Origin: Haliotis rubra
Taxonomy: Eukaryota
Length of the DNA stretch: 64,000 bases
Direction of reading: 5' to 3'
Assembly: GCF_003918875.1 (NCBI RefSeq)
Contig: NW_025764891.1
Span: 4,340,001 to 4,404,000 of the forward strand
Shown: piece after piece, positions 1-64,000 of the stretch
Layout: each line of letters opens with the position of its first letter
Numbering within the stretch: position 1 is the stretch's first letter
Program-made: the position numbers and the translations under genes
The notes under the pieces: model-generated
Seen by the model: the letters and a program-made list of their open reading frames with translations, nothing else
The model's database searches: none
What the model was told of the DNA's origin: nothing

Positions 1-221
1 TTGCCATTCACTCACTCACTTGAACTGATTCGTACATTAACGTTCGCCAAGCTCTGTGGCCGCCTGTGTGAACCGCGCTCCTTCCTTTCTCATCAAACTG
101 TCGTTTTCAAAATTTACCATCGTCTCTCAGTTTGGTGTTTTTCTCTGGTATATTGAATATGGCAGTGTACATATATACGTATCGACGCCAGGTTTGGAGA
201 AGGCATTGCTGTGATAAAGAT

Positions 222-1130
222 ACTGTACGGCCAACCGTACCTCCAGATACAACAGATGTACGGCCATGAACTGTATGGCCATCCGTACCTCCACCCGTAT
301 CTCTACAACAGATGTACGGTCACCCGTACCTCTACATTAACTGTACGGTCACCCGTACCTCTACATCAACTGTACGGCCACCCGTACCTCTACATCAACT
401 GTACGGTCACCCGTACCTCTACATCAACTGTACGGCCACCCGTACCTCTACATCAACTGTACGGCCACTCGTACCTCTACATCAACTGTACGGCCACCCG
501 TACCTCTACATCAACTGTACGGCCACCCGTACCTCTACATCAACTGTACGGTCACCCGTACCTCTACATCAACTGTACGGTCACCCGTACCTCTACATCA
601 ACTGTACGGTCACCCGTACCTCTACATCAACTGTACGGCCATCCGTAACTCTACATCAACTGTACGGCCACCCGTAACTCTACATCAACTGTACGGTCAC
701 CCGTACCTCCACCCGTACCTCTACATCAACTGTACGACCATCCGTAACTCTACATCAGCTATACGGCCTCCCGTACTCCCGTACCTCTACATCAACTGTA
801 CGGCCCCACGTACTCTCTACATCAACTGTACGGCCTCCCGTACCTCTACATCAACTGTACGGTCACCCGTACCTCTACATAAACTGTACGGCCACCCGTA
901 ACTTTACATCAACTGTACGGCCACCCTTAACTCTACATCAACTGTACGGTCACCCGTACCTCTACATCAACTGTACGGCCACCCTTAACTCTACATCAAC
1001 TGTACGGTCACCCGTACCTCAACATCAACTGTACGGTCACCCGTACCTCTACATCAACTGTACGGTCACCCATACCTCTACATCAACTGTACGGCCATCC
1101 TTAACTCTACATCAACTGTACGGCCACTCG
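222..1130. repeat. 29-bp minisatellite, ~30 copies
   Basis: Unit ctgtacgg(t/c)cacccgtacctctacatcaa. Confidence 0.95.
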
Positions 1131-1133
1131 TGC

Positions 1134-1282
1134 GGTTTTACGCCGCTTTTAGCAATATTGCAGCAATATAACGGCGGGTTCACCAGAAATGGGCTTCACA
1201 CATTGTACCCATATGGGGAATCGAACCCGGGTCTTCAGCTGGACGAGCGGACGCTTGAACCATTATGCTACCCCACCGCCCC
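1134..1282 (-). mobile_element. SINE family A (tRNA-Asp-like head)
   Basis: Matches consensus ggggcggtggggtagcctagtggttaaagcgttcgctcgtcacgccgaagacccgggttcgattccccacatgggtac...gctggaatattgctaaaagcggcgtaaaac(tcac)n. Confidence 0.85.
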
Positions 1283-2022
1283 TAAAATACAAGAAGTAAG
1301 CCACTCATATATTCCAAAGTATGTCTGAAAAACAAGTCATTTTGAAAGACAAGCAGATATTACGCATGTAACAAGCTTTTTCTCTTAAAACCATTCAACA
1401 ATCGTGCCGTTATACTCCTACTCGAGAAACAAAAGGTCAAGCCAAATGCTGAGCACGTTTTCTTTGAGAAGGAACTATTTTAACGGTCGCCCACAACGCT
1501 CATTGTGTTTGCTTAGAGTAAAGTGCAAATACCACAGCTGAAGTTACATAGCTTGCAATTTTGCAAGAGACCGCCGTATAACCAAGATCACTTTACTGAG
1601 TTCATTTACTGGATTAGGAAGATATGCTCGCTTTGAGACCCTGACCTCTCTTCCAGTTGCAGTCCAGGCTGACCTTTCCGGACAGTGACATAGGACTTCA
1701 ACGTACGGGCGAACTGTGTCGTCTATCTATATCCTGCTGTTATGACATATCCATTGCGTTACAATGGTAGATGTGTGGTCACAACACTGAACTAAACATT
1801 GCAATGATTGATCCATTTTCGTCATGCGCTTGGGGTAGAATGGTGTAAACTGCCATACTTTTCATAAAGGTCAGTTTCCACAACTCAGATCAATATAGAT
1901 AATCATTCAAAACACAGAATTCAACCAATGCCATTTCGTTCGATTTAAATGTGTCATGGTAGAATGGAAATGAAAATACCATTCTGTGTAAACTACATTA
2001 AAAATACGTTACTTTCGAAATA

Positions 2023-2184
2023 GTGAGTGAGTTTAGTTTTACGCCGCTTTTAGCAATATTCCAGCAATATCACTCGGCGGGACACCAAAAATGGGCTTCA
2101 CATAATGTACCCATGTGGGGAATCGAACCCGGGTCTTCGGCGTGACGAGTGAACGCTTTAACCACTGGGCTACCCCACCGCCCC
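2023..2184 (-). mobile_element. SINE family A
   Basis: Full length; TSD tactttcgaaata. Confidence 0.9.
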
Positions 2185-2662
2185 TACTTTCGAAATACTT
2201 AATCAAGAGATGCTTGATTGAAGTCACGTGGTGCTTTAGGTCCTCAAGCCAATTCGTAGGGCTCGATGATTACCTTTAAAACAAGTATAATACACTGGCG
2301 ATCTTACAAATGTATACCTGATATGAAGTGAACTTGATGATCATGGCTCAGTTATTTTAGCTGATGGTTACAGGGTCATACTTTACATACATATATGATT
2401 CCCCGATGTCTTGTTCCGTTTTTCAAGTTAGTTCCACTCAAGACCACTTTACTAGCGAAGACTTTGAGAGTGGGCATCTGTTTTCATTAAGGGGAACATA
2501 TCAAGACTTGTTGTAGTACAGCCATTGACACATCAAAGGAAGGAAGACATTAATATAGACCCGAGACCTCGTAATTTGAACAGAGTAAATGAAAGGTCTA
2601 ATGATAGAGCTCCAGAGATTGATCCCATCTTGGGCTGTCATCTGTGTGGTATGAATGTTTTC

Positions 2663-2814
2663 GTGAGTGAGTTAAGTTTTACGTCGCTTTTAGCATTATT
2701 CCAGAAACATCACGGCGGGGGACACCAGAAATGGGCTTCACACAATGTACCCATGTGGGGAATCGAACCCGGGTCTTGGGCGTGACAAGCGAAAGCTTTA
2801 ACCACTAGGCTACC
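2663..2814 (-). mobile_element. SINE family A
   Basis: Consensus match. Confidence 0.85.
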
Positions 2815-2976
2815 ACTAGGTGGTAGAGTTTATGTCATCATGTGTGGATCGCTGCTCATGCATGGGTTGTTGCTCATGATATCAGCCCTTGGTTTGTGTG
2901 GTGTGCATGCACTGGATTAGTTACACACCGCCTTTACATAGCTGGAACAGTGCAGCGTAAAACCTCCAAACAATTT

Positions 2977-3142
2977 GGGCCGGTGGGGTAGCCTAGTGGT
3001 TAAAGTGTTCGCTCGTCATGCCGCTGGCCCGGGTTCGAATTCCCACATGGGTACAATGTGTGAAGCCCATTTCTGGTGCCCCCCGCCGTGATATTGCTGG
3101 AAGATTGCTAAAAGCGACGTAAAACCAAACTCAGTCAGTCAG
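2977..3142 (+). mobile_element. SINE family A
   Basis: TSD tccaaacaatt. Confidence 0.9.
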
Positions 3143-3575
3143 TCCAAACAATTACTACAATTTCAAGTTTTGTATTCACGTTATCTCAAACATGATCACG
3201 TACTCAACTGACATAGGGTAGCTTAGGGTAATTGTCGCTTGAAAGGGCAACCTGCTTGATCGTAGGCGTTATATCGCTACTCAGCGGATATGTCACTTGT
3301 ACACGGAACTGTGCACGCCCTGCCTGCAGCTATAGTCAAGTCAATACCGCAGCGGGGGCATTTATAATCACTTTCTTTGATTGTAACAACTGCATTCGTG
3401 TGTGCGAGTACGTGCGCGTGCGCGTAGATCACTTTGGTGTCGCACACGCACAGACAGACACGCACGCACACACTTGATCCTGAGAATCCGCCCCTAGCTT
3501 CTTCAAGATGCGCAGGCTGGATTATGGAGTGAATTGAAAAGCTAAGGTCGAAATGGAGTTAAGTGTAGAGGGTGG

Positions 3576-3747
3576 GTGAATGAGTGAGTGAGTGAGTGAG
3601 TGAGTTTGGTTTTACGCCAGTTTTAGCAATATTCCAACAACATCACGGCGGGGGACGCCAGATATGGGCTTCACACATTGTATCCATGAACCCGGGTCTT
3701 CGGCGTGATGAGCGAACGCTTTAACCACTAGGCTACCCCACCGCCCC
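3576..3747 (-). mobile_element. SINE family A
   Basis: Consensus match with long (tcac)n tail. Confidence 0.85.
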
Positions 3748-5255
3748 TGCGTTAACGATAACCCAACATAGGTACAACATGATGCCATGTTTGGTGTACC
3801 CGACTTTAATACTGATAGAATATTGAATAAAAGACAGGCTCTAGCTACCTCACAAAGAAATACCACTTGACGTGTGACGCAGTTAAAGTACAGAGCGATT
3901 AAAGCGGGGGACCTTTTCGTTTTCCTATTTTCACTTAGAGCCACTTGATGATGAAAGGGGAACGGAAACCTAAACGCGAATGTTATCAAGTGAGCAATTC
4001 TATCCATATTTACATTATATGGCCATAAACATGTTTTCTATTCAAACGGTCAACATTAAAGCCATACTGAAGACTGTCCCCACTTCGACCCCTAAACACA
4101 ACAAGTTGTGTAGATCGCCCGCCATCGCACCATTAATCTCATTCTCTTCCTGCATCAAATGCCATTTATCCCACAAAGAATAATTACAATACAAGCACCC
4201 CTTCGTGTTTTGTCCGTCCCATGGGAACTTTCACTATATGATTCCCTGGGTACTTAACGGTCGTGGAACGTCGACCAATAAAGGAACAATCGGACCACTG
4301 CAGGCGACGTAAAGAGCCCGCCTCATTAACACACGGTACACCTGTTGGCAGCAGTGGGAGACAAGGATTGTCGAAATATATTCTTAGTACCAGGAACGTT
4401 TCTAACTCTACCAGCCCTGATCGAGGGCACCATGCCTTGGTTCAATGACATGGTGGGAGAGAGGATGGCGACGTGGTGGCAGTCAGGCAAGGGTGAGGAT
4501 GTTAAAGGTCAACCACCAGTGACAATGTCGATAAAATCAATGTGCTTTTTGTTCAATGGATCCTACTTATGCTTGCAAAAAAACTTTGAAATTCACAAAT
4601 AATTCAACAAATTTATTGAGGAGCATTATAACTAATACAATTTGTCAGTTTGTGTGAATATGTAATTATTTTTGTTTGTTTTTTTAAAATAAAAAATTGT
4701 TTGAGTTTTCAAACTACGGAACACTGCAGTGGATATTCACACGCTCTCCTGGCAATCTCGACCTTGGAAGACAAGCTAAATATGCCGCGGAAAGTGCATG
4801 AATGCGAGGCCATAATACTTGGCTAATGTTATGTGTTTGTTTTTTTCAGCAAGAAAACACAAACTTCAATTTAAGTTTAATAGAATCAACAATTCAGATA
4901 ACCGCGGAATATATTTAGGACTGTCTTTTTCAGTATTCCACATGTAACACCACCACGGAAAACAAAACCTGTACACGAGTCCACTGACATTTGTGCTTCT
5001 AAATCATCCAACTGTTAAACTTGTATCTGCGATAAAATACCCATGGTCGTGGTAAAACATACTTCTATGTGCTTGAGTGTGAACATATCTGAATTGAAGA
5101 CGCATATGTATCTTATCGAGTCACCCATACATGTAGCAACTGACTGACAGAATATTGTATGGGTACAATTTGTAAGCTGATAGGAGCAAGATTGGGTACA
5201 CATGTTGGTCATTGATTATGTGTATTGTTGATCAACCTATCGATCACTTTGTTTG

Positions 5256-5513
5256 ACCCGTGAAGATCCGGGGTAGAATAGGTCTTCAGCAACCGATGTG
5301 CTTGCCATAAAAAGGCGACTATGCTTGTCGTAAGAGGCGACTAACGGGATCGGGTGGTCAGTTTCGCTGACTTGGTTGACACATGTCATCGTTTCCCAAT
5401 TGCGCAGATCGATGCTCATACTGTTGATCACTGGACTGTCTGGTCCAGACTCGATTATTTACAGACCGCCGCCATATAGCTGGGATATTGCTGAGTGCGG
5501 CGTAAAACTAAAC
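5256..5513 (+). mobile_element. Family B non-tRNA SINE-like retroposon, full length
   Basis: Starts (g)acccgtgaagatcc, ends gcggcgtaaaactaaac. TSD tcactttgtttg at 5244-5255 and 5514-5525. The gtcgtaagaggcgac hairpin is internally duplicated. Confidence 0.85.
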
Positions 5514-5581
5514 TCACTTTGTTTGGCCAAGACTCGCATGTTCACAATTAACCCCTGCAAGTGGCGTGAGGCGAGGTGAAT

Positions 5582-5744
5582 AGTGAGTGAGTATGGATTT
5601 TACGCCGCATTTAGCAATATTCCAGCAATATCATGGCGGGGACACCAGAAACAGGCTTCACACATTGTACCCATGTGGGGATTCGAATCCGGATCTTCAG
5701 CGTAACGAGGAACGCCTTAACGACTAGGCTACCCCACCCACCCC
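5582..5744 (-). mobile_element. SINE family A
   Basis: TSD aggcgaggtgaa. Confidence 0.88.
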
Positions 5745-5869
5745 TAGGCGAGGTGAAATGGAGTTTAGCTACGAGCATCCACTTGGTGTGGCTGCTTGCG
5801 CCAGTCCGGACTGATGTCCGCCTAACACCATGCCGACGTTAACATGGATATCCAACTTAGAAAAGTCAT

Positions 5870-6042
5870 AGCGATTCAGTGGTGACCAGTGCTTGGTATA
5901 TCCCATTCATTAAGACATCGTATCACAATTGTGTAGATCGATGCTCATGCTGATGATCATTGGATTGTCTGGTCCAGACTAGAATATTTACAGACCGCCG
6001 CCATATAGCTGGAATATTGCCGAGTGAGGCGAACAAACAACC
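5870..6042 (+). mobile_element. Degenerate family B 3' half (similar remnants at ~2830-2962, 11490-11640, 38740-38865, 49660-49740, 54655-54700)
   Basis: gatcgatgctcatgc...ggattgtctggtccagact...ccatatagctggaatattgc. Confidence 0.7.
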
Positions 6043-6790
6043 AAGGAATCAGTACGAGCACCAGGCAGAGTAACAACAACTACCTCCTTTGACGTCTTTT
6101 GGTATGAGACCGCCGAGAATCGAACCATCGAATTTATACTCGCCGGGAAGGCACTCTTTCCACTAGACTATGTAAAGGTCCAGATGATATAGCTCAGAAT
6201 AGTGATACCTGCGGCGTATAATAGCGTTTGTTCCATCGCAACGTTTAACCTCAACGCATATAAATGTCCAGGGCCACTGCAGGCGGACACTACCCATGTC
6301 GAGGCGGTCAAGTGATAAACGTTTACTGTACACAATCAGGGATTAAGGAGTTTATGGTAATTTGAGGGCGACTGTCTGCTTACAAGGCGTTAATGGCGTG
6401 TTTACGGTGGAGGTGACAAATATCCCAACTGTGTTGCTAAGTCTGGGATTTGAATGGACACGCCTGAGTGAATACCAAATAAAACATGTAGGTGTCATCG
6501 TAAACAACTTTCTCGGGTTACGACCTTAGATGGCATCACGTGACAATACCACGTGATATGATGATGTAAGTAATCATTTGGGATACGCGCATAAATCATG
6601 TTCCTTGTGGGTATCCGGGTGTGGAAACAGTTCCATCAGAAGCGGTCGTAAAATTTTTGAAATATCGATATCACGTGTAACCTGACAACAACATATATCA
6701 ATGATTTACGATGACTTTATGAGAGTGTCATTTTCAATAGCTTGTCTACTGATTTTACAGATTCGTTCATATTAAACCCGTTATTTGTCG

Positions 6791-8122
6791 TCAGCAACCC
6801 ATGTTGGTCGTAAGAGGCGACTAACGGGATCGTGTGGCCAGGCCTGTACAACCCCAATATGTAAAATCAAGACAATATATAAAAACTAACGCAATATGTG
6901 AAAACTTAACGCAAAACGTAAAATATAACACAATATGTAAAAGATTAACGCCAAAAGTTAAAAATGTCTTTAACGCAATATGTCAAAACCTAACGCAAAA
7001 TGTAAAAACAATTTTTAACGCAATTTGTAAAAGTTTAACGGAATCGTAAAATACAACTAGTACTGTTGTTTATTGTTTTGGCGACTTGGTTTAACTTGGA
7101 ATTCTGCTGATATATGTTCTTTTGCATTTTTTTCTTTTTCTTTTCATTGTTTTTGTTGAGAGACCAGTTTTTCTTCAGATTTGTCCTATTTAGTGGTGAA
7201 TTAATAGCAAAACATTTTCCTTTATGGAATTAATGTATTAGTTACTTTTCCTGGTAGTGTGTTTTATAATCTCACTTCAAAATACACAAATGAAATGCAA
7301 CAAATCCTGAGTTTGAGCCATCCCATAGGAATTACGAGAGACTTGGGAATTTGTTCCAGAAACACTTTGAATGAAATTTAGAGAGAATACTATATTTATG
7401 ATGATGTATTTACAAATATTATATTACTCCAAAATGTAGCTATGGTGGTTCAAAATGTAGCTATGGTGGTTCAAGATGCACGCATCTAGGAACTATTCTA
7501 GTATTCCCTTAAACCGCCCATCGTTGTTTCATGTACATAGTCACATCATAACTATTGGCGCTCTCTCCTATATCAGTTGCTAGGTCCGGAGTCCAATGGT
7601 CAGAGCTACCATCTCGATACCAAGTACCAGTTGCAATTAATTCAAACCCCCATACACAATTAATTAAAATTGGAAACATTACTAAAATTGGAAAATAGAC
7701 TATAAGATCGATTAAAATGTCTCTATATACAAGTAAATTATACGTTTATCGACTATGCTTATATGTATACTGAAGGAGGTAAAATTTTGTTAAAAAAGTT
7801 TATTTTGTAAGAAACATTTTGACATCTTAGTTTTTGTAACTAAATTCAATTCTTGCCAAAATTTTCGATTGCCACCCCCATTATTCAAACCTAAAACTGG
7901 ATTGTTTTTACATTTTGTACCTTTTGCGTTAAAGACATCTTTTACATATTGCGTTAATATTTTACATATTGCGTTATTTTTTACGTTTTGCGTTAGTTTT
8001 TACATATTGTTTTGATTTTACATATTGGGGTTGTACAAGGCTCGCTGACATGATTGACACATGTCATCGTATCCCATTTACGTGGATCGATGCTCATGCT
8101 CTTGATCACTGGACTGTCTTGT
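6791..8122 (+). mobile_element. Family B copy split by a MITE (6791-6843 plus 8038-8122)
   Basis: ...gactaacgggatcgtgtggccaggc resumes as aggctcgctgacatgattgacacatgtcatc. Confidence 0.75.
6845..8037. mobile_element. ~1.2 kb MITE/foldback element with long modular TIRs
   Basis: tgtacaaccccaatatgtaaaatcaa at the left and its reverse complement ending at 8037. Arrays of aacgcaa(t/a)atgtaaaa subrepeats at both ends; 3-4 bp (a)ggc target duplication. Confidence 0.8.
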
Positions 8123-8444
8123 CCCGTTATGTAGCTACAATGTTGTTGAATGTGACGCATAACACACAAAGAATGAAGGTATAAGATCTTGATTTTTAAA
8201 GTACACGGTTGTTGGTGTGAGCTTTACAGACGGTAACTCCTTTTCCTAATTGTTTAAGTCATGCTTTTTGCAGGTAGTATACCTCACCTACAGCGGAGCT
8301 CGGTTTATCTGGAGCACTCTTTCCCGGTAACATCGTACACATTTACAAGAGACAGGATTGACGAATCGTGAATCATGCTCTCAGTCTAGTTCCAGGGTTG
8401 TAGGGTTCTCTGACAACCTGGTTCACATATAATCTGTACCATCA

Positions 8445-8608
8445 GTGAGTGAGTGTGTTGGGTTTGACGCCGATTTTAGCAATATACCACTATATCACGG
8501 CGGGGGAATCCACAAAAGGGCTTCATACATTGTACCAATGTGAAGAATCGAACTCGGGCCTTCGGCATGACGAGCGAACGCTTTAACCACTGGACTACCC
8601 TACCGCTC
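8445..8608 (-). mobile_element. SINE family A, diverged (other diverged copies at ~9711-9860, 17221-17352, 18215-18328(+), 20530-20640, 28260-28370, 38360-38460, 55757-55900(+))
   Basis: Partial consensus matches. Confidence 0.7.
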
Positions 8609-9332
8609 CATCTGTATCATTAAGGCACACTTACGTACTGTGTTAATGGCATATTAAGGAATGAAACATGCCCCAGTTTGTCTGAGAGAGAGCGAGATGG
8701 ACTCGTGTACGTCAGCAGTGTACACCGTGCCATTATAACGTAGGAGGTGTTATATACATACACGGTTTCTGTAACCCGACACCTGTCAATTAAAACAAAT
8801 ATATATGGCTGGTACATGAGCAGCCTCTCGGAAGAAATAGTCACTTTAAGTGTATATAGGGTCACAATCGCTGCTATACATATCAGGTTCCGTGAATGGC
8901 AACACCTTGTATAGCCGATTGCCACTTTCAGCCCTCATTTGTGACAGGAAGCCATATTAGAAGTGGCAGCTGCTTTCTATACGAAGAAACACTTGTTCGA
9001 TATATAATTCATGCGTTATTTATGTTATCGAAGCGCACAGAGGTCTACTTCGTGATGAACAAATATATTAACATCTAAAAATACGCGTTGATAGAAATTA
9101 AAAAATCGGGCATCGCCAGGGGCTTCATTCTATTTTCTGTCATCCTATGATAAATGGTATGTTTTAGTATGTCTTTTGATCAATAGAAACACATGATATT
9201 TGCTGATCAGAGCTCTTTACAAGAAATTATAACAGTAACTTATTTGTTAACACAGCTTAGGAACATTATTTAACCGTTATGCGGACTTTCTACATTGGTC
9301 GGTATCGTCGTTGGTTGAAAATATTTTCTGTT

Positions 9333-9660
9333 AAGGTGTGGTGGGGCAGCGCTAACTACACAACTATCTCAGGAATATGATGGCTGAAGGTGTGGTGGGG
9401 CAGCGCTAACTATACAACTATCTCAGGAATATGATGGCTGAAGGTGTGGTGGGGCAGCGCTAACTATACAACTATCTCAGGAATATGATGGCTGAAGGTG
9501 TGGTGGGGCAGCGCTAACTATACAACTATCTCAGGAATATGATGGCTGAAGGTGTGGTGGGGCAGCGCTAACTATACAACTATCTCAGGAATATGATGGC
9601 TGAACAACTATCTCTCAGGAATATGATGGCTGCTGACTATCGAGGAATATGATGACTGAG
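9333..9660. repeat. 54-bp minisatellite, 5 copies plus partials
   Basis: Unit aaggtgtggtggggcagcgctaactatacaactatctcaggaatatgatggctg at 9333, 9387, 9441, 9495, 9549. Confidence 0.95.
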
Positions 9661-9920
9661 GGTGCGAGCAACAAGTACCACGACTGTCACAGCTAGGAGC
9701 CCGTTTCCCGAATGAGTGAATTCGTTATTTTATACCACTTTAAGCAATATTCTAGCCTTTTATCATAGCTGGAGACATCAGTAATAAGCTTTGTACCAAT
9801 GAACCCGGCGCTAGGATGTGACGAGCAAACACGTTATCTACTAGGCTATCCCTCCGTCCCTCACTAACAATATCAAAGGCCATTGTGATCACCTGACCAG
9901 ACTAACTCGTCCAACCTATG

Positions 9921-10087
9921 ACTGACTGACTGAGTTTGGTTTTACGCCGCTTTTAGCAATATTCCAGCAATATCATGGCGGGGGGCACCAGAAATGGGCT
10001 TCACTCATTGTTCCCATGTGGGGATTCGAACCCGGGTTTTCGGCGTGACGAGCCAACGCTTTAACCACTAGACTACCCCACATCCCC
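9921..10087 (-). mobile_element. SINE family A
   Basis: TSD tccaacctatg. Confidence 0.9.
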
Positions 10088-11345
10088 TCCAACCTATGCG
10101 ATATATGGGATATACCGTGTACTGTGAGGACCCATCTTTGTAACTACAAATACCTCAATACTACTCGTCTTTCTGTCGAGGGGAAGATATGAAAGCCCGA
10201 TATTTACGGAAACGTAATGGTGCCACATTGGAAGCATACTTTCGAATAATTTCTCGTCATTTCCATTATGTTTTTTGAAATGCCGATTATTTTCTCGTTA
10301 ACTCAATTTTATTTATGAAAATCGATATTTCAATTTTGTTATACTCCGATACTTTTTTAGAGACGTCCATTATTTTCTCGTTATTTCAATTATTATATTT
10401 GTTAACATTTCACCTTTTTCTTGCCGTTTATTTTTTATTGCAATTGGATTATTTTCTCTTATTTCAAATTACATAAAACATCTAGAGAATAATCATAATA
10501 ATGAGCCAAATACTCGAATTTCGATTTACAATATAAAGGTGCATGCCAAAGTGCCATCATTAAAACTTATGCTAGGTTATTATATTCTGGCTTGATGGCT
10601 TATTGATACACTCGGATTATATCGGCTTGTATGTACCGCAGGGCTCTTCCTACTGGCCCTTCGCTCGAGTAGTTGTATAAGAACATTCTACAGGAAACTT
10701 GGTATCCGCCAAACCCAAGTGCAAATTCGGTTATTGTATGCTCAGATGAGACAAATATTCACGTTAGAAGGTGAAATCAAATTAACGGCCAGGCTGAATG
10801 GAATCAATTTTAACTGAAAATTGTGGTTGCCTCCTTTTGATGGCCGAGATCACAATGGGATTTCAGTCGATGGGAATGGGCTACGTATAGGTGTGTTGTC
10901 AAGGGAGCTAACTCTTATCACCTTGAACTGCGACGGTATTCACAAAACAATGAATGTCGACTGGGTTTGTTTCTTGTTTTATCGGCTTTAAATGCATTTG
11001 TACTACATGCTGTTGATAAATGCTTTCTTTCAACAGTGGTCGTTGTTTAACCATAATCTTCGTTTGTTGATTAACTTGAAATAATGAGCGAAGCGCAGTA
11101 AAATCATCTTTATGGCTGTTCAGATGTTTATGGTACGTTTTCTGGAGAATTTACAGTGTAAAGTAGTGTCCCTTAGCTTTTACAGGATTCGAAAGCGATA
11201 TTGGTAGTGTTAGCACATTACCTGTGCTCGCGGGTCTCCTCCAAATGCTATCCATAAACTTTAAGCTGAGGCGCTGTAATATATATTGATCAGGGCAAAC
11301 CAAACCAATTAACTTCTTTGATAGGCATTTGGAAGTTGGGGCAGT

Positions 11346-11453
11346 AAGGAAGGATGACAATATATGGATGAACAACTTCTTTATTGCCGTGAGAGCTCTC
11401 ACAGCTCTCACAGCAATAAAGAAGTTGTTCATCCGTATATTGTTATCCTTCTT
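11346..11453. repeat. ~50-bp-arm inverted repeat
   Basis: ggatgaacaacttctttattgccgtgagagct and agctctcacagcaataaagaagttgttcatcc. Confidence 0.85.
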
Positions 11454-11696
11454 CAAACCAATTAAATCAGACTTTGCAAGAGGAATTGGTCTCGCTGATT
11501 TGATGCATGTCACTGTATCCCAATGACGATGGTAGATGTTCATGTTGTTCACTGGACTGCCTAGTCCAGACTCGGATAATATTTACGGATAATCGTTATA
11601 TGGCTGGCATATTGCCGAGTGTGTGTTACACAACAAACAAAATGTAATTGCTCATAGTTGATGTTAGTGAACTTACATTTCGCTTGAAATCATTGT

Positions 11697-11861
11697 GGGG
11701 CGGTGGGGTAGCCTAGTGGTTAAAGCGTTGGTTCGTCACGCAGAAGACCCGGGTTCGATTCCCCACATGGGCACAATGTGTGAAGCCCATTTCTGGTGTA
11801 CCCCGCCGTGATATTGCTGGAATATTGCTAAAAGCGGCGTAAAACCATCCTCACTCACTCA
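11697..11861 (+). mobile_element. SINE family A
   Basis: TSD cttgaaatcattgt. Confidence 0.9.
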
Positions 11862-11920
11862 CTTGAAATCATTGTGGTGAACTCAAATATGTTACCAAGG
11901 CTACGACACTGCCAAAGACT

Positions 11921-12268
11921 TGAGTGGGTGAGTGATTGGTTTTACGCCGCTTTTACCAGTATTCCACAATATAACGGCGAGGGACAGCAGAACTGAGGTT
12001 TCACGAGAGGATATCGAACCCGGGGCTTCAGCTAACCACAAGGCTATCTCACCTCCATACATAAGAATTGATATAAGATATATGGCATATATGGCGGGTC
12101 GACGGCGTAGCCTAGTGGTTAAAGTGTTCGCTTCCCATGCCGAAGACCCGGTTCGATTCCCCACGTACCCGGGGGAATCGAACCCGGGTCTTCGGCATGT
12201 GCAGCCCATTTCTTGTGTTCCCCGCTGGAATATTGCTAAAAGCGGCCTAAAACCATACTCACTCACTG
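11921..12268. mobile_element. Head-to-head rearranged pair of SINE A copies
   Basis: Minus copy ~11921-12052; plus copy ~12093-12268 with an internal inverted B-box duplication. Confidence 0.75.
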
Positions 12269-12760
12269 CATAAAGACACAATCAGCATGGCTGAACACTC
12301 GCCATCAGATTCCTATTTGTCGGCGATTACGAATAGTATGGCACAGTTAGACACCTCCTGTTTCCTGGAATCCCCATGGGACTCGTTCAGATGCGAATGA
12401 ATGTCAATGAGTCTGGTTACACGTTGGACCGCCAGATCAAATTCAACGTGCTTCTAGACAGATGCATCTTATAACGTACCCAGATCATATTGAGTTAATG
12501 TGTTTGTATTCATTGACCGCCACACTGAAGTCCTATAAGCTGATAGGAAAGGTACATCACGACCCAGACTTTCTCTGTTTAAGTTTGTTTTCTGGTGGTC
12601 GAAACGTTAAAATGTTATTGATATTTAACCACGATAAACATTTTGGACCCTACCTCAGGAGCATAAGAAACCTGTAATCGTTGCCAGAGATCAAGTTCAA
12701 ACAAACGGAGAACCCCACAGCAAGCATATTTGAGGGCTATGTTTCTGGACCAGATCACAA

Positions 12761-13591
12761 CCCGGCTAACAATTTCACGTTGTCAAAACGTTATGCTTTC
12801 GTTGTTACAACGATTTTCTGTGGACTCTCAATTACGTTGTCACAACGTTGTGGCCTGACGTTGTGATACGTCATTTCTACGTCGCCACAAGGTTAACGTT
12901 ATTTGATGCTAACGTATTTTACGTTGTCTTAACGTTTCTGTTCCGAAGCTGTAGCTGAATAGTGAAGAAAGAATGTCAAATTTGAAAACTCTGTGACACC
13001 ATTTATAAGGAACGTTGTTATAACGCTGTGTTTAGTCCGAAGCATAACGTTTCCTCAACGTAAATTTGCAACGCTGTTATTACGTTGTGACATTTAGGAG
13101 ATAAACTTCATGTGTTGGCCAATTTCCGGGTGAAGTATTTGCCAGCACGGGAACATGATGTTTATCGACATTGTAAACACAAAAGTAAACCAAAAGGTCC
13201 ACACACGTTTTTGTGTCTGCACTCATTGACATCGTGTATGGGTACAGCAGTGAAATGTCATCAACCGGCCGTTTCGGCTGTCTCTCATGGGAGCATCTGG
13301 AACTGCTCATTTGTGACGTCATTCGGACTTTACGTCACAATATGATTTGAATGACGTCATCACTGCTGACGACGTAACAATACAATGGTGTGAGCGATGT
13401 TTGTATGTATTAATACGCAGCGAATTTCCGGGAATCGAATACCATTTGATCACGTTTTTCAACCAATCAGATTAAAGAACACAGTGACTTTTGGTTTACA
13501 ATACTAGTACGTTATAAAATGACGTAATACTAACGTTGTGTCAAGACGTTACCAATCTGCAACCTTCCCACGACGTTGTGTGTTGGCTGGG
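12761..13591. mobile_element. Non-autonomous CACTA/EnSpm-like element
   Basis: Termini cccggctaaca and tgttggctggg, 2-bp AA TSD, many subterminal (a)acgtt(g) motifs. Confidence 0.6.
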
Positions 13592-13950
13592 AAGACCCAA
13601 AGGTGCTACAGACCGGAACTCGACCAAAGTGATACAATGCAATAGACAAGTTAACACTCCCCAAGCTGAATTCACATGTGTGTGGTGTTGGGTTTAATTT
13701 GTTAATCACTAACCGCTAAAGAAGAAAGTCATTCTCTACAGCTATCAGTTTATAACTTTTGGAGGAGTGTGAGCGAGTTACGTTTTACGCTGCTTTTAGC
13801 AATATTCCAGTAATATCACGGCAGTGGAACACCATAAATGGGCTTCAAACATTGTACCAAAATGGAGATTATTGTCTCCGACAAGTCGTCTGCGTTAGAG
13901 AAATGGTGCCAAATGTTTTCCAAGTGAGCATAGTTGACTCATAACCCGAA

Positions 13951-14105
13951 AGTGAATGAGTGAGCATAGCTTTACGCCATTTTTAGCATTATTCCAGCAA
14001 TATTACGGCAGGGGACACCAGAAATTAGCTTCACACATTGTACCCATCTGAGGAATCGAACCTGGGTCTTCGGCGTGACGAGCGAACGCTTTAACCGCTA
14101 GGCCC
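13951..14105 (-). mobile_element. SINE family A (partial copies at 13765-13865, 14515-14666, 14822-14915)
   Basis: Consensus match. Confidence 0.82.
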
Positions 14106-16126
14106 CACATGTCACGAGGACTGGAGCACACAATATTTTAAGTCAGTTGGTACGGGCTATAACTCGGTGATAAATGGAGATGTGGCAGTGACAGTTCCTG
14201 AAACATGTCGTTCATCTACTGAACTGTAGCAAAACCGGAAAAACTGGTAGCGTCATGCGTAATACATTTACACGACCTTTCCACACACTATTCTATTTAC
14301 TTTGCATAGCGTGTCCAAAAATCGACTGAAGTAGAAATGCCATGAAAAGCAATTTCAACACGAATTAGCCCATGCAGCCACTAGGGCGTGGGAGTTTATG
14401 ATGCGTTCGATTAACAAGAATTTAGAAACCGCGTTGTTCAGGGAAGCGGACCAGGGTCTCTCTGTCCTACATATTCCAACAGACACAGGCCGCATCGGCG
14501 AAACCACAAGGAAGAGTGAGTATGGTTTTACGCCGCTTTTTGCAATATTCCAGCAATATTACGGCGGGGGACACCAGAAATGGGCTTCACACATAGAGCC
14601 CATGTGGGGAATTGAACTCGGGTCTTGACGAGCAGGCGCTTTAACCACTTGGCTATCCCACCGCCACGACGGATTAGAGACACAGCCAATCTTGAAATGG
14701 AACCACGACCAGCGGACCCATGTCCGTTAAGGAATTACGATGCCGCATGATTGGACGGCATTACCACCCGTAGCCATAGTAATATGGGATATGGGGTCAT
14801 CAATAAATCACATTTTACGAATGAGTGTGTGAGTGAGTTTAGTTTTACGCCGCTTTTAGCAATATTCCAGCAATATCACCAGTAATGGGCCTCACATATT
14901 GTACCCATGTGGGGTTTTACGAATGAAAGAATTAGAAACCAACTTAAACAGAAATAACCATGAGGTATTCCGTTGATGGGTTTAGACAAAAAATATGTTT
15001 GTGAAAAAACATGGAACACGGTTCATTATACGCTTAATATTAAGGGCTCTAATATTCCCACGTGCTACAGGATATAACAAAGCCCAAAGGTTCTTGGTCT
15101 TGTGCAGATTGGCATGGTAATGTGCAGCTATTTTCTGGTATTAACACAACCCTTATTTCTCTGGATAATGAATCTTACCCTAAAACAAATCTCATGACAA
15201 GAAACGTCAGTATATGTCTCGCGTCAGATGCCGACATTCCACTAAGGACAAAATTGTTTTCGTTGAAATAAATTTCAATAATATTAGACAATTAAACAGT
15301 CTTAATACAATAACTCCATGATAATCAAACTCAACATCAGACAACAAACACTCCCCGACATGTTCATATTTGCCCGTATTCCAATAGCACGATAAGCGTC
15401 TTCTATGTCAAGCTCAGGTTAATTTGTCCACGTATTTAAGAAACAGACTATAGCTGACCCACTTGGAATCTAATTAAATGTCAAAAGTTTGTTTTCTCAA
15501 ATTCCCCACAAGATGTTGACATCACCAACAAGAACGCTAATCTGCAGCAGTAACCATGTCGTATTAACCAACTGCTCCGTTCGTACACGATGTATGAAAG
15601 ATCCCAAGGTCACGAAAACAGGTTTCAAAATGAAGCTGAAACCAAAGGAGCTGTTTTGCTGTAAAAATACCGCTGAGTCAACATCCACGTGGAGTTTTCC
15701 TGCCCAAACCTCCCCCAGTTGGATGTAGTTGTCGAGAAGCCCGGGAACAGTTTTGTTCGAGATGCTTGTGAAGATGGGTGACACGACCCTCGACGACTGG
15801 AGGACGCCGTGCATGGAGAAAGTGCATTCAATGCATTCATCTCACATCGCCCGCATCTCCGAGATAACCATCCTGCCTGTCGAGTGTCTCCATCACACAT
15901 GGGGATGAACAAGGTGCTCGTTTTCGTAAAATGTGTCAAAACTTTAGAGTGCTATCTTAAGAAATCTTTAATCGAAATCCGACATTTTAACATTTAGAAA
16001 AGTTGCCAGAGTTTGACAGTAACTGATTTAGATCGGAATGGCGTGATTGAACACAAGACGGGATTGTTTTAAACATTATATTGAATCTAGTGACGTTTGT
16101 TTCATGCGAAATAGAGAGTGCTAGGG

Positions 16127-16285
16127 AGTGAGTTCGGTTTTAAACCGTTTTTAGCAATATTCCAGCAATATCACGGCTGGGAACACCATAAATGGGCTTC
16201 ACACATTGTGCCCATGTGGGGAATCGAACCTGGATCTTCGGCGTGACGAGTAAACGCATTAACCACTTGGCTACCCCACCGCTCC
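16127..16285 (-). mobile_element. SINE family A
   Basis: Consensus match. Confidence 0.85.
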
Positions 16286-16426
16286 ATAGAGAGTGAGAGA
16301 GAATGAGAAGGAAACTGCAGTGCTACAACCATCCGTCCATAAAGGCCAAAGCTCTGTCTCTGCATATACATGATACGTACACACTTAACGTGGCTAGAAA
16401 CAATATATACTGAAAACGAGCTCAAG

Positions 16427-16591
16427 TGAGTGAGTGAGTTTGGTTTTACGCCGCTTTTAGCAATATTCCAGCAATATCATGGTGGGGGACACCAGAAATG
16501 GGCTTAACACATTGTACCCATGTGGGGAATCGAACCCGGGTCTCCGGCGTGACGAGCGAACGCCTTAACCACTAGGCTATCCCACCACCCC
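16427..16591 (-). mobile_element. SINE family A
   Basis: TSD gaaaacgagctcaag. Confidence 0.9.
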
Positions 16592-18130
16592 GAAAACGAG
16601 CTCAAGAGCGATGGGAGATTCAGAGCCTTTTGAAAATGTAGACTTGCCTCATTTTGGATAATGTACAGTAATTAACTGTGTCTGCACAATCGCCAGGCCA
16701 AGGCTAATTATCGAGAAAATTGTGGATACGAAGCTTCATTCCATACTCGTTATAACGCTCTTTCCCTCGAGTAGCACGTCTTATAACAGGTTGGTAAACG
16801 AATGCTCTTACCCCTTTTAGAAGTAATCAGAAGCTAGTATGTTTTGCAAAAGCATTTTTGTCCAGTTTTCAAAGCCGCTCATTCTACATGAAAAAAGTTT
16901 TTATTATCGATTCTGGTATTTCGTCGACATGCCTTGGCAACCAACGTCTGCATCAACAGCAACGCAGGTGCCGCCGATATGAAACTAATTGAAGCTGCAA
17001 ACATCGGGTCGCAACAAGCAGGTTATAAATGACATTAAATGTCAACTGTACCTTAATGAAACTCGAGGTTATGTCATTTCCAACTTCAAAGTACGCAAAC
17101 ACTGTGTTCGAATTAAATGGTGTTATGGTGTTCGGGTGTCTAGAAGAGGTTGGGTTGAGATGGAATCTTATCAAGTGAGAGAGTGATTTGGGTTTAACGT
17201 CGCTTTGAGCAGCATCATCAGTGAGTGAGTGAGTGAATGAATGTGGTTTAACGCCGGCTTTAGCAACATTCCAGCAATTTCACGGAGGGCACACCAGAAA
17301 TGGACACAATGTACCCATATGGTGAATCGAACCCGAGTCTTCTACGTGACAAGAAGCAGATTCCGAGATATATCCTTCCGTGTCTGGTTGTTGTGGGAGG
17401 AGATCCCGAAGGTCTTCAGGTCCCAGACGTTAACCGTGGTGCGGTGCTGACAACCTAGAAACATAATTAGGCTGAAGCGGGAGTCAACCCATACCTGTAG
17501 GTAGCAGGCGTGCCTTAGGGAGATAACTCTGTAAGATAATTGCTGGGCCTTTGATCACTGGGCCACCTGTGCTCAGGATAACTTGTTACGTTCTAAAACC
17601 ACGAGTGTACGTTTCAACATAGCACAGATGGGATGGCACTCGGTTTCAATCATGTCCAGTCGGACTATTTGTCAGATAAAGGATCACGTGAATACAGCTC
17701 AATATTAAATAGATACGGTACACCAATTTCAATTGTTACTTTGAATTAATCTGAACATTATACACTCGCATTTAATACTGTTTGATTTTATCAGTTTGGG
17801 ACGCACATGTTGCCGATAAATTTCTCTTGGTACTGCTCCTGACACAAACGATGACGTAAATGTTTCCCAATCGGTACCTTTCCATACCTTTACGGAAATA
17901 TCGGTATAGATTAGCCGGACCTGCACTAGAATTAGAAGTAGGGGAAGAAGTAACAGATACATACACCCCCCACCCCCAATACAAGCATATACTTAGATAT
18001 ATAAAGAAACGCAAATAAGTCCACCAATGCAGCGCTAACATCAAGTGATAGAAGGGGGAGGAACTCCACACGCACACGCACCCCTTCACTCCAATTACGA
18101 AGTTAATTTAAAAAACCCCAACATCTCTGT

Positions 18131-18170
<40 letters not shown>

Positions 18171-19115
18171 CCACGACAAAAATAGTAAGCACACACACAA
18201 AACAAAACAATACTCGGCGGGCCAAGTGGTTGTAGCGTTCGCTCGTCACGGAGAAGGCCCGGGTTCGATCCCCTTATGAGTATAATGTTTGAAGCCAAGC
18301 TCATTTTTGGTCACCCTCGCCGTGATATTTTGGGGCCATTGCCCATTCACCAATTACGCCAAATGCGTCGCTTTAAATGTAGGTATAGTCAACATCCTCT
18401 AAAACGCATAGAGCTCGTACTTCGGATAACTCGATATGGAGTTCGACTTTACTGTTTCGTTGTCGTAATTTCATATTCAGTCATCCATTCTCACAAAAGC
18501 GCTGATAAAGCAAAACATTTTTAGGCCATGGAAAAACAACCCATGCTACACACTACACGTGTACACATTATATATGGGCCAGCGTGTCACTTCAAGATAC
18601 AATCACACATTCCGATATGAAGGGTTGTGTTGAAGTGGTAACTCGGTCACTTCACTACTAAAACACATAGTGCTTGTGACTATAAAGAGAATGCTCAGTG
18701 ACCTGTGTAAGCGCTATGTACGAGGGTCCCACTGATCTTGTAATTTACGATTGCTCCTGTGAGAATATAATGCCGTAAATGTCACTCTGCTTTCATCTCT
18801 GTAGAAGCAGTATGCAAAGTGTCCGGCGAGTTTCACAAGTACACAAATGTACGCCATTGTACGTCCACTATTACGGTAGTCCCAATGTAATGGCGCTGAC
18901 CTTTTGACTTACTATTTACAGGGTGTAAACATACAAAAGCAATGAACTGTTAGCACAGTAACCACAATTAATGGGGCATTTTATTCAGTTTTATTACAAG
19001 GTTACATTCAACGGAACATTGCAGGCTGCCACGTGATGTACCTACCGAGAGTCGTCCAGATAAACGGGTTCTGGGTTTAGGATACAAGGAGAGATCATAA
19101 CATAATCGGAAATGT

Positions 19116-19288
19116 NNNNNNNNNNNNNNNNNNNNNNNNNNNNNNNNNNNNNNNNNNNNNNNNNNNNNNNNNNNNNNNNNNNNNNNNNNNNNNNNNNNNN
19201 NNNNNNNNNNNNNNNNNNNNNNNNNNNNNNNNNNNNNNNNNNNNNNNNNNNNNNNNNNNNNNNNNNNNNNNNNNNNNNNNNNNNNNNN
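19116..19288. other. Assembly gap (173 N)
   Basis: Run of N. Confidence 1.
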
Positions 19289-22037
19289 GCGGTGCACACG
19301 TCGTGCGTGCGTATATATGTATGTGTGTATGTATATAGATGTGTATATATACATACGTGTTTTATACATATATATAAAATTATCAAAACTAAATTTTAGT
19401 TCATTTTTTGTTTGTTTCAGATCTACTGCGTTTTGAGGTAAGATTTGATAACAGAGCACAAATAATATCTCCCCCTTTTGTACGAATACAGTTAAGTCAA
19501 AGGTGAGTGTCAAACAAAACTATCGTAAATACTGATTAATCTATATACTAGTATCTTTCAAGAAGAAGTCTTGCAACAAGAACTATGACGACTTCGGCAC
19601 CAAACAACAACATTTACACCTGTACAAATTGAATGCATGTGCATACTTAATTTATGCATCAGGTAGACATATAGAGCGCACGTAACCACACGATACACGT
19701 GACTGTACTGTACGACTGTTTGCGAAAGGTGTTTGGTTTGTCTTAATGAAGCCGTTCAAAAAAGGTCCACCTTCAAAACCAAGAACCAATATGCACGGGT
19801 TAGCGGAAGGATCTCCTTGGACTTATGTCCCTCAACGCTACGTGTAAACACAGCCCTCGCCGAGAGACACAATGTAAAGGTAGGTGAGAACTTCAGACGG
19901 GAATATGTACACGAATCACCACAATTACATAACCATTACTTTAAGGAGTGTAGGAGGGTTTTCTTTCACTCCGGCAGATCTATTATTATACGGGGCAGAG
20001 AAATTGCTATGACTGTATGTTGTCGTCTGACATCCGGGTAAGTTGAATGTCGATGATGTCTATAACGACTCCCCCACCCCTCCCTCCCAAACCTCCCTCC
20101 CGTCCCCAAACCTCAATCCAACCTCCATCTGCTAATATTCAGTCCATGAAAACATTCAAAGCAGTAACTTACTCATTTTGTCAGTCAAAATATATGAACA
20201 AACGGAGAAAATGTATCACCTAGAAACGTCACCCAATTTTTCTTCATTTATAATAAATAATTAATATATGTCATTGTTAAAAAGCAGCGAATCTGAATCT
20301 ACTTGTATACTCCTGGTAACATTCGAAATTATCGCTTTTCGAAAGTAATTTCACACCGAGCGGCTGTTATATTTCACTGAACACAGAAATCCTCTCGCTC
20401 ATGACAGTAATTTGATTCAGTGGCTGTGCCTCGAGTCCTGCCGTTCGTATTGTGCTCTAAACAAATCTGTGGTTAGCGAATGTTCCCAGGGATTATATTA
20501 TCACACAATGGAGCTATAATACACCGCATAATCTAAGATGTATCACGATGTGCCCATCAACAATGGACTTCATACATTGCAACCATCCTTGGGATCGAAC
20601 CAGGGTCTATGTCGTGACAAGCGAACACCTTACCTACTTGGCGACACGAAGTCCGTAGTTAGATAAAAACGTCGATCAATAACTGAAACGGTTAACTTTA
20701 TGTGAATTCAGTCGTTGAAATCAGGGCACGTTTGTTGGCAACTCTTGTGCAAGAGCTAGAAATGAGGTCCATTTCTATACAGCTCTCAGACCCGGAAATT
20801 TCTATCTGACTATGTAAATGTTCTTGAACCATGTTTACTGAGAATGGGTTTGAATATGGGAGACCTTGTACGCCCTTATCAGAAAATCCATCTCGAACCG
20901 GCTGTTTCATACTGATGTGTACCAGTATCTCGACTTAAGTCACAAACGAAGGGCTAATGACTTATGCACGTAATAGAGACTGTAACTAAATTCGTATAAT
21001 TTTTGCATTCAATTGCGTCTTATTAATCTAAAGTTTAATCTAAACTGTTTTGATTTGAGTTTATTATCACGATCATGGGCAATGCAACGTTTTCAACGGT
21101 GTTTCTTTATCGACAAAATCGACCATTGCCCCATTAGGTAATTTCTGTTTCAGCACTGTTCAACTCTGGGAAACAGGGGTATTGGCCATCAGAAACCGTT
21201 TCGTCGAGAACGCTGTTTGCTTTCTTCAGTGGCTACAAGAACATGATGAATGTTTGCTGAAGCAAGATCTGAAATTTATAGAACGTTGTAAAAATGCCGG
21301 CCGCATTTTAAGATAGTCAATTGCTTCACCCGTGGGTGTTTGATGGACACTAAAGGCCCTTTCAATGCCATTTAAGAAATATGACAAAAAAAACCCCTCA
21401 GAACTTGAAAGATATTTTTATTAATTAATATTATATTGATGAACGATTCATTACACCTGTGTTTCACTTCCAAAGATTTTACTGATTTCTGTGCAAGTCA
21501 GACTGCTGAAAGTGTAAATATTAATAGTAAAACTTATCTCATGGTCTGGTCCATTCACAATGCATCAGATTCAATTCACAAGTCAGTGGTCACAACCCCT
21601 TAAAAATCAACCAACCATCGCTTCCTACCGGGTACCCATAGAGGCAAATATCTTTCTAACGCTACCTCAAGTAGAATACACAGGACCAGTACAAAAGCTC
21701 TTCCCAACAAGAAAATGCCACATTCACTGCAAGAGCATGTAAATACATTGCTAGTGTTTCAACTGGTTTACGAAGAATGTTTGTTATTTCGTAACATTGT
21801 GTATGGAATGATTGCTAAGCTCTCATCTGTTATCGGCTGTTTTTCAGGCATGTCATAGTCAGTAAATTCGAAGTATAAGCGATGTTTGCTATGATGTTTA
21901 TCCGTGTTTCTAAAGAGCAGCTGTTAACAGTCGATTTCGTGGTAAGAAATAGAGTAGAGTCAAAATGTTTTAGGCCATCATTGTACCTTATTGTCTTAAT
22001 TCCTGACGTGAACCTAATAAAACATAGCCCTTGAAAT

Positions 22038-22203
22038 GTGAGTTAGTGAGTATGGTTTTACGGCGCTTTTAGCAATATTCCAGGAATATCACGGCGGGGG
22101 ACACCAGAAATGGGCTTTACACATTGTACCCATGTGGGGAATCGAACCCAGGTCTGCGGTGTGACGAGCGAACGCTTTAACCACTAGGCTACCCCACAGC
22201 CCC
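22038..22203 (-). mobile_element. SINE family A
   Basis: Consensus match. Confidence 0.88.
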
Positions 22204-23092
22204 AACTGACATAGTGGTGACCTGACCTGTAACGTGATACAGCAATATCACGTCATTTTGAAACATCCTTTTCAGTAACCTTTCATAAATGTAGGCAACA
22301 TACACAAATCAGTTAACAACAGACAATAAACTGGTTGAAACTATCACACCTTCCTGTTGTTAATGTTAGTTGAACTTTACTTTCCTGTGCATAATGTAAG
22401 CGAGGGCTTATGTGTTTCGGGCGAATCTGTCCCAGCATATTAGAATTGACCTTGGTAATATGTTTGAAAGGCAGTAAATATAAATACTTTGCCCTGACCG
22501 TGATCCCCGAAACCTATGATCGAACCCTGTACGCTGCAGGCAGCATGTTTATGTGTGGGCATGGCGGGGCATTGACGTGAATGAATATATAAGTTTTATT
22601 TCCGCGATATAATACATCAGCTATGTATTGCCCCACAGTTTGACTCCTGGGGGTTGCCAGGGCGGACCTGACCCACACAAAATTAAAGTTGCTCATTGGC
22701 GTCTCCTTTAGCAGTGAAATGATACCCCGTTTGGATGTTCAACTTCTAATGCTTCACCTTCTAGCGCCTCACCCGCAGCCTGGGTTGTAAACTCCCCAGG
22801 GAGTTGAGAATGAAAACAGTCTGTACACTGATCCATCGACCCGTGTCATAAGCGTGTAAAGCGCTAATGGGCAGCCTTGATGGATTGTTTGTTGTTTAAC
22901 GCCGCACTCAGCAATAGTCCAGCTATACGGCGACGATCTGTAAATAATAGAGTCTGGACCAGATAATCCAGTGATCAACAGCATGAGCATCGATCTACGC
23001 AATTGGAATACGATGACATGTGTCAACCAAGTCAGCGAGCCTGACCACCCGATCCCGTTAGTCGCCTCTTACGACAAGTATGTGTTACTGAA

Positions 23093-23197
23093 GGCTAACT
23101 TCTGTTTTGATTGACTCTTTATGTTCTTCCACTTTTTCTCTACCTCTTCTTTAGATCTGGGATGCAGACCAGCGGAGTTGATGGTTGCTGTAATAAC
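23093..23197 (-). CDS. Harbinger-type Myb/SANT-like protein, exon 2 (truncated)
   Basis: Acceptor tttcattcaactcaacag|, in frame with exon 1: VITATINSAGLHPRSKEEVEKKWKNIKSQSKQKLA (RS..EV.KKW.N.K helix), then runs into family B sequence. Confidence 0.8.
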
Positions 23198-23933
23198 CTG
23201 TTGAGTTGAATGAAAACTGTCAACCTTTCTTATGATATACATATGTTACTATCTGCTTATGAATTACTATGTCATGACCATAACTTGTTAGAAATCAACT
23301 ATATGTATTATGATTGTGGACAAATAAGAGGCAGAGCATTTGGGAGAAAGGATATTTTTATAAAATAGGATTTCCTAATTTTTTTATAAAAAGTAGGATT
23401 TCCTATTTTTTTAATTTTCCATATATTCTTGAAATCAATTGTTCTAAAGTTGATTACACTTATGATGATAATACCTTTAATAGATATCACTCAAAGCTTT
23501 CATATTTAGTCATATATTTATAAACTAGGATTTCCTAAAAAAAATATTAAAAAAGTAGGATTTCCTATTTTTAAATTTTCCATTGTTAGTAAACAAAACA
23601 CAGGAAATTTTACAAATATTCCTGACACTACATGCTGTAGCCTCATCAAACTATTTATTTGTATGAGGTCATGTTCGCTTAAAAAAACTTTTTCGTTCAT
23701 ACATGTTCCTTTCCTTCGTCGTGTGACCTCGGCTAATCATCACCTACACCTACTACATTTTTCCAGTGTTTGATGCATTTTGGGCTGTTTCATAGGCGTA
23801 CCAATGTAATTCAGAAAAGAGAACAGAAAATCGTACTTATTCAAAACAAATAAAAACTATGTGTGGCACGTAGTCTAAGACATTTCTGTATTCTTGACTA
23901 CACCTTGACAGTCGGACCCAATGTTTACATTAC

Positions 23934-24083
23934 CTGCCACGCCTCTTGCCGCTTCGCCGACGTCACGCCCGGACCAAACTTCCCTTCCAACACTCTGGCG
24001 TTTGTTTTCACGAGTTCTGTCAAAAGCAGGACCTCGTCTTTAGTCCAATTAGGTTTTCTCTTTTTTATCTCAGACTCCGACAT
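23934..24083 (-). CDS. Harbinger-type Myb/SANT-like DNA-binding protein, exon 1
   Basis: ATG at 24083: MSESEIKKRKPNWTKDEVLLLTELVKTNARVLEGKFGPGVTSAKRQEAWQ, then donor CAG|gtaatg. RKPNWT..E...L and KR.EAW are Myb_DNA-bind_5-type motifs. Absent from the ORF track. Confidence 0.85.
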
Positions 24084-24401
24084 ATTTTTCACAATGTATT
24101 ACCGCGGTATCTCAATGTGTCGTCTGCCGTAAATAGCAAAAGGGAGATCCCAACGAAAGCCATTTTCACACCTTTTTATAAAAGAGTTCCGCCGGAAGTC
24201 TAAAAATAACTCGGATTCACCCTAGTGATCACGCGGGTATGCACTACGAAAAAAACTTAGTTTGTCTTTGGAAACTTAGCTAAGTTTCTGACTTAGTAGC
24301 TTTATGAATAGCATCTTAAGTCTCAGACTTAGCTAAGTCAGTTTTAAAAAACTTAAGTTTGGACTTAGGAAAAATCTTAGTTTCTTTATGAATACCGCCC
24401 A

Positions 24402-24510
24402 GGGCCTAGATTTTCGAAGCTCTCTTAGCGCTAAGATAGTCGTAAGTGCCATACATTAACAGTAACTTACGACTATCTTAGCGCTAAGAGAGCTTCGAAA
24501 ATCTAGGCCC
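24402..24510. mobile_element. Palindromic MITE with 46-bp perfect arms
   Basis: gggcctagattttcgaagctctcttagcgctaagatagtcgtaagt (24402-24447) and its exact reverse complement (24465-24510), 17-nt spacer. Confidence 0.85.
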
Positions 24511-25299
24511 AATTCTATAATACTGAGCCAAAGTTTACTTTGACTGGATCTTCACGGGTAGCCTTGATGGAACTCATCGCGATATTTAAACATCATTATC
24601 ATGAATATCATCATTACTGAGATTTCATCATGGATAATTGAAAAACCCTGATATCAACGAAAATGGACTCTTATTGTCTATGCAATGAACGTTAAAAGAT
24701 CAAATTTGACATTTCATTTATATTTTTAAAACTAATACTCCATTTGTTACATCGTGTGAATGCATTTGTGCGTAATTATTTACTGATGCCATGGGAATAT
24801 TGCACAATATTGAATTAACACTTGACATCCAACTACGATTGTCATCCATGGAAAGGAACATTACTACATACAGATATATACTATTCACACTTTGCTAAGG
24901 ATCAAATCATGCATTCAACAGAAAACTATTATGTGGGGTCAAATTTGGTTTAAATACCTAAGCTTATTGTAAGCATGGATCCTTGGTTTCAGTATGTCAT
25001 TGCATCTTGTGGATCCCATACCTGCTATTGACATGTATTGTTTATTTGTCAATGACTCTTTCCATAAATTGCAAAATGGTTGATTGGTGCCATGAAAACC
25101 ATTTTTATGGTTACTCTTGTGTGAAGTGCATAAGGTTAGCTTAGATGACTATTTGCCTAATGAGGGGTTACCTTATTATTATTTATCCAGTTTTAAATGG
25201 ATACAATTTCAAATTATAAATCTACGTTTAAGTAAAGTTGTAAAGTTTTAAGATCCTTAGCAAAGTGTGAGTAGTATAGTTGCCAAATATTGCGCCAAG

Positions 25300-25550
25300 T
25301 GGGCGAGTGAGTGAGTTTAGGTTTACGCCGTACTCAGTAATATTCCAGCTATATGGCGGCGGTCTGTAAATAATCGAGTCTGGACCAGACAATCCAGTGA
25401 TCAACAGCATGAGCATCGATCTGCGCAATTGGGAACCGATGACATGTGTCAACCAGGTCAGAGAGCCTGACCACCCGATCCCGTTAGTCGCCTCTTACGA
25501 CAAGCATGGGTTACTGAAGATCAATATTCTAACCCGGACCTTCACGGGTC
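25300..25550 (-). mobile_element. Family B retroposon, full length
   Basis: 5' GACCCGTGAAGGTCC; TSD tattgcgccaag at 25288-25299 and 25551-25562. Confidence 0.88.
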
Positions 25551-25921
25551 TATTGCGCCAAGAGTAAGTGAATGAGTGACTTCGGTTTGGCGCTGTTTTG
25601 AACAGTATTCCAGATATATCGGGACCTGTCAGCTTTGAGTGGATGGTAACCCATCAGGTATGCAGGACCATATAGACATTAAGACAGACAGTTGATGTAT
25701 TTCTTAACACCAGCTATATCAGTGTGATTTCAGGGCACATCTGCTGGATTTGAGAGGTTGGTGAAACTTATCTGCGATTATAGCGCTGACATCAGAAAAA
25801 CATTATGAACACCGATCTGAGAATCGAACCCACAACCATAGGTTTCTCATACGTCCAGCTATGCACGGCGACGAGTGGGCCACCCTTTCCCCAATGCTAA
25901 TATGGTTGCTTTCGTTTGAAT

Positions 25922-26086
25922 GTGAGTGAGTGAGTTTAGGTTTACGCCACTTTTAGCCATATTCCAGTAATATCACGGCGGGGGACACCAGAAATGGGCT
26001 TCCACATTGCACCTATGTGGTGAATTGAACCCGGGTCTTCGGCGTGGGGAGCGAACACTTTAACCACAAGGCTATCCCAACGCCCT
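25922..26086 (-). mobile_element. SINE family A
   Basis: Consensus match. Confidence 0.85.
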
Positions 26087-26113
26087 GTTTTCGATTGAAG
26101 AAGATGCTCTCAT

Positions 26114-26170
26114 CTGAACACTACCCTGAACACAACCCTGAACACTACCCTGAACACTACCCTGAACACA
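26114..26170. repeat. 12-bp tandem repeat
   Basis: ctgaacac(t/a)acc, 4-5 copies. Confidence 0.85.
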
Positions 26171-27992
26171 ACCACATAACATGCGCCATGAGCATGCATG
26201 AGCGGGTGGACACTGGCGCTTTACAAATATCCACTATTATTAAAACACCGGCGCATCAGGTACCTAGTCTGTCCTGACAGGCATTCTATCATGTTCTGTA
26301 GTTAACATCAACACGTCATAATCGAGGAACAATGTCTTCTTACGTCAAAACGTCATTATCGATCCACGTCTTCTGAAGTCAACAAGTTCTAATAGATACG
26401 GTTCCTATGATCCTTCTTATGGAATACAGATTACCATTGTGCGAGGATATTACGGACATAAATAGCATACAACATGTTATGCAATTATTGCACGACAGGC
26501 TTTGTCCTCGCTTCATTCCCATAGCACAGTCACAATGATCAACGCTTACAAAGACCATTAAGGACTTGATTTGGCATTAGCAGTTATCTTAATAGGGAGA
26601 TAAACTTTAAGGAATGCCTACATCAGACACGTTTGCTCATATTATTAGTTTACTATTATCATATATTATGGTAATAACGCTTTGGCGAAACATCTTCAAA
26701 GGCCAAACGTCCTTTAGTTTTGTCGTATTAAGCTACAGATTAAACAATCTGTGATGACATTCAGACTGTCATGACTACCAGTACCACTGTACGACAACCA
26801 CTTCATTGTGTGATATTAAAAGCTTACATTCACCAGATGGCAATTCCGTGTTTAATTGGTTCTCTACAAGGCCACGCCCCCCTTTAACTGTCATAATATT
26901 TTAAAATCCAAAATAATTTTTAGCGAAGATGTTTACAAATTTTAAAGATATACAAACAAGAACGAATATAACAAACTAAATATCAAACTCACAATTCGAG
27001 CCCATTATCACTCTGCAGAGAGAATTTCGTAGACTAACAACTAATCTCTGAAATGAACATATTTTACAGAAAAATGTTCATAGTAAAAAAATATAATATA
27101 ATGAAAAGGAGCCCTGAGACTTTCTTTATTTTCAGTCGAAATCTAGACTTGCCACATTTTCTAGACTTGCGTGGGCTTTCTTGGTTATATTTGCTTCGGG
27201 GTCTGTATGGCAGGCTAAGAATTTCGGTGCCTGAGATGATGAAATAGACATGAATTGCAGCCTACGCCTTGAACGAGCTCTGTCACTGCAGGGTGAAAAC
27301 AACACACTGGGAAGTTAAACATCACACAACGAGCTCTGATTGCCTTATCAGGGTTATACAACCGTGACTATCCACTGGCTATAAAGAAACAATTATTCTT
27401 TTCATAACTATTTTTATGAGACTTATAATGTATTTGAATCTTATAAATCATCATCACATGTTTGGAAGAGTCTGTTTCAAGGCCATATGCTCCAAGGCAA
27501 GCAGCTGTCACCGTAACGACAAACGCCTTCATCACAACGCCGCGGCGATTGTAGCTGACAATTGTCTTTCTTACAAAGGTTTGACGAATATAGTTTTTAA
27601 AGTCCCAGTAGGATTAACAACGTCTGTGAATAAACATACACGTTACACTGAGGATTTCCTGCAGCGATTGATCAAATTAACATTAAAATATCCACGTTCC
27701 TGACAATGTTTGTCAAATATTCGAATATGTCCACAGGCCATGTTTTGACTTAATTTATAACGCCTGCTGTTAATCATACAATGAATACTGGGATCGTATT
27801 TTTACCACGAGAATGAAAACGGGTCGTTGTAAGAGTGAGGTTTTACGCCGCCTCAAAATGTATCTTTGTATGTTTCATTGAGCAAGGTTGGACCTTCCAG
27901 AATTGTCAACATCAAACCCATTTCAATAATAATGTATTCACGGGATGTTTCCAACCATGTCAAAAGCGTGTGTTGATTAATCCAGTAATATA

Positions 27993-28148
27993 ATGTGCGA
28001 GTTTTACGCCGTTTTTAGCAATATTCCAGCAATGTCAAGGCGGGGACACCAGAAATGGGCTTAACACATTGTACCCATGTGGGGAATCGAACCTGGGTCT
28101 TCGGCGTGATTAGCGAACGCTTTAACCACTAGGCTACCCCACCGCCCC
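27993..28148 (-). mobile_element. SINE family A
   Basis: TSD tccagtaatata. Confidence 0.9.
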
Positions 28149-29370
28149 TCCAGTAATATAGTGATGACACCAGGTGTTTGTGAGACATGCGAGTACTCTA
28201 CCCCATCGGTGGCACCCATTACACACATGCAAAGACAAGGAAACACAAAAACACACGAGCACATTCAGTGCAAGATAAAGTAGGGAAATATCGGACATAG
28301 CTTTGGGCATACCCATGTTAGGAATTAAACCGAGATTTCTGTGTTATGGACGAAAGCTTTAACCATAGGAGCATTACTTCGCTGCGGATATGTATACTTG
28401 CGTAACGGAAAATACAGTGAAATTTGTGTTGATATGGACATGAACACTGCCTCGTTCGAGATCCGTGCTCACATATGAATTAATCCTGGGAACTCTACAC
28501 ATGATATAAAAATATCATACTGAGGTCGTGCAATGCTAATTTATTTCCATGTTAAAAACAGATTTAACTTCAGCCATATCACAGGAGCTGTGCCGTTCTG
28601 CTCCGAGAAAACCAGAGTGAACAGTGTTCTATGACGACGTGTCGTCTAAGCGTGAGAGGAAAGCATGTAGTGTTGCATTCCGAATAAGTCACACGATAGG
28701 TTTACAAGGAAATAAGTCTATTAATGAGCACCCATTCATACAATTTTGGCACACTTGCCCATGACACTATTGATTATGTTAGTTGTTCTGAATTTTCAAT
28801 TTCCGTACTTTTAAAAATCCCCAACAGTTTGACATTTTGATGACATTGAGTGCTGACATGATATATATTAAAGGAACAATCTCAGACAATGTCAATATAT
28901 AACTAAATCAGTTCTAGACATCACTGGCGTCATGATGGCTGTAGATGTACGTCCTCGTGACAATACTATTTGTGTCTTTCACTTAAAGGACTGCACGTTT
29001 GCTATATCAAGGTAGTCTTAGATGTAATTCTGTTTATGTGCAATACTCTTTCACCTCACGCAGTAAAGGCGTACTGATATAATGATACCGCCAGAAGTAC
29101 GTCTTCGTGACGGTTATGTTTCGTATCCTTTCACCATAAAGGTAACATGTTACTGATATCATGATAGCAACTGATGTACGTCAAAGTGCCAGCAATGACA
29201 CTGGCGATGTATTCAGGTAATGTGAATGTCATTTGACAATCAATATACGTCTTCATGACACAGTATGGTTTGCTTGGGTTTTGGGTTTTTTCATGGATAC
29301 AGATATCACGAATACAGACGTATCGTGTCGACGATATTGATTCACGATAAGTTGCTTTCAACCTAATAAT

Positions 29371-29709
29371 AGGTGAGGTGAAATGGGGTTTAACGTTGCA
29401 CTCGAGAACATTTCGCTCATGTGATGACGTACATGCGTGTGTATGTGTGGCTGCTTGTACTAGCCCCGACTGGTTAAATAGCTAGCCCACTGAGATACCA
29501 TGCAGCAGTGAAGCATGTATACCCCACTCAGACACATTATCCTGACTCCGAGCCGACCAGACTTTGTTATACCCATTAATGTTGAGTGCCAGGCAGGGAC
29601 CAACAAGTACCATATTTTAACGTCTTTTGGTATGACGTGGCCAGGGATCGAACCCGCGACCTTCCGCTCTCCGGGCAGACGCTCTAACCACTACACCACG
29701 GAGGTGGTC
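29371..29709 (-). mobile_element. Family C SINE (older remnants at ~6050-6170, 43080-43250, 47290-47510)
   Basis: Reverse complement of the 61331 consensus. Confidence 0.82.
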
Positions 29710-30060
29710 TGAAGTAAAATGAACGTCATGCCATGGCACACGATGTACGTCCTCATGACGACAGATTGGTTTGCTGTTGTTTTTAGTCATTTGCATGATC
29801 AATATCATGGATACAGATGTATTGTATCGCCCATGCGATTCACGACGTTTTCACAAGTTGACGTCACCCCAATAATAGATGAACGCCACCATGACGACAA
29901 GGGGTCGTTTTCGCTTTGCGTACCACGCATCACATGTATCCAGTACGTTTTCATGATAATAGTCGTGGGGTTTTGGCCTTGCACCACATAACGATACCGT
30001 CAAAGTAACGTCTCCATGACGGCACTACGATTCATCAAGAAAAAATATACTTTTTCTTAC

Positions 30061-31036
30061 CTTTGACGAGTCTGTTGACGTAATCTGGATGTTGGACCAG
30101 GCATTCCAAGCCCAGTTTGGAGTTCATCACCACTTTGATACAAGCCACACATTCAAGGAGAAGCAGGGCATCAGACAGCTGGGTTACCCGTTTACTTCCA
30201 AGGGTGTCCACACAGTCCAGCAGTGCGTCCAGACCTTTGGCGTCCAGGAATCCTTGCATCCATTCTTTCCCACTGGACTTTACCTTCTTCTTCAAAGCAC
30301 CGAACGTGTTCACAGACGGTAGTTTTAACACACTCACACAAATCTCAGGATCACACTGCTCCAAATCAATATTCATCAACGTCGCGCTTATTTTTCGACG
30401 AAGTATGTGTTTAATTCCCTTTTTAGGCTTTTGATTTTCTTTTTCAGATCCTGTTCCATGTTCCGAATCAACAGAGCTCTCACTGTACATTTCGTTCAGT
30501 AACAAACTCGCTTCTTTCTCCGATATGGTCTCCAAGTGACTCAAGCTTGAGGTTTGGGAGTCGCCAGAGTCGGTCAATTCACTTTCTTTCGAGCCTGTCT
30601 GTGCAAATTTAGTATCCGCGCCCTCACGTTTGCTGTCGCCTGAAGCTTGTGATGCAAGCAAAGTCACATTGTCGTCTCCACAAGACGGCGAACTGTTTAA
30701 CTTAGCCATATCACTACCTTTCAGTGTTTCCTCCTCTCGCACGTGAGATTCAACGCTGGACTTGTTGGTATGGATCGTGTCGTCTGCTACTGAGGCGTCC
30801 GCCATGTCTTCTGAGTGCGCGTGACGGTCACGGCTGAGTAGCACAGCTTGATCCGTCGCTCTGTTATTTATAGTTTGTTTCACGGAACTAACCTCGGCAT
30901 GTTTCGTCTCATCCTCTCTGTCTTTCCTTCCTTTCTTTTTCCTCCCAGATTTGGGGCTCTTTTTGTCTTTTTCTCTGGGAGCCGAGCGACGGGACCCCCA
31001 CACCAAGTTGGACACCCGTCTGAACAGGCTCGACAT
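30061..31036 (-). CDS. INF2: First coding exon of an inverted formin-2-like gene (N-terminal extension plus first half of DID/GBD-FH3 domain), intact copy
   Basis: Acceptor ttgtttcag|G at 31048, ATG at 31036, 325 codons plus 1 nt to donor AAG|gtaaga at 30061 (phase 1). DPEICVSVLKLPSVNTFGALKKKVKSSGKEWMQGFLDAKGLDALLDC...SDALLLLECVACIKVVMNSKLGLECL aligns without gaps to human INF2 as recalled ([47 protein letters not shown]...[26 protein letters not shown]). Downstream exons were not found in the window. Confidence 0.88.
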
Positions 31037-31208
31037 GTTGGACCAAACCTGAAACAATATTACGTTTAAATGACACATTTTTTTTCCATATAGGAAAATT
31101 ATCAGCATTGTCATCCATCGTCCAAACATCAGATAAAACCAACTCAGGCATTCATGTTGTGCTAAGCAGACTGGCCATGACGATGGAATTTCAGCTATGA
31201 CTACTCAC

Positions 31209-31450
31209 CTTAGGGTATTATAACCTCCTATTAACCTTCATACATTCACACTTTCACCAGGTCGTCTGTTCCCAAATATGTTCAATATTCATCAACGACT
31301 GATCACGCAATTAATCCAACTTCTGTGAATAACACGTTGAAGTTTTGTTGACCTGTCGCCTCCTGTTTACCCTGAATATACCACGAGGAGTGTATTTCCA
31401 GGTCGACCCAGTTCGTCGCACACCCATCCCGATAACACTATCCCAGATAG
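31209..31450 (-). other. Probable 5' UTR exon of the INF2-like gene (second copy ends at 33493); upstream boundary uncertain
   Basis: Consensus donor AAG|gtgagt at 31209/31208, giving a 160-nt intron to the acceptor at 31049. Confidence 0.5.
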
Positions 31451-31647
31451 CCCGCCCTCACATAAGCACTTACCCGTTATTGTCGTCTGCTACCCACGTT
31501 GACATAACATTTCCTGTTTTCATATTTATGAAAGAAGTGTTTGGATGTGTCGTCTGCTCGTAGGTAGATTGCGTCGTTATGTCGGAATACTTATTAAATT
31601 GATAATGTGTGTGGATATGCAATTCATAGCTGTTAGAATTTAATTAA

Positions 31648-31755
31648 ATATACTCATGCCAATAATGGTTGTCACCCCTTCAAATTTTTTTTATTGGAGA
31701 GGGTAGGGGGTTGGGGTGGGGAGGTGGGTGACAACCATTATTGGCATGAGTATAT
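31648..31755. mobile_element. Short MITE with 30-bp inverted arms and G-rich spacer (second copy ~33931-34040)
   Basis: atatactcatgccaataatggttgtcaccc and gggtgacaaccattattggcatgagtatat. Confidence 0.75.
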
Positions 31756-31871
31756 GAGGTCGAGTTAAGGTGTGGATATCAGTGAACGTCACTGGGAATA
31801 ACTTGTGTTTCAGTCGCTTCATTTCCGCATGTAGGTATATGGTGACTCACTGGCTATCACTAAACACTACA

Positions 31872-32032
31872 CAGGGCGGATACAGCTTTTAGAGAAAGGG
31901 GGTACATACTATTGAGAAAAGGGAGGGTGCACACTTCATTTTCACCCGAGTTTCAATGGTCATTTAATAAACTTTTCAGGATAAAAAAAAGGTGCGCACC
32001 CCACCCCACCCCACCCTCTGGATCCGTCTATG
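31872..32032. mobile_element. GGCGGATCCAG-type MITE (relatives at ~34157-34316 and 36931-37141)
   Basis: cagggcggatacag ... ctggatccgtctatg imperfect TIRs. Confidence 0.5.
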
Positions 32033-32344
32033 CAACAACACTGTGTAGGGCTTAAACAGTTTCAAATATTTGCCGGGCCATTTCATACAAGCTACAAGGA
32101 CGTTGTTATGGAGACGACGAGGTTGGAACTGTCTTTAGCTGTAACTGTAATTTGGAGAGTATGTGACGATACGACTGTAATGAATTGCAGGGTAGCTCGC
32201 CGCTGCATGTTAATTTGTGGGGAATCGAACCCGGGTCTTCGGCGTGAGGAGGGAACGCATTAACCACTTGGCTACCTCACCGCCCCACATAATTATGTAG
32301 ATATACGTGATTTTGAAAGATACCCCGCAATTTCTTTTTCTTAC

Positions 32345-33322
32345 CTTTGACGAGTCTGTTGACGTAATCTGGATGTTGGACCAGGCATTCCAAGCCCAGT
32401 TTGGAGTTCATCACCACTTTGATACAAGCCACACATTCAAGGAGAAGCAGGGCATCAGACAGCTGGGTTACCCGTTTACTTCCAAGGGTGTCCACACAGT
32501 CCAGCAGTGCGTCAGACCTTTGGCGTCCAGGAATCCTTGCATCCATTCTTTCCCACTGGACTTTACCTTCTTCTTCAAAGCACCGAACGTGTTCACAGAC
32601 GGTAGTTTTAACACACTCCACACACAAATCTCAGGATCACACTGCTCCAAATCAATATTCATCAACGTCGCGCTTATTTTTCGACGAAGTATGTGTTTAA
32701 TTCCCTTTTTAGGCTTTTGATTTTCTTTTTCAGATCCTGTTCCATGTTCCGAATCAACAGAGCTCTCACTGTACATTTCGTTCAGTAACAAACTCGCTTC
32801 TTTCTCCGATATGGTCTCCAAGTGACTCAAGCTTGAGGTTTGGGAGTCGCCAGAGTCGGTCAATTCACTTTCTTTCGAGCCTGTCTGTGCAAATTTAGTA
32901 TCCGCGCCCTCACGTTTGCTGTCGCCTGAAGCTTGTGATGCAAGCAAAGTCACATTGTCGTCTCCACAAGACGGCGAACTGTTTAACTTAGCCATATCAC
33001 TACCTTTCAGTGTTTCCTCCTCTCGCACGTGAGATTCAACGCTGGACTTGTTGGTATGGATCGTGTCGTCTGCTACTGAGGCGTCCGCCATGTCTTCTGA
33101 GTGCGCGTGACGGTCACGGCTGAGTAGCACAGCTTGATCCGTCGCTCTGTTATTTATAGTTTGTTTCACGGAACTAACCTCGGCATGTTTCGTCTCATCC
33201 TCTCTGTCTTTCCTTCCTTTCTTTTTCCTCCCAGATTTGGGGCTCTTTTTGTCTTTTTCTCTGGGAGCCGAGCGACGGGACCCCCACACCAAGTTGGACA
33301 CCCGTCTGAACAGGCTCGACAT
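32345..33322 (-). pseudogene. INF2: Duplicate of the INF2-like exon with a frameshift
   Basis: Near-identical to 30061-31036 with the same splice sites. Has a +3 insertion near 32618 (ICVWSVLK) and a -1 deletion near 32513 (gcgtcagacc vs gcgtccagacc), giving a premature stop at 32468. Confidence 0.75.
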
Positions 33323-35008
33323 GTTGGACCAAACCTGAAACAATATTACGTTTAAATGTCACATTTTTTCCATATAGGAAAATTATCAGCATTGTCATCC
33401 ATCGTCCAAACATCAGATAAAACCAACTCAGGCATTCATGTTGTGCTAAGCAGACTGGCCATGACGATGGAATTTCAGCTATGACTACTCACCTTGGGGT
33501 ATTATAACCTCCTATTAACCTTCATACATTCACACTTTCACCAGGTCGTCTGTTCCCAAATATGTTCAATATTCATCAACGACTGATCACGCAATTAATC
33601 CAACTTCTGTGAATAACACGTTGAAGTTTTGTTGACCTGTCGCCTCCTGTTTACCCTGAATATACCACGAGGAGTGTATTTCAGGTCGACCCAGTTCGTC
33701 GCACACCCATCTCGATAACACTATCCCAGATAGCCCGCCCTCACATATGCACTTACCCGTTATTGTCGTCTGCTACCCACGTTGACATAACATTTCCTGT
33801 TTTCATATTTATGAAAGAAGTGTTTGGATGTGTCGTCTGCTCGTAGGTAGATTGCGTCGTTATGTCGGAATACTTATTAAATTGATAATGTGTGTGGATA
33901 TGCAATTCATAGCTGTTAGAATTTAATTAAATATACTCAAGCCAATAATGGTTGTCACCCCCTTCAATTTTTTTTTTATTGGAGAGGGTAGGGGGTTGGG
34001 GTGGGGAGGTGGGTGACAACCATTATTGGCATGAGTATATGAGGTCGAGTTAAGGTGTGGATATCAGTGAACGTCACTGGGAATAACTTGTGTTTCAGTC
34101 GCTTCATTTCCGCATGTAGGTATATGGTGACTCACTGGCTATCACTAAACACTACACAGGGGCGGATACAGCTTTTAGAGAAAGGGGGGTACATACTATT
34201 GAGAAAAGGGAGGGTGCACACTTCATTTTCACCCGAGTTTCAATGGTCATTTAATAAACTTTCAGGACAAAAGGGGGGTGCGCACCCCACCCCCCCCACC
34301 TCTGGATCCGTCTATGCAACAACACTGTGTAGGGCTTAAACAGTTTCAAATATTTGCCGGGCCATTTCATACAAGCTACAAGGACGTTGTTATGGAGACG
34401 ACGAGGTTGGAACTGTCTTTAGCTGTAACTGTAATTTGGACAGTATGTGACGATACGACTGTAACGAATTGCAGGGGTAGCTCGCCGCTGCATGTTAATT
34501 TGTGGGGAATCGAACCCGGGTCTTCGGCGTGAGGAGGGAACGCATTAACCACTTGGCTACCTCACCGCCCCACATAATTATGTAGATATACGTGATTTTG
34601 AAAGATACCCCGCAATTTACCAGTATTTTCCATTGTGATATGTAGCCATAAGTATTTCATACAGTGGTGTACGGTATGAATAAAATACTTGGACATGTCA
34701 GCTATGTACAAATGTGAAATCTAATTCAATGGCAAACGTAATTCTACATTTGTAACGAGTAGGCTACCTTTAAGAGACATTATAAGGCAATGGTCACAAA
34801 CAAGCTGTTGAGACTAAATCACGTGTTGTTTGTACGAAAGATACCATGCGAAGCATTCTGTACATAGCTATATTTGTATGTTGATGACGGTTGTTCTCCA
34901 TCAAAAACCTGCATATCAGGTTTAACGTGTAACATGGTCTCGCAGAGTGTGGTCTCATAATAATAAGGTTTGAAAACGACCCCACGTACTACAGACTATA
35001 GTATTTAT

Positions 35009-35176
35009 GGGGCGGTGGGTAGCCTAGTGGTTAAAGCATTCGCTCCTCACGCTGAAGACTCGGGTTCGATTCCCCATATGGGTACAATGTGTGAAGCCCA
35101 TTTCTGGAGTTCCCCGCCGTGATATTGCTGGAATATTGCTAAGGGCGGCGGTAACCAAACTCAGTCGGTCAGTCAG
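35009..35176 (+). mobile_element. SINE family A
   Basis: Consensus match. Confidence 0.87.
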
Positions 35177-35186
35177 TAATAATGTT

Positions 35187-36351
35187 AACAAGGATTGTCA
35201 CTAAGGTGACATAATCCCCCGCCGCAAATTATCAAATCAAACTTATAAAGTAATGAAAGTTTAAGTTAAATGTCAACAAACACATGACCAGTCAACCTCT
35301 CTTGATATCTTGCTCTTTAGGTGTTCAAACACGCACATATTTTCAAGACTGACTTTGACCTTGACATGAATGTCATAGTGTATGAAATATGCAAAAATAG
35401 TTCTAAAGAAATTGCTTAGTGAAAAAACATTCAAGGGAAGTCTTCAAAGTCTATGAAGAAAATCCAGTGAACCGTTCTTGAAATATCTTGCTTACAATTC
35501 AGGTTAACATGCTGAAATCTTCAAAGTGTTATAGTGACCCTGAAAATTATGTGAAGGTCACCAAACTGGGCCTTCCCTGGATGAAGCTTGGTGTCAAATA
35601 TAAAGAAAATCCAGTCAATAGTTTTTTGCGATATCTTGCTGACTATCTTAACATGCAATTTAATATGCTGAAATCTATAAAGTGTCTCTGTGATCTAGAA
35701 AATTAAGTGAAGGTCACCAAAATAGACTGGGCCCTGCCCCTTCCCTCGATAAAGCTTGGTTTCAAATATGAAGAAAATCCAGTGAACGGTTCTTGATATA
35801 GCTTAACATGCAGGTTTACATGCTGAAATCTTCAAAGTGTCGCCATGACCTTAACAATTATGTGAAGGTCACCAAAATCGACTGGGCCGTGCGCCTTCTC
35901 TAGATAAAGCTTGGTATTGAATATGAAGAAAATCCAGTGAACGGTTCGATAGCTTAACATGCAGGTAAAACGTAAAAGTCCCCGTGACCTTGAAAAAGAA
36001 GGTCAAGGTCACCAAACCTGACTTGGGCCTTTCTTATACTGTGATGAACCTAGGTACCAAATATGAAAAGAATTTAGTGAACTGACTGAGTTTAGTTTTA
36101 CGCCGCTTTTAGCAATATTCCAGCAATATCACGGCGGGGGACACCAGAAATGGGCTTAACACATTATGCCCATGTGGGGAATCGAACCCGGGTCTTCGGC
36201 GTGACGAGCCAACGCTTTAACCACTAGGCTACCCCACCGCCCCAGAATTTAGTGAAAGGTTCTTAAGATATTCCAATTCGTACGTACGTACGGACGGACG
36301 GAGCCTAATACTATATCCCCCGCTTCGCGCTAAACGCGCGGCGGGGGATAA
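35187..36351 (+). mobile_element. HINE/pearl-like non-autonomous Helentron-type element
   Basis: Starts AACAAG with hairpin tgtcac-taag-gtgaca. About five internal 145-170 bp repeats (atgaagaaaatccagtgaac; gtgacct..aaggtcacc), an (acgg)n microsatellite, and a 3' hairpin tatcccccgc...gcgggggata. Confidence 0.75.
36082..36243 (-). mobile_element. SINE family A inserted in the HINE element
   Basis: TSD agaatttagtgaa. Confidence 0.9.
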
Positions 36352-36512
36352 TTATGCTCGTACCTGTTTAAACTGTTATGGGGGGCGGTGACTAAAACTG
36401 ATTCGAAAATGTCGCGACAGCTGTAATATTACACCCACTAACCTACCCATAAACCCGCCTTCCAACTCAATCCTCCACCTGCCTTCCCGCTCATGCGCAG
36501 TCACCCACCCAG

Positions 36513-36674
36513 AGTAAGTAAGTTTGGTTTTACGCCACTTTCAGCAATATTCCAGTAATATCACGGCGGGGGACACCAGAATGGGCTTCACACATTGAAC
36601 TCATGTGTGGAATCGAACCCGGGCCTTCGGCGTGACGAGCGAACGCTTTAACCACTAGGCTACCCCACCGCCCC
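36513..36674 (-). mobile_element. SINE family A
   Basis: TSD cacccacccag. Confidence 0.88.
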
Positions 36675-36943
36675 TCCACCCACCCAGGACCCACTTACAC
36701 ACCCGCAATACCACCCATCCGTCTACCGACTCACTCTCCCTTGGGTTATTCGTCACACTTACAAGTGCGACACAGAAATGCACTCACAAGGATAACCATC
36801 ATCTTATTTAGTTACTGCTACAGACAACGATGGGGACTCTGATAATGATAATGATGTCGGTATGATGTCAGGTAAATAATAGGTGTATCACATGGGCAAT
36901 CACGGTTGACACATATTCGGCTGACACTGACAGTGGCGGATCA

Positions 36944-36963
36944 AGTGTGTGTGTGTGTGTGTG

Positions 36964-37004
<41 letters not shown>

Positions 37005-37022
37005 GCGTGCGCGCGCGCGCGT
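36944..37022. repeat. (GT)n/(GC)n microsatellite (others: (GA)n 18136-18167, (TC)n(TG)n 53929-53970, (GAAC)n 40773-40800, (TTTG)n 38569-38615)
   Basis: Directly visible. Confidence 0.9.
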
Positions 37023-37744
37023 GTTTTGTGTTTGTGTGGTGGGGTTTCCAAGGTGTTCGAACCCCTCATTTTGGTAACCCCCTGGAACACACACATACCC
37101 CACCCACCCCCATTCAAAATTCCTGCATCCGCCCGAGACTGACACTAACATTATTAAATGTTTCCTCGTTCGGTTTGAACAATTTACATTTTACCTTACT
37201 AGGAAATAAATTAAACGAGAAATAAATAAACAATTCATCGAAATAAATGAATAAAGGAAGTTACGAAGTATACATGTTCCGTGTTGTTTAAGTATGAATG
37301 TCGTAGAGAATCTTGATTGATAGTCATCGAAGTGTTCTTACAACTGTCTCTGAGCATTCTGAAGCGTTGAGTCAGGCGACATTCATTTGACTTCCTGTAC
37401 AGTTTTTCCTCTGTCGTAATTAAGTTAAAGTAAATACTCCATTGTCTTGATATACCGTCTGAAAAGGGCCGAGGCATCGGCAAGTATACCAGTACAAGCA
37501 AGTGATTCAAAATCGATCAGTTTTTATGTCAGCACAAACATTAAAATGAGACTCGTCTAAAATCATCAACAGCGGACTTATAATGACGTCATACAATTCA
37601 CGCACGTACTATTTATAACAGTTATTCCTAACTAACATATTACTGAAGCTGTATAGCGACATATATGCATGCATGTGCGTGCGTGCATGCGTGCGTGCTT
37701 CTAACAGTCCGGTCTAATGTCTGTTTTATTATGACACCGATGTA

Positions 37745-37948
37745 TTTGTTTGTTTATTCCTTAACCGGTCTGTTAATCATCTGGACCAGACAATCCGGTG
37801 ATGAACATCGTGAGCATCGATCTACGCAATTTGGGTACGATGACATGTGTCAACCAAGTCAGCGAGCCTGACCACCCGATCCCGTTAGTCGCCTCTTACG
37901 ACAAGCATGGGTTACTGAAGACCAATTCCAACCCGGATCTTCACGGGC
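37745..37948 (-). mobile_element. Family B retroposon (3' part degenerate)
   Basis: gcccgtgaagatccgggttggaattggtcttcagtaacccatgcttgtcgtaagaggcgactaacggg on the minus strand. Confidence 0.8.
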
Positions 37949-40293
37949 ACACCTTACTACAAGGATATAGAACAGAAAAGTGAAAAGACGAATAATTTAC
38001 AGAACTTTATAAAAATACAAACGAAACATCCTAATACTTATCTCTGCATAATACTTATAATTAGACAATTATCGACGATACAAATAAACAATGCCTTACA
38101 GAATGGTATATGATATGCGCCCGAAGAATCCGTTAGAAGTTTAAACATTAACGGCGAGTGTGATCCCCTCGCAAACTTCATCAGAAAATCAGATCGTATC
38201 TTCCACTAAGGTAACAAAAGCAGCTTGTTTAAAGGACAATCTACAGATGAGAATTACTCTTCGATTGGATAAGCTTTAAACGAGGCCAACAATAAATATT
38301 ATCACACGATACTGCCAGTGTACATTTGACGCCTTGATCCTTCGCACAGGAAACTATTCACATGGGGAAACAAAGAAGGGCCTTCGAGCGTTGTAGACTG
38401 TTTAAAATCGAACCTAAGTCATCGGCGTGACGATCTCACGCTTTAACCGCTTGGCTACCACGTATTATAGCGTTAAGTCGTATTTAATCGCTTATTTTTT
38501 AAGAGATAAAAGTGCACCATACCAATGATGTTGTTTGTGCATAAATATTAGTCTGTCGATCTGGTAAGATTTGTTTGTTTGTTTGTTTATTTGTTGCTTG
38601 TTTGTTTGTTTGTTGCTGTTTGTTGTTAAGCAAGACCCCATCCGTGTAGTGGGGCCACGAAATTAATTGAATCTGGACCTGACCAATCCTTGAATACAAC
38701 GTTGTCAGGGTATGATAACACGTGATCAACGTAAACTAAGTAAAACACCGTAGCAGTCTGACTCATGCAGTTGATCACTGGATTGTCTGGCCCAGTATCG
38801 ATTATTTAAAGACCGATACCATATGGCTGGAATATTGCTGAGTGCGACGTTAAACAATAAACAAACATATGTTATCGGAACCTTTTCTTGATTCTAATTG
38901 ATCTACTTTAGAATATAACCGAGTTTCTGTCTCAAATTTATATTATATTTGGTTTCTCTTGGCCAGACATGACTTAATATTGTTAGTGACTCGGATCACT
39001 ATTGTTTTGCAGGTGTCGTTAATCGTCAGCGCTCCTGGTTTCAACTTCAAGGTGAATTTTTAAACTTTTTAGGTATATTTTACCGAACCTAAGGTTAATC
39101 GATCGAAGCTCTTTAAATGTAAGTTAAGAGGTTATTGCGACCTCCCAAATTGAGTTTAAACATCACCGCCAGATGTCGCTCTCAACGTCACCTGGCGTCA
39201 CTACTCCAAATACAGGGATCGGTAATCGATGCTAACAGGGACTTAAAGGATGAAAGGCGATTTGTTTACATTTTCAAATAATCCATGTAAGATTTAAAGC
39301 TTTATAAATAATGGTAACAGATGATAGCATTACTGAAAGTTATCATAAAAAATATTACAGAAATGTAATGTCACGTTTTGAACATTTACCATAGTTCGGT
39401 TTTCTATCTTCGTTGTTAAAACTGAATAAAAAGACAAAGGACAAATGTAATCAAATTACCATTTCTTCATTTCGGGCGTCATCAGAAAACATAGAAAATA
39501 CATGTTCATTACACGAAGCGCAAAAAGAATCTTCACTGACAAAAGTGATAGAGTAAGTCATTCTACTGACACGTCGAGGAACATTTGCCCATGGTTACAA
39601 CACAGCGTCTCCCTCGGTGTAACTCCCCTGTCAATATCACTACGTGTATCTATAACACAAGACCTTTCCTGATCCCCTGCTATGTACGTAATTCATTAAT
39701 GTGTTTCCTGAAACTTTTCCTTTCAATCCGAAGCTGACAACATCGACGTATAAATCAGTGCTAAAAGGTCCGTCCTGAGAGTAATCACATTTCGGTATTG
39801 ATTTATGGTCTAAGGGAGTTAACCCTTGTTGACCCAATGAAGATTATGTTTGCTTCATTTTATACGACTACTTACAGGGTAAGAGTTGACTCCAGCAAAG
39901 TCAAGGTGATTGTACCAATTTTGGAAACATTTACAAACGGAACTCAAAAATATCATATAAAAATATCATTTGAGAAGTGGTATTGGATGAAACATGTCAG
40001 ACAAATGATATTTGTAAATAAATCCGAATGATAGAAAACATTATTCTTTTGACTACGCTCTACACTGTTAAAGAAAATGTTAGTATTTTTGATATACAGT
40101 AAACATAGCGCTACGATGATTTAGGAGCATGTGTACAATAATACGTTTTTTCTATCTCATGAATTTTTTATATAAAATACGGCACAAAAAGAACTTAAAA
40201 CAAAATCAATATTTTAATGATTATGACTTATAAGCGCTGCTTAATACACGAGAACGTTTCAGTATGGGTAAGGGCATGTTCTCAGCTGAAAAT

Positions 40294-40461
40294 GAGTGAG
40301 TAAGTGAGTATGGTTTTACGCCGCTTTTAGCAATATTCCAGCAATATCACGGCGGGGGACACCAGAAAAGGGCTTCACACATTGTCCCCTTGTGGGGAAT
40401 CGAACACGGGTCTTCGGCGTGTCGTGCGAACGCTTTAACCACTGGGCTACCCCACCGACCC
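40294..40461 (-). mobile_element. SINE family A
   Basis: Consensus match; flanking gaaaatgagtgagt direct repeat. Confidence 0.88.
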
Positions 40462-40911
40462 AGAAAATGAGTGAGTGGGATGGGTTTAACGCTGCCTTGA
40501 ACAGTACTAGCTTTATATCATTGCATGGGAGCTTGTGGGAGAACAGCCGAAGTGTTCAATGTCACAGCCGTGTACCACTATTGCGTGACCAACAGACCCT
40601 GGTATGGTAAGGACCACATTAGAAACAGTTATAATGCGGACGAATCGGGATTCGAATCTACGATCATAGGATCCTTGCGTTGCAAAGTGTCGCAACTCTG
40701 CAGAGACTAGTGGGTCATCGGTGGCTCTTGTGGAAAGGCTCACGATGAACAACAAAACATTATGCATGGAATGGAACGAACGAACGAACGAACGAACGAA
40801 GACTACTAATCAGTTCGAATCTGAGATAGGGGAAACCTGACACGAATTTGGCGACCGAATGGCGCCAGTGCTCTGCGACGTTAGCATGCAATAAACGACA
40901 TAAAGAATATT

Positions 40912-41062
40912 GGGTAGCCCAGTGGTTATTGCGTTTGCTCGTCACACCGAAGGGTCAGGTTCGATTCCCCACATGGGTACAATGTCTGAAGCCTATTTCT
41001 GAGTTCCCCGCCGTGATATTGTTGGAACATTGCTAAAACCGCTTAAAACCCGACTCACTCAC
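40912..41062 (+). mobile_element. SINE family A
   Basis: Diverged consensus match. Confidence 0.8.
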
Positions 41063-43249
41063 TCTACTGAGAAACTTTTCCGGAGCCAATAATCATGTGG
41101 CATTTCAACAAGAATAGGTCAGTCCCTGGATTTTCAAAGATGTATTGAACATTTCAGTCGTCATTCGCAATAGAAATAATACTCTGGTAGGCACCATTGG
41201 TTGGACACAAATCCCCAAGAGACGACCCAACTACTTATACACATGTTCACTGTAATCTGTCAACGAAAATCTTGAAGAAACTTTATTTACTCGTCTATCA
41301 ATTTATTAGACATATAGTATATTCTGTTCGGAAAACTTGAAACTTGGCCCTGTAGCCTCCATAACCTCCGTGTCAACTCCTTGTTACAAGAAGTCAAAGT
41401 GTGAAACTTTCCTCCACCTCCCAAGGGTTCCTCCTCTATGTTAAACTATCTCTACACACAGTTCCTATTGACCAGACGGGGAGACGAGGGATAGATTTCT
41501 CATTAGAGCGCTGCATTCGGCATATCACTGGAGACGACGATTTTATGCAGTACATTCCCGTTGTTCAGGACGAGTTTCCTCTTCGATGATGACCTACATC
41601 TTCCTGCCCCAATCACACAGACCCTGCCCGTGCCAGTGTTTCCAAGATCAATAAAATTTTGAATAACAGTAATGAATAATTTTAGAACAGGAACAAGAAA
41701 TTAAATACTGGGGTTCGAGTTGGTGGTTGTTGCCTTCCAGGTTCTCTTCTGACCGGATTCAAGCGCAAGTCGAACCAACGCTCAATATTAGCACTACTTC
41801 AGTAGATCAAGAATTAACTCTTGTTGAATTACCATTACCTACGTAAATGAAGATACGTCTTCTAGAAGACTGTTGGTTGAGTAACTGTATTGACTGGGTA
41901 CAGTAGTATTCTTAACTAGCTGATGATCTGACTGGCCCAATCGCTCAAGGCTGTCGGAGACTTCACAGAGGTCAACGAGACGATGATGAAAATGGCCACT
42001 CCTTCACGAACGTTGTTTAATATGGATGTGCGGGATCATTAGGCAGATGAAGTGGAGGTCGATGATGGCTGATGTTTGAATATGTTCCTGCCTTGTCTTT
42101 GATCTACAAATTGGCAAGGACCTGGTGGTATCCTCTGCGGCTGTACCGAGTACAGACGTTCCTTATGTATTAAGGTAGTATTGCAATGGAAGCTTTGGAG
42201 AGTTGCAGTTCATGTTTAAAGTCAGTCGGCACTGTGAATCTTTTGATTGTGTAAGAGAACTGATGAGTGTATGACAAAGGTTTTAAGCAACTTTAAGCAT
42301 TATTCCAGCCATGCAAGAGAGAGAACGACTCGAATGAACGTGTAGGGAAGCGTACCTGTGTTCAAACAATAAACTTAGCGTCAGTATTATTCGTTATAGC
42401 AGTGTAACGAATAATACTGAGCCTAGGTTTACTTAGACTGAACAATAAGACTGACTCTGGTGAATTGATGGCACGGTGGTGTACGGATGAAGCGGGAGAC
42501 CAATATGTGAGTGAATGAGAAAGTAAACGAATGAGAAAGCAATATTCCAGCAAAACGAACGAACGGGTGTCTTGTGGGGATAGGTAAGCCCCTGAAAGTA
42601 TGGGCTGAGGTGTTGTTTAGGATCATGTAGTTACAGCAGCGTTTAAAATTCCCGCCTGCCCGACCCTCGGGAACGGTCTATTTTCATCTCGTACGGTCAA
42701 ATTTCAAAAGTAGTCTGTCCGGTGGTCTGGTAGATGTTGTTACCCCTAACAGTAAATATTTCATAATATCAGACAGGTTCTCTTGTCGTCAGTTTGAAGT
42801 GTTTAAGGTATTATGATGATTATGTTAAACTATTTACGATTGAACAGTTCATTTCACAAGAACCAATCACAACACATGTACTTTCAGTTTTACCTAAACT
42901 CGGTGCATTGCCTGTTAGTGCTATGTTGTTCATTGCGATGCCTACAAACAGTAAAGTATTCAGAAACCTGTCAGTGATTATTTTTCATTGTTGAAAACCG
43001 GACAGGCAAGTTTTGTACATTTTGTAAAGTTACCGGCTGTCTGGCTTAGAATTTTGGGACTTTTAAACACTGGTTACAACATGTGTGCGTGTGCGTATGC
43101 GTAGTACTAATGCCGGTTTTATAGTGATTTCCGTTGATATATGCCGCAGTTGTTGTGAGACAGTACACTGACCCACTAATCCTAATGTCCAGCGCCAGGC
43201 AGGGAAACAACAAGTACCATTTTTAACGTTCGTTGCTATGACGCAGCCA

Positions 43250-43961
43250 TTGCCCATCTCCAACCGATGCCCTATCTCCAACCGATGTCCTATCGATGCC
43301 CTATCTCCAACAGATGTCCTATCTCCAACCGATGTCCTATCTCCAACCGATGTCCTACCGATGTCCTATCTCCAACCGATGTCCTCTCTCCAACCGATGT
43401 CCTATCTCCAACCGATGTCCTATCTCCAACCGATGTCCTACCGATGTCCTATCTCCAACCGATGTCCTATCTCCAACCGATGTCCTATCTCCAACCGATG
43501 CCCTATCTCCAACCGATGTCCTATCTCCAATCGATGTCCTATCTCCAACCGATGTCCTATCTCCAACCGATGTCCTATCTCCAACCGATGTCCTATCTCC
43601 AACCGATGTCCTATCTCCAACCGATGTCCTATCTCCAACCGATGTCCAACCGATGTCCTATCTCCAACCGATGTCCAACCGATGTCCTATCGATGCCCTA
43701 TCTACAACCGATGCCCTATCGCCAACCGATGTCCTATCGATGCCCTATCTCCTATCGATGTCCTATCTCCAACTGATGCCATATCTCCAACCGATGCCCT
43801 ATCTCCAACCGATGTCCTATCGATGTCCTATCTCCAACTGATGCCCTATCTCCAACCGATGCCCTATCTCCAACCGATGTCCTATCGATGCCCTATCTCC
43901 AACCGATGTCCTATCGATGCCCTATCTCCAACCGATGCCCTATCTCCAACCGATGTCCTAT
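43250..43961. repeat. 18-bp minisatellite with shorter variant units
   Basis: Unit cctatctccaaccgatgt. Confidence 0.95.
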
Positions 43962-44192
43962 CACTCCTAGACAAACATGGTCCAGTATAAGGATGGACTG
44001 ACGTGTGAGTGAGTGAACATTCACTATTGCGCCTACATTTCAGTCAAATGTTAATGTCTTAAGACCTAATATAAAAACACAACGTAATTACAGGCAATGA
44101 AAAGTACGAAGCCTGATATTACCCAAGACATTCATATTTGACTGACCATAATATTAACATTTCACAAGCTGTACCTATGGCATGTCTTAAGA

Positions 44193-44366
44193 GGGGTGGT
44201 GGCATAGCCTAGTGGTTAAAGCATTGACTCGTCACATAGAAGACCCGGGTTCGATTCCCCACATGAGTACAATGTGTGAAGCCAATTTCTGGTGTCCCCC
44301 CTACCGCGATATTGCTGGAATATTGGTAAAAGCAAAGTAAAACTTAACTCACTCACTCACTCACTC
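44193..44366 (+). mobile_element. SINE family A
   Basis: Consensus match. Confidence 0.85.
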
Positions 44367-44940
44367 AGCTAAGTTAGGTGGGGGCGGCTATTTTATATAA
44401 GTCTGTATGGGTTTTTCAGTTATTATTATTATTATTATTATTATAGTATATTTGTACCGGGCCATTTTCACTCATACGTGGAAAATAACCTATTTACACT
44501 TGAATATTTAAACATTTAGTGTTTAAAAAAAACAAACACAAAAAACTCTGATATCCCAAAGTAATATATTGTGTCAGGTTAAGGTGGAACAACAGTTGCA
44601 CAGATTTATCACACAATCTATTGTACATATATATACGTTGCTTGGGTTAAACCGGATAATGATTAAGCTGATGTATGAATCTATTTTACAAAGTGTTTTA
44701 GAAGCTACATGTACGGACGCCATTTAATGAGTACTAAAAGCTGACACCTTGAGTCAATTCAAGAATACGTGTTTGCCACTAACATGGCAATGTCCCCCGT
44801 CGCTATAGGAGAATAAATATAACATATTTACTAGTTTTTATCTTTTGGCCACATAGAAGATTACCTTTAGTGTGATGTAGTTTAAGTCATGGTCACTTCT
44901 GAGAATCTTCTCCTAACTCTGAGGATATTTCAGGAATATA

Positions 44941-45088
44941 GTGAGTGAGTGAGTGAGTGAGTGAGTATGGTTTTACGCCGCTTTTAGCAATATTCCAGCA
45001 ATATCACGGCGGGGGACACCAGAAATAGGCTTCACACATTGTACCCATGTGGGGAATCGAACCCGGGTCTTCGGCGTGACGAGCGAAC
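44941..45088 (-). mobile_element. SINE family A, 5'-truncated
   Basis: Flanking aggaatatag direct repeat. Confidence 0.85.
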
Positions 45089-45479
45089 AGAGGAATATAG
45101 TGGATTTCAATGTATAGACACAGATGCACATATCAACTGTACAGTATCAGTGTGCATTAGGGCTGGGATGGACTCAAATTTTCTACCCCGGTACCCCTAC
45201 CCCTCATTACCCTACACTGATACCCATTATGTTAATTCCTGACATCATATCTGTAAAAAAAGGCAATCTATTCTTGAGCTCGGTGGCTAATATTTTGATA
45301 TTTTCAATATCTTAATACTATAATCAAAACAGATGACTGTATTTCTTTGATTGGCATTCTGTAAATTATATCTAAATCTTCAAAGACAATACAACCTTTT
45401 AACCATGAAAGAATAACCTATTACTCTGCTGAATCTATTAATCACATGATCATAACGGGTCCGGGTGTTGAGATGGATG

Positions 45480-45753
45480 CGATTTTGGAAAGTGTCATGA
45501 GATCTCGAAATTAAGGCCAAGGTCACCCTGAAATGACTGGTGTCTGCGTAATTACCCAATGTAGGCTGTCGACATAATTGAAGACATTGGGTGCAACGTT
45601 TTATGAGACATCGCGTTTACACAAGCTTGAAAAGTGGTCAAAGTGTCAGGGTGACCTTGAAGATAAGGTCAAGGTTAACAAGAATCGGGACGTGCGTACG
45701 GACGGACGCTGCTGAATACATCGTCCCCCGTTCCGCGTTGAGGCGGGGAACAA
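45480..45753 (+). mobile_element. HINE-like fragment
   Basis: gtgaccttgaagataaggtcaagg, cggacggacg, and terminal hairpin tcccccg...cggggaa. Confidence 0.6.
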
Positions 45754-46813
45754 TTATACCTTTTCAGAAGCCACACTATAAAGCAAACCAATCGTGGTTT
45801 TAGAACATTACCGATAACGGTAGATCCCAAGATTCCTCAGAGAAACGGAAGATATTGAAAGCTTCCCCTTCATTTGATCCCCATTTTTTGTTATTTTAAT
45901 GCCGGGTGGTGTAAAAATATAATCTAATTAATTTTCCCTTCATAAATATTAAAACCTATTTGTCACAAGTCTGTTATTCCTACCTTTAAAGGTTCTAAAA
46001 GCAATAATATTTAGGCTTGAAGTCAAGTTATACATACAGATGCTCAGATGTTGGTACTATTTGGTTTATGAGACATGAATGTAATATGCTAAAAGAATAT
46101 TTTTGATCTTTTGCTGACAAATGAGTTAGTTTATTGATTTTATTATGGCTGGAAATAAAATTATTTCAATTTCACATTAACACACGCCATTATTAAATGT
46201 CTCGAGGAGATATTTAAAATAAAAAGAACATACCTTTCAGAGTAAACTATTCAAAACTCATTTTCTATCATTTTCAGAAACATAAATTTGACACACAAGA
46301 TGAACAGCTGAGCTATAAACTTTGATTATTTATTCAACTAGGAAGTTTAATATCGTTTTTGCATATCAAAGAATTTTGATTCTTTCAAAGCAGCAATACG
46401 CGAGTGTTACTGTAACGATTATTACCATGGGACTCAACAGAAAAAGTGGGATCGATCTCGTTTGAATACGTTCTGGTGTTTAAATGCCAATATGAAATCC
46501 ATCCGGAAGAGCACGAGTTGACAATCAGGTTGTCCCAGAAAGACAAGAGTTGGACAGGGGTGGATTCGAATGAGAAGACACTAAAAGCCGTCAAATAAAA
46601 ATACCAACACGAGCGAAACAATTTCTGTGGTCAGTTGGTGATTCGCAAAATGAAGGTGGTGACGTCACTTACGCTATGAAACTACACTGATAGATAGGTC
46701 TAGTTGTAAAATGATAATTGAATAACTAGGAGATAACACTGCTAAATGTTTCATTTAGCTGCTTTCAACCAACTATAATCACTTCCAAAATGTAAACACA
46801 ACAGGATTATGTC

Positions 46814-46994
46814 CATTCTACCATGACATGTGCACCATGAATAAAACGCGTTTTAAATATGCACTCATTACCCTTGGTAGTGTTTTGACACTATACGAAC
46901 CGGCTCTGAGAAGTGGTTATTGAAAATTTTTCACTTCTAATTTTTTAGTAACAGCCAGTCAAAAACGATCATACTTAAATGTCATGGTAGAATG
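46814..46994. mobile_element. Small element bounded by a 16-bp perfect inverted repeat
   Basis: cattctaccatgacat and atgtcatggtagaatg; the same motif recurs at ~1952-1967. Confidence 0.55.
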
Positions 46995-48565
46995 TATAAT
47001 GTATAATGGAAGAGGCTGATCTTGGAGAATCGGGCGGTATAAAACGACTGGAGAGAAGTCGCAGTCGAGTTATTATGATTATTTATCACTCGCTTTGGAC
47101 GGATATAATTACTATAACTACGATTTATCAGTTCAGATATAAATGCTCAGTTGATTGAGGACACTCAAATTTCTGCGATGTGTTGTCCTAATATGAAAGG
47201 GTACACTAGCCCCGTATATGTTGGATTGCTTTGCCAGTCTGCACAGGCGACGTAAAATTACGTTATCAAGATGATAATAAGAATAAAGATGACATAATGC
47301 GAGGGGTTTAACGTGGCGTTATTGTACTAAGTTTGTTTGACGGTTTTATAGTGCTAGTCCACTCATGCTACAGTTACCATGGATACAGTTCTCTGACACC
47401 CTCTTTCTTTTTATCCCCTTAATGCCGAGCGCAACGCAGGGTAACAAAAAGTACGTTTCTTTCGGTGTGACGCAGTCGGAGTCGAACTTCCGATCTTCTG
47501 CTCTGTGCGCAGATGTTCTATTCCCTAAGAAGAAGATAATGATGATAATTGCATTGCTAATGTTGTTGTTGATGATGATGATGCCGATGATCATCATGAT
47601 GAGGATAATTTTGATTATATTTCGATTGTTTTAAACAGCAGAGACTGTAGTTTTGGACATTTATCTCGCTTCTATACTCTCCTGAGATATAAATCCCTTT
47701 ACAGTGCCCTTAAGAAACCAAACGAATCCTTATACCGACAATAAACCCTATCAAATAAAGATATATTGGCACCAGGGCACGAAATGAACGTACACTCGTA
47801 AAATACCAAATGTCATGTGATGCGATTTATGCCTGTCGCGGAAACAGCCGAGATACGACGAAGAACGGTGCATTCTCTCCGGAGACACTGACGATGATAC
47901 ATCGGTACTTTCCGTGCTGGTTTGAGACAATCCTGGACATAGACCCCATTAGAAATCGATGTGAACTCGCTCTAGACAAAACACTGATTCCACAGGAGGT
48001 ATAGTGAAAATTTATCATTATAGTTTAGGGAAAAAAGAGAGCTGTGGCCGATTTCACTGCAACGTCAATCAGACAGTGGCTTGGTTCGTGGTCATTGCTC
48101 GACTGAGCAATTACTCTCGACAAATTAACACACTGTGAAAATTGGATGGTGGGTCGATGTGAGATTCTCAGACGAGCCTGTGAACCCATGAAGCAAACGA
48201 AGCGTTGGCAACCCCACAGAACCATCAACTTTCCAGAACGCGAGTTAGGCACGCCAGAAAACTACGATTGCGGGTTCGAATCTCGGTCTGTCCCGAGTCA
48301 GCTTCTTGGTTTGCCCGCGCCATACACACCCATGGAGGTGATAAACATCTAATATCTTCATTACTTTGGACTTGATTCCCACATTAAGCAGCCCCTCTGA
48401 GATGTAACTGATATATGACGCGATGTTACAGTACAGGATGCTCAGTACAGGAGTTTATAAAGTTTAAAATGTCTGAGGGGACGTAAACTACCCCCTCACT
48501 AAACATGTCAGCGTAATTATGTCGGTGGGCATGTTCCAATAATACAATAATACATAATTCGAATA

Positions 48566-49279
48566 ATGCATCTGCTTGTCTATGACCTAAAGTAAGTGAG
48601 TGAGTTTTACGCTGCTTTAAGCAATATTCCAGCAATTTAACGACGGTAGACAGCAGAAATTGGCTTCACGGCGTGACGAGTGAACGCTTTAACCACTAGG
48701 CTCCCATGCAGCCCCGTAGGTAAGCCCAATAATACAGTCGACATGCATCTGTTTGTTTATGAGCTATAGTGAGTGAGTGAGTTTTAGTTTTACGCTGCTT
48801 TTAGCAATATTCCAGCAATTTCCACTAGGCTTCACGGCGTGACAGCTTTAACCCTAGGCTCCCAGGTAAGCCAATAATACAGTCGACATGCATCTGTTTG
48901 TTTATGAGCTATAGTGAGTGAGTGAGTTTTAGTTTTACGCTGCTTTTAGCAATATTCCAGCAATTTCACGACGGTAGATAGCAGAAAAGGGCTTCACGGC
49001 GTGACGAGTGAACGCTTTAACCACTAGGCTCCCATGCCGCCCCGTAGGTAAGCCCAATAATACAGTCGACATGCATCTGTTTGTTTATGAGCTATAGTGA
49101 GTGAGTGAGTTTTAGTTTTACGCTGCTTTTAGCAATATTCCAGCAATTTCACGACGGTAGATAGCAGAAAAGGGCTTCACGGCGTGACGAGCGAACGCTT
49201 TAACCACTAGGCTACCCCACCGCCCTGTAGGTAAGCCCAATGATACAGTCGACATGCATCTGCTTGTCTATAAGCTAAA
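48566..49279. repeat. Tandem array of ~180-bp units, each containing an internally deleted SINE A
   Basis: gcatctg anchor at about 48568, 48746, 48890, 49073, 49256. Confidence 0.9.
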
Positions 49280-51789
49280 AGACTGACGAGAGGATCGACT
49301 GTGTTTACATCAACACGTTGTGAGTAGAGAGTACCCAGGATGTTATACATCCCTGCGGCCAGTCCCATCGATCACTGGTCTTCAATGCTGACAGCGAGCA
49401 TGTGTACGCCGGTCATCAGCTCTTGGCACCTGCCTCGCAGTTTGTACCCTGCGGGCTAACTGCTGTTCACGTGGTATTGACACACGTGTCAACAGGTAGA
49501 TATACAGTGATGAACATCCCTGAACCAAACACATACCATGGCAACGGATGGTGTACATGTAGGAGGCGATTGTAAACTTAACTGCCCACGTCATCAAAAC
49601 GATGTACACACAATCGTGGACCACACCCTCGCCCTTGACTCCAAAGATTGGTTGGTTGGTTTATTGTTTATAGTCCAGCTATATGGAGGCATTCTGTAAA
49701 TAATTGAGTCTGGACCTGACAACAGCACCGATCAACTGCAAACGGGGTATGCACTTTAAATGAAACATCGAGAACAAGTAGTGTTGGTTTAAGTTAACGC
49801 TCATCACGTACCGCACGTGCTTTTGTTTCACTGTTCCATCTACTGCGCTCACCCCCTTGTAATACAAACCAATAATAGCGATTTGAAACTATGATCGTTT
49901 GTTAAACAACTTTTATCCTCAGTTGAAAATGTTTCTGAAATTTAAATGTTCATTTGGCAAGGTAAAATTATGAGGATTCGCAATCTTAATTTCACTTAAC
50001 TTGATTTACTTTTTTGTTTAAAGTGAAATTCATCGGTACGTTTTCACTGCAAACAGCCTATAGTCAGTCTTAACCTTCTTTACGGGCCTTGTTTGCTCGC
50101 TTTGGTACAGTTACAACGTACCTAAACACTGCTCTCCACCCGAACTATCCTCATCCTCCAAACTTCCATAAACCATCGATGGCGGTACCACCTCGTCTAT
50201 GTCACGAATGACAGTTTATTCCATATTGATATGGCTGGATACCGAAACCGTTTTGTCAGCACTCCACCCTCGTCACGTGCACAATCGACCCTCCCCGACT
50301 GTCATCATCAACCCCCCACCCTAGTTCGTTCAAAATCTATACTCCAGCATCGTTATGTGCATATTTGCCCCTCCACCCTCGTCATGTGCACATTGGACCC
50401 TTCACTCTCGTTACTTACCGTTGTTAGGTGCACTATCTACCCTCCACCCTCTTTAATACCCCACCGACCATTGTCGCTGACACCATCCACCCATATCACG
50501 TTCACAATCTCGCAACCAACCCTTCAAACCAGTTCAAGAGGTCGTTCTGACCCAAGTTCGATTGGTCCCATAGGTTGCCGTGCTACAGTTATAAAACTGC
50601 TGACTATGGAGTAAAACAATATTCAGCATTTCACTTCATTACCAAATGCCGATTTTCGACAATATACTTACAATGATATATATCCATATTTTGTTTCTGT
50701 TTACGGAGTGACTGACTCAATCCTATTTAACGAACTTCTGAAGAGTCGTGACGAGTTATTATTAGTTAACGCGGCCCCCAGCGTTATTTTCAACATTAAA
50801 CACACAGGCCCACGATGTCAGATTGTAACACAAGTGTGATCACGTTACAGACGGCGTCCTCTAACAAATCAACTTCTTCCTTGTTTGTTACGAATAACTT
50901 TGAAAAGATTGGTGCACATCATATATTAAGGGCTACTATTAGATATAAAACAACTGCAAACAAGAACTCATCAAGAACAGGAAGACGAAAAAGTCACGAA
51001 TGTAAACATGCTCACCTATATGGACAGTTAAGTAAATCCTATATCCCGCGTCCAGTATCGGCGCCTGTGACACCACTCCCGACTTATACACACATGTATA
51101 CTGTGTCCCCTACACTATTTAAGAGGTGGAGAAGCGAGGGCCTCCTCCCCGACAGATAGTCACGTTCCTACACTCCTCGTGGTTGCAAACAAATGTAAAA
51201 CCCTCTCCGTCCAGGCGATAAGCGTTGAAAAGCAGGACACGCGTGGACAAACCAAACTGTTTCTCAAACAGGTGCCCGTTCATGAAGTCGCCCCAACACT
51301 TCCTCAGTGAGTGGACGCATTGTCAGTGAGCAGTTAATCCCCTGTACAGGGCAGAGGAGGAGCGCGGTGGACACATGTACGTCTGTCTACACTGACTGTA
51401 TTGTAGCACTGGTGTACACAGGTCCGGGCCATAGGCAACATCGATCTGAGCACGATCCACTAGACTTGCCCAATATTCGGGGCACTTGAATCTGGGGCAA
51501 GGGGGTAGCAGTGTATTGGGGTGAGTGGGGGTAGATTTCATTGAGAACGTCTGATAGTGTTGATCCACATCATGTAATGGATGGTAACCGGAAATTGTTC
51601 AAAACTGCTTTCAGTCGATATGTTTGTCTCACTTGAGGCACAGTAACAAGTACATCCTCAACTAAGTTCTTGCTTAAAAAACATTATCGTTTTATCTTTA
51701 TTCGCTATATAGGTAAAACATTTTTAAAACCCAACAATATGGAGTTGGGGATAGCATTTATTATTCGACCTTGTTTAAGGAAAATTTTA

Positions 51790-51951
51790 GGGGCTGTGTG
51801 GTAGCCTAGTGGTTAAGGCGTCCGCTCGTCAAGCCGAAGACCCGGGTTCTATTCCCCACATGGGTACAATGTGTGAAGCCCATTTCTGGTGTCCCACGCC
51901 ATGATATTGCTGGAATATTGCTAAATGCGGCGTAAAACCATAACCACTCAC
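51790..51951 (+). mobile_element. SINE family A
   Basis: Consensus match. Confidence 0.85.
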
Positions 51952-52564
51952 TGGAGATATTTCATCCCTATCAAACGTTGAGTGGTATAAACAGGAATGT
52001 GTGTACGTTTAATGAAGTGGGATAATATCAGTGATTCGAAAGTTAATTGGTGTATGGGTGGTCAGGGTGGATTGTCTGTCCCTTAGGGATGTATTGGTGG
52101 GAAGAGGAGGCCTGTGTCAGCTCATATCCACATACCTATATCATAGATATACAAAATACGACGGAGTGTGAATCAAAATCACAGGAAGCTTGACCTTCCT
52201 CCGGAATAGAGTAGCTGAGTGGACACGCGGGATGAGGAGCTGAGATTTACATGGTAATACAGGTTCACTGCATGTCACATTCAGTGTGAGGAGAATGGCT
52301 GCCCTGTGTCTGTGACTGGCTGGGTTATATATGGTGTATATGAGTAGTCCGCCTTGACATGGGATGGAGTCAAGGAAATGACCCGTCATTGTTTCCGACC
52401 TGGGTCAGTAGTGTTTAGCTGCGAACCGTGAGTCAGATGGAGACAGTCACATTCATCACATCGGGCATGTCAGATAGGTGCCACGTATTACACACTAACA
52501 GCCTGTACATCAAAGGCTGGCAGTGACGGGAGGACATGTATATAGCGCTTGCATGTATACCTCA

Positions 52565-53250
52565 CATGTACTATAGACAGTACCCAGTCTAGCCTCGTCC
52601 TTGACAGCAGGGCATACATAGCCTCTTCCTAAGGTACGTCCATATACAACACATGTATAATAGACAGTACACAGTCTAGCCTCGTCCTTGACAGCAGGGC
52701 ATACATAGCCTCTTCCTAAGGTACGTCCATATACAACACATGTATGATAGACAGTACCCAGTCTAGCCTCGCCCTTGACAGCAGGGCATACATAGCCTCT
52801 TCCTAAGGTACGTCCATATACAACACATGTATGATAGACAGTACCCAGTCTAGCCTCGCCCTTGACAGCAGGGCATACATAGCCTCTTCCTAAGGTACGT
52901 CCATATAAACACATGTATGATAGACAGTACCCAGTCTAGCCTCGCCCTTGACAGCAGGGCATACATAGCCTCTTCCTAAGGTAAGTCCATATACAACACA
53001 TGTATAATAGACAGTACCCAGTCTGGATCGCCTCTGATAACAGGGCATACATAATCCCTTCTTATTAGGTACGTTCATCTACCCAGTATGTATTATAGTA
53101 TTATAGAATGTTCCCAAATGGAGCCTCGTCCTTGACAACAGGGCATATATAGACTCTTCCAATACGGCCCCTCCATATACATATGTATTACAGACTGAAC
53201 CCAGTCTAGTCTCGGCCTTGACGGGATGACATATATGATCCCTTCCCATA
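52565..53250. repeat. 87-bp tandem repeat, ~6 good copies plus degenerate ones
   Basis: tagacagtacccagtctagcctcg at 52574, 52661, 52748, 52835, 52921, 53008. Confidence 0.92.
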
Positions 53251-53928
53251 CGACCTGCCGCATTCCTGACAACACAGAGAAAGATGGAATGCATAGAAGC
53301 TAGGAATGTACACAACGTCATTCATTGTGCACCAGGCATAGACAACACATGCCTATTATCACCCTGAAGGCGGGCGGTCGTCAGTACATGGACATTGGCA
53401 TGGCATGTCTCCGACGGGAAAGTAGGATACAATCAGAATTAATGAGTCTCACGGATATTTTACAGTAATGTTTCATAACATCTCATCATTCAGACTAGAC
53501 TCGGGCTCTTCTGAAAATATGTCTCTAATGCTTTAGTTCATCAAAATCTTATTTTTCCTTATTTTTTAGTTATTTTTCGATTTTCGTATCTTTATATTCA
53601 GCATCTTAATAAAAGAGTATGTTATCAGTCATCCCATTTTCATGTCTCAGCTAGTACACATTTTCTCCTTAGCTCTTTTAGCCTATACTCATCCCATTCC
53701 CAGATATGTCAAATGGGAATGGTGTGGGTATAGACCCACGATAATAAATTCAAAACGGAGTCGAGTCCAACGCAAATCTAAATTTCCCCAGTTCTTGATT
53801 TTAAAGATTCGTTGGGGCTCCATTTCTATGTTTTATACATATGTATTTTTTCTAAAAAAGATAACTACCGGTATACTCTATGACTTCTGGGTTGAGGGGA
53901 GGAATGGAATTTCAGTGATCGTTCAATA

Positions 53929-53967
<39 letters not shown>

Positions 53968-55990
53968 TGTATAAACGCCTATACATAGTGTTCAAATCGT
54001 AATAGCTAAGGTCAAGGTCAACATCAACTCATCGTAGATAAGACTCTCACATTATATTGCAGGTGTGAACTTCTGAAGTAGACAACAAAGATAATGCAAC
54101 GCTAAGGTGGGACACAGGTCCCGTTACGTGTCGGCGAGAAATTTATGTCAGTTTCCACTGAGATCTTAAAACGGTCAGTGTCCCATCTGCTCTTAAAGGG
54201 GACTATGTTTGGGCAAATAAGGAGTCCCAGCAAATGATTATATCTTTCAAACACTACTTGTTGGAAAACTTACCATACTTGAATGATGTATATCAATCCA
54301 CAATTACACATAGACAATGCCTCAAGTTATCACAAAGGGTTAAGGACAATGTATAAACCAAACCTGGGTTCTTAGCCGTGGAGCACGAGACATGTTTAAT
54401 ACCGATATCAACTGACTTCTACAAATACAAGAATGAATTTTTAAAAACCTGGAAACAAATGGCGGCACGTCCCGCTGGCCTCGTCTATAAGCAAGCAGTG
54501 ATTTATAATCGACGTCTCTGGACAACCGAAAACGTGGTGCCAACCAAAAAAGTTACATAACACATAAATACGATTTTTTACCATGACAAATATTCGAGTT
54601 GTTGTGTGTGTTTTGCTTTAGTATTTAATAATGGGACTTTCGCTTCGCTGCTGTATTATATTGCTGAGTGCGGCGTAAAACTAAACTCACTCACTCACTC
54701 GCTGCTGTATTCCAATGTATGTTCACCTATACATTTGGATGCTCGCCACTCATGCATAGTTATAATACGAAATTACATAAATGGCAATGGTTATAAAAAA
54801 ATTCCCCCAAACAATAAACTTGGCAAACAATTTTCGGAGAGTCTAGCGAACTGTCACTTAAATAATATTTCTTTGATTAATAAACAACACATTGTTACTC
54901 TTTTTGAAAGTCAAAACAAAAACAGAACTTAATACATTAATTTACTCGACCCATATTCATAGTTATTCAACTGATCAGCTGTATGTACGGTAAACAATAC
55001 CACGTGTGATTTAACAGCATACGTTGTAAACAACGTCATCAAAATATCCGAATACGTCTACATATACTGAAGGTAGAAATAAAGTGTACATCCATGTTTG
55101 ATGGTGGCTCAGATTGAAATAAACAAGAAACCGTGATGATGTGTTTTATACGGTTACCACAATTGTATTTGGATCTGCAGCGTTTTGTTGACTGTTGGGA
55201 GCCAAGTAATAGTTTATACTAATTATAAAGTCAAATCCAGTTTTCAAGTGTATACAGGCGTGGCACCGTATCAAGCAAACCTTACGACATATCGACATAT
55301 CACCTGTACTACAGATACTGAGAGCTGTGACCAGACACTTGAGCTTATGTACTCCATGATGCTCTCAGCGTCAGTCGCACATCTTACAAGAAACCAGTCA
55401 AGTGTCTGTAAAGTAACAACTGTAACCCTGCACATGCTATCATTGATTAAACAACATTCCCTTGTCACGCTAACACTGTTTATCTGACACTGTCTTTGCA
55501 ATCATTGCAACTGTGGAAATTAAGGATAATTAGACTTGACACAACCCCTTTTTTCAAACTGCAGATATACAGATTTACGTTCTGTTCACGGCTTCCTGTC
55601 AAATGCTTTGATCAATCTATCGCTTTTTATCAAAATGAACAAAGTTTGACAAATGGGATTTGATAATAAACGTGCATGAATCAAAAGCAATCGAAATGAA
55701 AGTCCAGAAGTTACACAATTTGATATTTGATCTTGGTTTCAACATTATACGAGTGAAGGGGCAACCTGGTGGTTAAAACGTTCGCTCGACACGCCGAAGG
55801 CAAGCGTTCGATTCCGAAATGTGTACAGTGGGTGAAGCCTACTTCATTCCACTGCTGTGATATTGCTGGAATATTGCAAACAGCGACAAAGAACCACATC
55901 ACTTCCACATATCAATGATATTAAAGGGCGTCAATTGACTAGTGCTGAACATTTTGTCTCGACCTATCAGGTAAACACGTACATGTGCTC

Positions 55991-56239
55991 AGGGACCGTT
56001 CCTAATTTATGGCAAGGGGGATGATGATAAATTTATAGAGAAACATGTACATGCGAATAACACCCCACCCCTAAAACTTATGTAGAAATTAAGTGCCCCA
56101 TGTAATAACCCCCACCCACACTCCTCCTCCCATAATGCTTAAGCATATTTTAAACAAGCACAAAGTTGATGACAATCCCCTTAAGATCATCATCAGCCAC
56201 CCACCCTACCCCCGTAGTCATAAATTATGAACGGTCCCT
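55991..56239. mobile_element. MITE with Harbinger-like termini
   Basis: agggaccgttcctaatttatg and cataaattatgaacggtccct. Confidence 0.7.
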
Positions 56240-57302
56240 TATGAATCGAAAAACATACTCTGGGAATGGGCTTGCCCCATGAGAGTCTTATTACCCTTTA
56301 CGTAGGTATAAAATATTCATTATTTAGTGATGAAAACTGGTGGGAGTAATCTATTTTAAATGCCTATCATCGAACATGATGACCGAAACGATTATTTCGG
56401 TCCAGATCACTCGAAACTGTCTGGTACAATCAGGTCAACGATATATTTGCCGAAACGGTTTGTTCACAAATACGAGTCGGGCGACTAAACGTTATGCTGT
56501 ACCACCGATAAACCATTCAGCAATGCAAACAGTTCCGATAACAGGATTGACCAGAGATGTAAACATAAAAAGCATGGGAATTGTATTTCAAAGCTCCAAC
56601 AGATACATTGCTTTCGCTGAACTAGAGTGAGTGAGTGAGTTGGGTTTTACGCCGCGATTAGCATTATTGCGGCAATATCATGGTGGGGGACACCAGAAAT
56701 GGGCTTTACACATTGTGTCTTCGCTGTACTAGAACTAAATTAGACAAGACTGGACGCTATGAGACTAATACTTTGTGGACTGATACTCAACTAATCTGAC
56801 AGTGTTCTAAATGGCTAGTTCATATACATACTGACCAGTGTTTATTTAAGAAGTCTACATCTACCACATGTCAGCAGAATCAGCCGACTCGGGAACACTG
56901 AAAAACACATCAAAAAGAACGGTGGCAGAATTGCTCTTTGTCTTACACCGCTTCCAAACCCAGAGGAAGATCGAATCAGAGTACTGGCTGTTATAAGTCT
57001 TGTTTCAAAATTGATGACTTTAAACGAGCGAATAGTCCGCTGACTTGACTTAAAAGAAATAAGTGTCAATTTAATCTACAAAACACGGAACAGGGACTGA
57101 AAATCAATCGTTTCTCACGAATAAGTCCCGCGAGAAATAAAAAGATCAAAGTACGTCAATGAGGGACACGAAATGAGGCATAATGGCGTCCGAAAGCGTA
57201 GCGCCTCGGTATCCGTGAGGCGAAAAACTCTCAGACGCAGTTGGAACCCCGGTGTCGGAGGCGGAATGATGATATGTCAGACTGTTAATCAAGTTAAGAT
57301 GA

Positions 57303-57472
57303 CTGACTGACTGACTGAGTTTGGTTTTACGCCGCTTTTAGCAATATTCCAGCAACATCACGTCGGGGAACACCAGAAATGGGCTTCACACATTGTACCC
57401 ATGTGGGGATTCGAACCCGGGTCTTCGGCGTGACGAGCCAACGCTTTAACCTCTAGGCTACCCCACCGCCCC
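57303..57472 (-). mobile_element. SINE family A (partial copy at 56626-56718)
   Basis: TSD tcaagttaagatga. Confidence 0.9.
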
Positions 57473-59034
57473 TCAAGTTAAGATGAACAAGCATATGTTT
57501 TAGCATTGCTGCCACACAGTATGTTCTTGCACTCTTGCAGGCACGTCAAACTACGTAGAATAGCACAGTGGTGTGATGCTCCGATTGACACTGTGTTCGA
57601 TTCCTGGCTGATCTCTCTTTATGACCCTGGTATTGGTATTTCTGATTTTACAACCAGACTCGGGTGGGTTTGTGGTACGATGTGGTTTGGTGTGCAGAGT
57701 TGTGTCCCTTTGTTGTCATGATGCCTGTTGTGGGTTTGAATCCTAGTTTTTTCCTGGTTATCGTTGGTTTATCAAACCATGGTCGTGCTGGTAGGTTTTA
57801 CAAAAGTAGCATATATCACTTTAGGTTTACGTCCAATGTTAAGCATAAAACGCTGATATGATAAAAATATTGGTCAAAGAAGTAAACACATTTAACATAG
57901 CCTGCTTGCCATTGCACACCAAGTCGAGTGCCATAATCCCACAGCGAGGACACTCGAAAGCATGACCATATACATCCACCATAAAAAACACACACAAGAT
58001 ACGTCAGCCATTACTTATATTAAACAAAAACACACATGAGTGAGTGAGTGAGGTCAGGTTTTCACTGTTTTGTGACAGTATTGTAGCATATCACTGCATG
58101 TTATCTTGATTTGATATAGGTGATACTTTGATGAAACCAATGGACACAGGTATGTGTTTCCAGAACATCAAAGGGACATAACTCTGCACGACGATTTGCC
58201 GAGTCAGTTAAAACGTACAAAAAGCCAAGGTGATCTGACATAGTTGAAGGACAGAGATGCATGCCCGGTAGAAGGAGATAAGGCGCGAGACTAATGTCAG
58301 CCAAGTGCACTCGGAACCTTCAGGGCATACATATTTAAACACTTGTCGATTAGACAGGAATGTGACATCGAACACTGCCGATCTGTGGACGTTGCTGACT
58401 CAGCAGTTATCGTGTTATATCTGGATATATATTAACTGGAAATATTATATTCATCTAAAAAGTAACACTTAAAACTGAACTACCAGATAAAAGCGATAAG
58501 ACATGTGAAGTCTTTGGAATACATAAATAAAGAAACGTAAGGATAAAAAGATAAGTTTTTTCCAGTCAAATAAAGGAACATTTCCATGATACTATGGGAA
58601 TATTACACTTAATTTCATATGATATTGAACTTGGAAGACATCTGGAAGCATCGACTGCACCTCTAGGTTAGACATAAGTAAGGTGTTGGCATTTCTTGGA
58701 CCTTTTTACTTAATGAGTGAATGACAAAACCTATTTAAATTAGGATATACAGAGTCCGTTGTACTGTCAATGGGAATATATATAACAATGAACAGACGAA
58801 GAGTTAATGGCGTTGCCCAGGAATTTGGAAAGTATATGTGAATACATACATGACTTGGCTCAAGGGGTGATCATATAAGTCAACCATAAATTTCAGAATA
58901 TAAGTTTCTGAGTTAAACAATTACGCAACTGACGATTTCTAGAAACTATAATTCATAAAATATAATATCTTGTGAAAACAGAGTGCTATTTGGAAACTTT
59001 GGGACATTTCGATTCCTACGTAAACACTGTAAAA

Positions 59035-59350
59035 CAACACTCTAGGTTACATGTGGTTATCCTAACACATTATTACCCCGAATAACCCAAGCTGCCTGTC
59101 AAGCGCTTGGAGGTTATAGTCACATGACTTATCCCACTGGGTGCCCATTTTCTGCTGGGTGAACAGAGGGATTAGTCAACAAACTCACTTGCCTAAGGTG
59201 AGACCACATGTATCACATGTGCTTCGTTGAGAGGCAGGGCTGAAGTCCTGGAAACTCTCATGAGTCAAGCTGCCAAACACGGTCACCCATCCAAAGACTC
59301 TCCGCGCCCAATGCTGGTTAACTTCAACTGATTTGTGACCTGAGATCTGT
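59035..59350 (-). mobile_element. 5S rRNA-derived SINE (SINE3-type) with CORE-like domain
   Basis: Minus strand gaagttaaccagcattgggcgcggagagtctttggatgggtgacc resembles 5S box A/IE/box C. Downstream ccttaggcaagtgagttt...ttcacccagcagaaaatgggcaccc resembles CORE. Confidence 0.65.
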
Positions 59351-59490
59351 GCACTATATTATTTTGTAGTAACAAATAATTCAATTCACATTAAAAAGGG
59401 GCCCCAGTGAGGTGGGAGATCCGGAATCGGAGGAAATCTAGACTTGCTTCATTAAGGCCTTCAGCATTGCAGAAAGGGCTGGGCTGAAGG

Positions 59491-59733
59491 AGTGAGTGAG
59501 TGAGTTTAGTTTTACGCCGCAGTCAGCAATATTCCAGCTATGTGGTCTGTAAATAATCGAGTCTGGACCAGACAATCCAGTGATCAACAGCATGAGCAAC
59601 GATCTGCGCAATTGGGAACCGATGACATGTGTCAACCAAGTCAGCGAGCCTGACCACCCGATCCCGTTAGTCGCCTCTTACGAAAAGCATGGGTTACTGA
59701 AGATCAATATTTTAATCCGGACCTTGACGGGTA
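59491..59733 (-). mobile_element. Family B retroposon, full length
   Basis: Same consensus; TSD ctgggc(t/g)gaagg at 59479-59490 and 59734-59745. Confidence 0.85.
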
Positions 59734-59837
59734 CTGGGCGGAAGGGAATCTAGTGTAGTTCTGTGAGACAGACTAGACTGTTCGTGATAATGTCAAGTGC
59801 ACGGAGGGCCACATATACCGCAGTTGGTTGTTGTTGG

Positions 59838-59993
59838 TGGTGGGGTAGTCCAGCGGTTAAAGCGTTCGCTCGTCACGCCGAAGGTCGGGGTTCAATTCTC
59901 CACATGAGTAAAATACATAAAGCCCATTTCTGGTGTCCCTCGCTGTATGATGCTAGGATACTGATAAAAGCGGCGTAAAACCCAGCTCACCCA
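59838..59993 (+). mobile_element. SINE family A, diverged
   Basis: Consensus match. Confidence 0.78.
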
Positions 59994-60514
59994 TACTTTA
60001 AGACCCAGATACCAGCATGACAAACATAGGGATGGTGTTCTGCTACTGTCGCTTTGTGTGACGGGGCGAGGTGTAACTGATCCCTGGCTATACTGTACGG
60101 GTCGGTAGGTCATGAATTATGAAAATGGTTGTCACAGATACTGATATCGACACTGACAAGATAAAAATAGCAGATTGTAGAAACACGTGAAGCCTGTGTA
60201 TACATTTAACCCATATTCGTCCCATGCAATTTTCAGCAATTACTTTCCAAAAACAAGTCAGTCGTTTGTATGACGAATATATGATTGTGTGGCTTTGTTG
60301 CTTTACACCAAACTCAGCAACGTGTCCACTACATCATGGCAGTCCATCATGTAGATAACCGCCAGGTAAACCAATGGAGTTTTAGTTGAGATGAGAGTAT
60401 GTTTAACGTAGCGTTCAAAATAGTGCCACTCATCGAATGTGATCCGAAGGGATATCCAACTCAGACACAGCATACTGACCCCGAACCGACCAGTCCTTGC
60501 TTCAGTCCTTTAAC

Positions 60515-60940
60515 GACCGCCTCCGTGGTGCAGTGGTTAGAGCGTCCGCCCGGAGAGCGGAAGGTCGCGGGTTCGATCCCTCGACCGCGTCATACCAAAA
60601 GACGTTAAAATATGGTACTTGTTGGTCCCAGCCTGGCGCTCGGCATTAATGGGTACAACAAAGACTGGTCGGCTCGGAGTCAGTATAATGTGTCTGAGTG
60701 GGGTATTCATGCTTCACTGCGGCATGGTATCTCAGTGAGCTAGCACTATAAAACCAGCTTAAGTCTGGGCTAGTACAAGCAGTACAAGCGAAATATTCCG
60801 CACAACGTTACACATGATTGAACAAACATTTAGAGTTTGCTCATACCTTGCTAATCCGCAAAGCATGCAAATCGTTATTGCGTCAGTATGAGCGAAATAT
60901 TCTCAAGCACGACGTTAAACCCAATGTCACCTCACCTCAC
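60515..60940 (+). mobile_element. Family C SINE inserted into an older antisense relative (~60390-61060)
   Basis: Same consensus; TSD cttcag(t/c)cctttaac at 60500-60514 and 60941-60955. Confidence 0.82.
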
Positions 60941-61330
60941 CTTCAGCCCTTTAACACAGAGCACCAGGCAGAGTAACAACAAGTACCATTGTTTTGGTGT
61001 ATCGAGGTCAGGGGGTAGAACCCCGACGTTCCGCTATCCATAAAGACACTCTATCTACTGCACAGATCAACCGAATTATGAGTACATGTAATCACAACAA
61101 ACAACTCGTAGACGACTAACCGATCCCTATTTCAGTGGCCGAGCCGGATCTACATGGGACACATCGTGATCAGGAACTCACATATAGCGATACCTTATTT
61201 AAAATGTTTATTGAAGCTATTTCGCAGCCGGACACAGAATGAAGTTCTCGTACTTAACTAACCCAAATTTCAACAGTGATATCCTACTTAGGATACATAT
61301 ATATGCCCTACCCACACATGCAAGCAATGC

Positions 61331-61690
61331 GGACCGCCTCCGTGGTGTAGTGGTTAGAGCGTCCGCCCGGAGAGCGGAAGGTCGCGGGTTCGATCCCCGA
61401 CCGCGTCATACCAAAAGACGTTAAAATATGGTACTTGTTGGTCCCGGCCTGGCGCTCGGCATTAATGGGTACAACAAGGACTGGTCGACTCGGAGTCAGT
61501 ATAATGTGACTGAGTGGGGTATTCATGCTTCACTGCGGCATGGTATCTCAGTGGGCTAGCACTATAAAACCAGCTTAAGTCTGGGCTAGTACAAGCAGCC
61601 GCACATACCCATACACACGCATGCACGTCGTCATATGAGCGAAATATTCTCAAGCACGACGTTAAACCCAATTTCACCTCACCTCACCTC
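61331..61690 (+). mobile_element. Family C tRNA-derived SINE with Meta/MESC-like central domain
   Basis: A box tggtgtagtgg, B box ggttcgatccc, then gtcataccaaaagacgttaaaatatggtac...gcctggcgctcggcattaa (resembles the Meta domain as recalled), (tcacc)n tail. TSD caagcaatgc at 61321-61330 and 61691-61700. Confidence 0.85.
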
Positions 61691-62332
61691 CAAGCAATGC
61701 ATTGCACCAAAACAACAAAGAGACGTGTTACCAAATCAAATAAAATTGTTACGACTTCAAGGGAAGAAAAGGTCATTTTTCGGATTTCGGTCGGCAGTAT
61801 GATAGTCTTGGTTTGAATACACTCCGATTGTAGGGCAATGAATATTGCTGAGTCAGCAATAAACACTCACAATAACCTATCAGCCAGTATCATCAATCCG
61901 TACTGATAACAGATTTCAAACATGAAAATAGTTAATAATCCAGGACCAGTGAATACGGGAGTACGTTTGTCCAGTTCCTTAAAGGCAGATCGCCATCTCT
62001 GGAGGCAATAATGATGGAACAGAATCGTACAACTAAACCTCATCTCAAATCAGATCAGATGAAATGGTTACAAATAATTTTCGCGTCCATTACTTTTGCG
62101 ACGCAAACAGATAGGACCCCAGTGAAGGCTTGGATCTAATACGGAGGCAGATCAATCCAGTGAACGAATCTCTATTCATCCTCGGGGAGACATTATGACA
62201 GACCGTCACATTGTAGGCATGGCGTATAGACAGACATTAAAGTCAATGTTGCTTTAAGTTAGGACGTCTCTTGAGGTTTGTGCTTGACTTAATGCATTAT
62301 ACTTAACGATGGTGGCCTATTCTGCACACACC

Positions 62333-62464
62333 GGCAATATTCCAGCAATATCACGGTGGGGTACACCAGAAATGGGATTCACACATTACACGCATGTGGG
62401 GAATCAAACCCAGGTATTCGGCGGGACAAGCGAACGCTTTAACCACTAGGCTACCCATCGCCCC
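62333..62464 (-). mobile_element. SINE family A
   Basis: Consensus match lacking tail. Confidence 0.8.
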
Positions 62465-64000
62465 ATTCATCTGAGAACGTGATAGGAATGTTAGCTTTAA
62501 TTCACCTTAGTTACTTCTAAGATGGGAACGTTAAGTTACATTTCTGAGCGGAAAAGGTTATAGAATTGTTTGTTGCACGCGTGGTGATGTACTGCGGTAA
62601 AAGATCCCCTGAGGTTCGGACTGGTTAGCCCTGTTGAACATCTAGCCGACAAAACACTTATTTCATTAGATCACATTTTTGAAAACCATAACAAAGAACG
62701 ATTTACCTCGGCTGGAATCTCCGAACAGCGATTTTCGACCAATTCGTGTCCAGTCAATGTTGAGCGAGTGTCACTGCCCTGCTAAGAGCAGAGGCATAAT
62801 ATCGTCTGAGACTTCAGCGACTGGGCACTGTCTTTATATCCTTCCCGTGCCTTCAGGACATGTAAATCCAGATTTATAAGATGAAACGCTGATGTTGCTC
62901 AGCAGACTCAAGCCTATATAAGACAGTGCCACACTGTCGGAGACACCGCCCGACTCAGCAACTATCGACCAGCCGTGGAGTCTCTGAGCAGACGACACAC
63001 GTTAAAGCTACGCGCGCATTAATACATGTTGAGCGAGAAAAATACTCTTCAATAAACATTTCCAACAATTGTGAATACAGTCCTTGTCGTGGATGCCTGT
63101 TAAAATATGACAAAGGTTTATCGTGGTCGCCATGGAAGTATGTCCACCATGACAGAAGACTAGACAGGATGGTGTCATTTCTTCAAACATGTTGCTTATT
63201 GTCTTGCCCATGATCCTGATCGGGATCGTCCAAATTAGCTGTAAATATCAAACGTCAGTGCAAACGAATACACCATCTTGAACCTTGACACCAGGTGTTC
63301 ACAATAAGTATATACATGTCCTGCCATATCGGTAGCATCAGCCATTCAAACAATTTTCTCTAAAAAGTATTTTCAGCCGGTCAACGCACAACAGTACCGG
63401 TGTCATGTCACCTGTCTGCCAAGAAACCAGACAATCAAGTGATCGATCAGGTAATTAGCTCGAAATATCCGCCAACTTATCGTAAACATTTAGTAAGGGT
63501 ACCGTGTGCTATCGATTTTTAAACTGCAACGTGAAACAGGATTTGTGATTGAGAGTAAAAGTTAATTGTTTGTTTCAGTGTGTTTGTGACATGGTTTGTT
63601 AATGTGTATTAACATCGCGTGAAGCTACAAAAGTCATTCGAATACACTAAATCCTGTTCAGTTTCAAAGAAAATATTAACCAATCAACCTATCTGCACCG
63701 CTTTTGAGATTGCCCAATCAAAACACAGCTGACAAGTGAGTCTGTCTCTCTGCAATCACTCACGCTGTGTACTCGAGTCCTAGCGTCAATCAGCACTTAC
63801 ATCTCTTATATCCAATACAGATACAAGTAAACAGGTTATTGGTGTGTGGAAAACTGCGTTAATGTTTAAATAGATCCCTGAACCTTTTCTGAGTGGATTG
63901 GATAGGCAGTTAAAGTATGTATTACCTTTTATTGACTATTAATCAAGAGAAATATCCTCGATAAACCGGACGATACCATCCTCTGGGAAATCTCCCAGAT

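Follow-up and report, generated by a model that had tools for sequence, protein, structure and literature searches.

The 5′ head of an abundant abalone SINE is a structured RNA module that recurs in a LINE and in the 3′ UTRs of RNA viruses

How does a short retroposon keep an exact 5′ end when nothing at that end resembles a small-RNA promoter? The question is raised by a repeat on the minus strand of a Haliotis rubra contig, whose 5′ end lies at position 25550 of the window (the whole 64-kb stretch of DNA analysed here). A sequence-only reading of the window had described the first bases of this repeat as a pseudoknot followed by a hairpin, and had proposed them as a candidate new self-cleaving or 5′-processing RNA.

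The repeat belongs to family B, a SINE-like retroposon of ~246 bp that consists, from 5′ to 3′, of one variable first base, a head module, a body and a tail of ACTAAA followed by (CTCA)n. Within the window, the head motif GTCGTAAGAGGCGACTAA occurs six times against an expectation of 0.04, and the copies and fragments of the family are as follows.

25300–25550, minus strand: full family-B copy, the subject of this study (nhmmer profile positions 2–246, 309 bits; the tail ends in GCCCA(C))
25551–25562, minus strand: 5′ target-site duplication (TSD) of this copy, CTTGGCGCAATA, its 12 bases repeated at 25288–25299
25288–25299, minus strand: 3′ TSD of the same copy, CTTGGCGCAATA, completing the 12-bp direct repeat
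5255–5518, plus strand: family-B copy from a sub-family in which 22 nt of the hairpin region are duplicated; TSD approximately CTTTGTTTG (~10 bp)
37766–37949, minus strand: family-B copy of an older sub-family (GAAGAUC/GGUCUUC), 59 bits with the covariance model, its 3′ part rearranged
59494–59733, minus strand: family-B copy with a 13-bp TSD (one mismatch)
22885–23098, minus strand: 5′-truncated family-B copy that lacks the pseudoknot part
6775–6844, plus strand: head fragment adjoining another repeat family
24543–24559, minus strand: head-start fragment of 17 nt beside a palindromic insert

The copies at 25550 (minus), 5256 (plus), 37949 (minus) and 59733 (minus) share a start made of one variable base and then (A/G)CCCG; in the 25550 copy, read on the minus strand, this is G followed by ACCCG. 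The sequence-only reading had assigned the common start to five copies. It holds for these four, and the fifth, at 24559, is a mere 17-nt head fragment that nhmmer does not detect; the truncated copy at 22885–23098 and the head fragment at 6775–6844 had been missed. Four copies had also been said to abut a TSD, which is clear in three (25550, 5256 and 59733).

The uniform 5′ end extends across the genome. In the whole assembly (1.38 Gb, 2855 contigs), 40 of 40 scored BLAST matches, 91–96% identical to the query, begin at query position 1–2. The first base in 34 full copies is G in 13, T in 10, A in 7 and C in 4, and lies outside the TSD; ACCCG follows it directly in nearly all of them, and TSDs of 8–14 bp were recognised by eye in about 20 or more. 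An unbiased 264-kb genome sample contains ~54 family-B copies, of which 19–22 (~40%) start at profile position 2–6. The remainder are 5′-truncated at scattered positions, which matches the expectation for LINE-mediated copying. About 75 further matches in this sample cover just the last ~58 nt of family B and belong to family A, a tRNA-headed SINE family that has a common tail with family B. The only LINE in the sampled abalone DNA, L039, has a different tail and is without the module. At one family-B copy per ~5 kb of sample, extrapolation would give roughly 10^5 copies, perhaps a few percent of the abalone genome. The family is also present in three coded organisms, in contigs assembled from sequencing runs.

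Elements of this kind have been described before. LP-SINEs were reported from Littorina, Haliotis diversicolor and H. midae, Ostrea, Saccostrea and pectinids (Matetovici et al. 2016, Genome Biol Evol; PMC4758252). According to the LP-SINE passages of that paper, they are flanked by TSDs, end in tandem repeats at the 3′ side, and over their first ~70 bp are homologous to the very beginning of 5′ UTRs in LINEs from two clades (Nimb-17_LMi, I-3_DR and RTE-9_CPB). The same passages give two hexamers that precede the tail repeats of the Haliotis and Ostrea elements, one of them ACTAAA, a Saccostrea LP-SINE whose body and tail are common to tRNA-headed SINEs, and pectinid SINEs in which the LP head stands upstream of a tRNA-like part (PMC4758252). 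Family B is similar in that it is short, with TSDs of variable size (9–13 bp) and a (CTCA)n tail; its head is not derived from tRNA, 5S or 7SL RNA by the measure of Rfam and ARAGORN, which gave no match; ACTAAA precedes the repeats in its consensus, and its tail is common to the tRNA-headed family A. The same module also stands at the start of a LINE, on metagenome contig L205, ~235 nt upstream of ORF1.

Because these features match, in a comparison made by description rather than by sequence alignment, we equate the family-B head with the published LP head. The locus is, with a probability of about 0.9, the head of a very abundant LP-type SINE with a LINE-derived head, for which the described fold holds. 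The suggestion that the element was undescribed is not upheld, since its head fits the LP head of 2016 and both promoter and ribozyme roles are already raised in the passages of that paper on the head (PMC4758252). There, the authors proposed a promoter role from position alone and mentioned the promoter/ribozyme precedent of L1Tc; the head is treated as a putative promoter at the sequence level, and those passages contain no fold, covariation or RNA viruses (PMC4758252). A literature search on LP-SINE terms returned nothing beyond the 2016 paper, and searches on the hairpin sequence and on xrRNA or viral links to retroposons returned nothing relevant. The SINE and its LINE-derived head are already published; as far as our searches reach, the new elements are the covariation-backed fold, its spread over retroposon families and, above all, its occurrence in virus 3′ UTRs.

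The head carries no tRNA or 5S signature, in agreement with the sequence-only reading: neither strand of the family-B element matched an Rfam 15 family at E ≤ 10, and ARAGORN found no tRNA in it. A tRNA or B-box origin was considered for GGUUAGAAUA, which matches the B box at 8 of 11 positions, and was rejected, as there is no properly spaced A box and no match to a tRNA model. GGUUAGAAUA is also similar to the T-arm region of family A, the tRNA-headed family in the same genome, and the motif is kept in RNA viruses.

As RNA, the head forms a self-contained module of about 75–80 nt. Its parts in the 25550 copy are listed below, with the covariance model and the comparisons between families described in the paragraphs that follow.

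25475–25550, minus strand: head module (LP-type head), matched by covariance model R1 with 58 bits (E 2e-12)
25545–25549, minus strand: 5′ strand of pseudoknot stem P1, ACCCG, whose first nucleotide is the first templated base; extensions of the stem covary from family to family
25537–25543, minus strand: 5′ strand of P2, GAAGGUC; across families, 7 of 7 pairs are changed on both sides and 84% of cells are paired
25532–25536, minus strand: 3′ strand of P1, CGGGU, with which the P2 loop begins
25523–25531, minus strand: A-rich loop UAGAAUAUU with a near-invariant AGAAU(A), whose A, G, A, A and T columns are invariant or at least 90% conserved in 30 diverse sequences
25516–25522, minus strand: 3′ strand of P2, GAUCUUC
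25508–25510, minus strand: 5′ strand of P3, CCC; short in family B, 5–6 bp in other families, with 5 of 5 pairs changed on both sides
25487–25501, minus strand: P4 hairpin, GUCG-UAAGAGG-CGAC, the exact 15-mer being found also in metagenome retroposons and in four RNA viruses
25480–25482, minus strand: 3′ strand of P3, GGG

The pseudoknot is a compact H-type fold with a first loop of 1–2 nt and an A-rich third loop, and P3 encloses the P4 hairpin through an internal loop.

An exact scan of JGI metagenome contigs for the 15-mer GTCGTAAGAGGCGAC returned at least 120 loci, many chance matches being expected for a 15-mer. Among the matches listed, at least ~95 loci, mostly from a few host-associated sample series, have the same flanking architecture: (N)CCCG, U(G), stem a, CGGG, ..(U)AGAAUA, stem a′, a linker, stem b, a 4–6-nt loop, the hairpin, UAA(A) and stem b′. 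The module-bearing retroposons among the matches listed belong to many families with unrelated bodies, and within each family the copies become similar from the first base of the CCCG strand onwards, placing the module at the 5′ terminus there too. In some of these families the loop is enlarged by up to ~60 nt of inserted sequence immediately ahead of AGAAUA, and several related families have runs of T4–T7 inside or just after the module. In some, L136 being an example, the module lies upstream of a tRNA-like part, an arrangement comparable to that of pectinid SINEs. Where heads are arrayed in tandem, 1–3 variable nucleotides occupy the junctions from head to internal sequence.

The LINE on metagenome contig L205 lies inside an animal gene region. 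Its module (4698–4786, 68 bits) is followed by a 273-aa ORF1-like frame (5021–5842) and, at 7052–7762, by an ORF whose product has an Exo_endo_phos_2 (endonuclease-reverse transcriptase) domain. A second copy of this LINE family, on L152, has an unrelated upstream flank, which makes the module the 5′ end of the LINE. Apart from the L154/L205 LINE, ORFs downstream of modules on the other metagenome contigs contain no LINE domains.

To evaluate the fold, we aligned 30 diverse sequences (alignment A1) and built covariance model R1 from the nested stems P2, P3 and P4, with P1 left out; 99 matches from many families were then aligned to R1 (alignment A2). Standard pairs occupy 84.8% of the A2 cells, against 31–47% when the partners are slid by 1–3 columns. 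The covariation score of 0.229 exceeds that of shuffled alignments (0.108 ± 0.006; 0 of 500 reach 0.229) and of the slid controls (0.044–0.067). Changes on both sides affect all pairs of P2 and P3, and 13 different P2 helices in A2 are paired throughout (such as GAAGAUC/GAUCUUC, GUGGGUU/GACCCAC, GUGAUGG/CCAUCAC and GUAGCAC/GUGCUAC), as are 10 different P3 helices, among them CCUGG/CCAGG and its flip, CCAGG/CCUGG. The pair counts of P2–P4 lean towards the model, because A2 was fitted to these stems, and the constancy of P4 in A2 is partly due to the search, the P4 15-mer having been the search key. The result is nevertheless robust, given the outcome of the slid controls and how many different helices occur.

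The pseudoknot stem behaves somewhat differently. P1 pairs in 68.8% of A2 cells, its outer pair being CG, GC, UG, AU or UA, and, since the stem consists of C and G runs, moving its partner by −1 yields an equal score. Better evidence for P1 comes from complementary variants specific to families (GCCCCG/CGGGGC, UCCCG/CGGGA, the abalone ACCCG/CGGGU, and GCCG/CGGC and CGCCC/GGGCG in two viruses). We take P2, P3 and P4 to be established; P1 is likely, its support being weaker than that for P2 and P3. The fold proposed from the window alone therefore stands for P2 and P3 around the invariant hairpin, with covariation over ~100 sequences, and less firmly for P1. That reading had also cited copy variants that preserve the second stem. 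The stem is indeed kept, but within the window the changes are only A-U, G-U and U-G wobbles; stem changes within this genome are weak evidence, because the copies are young (93–96% identity) and sub-family differences are single transitions that give G-U. Compensatory change in this stem becomes visible only when other families are compared. A single-sequence fold is no more stable than that of a shuffled sequence (z = −0.6).

The module is also found outside retroposons. In IMG/VR, the 15-mer occurs in 31 contigs, mostly by chance, and the full architecture is present in five contigs that represent four positive-strand RNA (+ssRNA) viruses. One of these (L070) encodes RdRP_3 and a nodavirus-type capsid, another (L075) RdRP_3; L060 and L073 are one virus from two samples, with a tetravirus-type capsid (Peptidase_A21), and L054 codes for a coat S-domain protein. 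All five contigs carry the module in the sense orientation, 3′ of the last ORF and 30–130 nt from the 3′ end of the contig. L054 carries two modules in tandem, with P2 stems that differ from each other and both pair.

For a search independent of the key, we built a second covariance model, R2, from non-viral sequences only and only from the part upstream of the 15-mer. Across the 31 contigs (251 kb), R2 gave exactly three matches, two in L054 (E 2e-7 and 3e-6) and one in L075 (5e-4), all at the expected sites. The copies in L060/L073 and L070 were too divergent to be recovered by R2 in these 251 kb; they rest on the 15-mer, the spacing of AGAAUA, and complementary P1 and P2. A second viral scan with a looser pattern added no further viruses. 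Chimeric assembly is an unlikely source of these modules, because four viruses from five samples have them in the same orientation and place, each with its own compensated stems. The head is an RNA structure under selection, and it is portable among SINEs, LINEs and +ssRNA viruses.

Comparison with known RNAs did not assign the module to a described family. The models for hammerhead, twister, twister-sister, pistol, hatchet and hairpin ribozymes gave no match to the abalone, metagenome or viral versions at E ≤ 0.5–10, bearing out the earlier impression that the fold agrees with no known ribozyme; no other Rfam family matched any version, the viral module regions included. By-eye threading on HDV-like, pistol and twister folds was also tried and rejected: just the order of P1 and P2 is HDV-like, and the core is absent.

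The closest parallels are of three kinds. Like HDV-like ribozymes and L1Tc Pr77, the head is a module of ~70–80 nt at the exact 5′ end of non-LTR retroposons or their non-autonomous derivatives, with its 5′ terminus pseudoknotted to an internal strand. Unlike HDV-like ribozymes, it is without P3/L3 and P1.1, has 0–1 nt between the 5′ strand of P2 and the 3′ strand of P1, joins its helices in all families by (U)AGAAUA without the conserved catalytic C, carries a further conserved domain (P3/P4) on its 3′ side, and is found in viral 3′ UTRs. In flaviviruses and in Tombusviridae/Luteoviridae, xrRNAs set the 5′ end of a protected RNA whatever its context and often occur in tandem; they form a ring around the 5′ end, usually with a few unpaired bases upstream of the block. 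The head resembles them as a compact pseudoknotted fold in a viral 3′ UTR, in tandem in L054, and differs in that only 0–1 base precedes its fold and in having no sequence or Rfam similarity to them. As far as the literature was searched, no xrRNA has been described in retroposons. The third parallel is s2m, a mobile stem-loop in the 3′ UTRs of coronaviruses, astroviruses, picornaviruses and caliciviruses with no settled function. Both are highly conserved RNA modules that move between unrelated +ssRNA viruses in their 3′ UTRs; the head, in contrast, is unrelated to s2m in sequence and fold, has no match to the Rfam s2m family, and has its main reservoir at retroposon 5′ ends.

The explanation that best accommodates these observations, and which we hold tentatively, is that the head is an RNA-level module that would fix or protect an RNA 5′ end. 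Such a module would act as RNA rather than as a DNA promoter, and at the extreme 5′ end it would replace cap-type functions, either by blocking 5′–3′ exonucleases or as a signal for an exact processing cut. Transcripts initiated anywhere upstream would then yield RNAs that begin exactly at P1, which the reverse transcriptase of the partner LINE would copy to the RNA end, adding 1–3 untemplated bases; in RNA viruses, the 3′-UTR module would shield the 3′ portion of the genome or serve as a mark on it. The 5′ end of the retroposon RNA coincides with the first base of P1, and the variable first base and the 1–3 letters at tandem junctions fit untemplated addition by a reverse transcriptase. An end-defining role would explain the exact 5′ termini of many independent families, the tandem viral copies and the independence from a promoter. 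With only 0–1 base before P1, an exact cut or an exact transcription start fits better than exonuclease stalling; for the viral context, an exonuclease block would be a better fit than a ribozyme. A broader formulation would make the LP head a new class of portable RNA element that is exchanged between +ssRNA viruses and non-LTR retroposons and whose fold alone sets and shields the 5′ end, through exonuclease stalling or an exact cut made by itself or by an enzyme. This is conceivable, and we consider it somewhat doubtful.

The alternatives differ in what they make of the terminal position and of the viruses. In a promoter, the origin of the LP name ('LINE promoter'), the first ~70 bp of DNA would position RNA polymerase II at the first base, in line with a location precisely at the 5′ terminus of both LINEs and SINEs and with the proposal made in the 2016 paper's passages on the head (PMC4758252). 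An exact start with 0–1 extra base also fits a transcription start. Precedents are available in the internal promoters of jockey and I-type elements and in L1Tc Pr77, which is reportedly both a promoter and a ribozyme. A promoter does not account for stems that covary while their sequence changes freely, which indicates selection on RNA pairing, nor for the tolerance of large loop insertions; tRNA-type boxes are missing, and Pol III is excluded because it would not read through the T4–T7 runs in and after the module. Retention of the module in RNA viruses, which have no DNA stage, argues for a core function at the RNA level and makes a pure DNA promoter improbable, a dual role being possible. 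Those same viral sites are what commends a factor-binding module, in which a host initiation factor or the ribosome (as for 3′ cap-independent translation elements), another RNA-binding protein or the LINE proteins would be the ligand and the terminal position a by-product of head capture. LINE 5′ UTRs and the 3′ UTRs of tombus/noda-like viruses are places where cap-independent translation elements work, and the identity of the AGAAUA and UAAGAGG loops from viruses to molluscs suggests a conserved ligand. SINE RNA bound to a ribosome or factor could moreover reach the nascent LINE protein, as Alu does through SRP9/14. However, SINEs are non-coding, no Rfam translation-element family matches the module, and factor binding leaves unexplained why independent SINE and LINE families all start within one base of P1; we consider it rather unlikely.

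Two further readings start from the likeness to HDV-like ribozymes. A new self-cleaving ribozyme would cut just 5′ of P1, and might be a rearranged HDV-like relative with a common P1/P2 pseudoknot topology. The exact 5′ end is then the first base of P1, and the order P1-P2-P1′-(insert-tolerant A-rich joiner ...AGAA...)-P2′, read from the letters, mirrors the HDV-like P1-P2-...-P1′-P4-J4/2-P2′. HDV-like ribozymes are, moreover, already known from LINE 5′ ends (Ruminski et al. 2011, as cited in a passage of PMC5786205). Such a ribozyme would have to do without P3/L3 between P2 and P1′ and without the conserved C in the joiner that is the HDV-like catalytic position, and it would escape every Rfam ribozyme model in all versions of the module. 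New classes are rare, and self-cleavage in a linear +ssRNA virus would sever the 3′ end of the genome, which makes a ribozyme less likely still; we think it distinctly improbable. Alternatively, the head might be a decayed remnant that has retained no more than one helix from an HDV-like ribozyme of the partner LINE and imitates the start of that LINE. The topological likeness of P1/P2 and the LINE derivation of the head would agree with this. The helices, however, are kept by compensatory change in many families and in viruses, as befits a complete, selected unit, and the one LINE inspected (L205 type) has the same module with no HDV-like match in Rfam at E ≤ 0.5, so that a remnant seems very improbable.

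Since 2016 it has been a question how LP-SINEs and related LINEs, having no small-RNA promoter, come by a defined 5′ end, and the covariation-backed fold provides a concrete test object. The presence of the module in the 3′ UTRs of RNA viruses moves the debate from a promoter to an RNA structure, and connects retroposon biology with xrRNAs, 3′ translation elements, s2m and other elements of viral UTRs. Should the module alone set or protect RNA ends, it would offer a compact tool to stabilise uncapped RNAs. If the end-setting role is true, the head would be the first retrotransposon counterpart of viral xrRNAs, and LINEs and SINEs could ride any host transcript, needing no promoter of their own.

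Family A, a tRNA-headed SINE, has its last ~58 nt in common with family B, among them the (CTCA)n repeats and the ACTAAA-type tail, and is the commoner of the two, with ~75 hits in 264 kb. The sole Rfam gathering hit in the window, a tRNA at 51795-51863, corresponds to a family-A head. The family was located as follows.

Window 25924-26080 (-), family-A SINE
Window 51795-51955 (+), family-A SINE
About 40 more places, family-A SINE

A tRNA-like segment (GGUAGUCUAGUGGUAA...) also lies directly 3′ of the head module (the pseudoknot and enclosed hairpin that begin family B) in four metagenome contigs (L136:740-900, L096, L150 and L153), creating a composite head that resembles published pectinid SINE heads. 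The LINE at L039:3740-6750 (-), which encodes an RVT_1 domain and ends in (TACATTATTG)n, is split by an inserted family-A SINE and contains no head module. It is not the partner LINE of either family A or family B.

The window probably lies inside a formin-like gene whose introns would house the retroposons; an open frame at 30035-31129 (-) matches Drf_GBD, the Diaphanous GTPase-binding domain, at E 2e-10. At 6841-7086 (+), a separate interspersed repeat, ~245 bp long and containing TAACGCAAnATGTAAAA units, abuts a family-B head fragment; the genome has >40 copies of this repeat at 87-94% identity. A long near-perfect palindrome at ~24400-24530, a MITE-like foldback, adjoins the 17-nt head fragment at 24559.

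One family-B sub-family carries a 22-nt tandem duplication covering the hairpin and the stretch just 5′ of it, the first unit having a differing loop, GCC-ACAAAA-GGC. The duplication occurs at the following positions.

Window 5290-5330, family-B hairpin-region duplication
L022:653, same duplication
L048:8136 and 9742, same duplication

Two tandem head modules also occupy positions 1-152 (-) of L054, in the 3′ UTR of a 6.1-kb RNA-virus contig whose 1217-aa ORF has no Pfam match. At L014:1260-1745, two family-B copies form a head-to-head pair with abutting 5′ ends.

At L018:1-1500, a tandem array of ~30 units, 50-51 bp long and each comprising head positions 2-52, lies immediately 5′ of a complete family-B element. 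Its paralogue, L030:1750-1800, has only ~1.5 heads. Contigs assembled in two sequencing runs, X1 and X15, contain a matching junction at which the sequence goes back 51 positions within the head, with 1-3 variable letters between units. The tandem array looks as if template jumps had occurred at the RNA 5′ end, with amplification afterwards.
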